From contig SCQK01000018.1 in NCBI GenBank assembly GCA_004321885.1, forward strand, positions 1 to 2,633: DNA of 2,633 nt, given 5' to 3'. The notes beneath the pieces were generated by a model. That model searched no databases and was not told the DNA's origin. It worked only from the letters and a program-made list of their open reading frames with translations. Every line of letters starts with the position of its first letter. Position 1 is the stretch's first letter. This document shows positions 1 through 2,633 of the stretch, piece after piece. A program made the translations under genes and the position numbers. The stretch is from Patescibacteria group bacterium. GTDB taxonomy: Bacteria; Patescibacteriota; Patescibacteriia; Magasanikbacterales; GWA2-37-8.

Positions 1-825
1 TATCAATACAAACTGACTGTGTCGCCCGGCAGAAACGGTCTGACTCCAAGCGCCACCCTCTACTACAACAATCAAACGGCAGACGACGTAAACTGGTTCG
101 GCTACGGCTGGAACTTGGATATTCCGTACATTGAGCGTCTCAATCGCACCGGCTCCGACAATCTATATTCTTCAACTTATTTTACCTCTTCCTTTGACGG
201 GGAACTTGCCACAACCTCTACTACAACTACGGCTTACGGAGCGAAGTACGAAAATGGGGCGTTCAGGGCATATACCTTTTCTAGTAATACGTGGCTTGTA
301 ACAGACAAAAGCGGGACACAATACAAATTCGGCTACTCCACTAGCACAAGAATGGATGATCCATCTGATGGAACGAAGATCTATCGCTGGATGCTTGAGG
401 AAGTGCGAGACAGAAATGATAACTACATAAAATACGAGTATTACAAAGGAGCAGGATACATTTACCCCTCAAAAATCAAATACACCGGCAACGGAGTAAC
501 AGACGGTATCTTCGAGCTTGAATTCTTCCGCCAGAATCGCGGCGCTGCCGGCTACGCCACCTCAAGCCGGCCCGCCTTTGAAGTTGTTACCAAGTATTTC
601 ATAAACGAAGTGCAAGCCAAAGTTAACGGTTCTTGGGTTAGAAAATACACCTTCAATTCTGCCTTGGCTGAAAACGGAGAAAGAAAACTGCTGGGAGGCA
701 TTGTGGAAACTGGCAAGGATGATTTGGGGACGGAAATCACTCTTCCGCAGACCTCCTTTACTTATGGAAATACCTTGACTGCTAATGGGTGGGATCCGAA
801 TCCTGCCGCCTCCGGCACCATTCCG
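1..825 (+). other. SpvB / TcdB-toxin N-terminal-type region. Only part of the domain is present because the window begins inside it.
   Basis: The conserved motif NWFGYGWNLDIPYIER lies at nt ~91-138. The following region KIKYTGNGVTDGIFELEFFRQNRG ... KYTFNS ... LPQTSFTYGN resembles the conserved segment between the SpvB N-domain and the propeller in TcB proteins. Boundaries are approximate and come from recalled family architecture, not from a search. Confidence 0.6.
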
Positions 826-2633
826 ATGTGGTTTATCAAGGACGGAACCTCGCGCACCGACAAAGGTTTGCGTATGGCAGACGTAAATGGGGACGCGCTC
901 GCCGATTTCATTTGGTCAGAGCTCGAAGGTTCTGCATCCTCTACTCAAAAAATTTATCTCAATAATAGAGGCAACCTCACTTGGAGTTACGATTCAAGCT
1001 GGCAATTCCCAGTGCACTTTGTGAAAGATGGGAAAGACGATGGCGTGAGACTTGCAGACGTAAACGGGGATCTTCTCATCGATGTTCTCTGGGCAATTGA
1101 TGCAGGCAGTGGTTCGACTACAAAGAAAACATATTTAAACACTGGCTCTGGTTGGTCTGAAAGTTCAACGTGGCAGCCGCCGGAATACTTTATTGCCGCC
1201 GAGAAAGACAATGGGGTTCGTTTAGGTGATGTAAACGGCGATGGCCTCGTAGATATTCTCTATTCTCATGCGACCAGCACCCAGCAATTCAACAAAATAT
1301 ATATGAATAACGGCGCCGGTTGGACGGAATCAGCCAGCTGGAAAAACCCCATGTCCTTTGCCACGGATGGGATAACCGATGATATTCAGCTTTTGGATGT
1401 CAATGCAGACGGGCTTTATGATTTTCTCACTTCCACTACAACTCACATGAATACAGGCAATGGCTGGAAAAGCCAGACTGGCTACACCGCATCGGTTTCC
1501 ATGAGAGTGCGTTATGCCGATGTCAACGGCGACAACTTGACGGATATGATTTCCTCCTACGTCTATAACGGTAATCCGCCGCTTACCCTCCGCGGCACTT
1601 CTAAAAATACCGGGAAACAGTGGGTAGAGATAACCGATCCTTCTTGGGACCCGCCCGTAGACTTTGCAAATGGTTTTGATCAAGACGAGGGGGTGCGCAT
1701 GGCCGATGTTGACGGGGATGCCATACCCGATATCTTGCAGTCGATATACTGGAGTGCCAACTCAACGCAAAATACTATTCGTCTCGCCAATCCTTCGCGA
1801 ACGGATCAACTAATAAAAATTGTTACAGATAAAGGAGCCACTCACGATATTACCTACAAACAAACTCCGCTGTATACAGCATCCGGAGGAAACCTTCTTA
1901 ATCCCAAGCTTCCGATTATTCTTGACACAGTTTCCCAAATCACCAAGAGCAACGGAGTCAACAATACTGAAGCAGTTAGCTACACCTATTCCGATGGGCG
2001 ATTCTATTTCAACACTGGCCGTGACAGACGTCTAGCTGGATTTGCCAGTACCACGAGGAGTAACGATGCTGGAACCAAAGTTAAAACATATTACCACCAA
2101 GGAAACACCACAGATTCATCTCTCGGCGAATTTAGTGATCACGTCTCGAAAATCGGTAAAACCTATAGGACTGAAATCACTGACGCGTCGAACAACATCT
2201 ACTCTAAAAAGATTAACAAGTGGGAGAATGTCGGGTTAGCGAACGATCGCCACTATGTAAAGCTTACGCAGACTATTGACTGGGCGCAGGACGGTGATGC
2301 TGATTCCAAACACAAGGCCGAAAGCTATGTCTATGACGACAGCGCCGGCAATCTCTCTCAAAAGACTCTCTGGGGTGAAGTAACTGCAAGCGATGACGGG
2401 ACATTTACAGATGCGGGCACAGACAAGTTCACCTTTAACTACACCTACGCCACAAGCTCCGCCACCAGCTCCGTTTCAGTGAATCTCCTGTCCCAAGAGG
2501 GAATGTTTGACCAGAGCTCAAATAAAGTCAAAGAAACAAAGCTCTATTACGACACCCTCTCTTACGGCAATGTCGATAAAGGAAATCTTACCAAGCAGGA
2601 ACTCTGGAAAACTGGCTCGGCTTACGCCTCATC
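1..2633 (+). CDS. Internal fragment, partial at both ends, of a large Tc-toxin B-subunit-like (TcB/TcaC/SpvB-family) RHS-repeat protein. Frame +1 is open across the whole window.
   Basis: Manual translation of frame 1 gives 877 codons without a stop. Three motifs support the call. The SpvB N-domain signature LYYNNQTADDVNWFGYGWNLDIPYIERLNR compares with TcdB2 ...NSPFGLGW.... There are six repeats of the R-[LM]-ADVNGD-x-L-x-D ... YLN-x-G-x-GW type. The downstream YD/RHS motifs are GRDRRLAGF, YVYDDSAGNL and LYYDTLSYGNVDKGNL. The order SpvB-N, then beta-propeller, then RHS matches TcB-family architecture. The window has no in-frame start or stop, so the gene is longer than the window. Confidence 0.9.
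826..1800 (+). repeat. Six tandem FG-GAP-like beta-propeller blades, a protein-level repeat with a period of roughly 55-60 aa. This is the putative TcA-docking or gate propeller of a TcB subunit.
   Basis: The blade core motifs are as follows. ADVNGDALAD (877-906). ADVNGDLLID (1054-1083). GDVNGDGLVD (1225-1254). DVNADGLYD (1396-1422). ADVNGDNLTD (1516-1545). ADVDGDAIPD (1702-1731). Each is followed by a [ST]-rich stretch and a Y[LM]N-x-G-x-GW or N-x-G-x-W hairpin and is preceded by D-x-G-[VL]-R. Spacing between blades is about 171-186 nt, except that blade 4 to blade 5 is shorter. Confidence 0.75.
1801..2633 (+). other. Beginning of the RHS/YD-repeat shell. It continues past the window end.
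   Basis: YTYSDGRFYFNTGRDRRLAGFASTTRSND (1981-2067) has the R-x-x-x-G-F element typical of RHS shell strands. The YD repeats are YVYDDSAGNLSQKTLWGEV (2326-~2382) and LYYDTLSYGNVDKGNLTKQELW (2542-2607). The composition is a Thr/Ser/Asn/Tyr-rich beta-strand pattern. Confidence 0.65.

Follow-up and report, generated by a model that had tools for sequence, protein, structure and literature searches.

The 2,633 bp stretch analysed here (the window) was initially annotated as part of a giant TcB/SpvB-type RHS toxin gene, with both gene ends and all partner genes outside it, which raised the question of whether that gene belongs to a Tc toxin proper or to an RHS toxin that acts independently of TcA. 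The window was found to be an entire public contig of a Patescibacteria MAG, through a protein match at 100% identity (P0001) whose record reads 'hypothetical protein EPN28_04885, partial [Patescibacteria group bacterium]'. The Patescibacteria label is based on binning of this 2.6-kb contig and on the CPR names of the best-named matches. Since the window is the complete contig, both gene ends do lie beyond it and the genomic context had to be drawn from relatives. Frame +1 is free of stops over 877 codons, exactly as annotated, compared with 18–56 stops in each of the other five frames, and the probability of such a run given the base composition is about 1e-20. No further ORF is longer than 117 aa, and searches across the window for tRNAs, Rfam families and tandem repeats found none. 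The features of the window are as follows.

1–2633, plus strand: partial coding sequence in frame 1, 877 codons plus 2 nt, running off the contig at either end; corresponds to residues 156–1032 of P0121 (2,522 aa).
1–795, plus strand: SpvB-like N-terminal shell region, aa 1 to ~265 (Pfam SpvB, 1.5e-13; SpvB-N structure 6p0x, TMt 0.64; alignments A1/A2).
808–1800, plus strand: six-blade FG-GAP/integrin-like beta-propeller, aa ~270–600 (Pfam FG-GAP_3, 6.6e-13, in four stretches; FG-GAP, 1.1e-6; secondary structure of the model; integrin alpha profile matches).
880–906, plus strand: Ca2+-type loop of blade 1, DVNGDALAD, aa 294 (motif search, as for the next five).
1057–1083, plus strand: Ca2+-type loop of blade 2, DVNGDLLID, aa 353.
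1228–1254, plus strand: Ca2+-type loop of blade 3, DVNGDGLVD, aa 410.
1396–1422, plus strand: Ca2+-type loop of blade 4, DVNADGLYD, aa 466.
1519–1545, plus strand: Ca2+-type loop of blade 5, DVNGDNLTD, aa 507.
1705–1731, plus strand: Ca2+-type loop of blade 6, DVDGDAIPD, aa 569.
1690–2088, plus strand: TcdB_toxin_midN region, the return from propeller to shell, aa 564–696 (Pfam PF12256, 1.5e-13).
2089–2633, plus strand: first beta-hairpins of the YD shell, aa 697–877 (hairpins in the model; superposition on the TcB shell), without a Pfam RHS_repeat match.
2326–2352, plus strand: the sole canonical YD motif, YVYDDSAGN, aa 776–784 (motif search; alignments of relatives).
2581–2601, plus strand: conserved motif GNLTKQE, aa 861–867 (alignment of relatives); the contig ends 10 codons downstream.

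The 5' edge of the window coincides with the conserved 'Y.Y...PPGRNGL' opening of the SpvB-like domain, and the SpvB-N region of the initial annotation was recovered by Pfam. The annotated six-blade propeller was also confirmed, by the six loops fitting the Ca2+-type pattern D-x-[DN]-x-[DN]-x-x-x-D and by six blade-like groups of strands in an AF2 model. The start of an RHS region, which had likewise been proposed, stood in part: the residues Y778, G783 and N784 of the single YD motif are invariant or nearly so in relatives, and long beta-hairpins at aa 642–876 of the model superpose on the TcB shell, but the Pfam RHS_repeat model gave no match to the window translation at E≤0.1. Of the Pfam families expected, SpvB and TcdB_toxin_midN matched and RHS_repeat did not. 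In relatives the canonical RHS repeats begin just beyond the position of the window's 3' end.

The model of the fragment (pLDDT 88.6, pTM 0.88) was compared with solved structures using Foldseek, and the top matches were TcB chains (TcdB1, TcdB2 and YenB) over the full length of the fragment (E 4e-38 to 1e-28, TMq 0.67–0.74), with TMq values of 0.09–0.18 for T6SS Rhs proteins and teneurins. A search of the PDB with the family profile gave TcdB1 (5e-45), TcdB2-TccC3 (~1e-42) and YenB (1e-39), and integrin alpha was also among the matches, whereas T6SS Rhs proteins were found at ~1e-11 and via the YD repeats only; phmmer with a single sequence as query gave no PDB match. As judged from the model, the parts of the fragment combine into a fold resembling that of the first ~900 residues of Tc toxin TcB subunits. 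The assignment to a TcB/SpvB-type RHS toxin gene with its partners outside the window is therefore borne out by Pfam, profile search and fold alike.

The form of the complete gene was examined in relatives, which are numerous (at E≤1e-3 there are 5,946 representative clusters, of which 1,404 also reach E≤1e-30) and include similar genes in many phyla and in archaea. A scan of genome contigs using the single window protein found no relative; the GTDB loci were found via the smaller alignment A2, alignment A1 being too diverse for pattern design. The first list of homologues, proteins of up to ~1,500 aa, had indicated a gene of TcB size, but this was overturned by an exhaustive search, which was dominated by fused proteins of ~2,400 aa. 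When the window's own protein and those from the first homologue search were set aside, 136 further representatives remained of the best 150 relatives listed; their median length was 2,411 aa and 121 of them were at least 1,900 aa long. The closest of the matches listed, P0121 (60% identity), is a single gene of 2,522 aa, and with lengths of this order in its relatives the description of the gene as giant is justified. P0121 consists, in order, of a signal peptide, a linker, SpvB (151–307), an FG-GAP propeller, RHS repeats and shell, Rhs_assc_core (2237–2334) and a tip of ~190 aa, and a 119-aa DUF7674 ORF starts 5 nt after the gene. Fused B-C genes were the rule among the best 150 relatives listed; in the fused genes of L010, L011 and L012 the core lies ~180–290 aa from the C-terminus. 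Split B/C pairs also occur, in L001 (1493 + 906 aa, overlapping by 4 nt, with the core at 636–733), L003/L004 (two assemblies) and L008. The end of their B gene coincides with that of TcdB1 (profile 1142–1227 of 1253 aligning with TcdB1 1382–1472 of 1476), a likeness to true Tc toxins that is considered further below.

All of the complete relatives examined keep the RHS-associated core, followed by a variable tip (~170–290 aa), and small ORFs lay downstream of every C end examined. One locus (L002) contains orphan Rhs_assc_core and toxin cassettes (Ntox28) interleaved with small ORFs, and another (L009) an Ntox21 gene. The orphan core-plus-toxin cassettes and the small downstream ORFs mark these loci as polymorphic toxin/immunity loci. 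By analogy, the gene of the window would begin with a signal peptide and a Pro/Thr/Ser-rich linker, and downstream of the window the remaining part of the YD shell, an RHS-associated core, a variable tip of ~170–290 aa and a small immunity gene would be expected; signal peptide, core, tip, immunity gene and neighbours are all extrapolated here from relatives at ≤60% identity.

The two options left by the initial annotation differ in the involvement of TcA, and the Tc toxin option would make the gene a TcB (or TcB-TcC fusion) of a true ABC Tc toxin, with TcA encoded elsewhere, release by lysis and a eukaryotic target. This is consistent with the rank of TcB subunits as the nearest solved structures in both the profile and the fold comparison, and with the end point of the B gene in the split relatives. 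However, no TcA was found in ~90 fetched loci of relatives (flanks ≤10 kb) by Pfam annotation, ORF size or a SepA search. Specifically, TcA-type Pfam domains (VRP1, TcA_TcB_BD, neuraminidase-like) were absent from the precomputed annotations of 15 neighbourhoods of relatives (13 with DNA, namely L001–L009, L090, L091, L094 and L095, and two gene lists without DNA), and in 25 GTDB loci no second ORF of >1,200 aa adjoined the match. In GTDB relatives, large upstream ORFs were considered as split TcA genes and rejected, being a UvrD helicase, a PBP or domain-free proteins. A phmmer search with SepA gave no matches in 5,751 ORFs, where SepB matched 20 loci and SepC 14, although a single SepA sequence has low sensitivity at such divergence, SepB itself having detected only 20 of the ~90 loci. 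Nor was a holin/endolysin cassette present in the precomputed annotations of the relatives' flanks, whereas pADAP carries a holin-holin-lysozyme cassette in front of sepA. It is known that tcA may sit far from tcB/tcC and that orphan TcC genes exist; the published census of Tc toxins is nevertheless made up of 96% Proteobacteria and 3% Firmicutes (PMC7861908).

Export signals gave a second distinction. Signal-peptide-like N-termini, called by a hydropathy heuristic, were present in 25 of 30 relatives, in 110 of 129 relatives from the best 150 listed (P0121 included) and in seven of the nine top GTDB loci, but not in the SepB and SepC controls. In addition, the propeller of SepB has none of the Ca2+ loops that are all intact in the window, and the nuclease-type toxin cassettes and immunity-like ORFs of the relatives point to prokaryotic rather than eukaryotic targets. 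The signal peptides, the flanks without TcA and the fused B-C genes of the relatives thus favour a TcA-independent RHS toxin over a Tc toxin proper. We therefore consider it probable that the window is an internal fragment (~residues 150–1030) of a Sec-exported, TcA-independent RHS 'cocoon' polymorphic toxin of ~2,400–2,500 aa from a member of the Patescibacteria (CPR); a B-type gene of ~1,450–1,500 aa paired with a distinct C gene is the less likely form.

In the scheme suggested by this architecture, the Sec pathway would export the protein across a single membrane and the closed shell would fold outside the cell, with the propeller plugging one of its ends. The RHS-associated core would act as an aspartyl autoprotease that cuts off the toxin tip, and the autocleaved tip may then be kept inside the shell until contact with a target cell. 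Such targets would be neighbouring prokaryotes, either competitors or the host cell, and a cognate immunity protein would shield the producer.

Comparison with known systems places the gene more precisely. The 'TcdB/TcaC' class was defined by a signal peptide, SpvB, an integrin-like propeller and RHS, together with a variable C-terminal toxin and an immunity gene, and Patescibacteria/CPR were absent from the lineages listed for it (Zhang, de Souza, Anantharaman, Iyer and Aravind, 2012, Biol Direct 7:18; PMC3482391). The defining order of an SpvB domain followed by an integrin-like propeller is present in the window, which shows the SpvB and propeller parts of that class and a probable RHS start, and its relatives supply the rest. 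The TcB-TcC cocoons (TcdB2-TccC3, 4O9X and 6H6E; TcdB1, 6L7I; YenB-YenC, 4IGL and 9C4K; SepB-SepC of pADAP) have the same domain order and fold across the fragment, at a structure-based identity to TcB of only ~14%, and in some relatives of the window separate B and C genes meet at roughly the TcB|TcC point. They differ in that Tc toxins have separate B and C genes where the relatives mostly have a single fused gene, in the TcA and lysis cassette that were found in none of the relatives' flanks examined, and in the N-terminus, SepB being without the Sec signal peptide and linker of the relatives. T6SS Rhs effectors (RhsA, 7Q97; Tre23, 7PQ5; Tse5, 8CP6; Tse15, 8UXT) have in common with the family a YD-repeat shell, an RHS-associated core and a C-terminal toxin, but their match is via the YD repeats only (TMq 0.12–0.18), and the window lacks both their VgrG-binding/PAAR N-terminus and an N-terminal plug of their type; no PAAR or VgrG domain was found in the window or its relatives. 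For delivery that needs neither a T6SS nor TcA, the closest functional parallel is WapA from the single-membrane bacterium Bacillus subtilis. This large Sec-dependent RHS toxin of contact-dependent inhibition has a signal peptide, carries a polymorphic toxin at its C-terminus and is followed by an immunity gene, although to our knowledge WapA is without the SpvB-propeller N-terminal module. We found no literature tying Tc, RHS or polymorphic toxins specifically to Patescibacteria/CPR.

Teneurins and the bacterial teneurin-like protein (6FB3, 9IFO) resemble the family in combining an extracellular YD shell with a beta-propeller, and this brings in a further explanation, that the protein attaches the cell to its host as a non-toxic scaffold or adhesin on the surface, its shell being empty or holding a non-toxic ligand. 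CPR bacteria have an episymbiotic lifestyle, the integrin-type propeller of the window has its Ca2+ loops intact, some relatives carry Laminin_G_3 lectin modules or have an fn3 partner, and the export signals of the relatives would suit a surface protein. However, teneurins have an NHL propeller and an FN-plug in place of the FG-GAP propeller and match the model poorly (TMq ~0.1), the autoprotease core, variable tip and small downstream ORFs are retained in every complete relative examined, and the associated cassettes encode Ntox28 and Ntox21 toxin domains. An adhesin thus seems unlikely.

Slightly less probable again is that the window is a dead remnant, either a truncated or decaying copy of a toxin gene or a constant half left behind by rearrangement, from which no functional toxin is expressed. 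The contigs or genes of several relatives break where the window ends, 10 codons past GNLTKQE: L091 has an integrase junction, and L094, L090 and L009 have frameshifts, at or near the matching position. Against decay, the 877 codons are uninterrupted and every residue that is invariant across the relatives in alignments A1/A2 is kept, and the frameshifted relatives come from error-prone assemblies, in one of which (L090) the HSP70 and GrpE genes are fragmented too. The ends of P0037, P0004 and P0051 were rejected as true gene boundaries, as these genes continue in other frames. A step in conservation was also rejected as the explanation of the clustered breaks, there being a mild rise only (from ~0.33 to 0.40–0.53 past the window), and no nucleotide motif common to the clustered break sites was found. 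On the evidence of the relatives' flanks, export signals and cassettes given above, the ABC Tc toxin is the least probable of these explanations.

A broader conjecture, which we regard as doubtful, is that CPR bacteria and DPANN-type archaea, both of them episymbionts with a single membrane, use Sec-exported BC cocoons to deliver effectors into their host cell, with the Ca2+-loaded propeller taking over docking and gating from TcA, and that the sharply conserved break-point at the 3' end of the window is a population-level recombination junction. The Laminin_G lectin modules inserted in some relatives could help the propeller to dock or gate, and at the break-point an N-terminal half that stays constant could be linked to any of several shell-plus-toxin halves that replace one another. 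Serine or tyrosine recombinases recur beside the loci of relatives. It is possible that these enzymes drive such half-swapping.

As a toxin fragment, the gene is an ordinary example of a common class already described in 2012, and the window itself is of little importance: it holds only part of a scaffold that is very common, and the variable, informative parts lie outside it. For the question of how such a toxin is released and translocated without TcA, the hundreds of complete relatives serve at least as well as this fragment. The wider significance, itself modest, lies in the family: Patescibacteria have TcB-like cocoons in abundance and archaea have them too, mostly with export signals and with no TcA found in the flanks searched. 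Cocoons of this kind suggest that the Tc 'cocoon' serves in general to contain toxins outside the cell, and that the insecticidal ABC complex puts it to one specialised use.

Frame +1 of the window is open over all 877 of its 877 codons, an event with a chance of about 1e-20 given the base composition, and each of the other five frames carries 18-56 stops and no ORF longer than 117 aa. GC content is even throughout (44-49%), and a scan of the window for tRNAs, Rfam families and tandem repeats found none. Pfam searches of the translation returned SpvB (1.5e-13), FG-GAP_3 in four stretches (6.6e-13), FG-GAP, and TcdB_toxin_midN at aa 564-696 (1.5e-13); NCBIfam gave no further match above its cut-offs. 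A search for the integrin type of Ca2+-binding loop (D-x-[DN]-x-[DN]-x-x-x-D) placed one in each propeller blade:

Window 880-906, frame +1 (aa 294): Ca2+-type loop, blade 1
Window 1057-1083, frame +1 (aa 353): Ca2+-type loop, blade 2
Window 1228-1254, frame +1 (aa 410): Ca2+-type loop, blade 3
Window 1396-1422, frame +1 (aa 466): Ca2+-type loop, blade 4
Window 1519-1545, frame +1 (aa 507): Ca2+-type loop, blade 5
Window 1705-1731, frame +1 (aa 569): Ca2+-type loop, blade 6

The canonical YD motif occurs once, as YVYDDSAGN at aa 776. The Pfam families and the six loops show that the initial annotation was correct in describing a stop-free frame encoding an SpvB N-terminal region and a six-bladed propeller. 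Its 'RHS start' calls for a caveat, being supported by the structure and the single YD motif but not by Pfam RHS_repeat, which gave no match at E<=0.1.

An AlphaFold2 model built from an alignment of 31 sequences was confident (pLDDT 88.6, pTM 0.88), and the SpvB N-terminal domain structure 6P0X superposed on its first part in Foldseek. Over the entire fragment the best matches were TcB subunits (TcdB1 6L7I, TcdB2 in 6H6E and 6SUF, YenB 9C4K and 4IGL; E 4e-38 to 1e-28, TMq 0.67-0.74), whereas type VI secretion (T6SS) Rhs shells (TMq 0.12-0.18) and teneurins (TMq ~0.1) had weaker E values. A family profile ranked PDB sequences in the same way (TcdB1 5e-45, TcdB2-TccC3 ~1e-42, YenB 1e-39, SpvB-N 1.5e-11), with T6SS Rhs proteins at ~1e-11 through their YD repeats only. 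The window protein as a single query found no match in the PDB, and its relationship to the solved TcB proteins is therefore distant (~14% structure-based identity). The fragment comprises a TcB-like shell start, a propeller whose six blades all have their Ca2+ loops intact, and the re-entry into the shell. SepB, a genuine TcB, has none of the six loops and those of TcdB1 look degenerate in the alignment, whereas the 136 relatives taken from the best 150 of 5,946 have a median of six; intact loops in all blades fit an extracellular, Ca2+-stabilised propeller.

The public record of the protein ('hypothetical protein EPN28_04885, partial [Patescibacteria group bacterium]') lies on a 2,633-bp contig that is the window itself, so genomic context was accessible only through relatives; the informative parts of the toxin gene are absent from the window copy. 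When 1.84 billion cluster representatives were searched exhaustively with HMMER, 5,946 relatives reached E<=1e-3, and 1,404 of these E<=1e-30. The closest full-length relative, P0121 (2,522 aa, 60% identity), covers the window with residues 156-1032 and is organised as follows:

N-terminus: predicted signal peptide, MKNHILSRFGRRARDFSRRLTVLLLVFSFFIQPVATYA|QA
Between signal peptide and SpvB: Pro/Thr/Ser-rich linker
151-307: SpvB, followed by the propeller
Between propeller and core: RHS repeats
2237-2334: RHS-associated core (TIGR03696)
C-terminal ~190 aa: tip with no known domain

On its 51-kb contig (L095), which has no TcA gene, a 119-aa DUF7674 ORF (12938-13297) begins 5 nt past the P0121 stop, with genes for a Bro-N protein and for a large serine recombinase lying upstream. 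When the window protein and the proteins of our first search were removed from the best 150 of the 5,946 relatives, the remaining 136 had a median length of 2,411 aa (at least 1,900 aa in 121/136), and a signal-peptide-like N-terminus was present in 110 of the 129 sequences beginning with Met. Fused genes were likewise the rule among GTDB representatives, with the core ~180-290 aa before the C-terminus (for example L010 from Saccharibacteria, 2,435 aa, and L011 and L012). In a minority, a TcB-sized gene is separate from a TcC-like one: L001 (1,493 + 906 aa, 4-nt overlap, core at 636-733), L003/L004 (1,497 + 802 aa, an identical pair from two assemblies), L008 (1,177 + 856 aa), L019 and L034. 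The matches listed in the first search were all proteins of up to ~1,500 aa, and split and partial forms were therefore over-represented among them.

Many relatives of ~500-570 aa (such as P0068, P0077, P0082 and P0059) cover just the first 50-56% of the window, that is SpvB and part of the propeller, and lie on very large contigs of up to 2 Mb; they may be products of frameshifts or a truly short architecture. In L014 (Uhrbacteria) a DNRLRE domain late in the protein (aa 1870-2046, locus ~5697-6230), at which the contig stops, takes the place of YD shell in the others. Archaea also carry relatives, at 26-31% identity (L017, L019, L020, L028 and L033, the match running from 10001 on in most); their sources are a MAG of the Methanosarcinales, the complete Methanimicrococcus stummii genome, Woesearchaeota and archaeon GW2011_AR15. 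Signal-peptide-like N-termini occur in L019 and L020 at least, the latter being a fused gene of 2,725 aa.

The initial annotation had read the gene as a TcB/SpvB-family RHS toxin, which stands, and had left open whether it belongs to a Tc system or acts independently of TcA. Our control was pADAP of Serratia entomophila, in whose sep locus a holin-holin-lysozyme cassette precedes SepA (TcA, 2,371 aa), SepB (1,428 aa) and SepC (973 aa). Among 5,751 ORFs of 91 fetched loci (flanks of up to 10 kb), SepA, a single distant query, had no match, whereas SepB matched in 20 loci and SepC in 14. Precomputed Pfam annotation of 15 neighbourhoods (13 with DNA, two as gene lists only) contained no TcA family, and no second ORF above 1,200 aa lay beside the match in 25 GTDB loci. 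The largest upstream ORFs were ruled out as TcA: they encode a UvrD helicase, a PBP, or proteins with no domain assigned. A heuristic predicted signal peptides in 25/30 relatives and was negative on SepB and SepC.

The associated cassettes look like those of interbacterial polymorphic-toxin loci. Upstream of the B-like gene of L002 (886-kb contig), an array of short genes (4294-8032), each with an RHS-associated core and then a differing tip, one of them Ntox28, is interleaved with small ORFs, one carrying HEAT repeats, and resembles a classic orphan toxin/immunity array. DUF7674 recurs at its edge (L002 1-293) and may be an immunity-protein family; L009 carries an Ntox21 gene. Judged from these relatives, we favour a TcA-independent, Sec-exported RHS polymorphic toxin over a Tc toxin proper. 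Among single-membrane bacteria, the nearest functional analogue is probably WapA of Bacillus subtilis, a Sec-dependent RHS toxin.

The window contig stops exactly 10 codons past a conserved GNLTKQE (nt 2581-2601), and breaks in independent relatives cluster within ~10 codons 3' of GN.TK.E:

L005 8978-9028 and L006 3552-3602: contigs end +10 codons from the motif (gene only ~45% identical to the window gene)
L091 9417-9530: homology lost 3 codons past the motif, then an opposite-strand tyrosine integrase
L094 ~7270-7340: frameshift 3-5 codons past the motif
L090 ~12900-12990: frameshift 0-1 codon past the motif, in a contig error-ridden throughout

Conservation rises only mildly beyond this point, and the break sites shared no nucleotide motif. 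Most probably the contigs end where the assembly graph branches at a boundary created by recombination or paralogy. Mobile elements seem to carry genes of this type frequently, judging by the neighbours at the following loci, the first three of them from CPR:

L001 3898-5229, minus strand: large serine recombinase (Resolvase + Recombinase + Zn_ribbon_recom)
L009 18096-19793, minus strand: the same three domains
L095 237-1622, minus strand: the same three domains, beside the closest relative
L091 9337-10509, minus strand: tyrosine integrase
L003 4977-5879 and 20509-20945: flanking relaxase, TrwB-like, ParE and AlpA genes

By analogy with the relatives, the protein would be exported by Sec, its YD shell, completed beyond the window part, would enclose a variable toxin tip of ~170-290 aa, autoproteolysis would occur at the RHS core, and a cognate immunity gene would accompany the toxin gene. 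Laminin_G_3 modules (concanavalin-like lectin) in the middle of the L010 YD shell (aa 1530-1683, locus ~14177-14638) and near the N-terminus of the L003 C-like gene (10959-13367, aa 76-254), and a 1,047-aa fn3 protein encoded between the B-like and C-like genes of the P0013 locus (5686-8829), could be target-binding add-ons for a TcA-less cocoon.

In a census of Tc toxins, 96% of TcC proteins were from Proteobacteria and 3% from Firmicutes, TcC being defined by adjacency to tcA or tcB (Song et al. 2021, PMC7861908). The architecture of the window gene and its relatives is that of a class recorded in many bacterial phyla and Euryarchaeota (Zhang et al., PMC3482391), and we found no paper tying SpvB-propeller-RHS toxins to Patescibacteria. 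The window gene therefore belongs to a large toxin family described in 2012, in a lineage not highlighted before.
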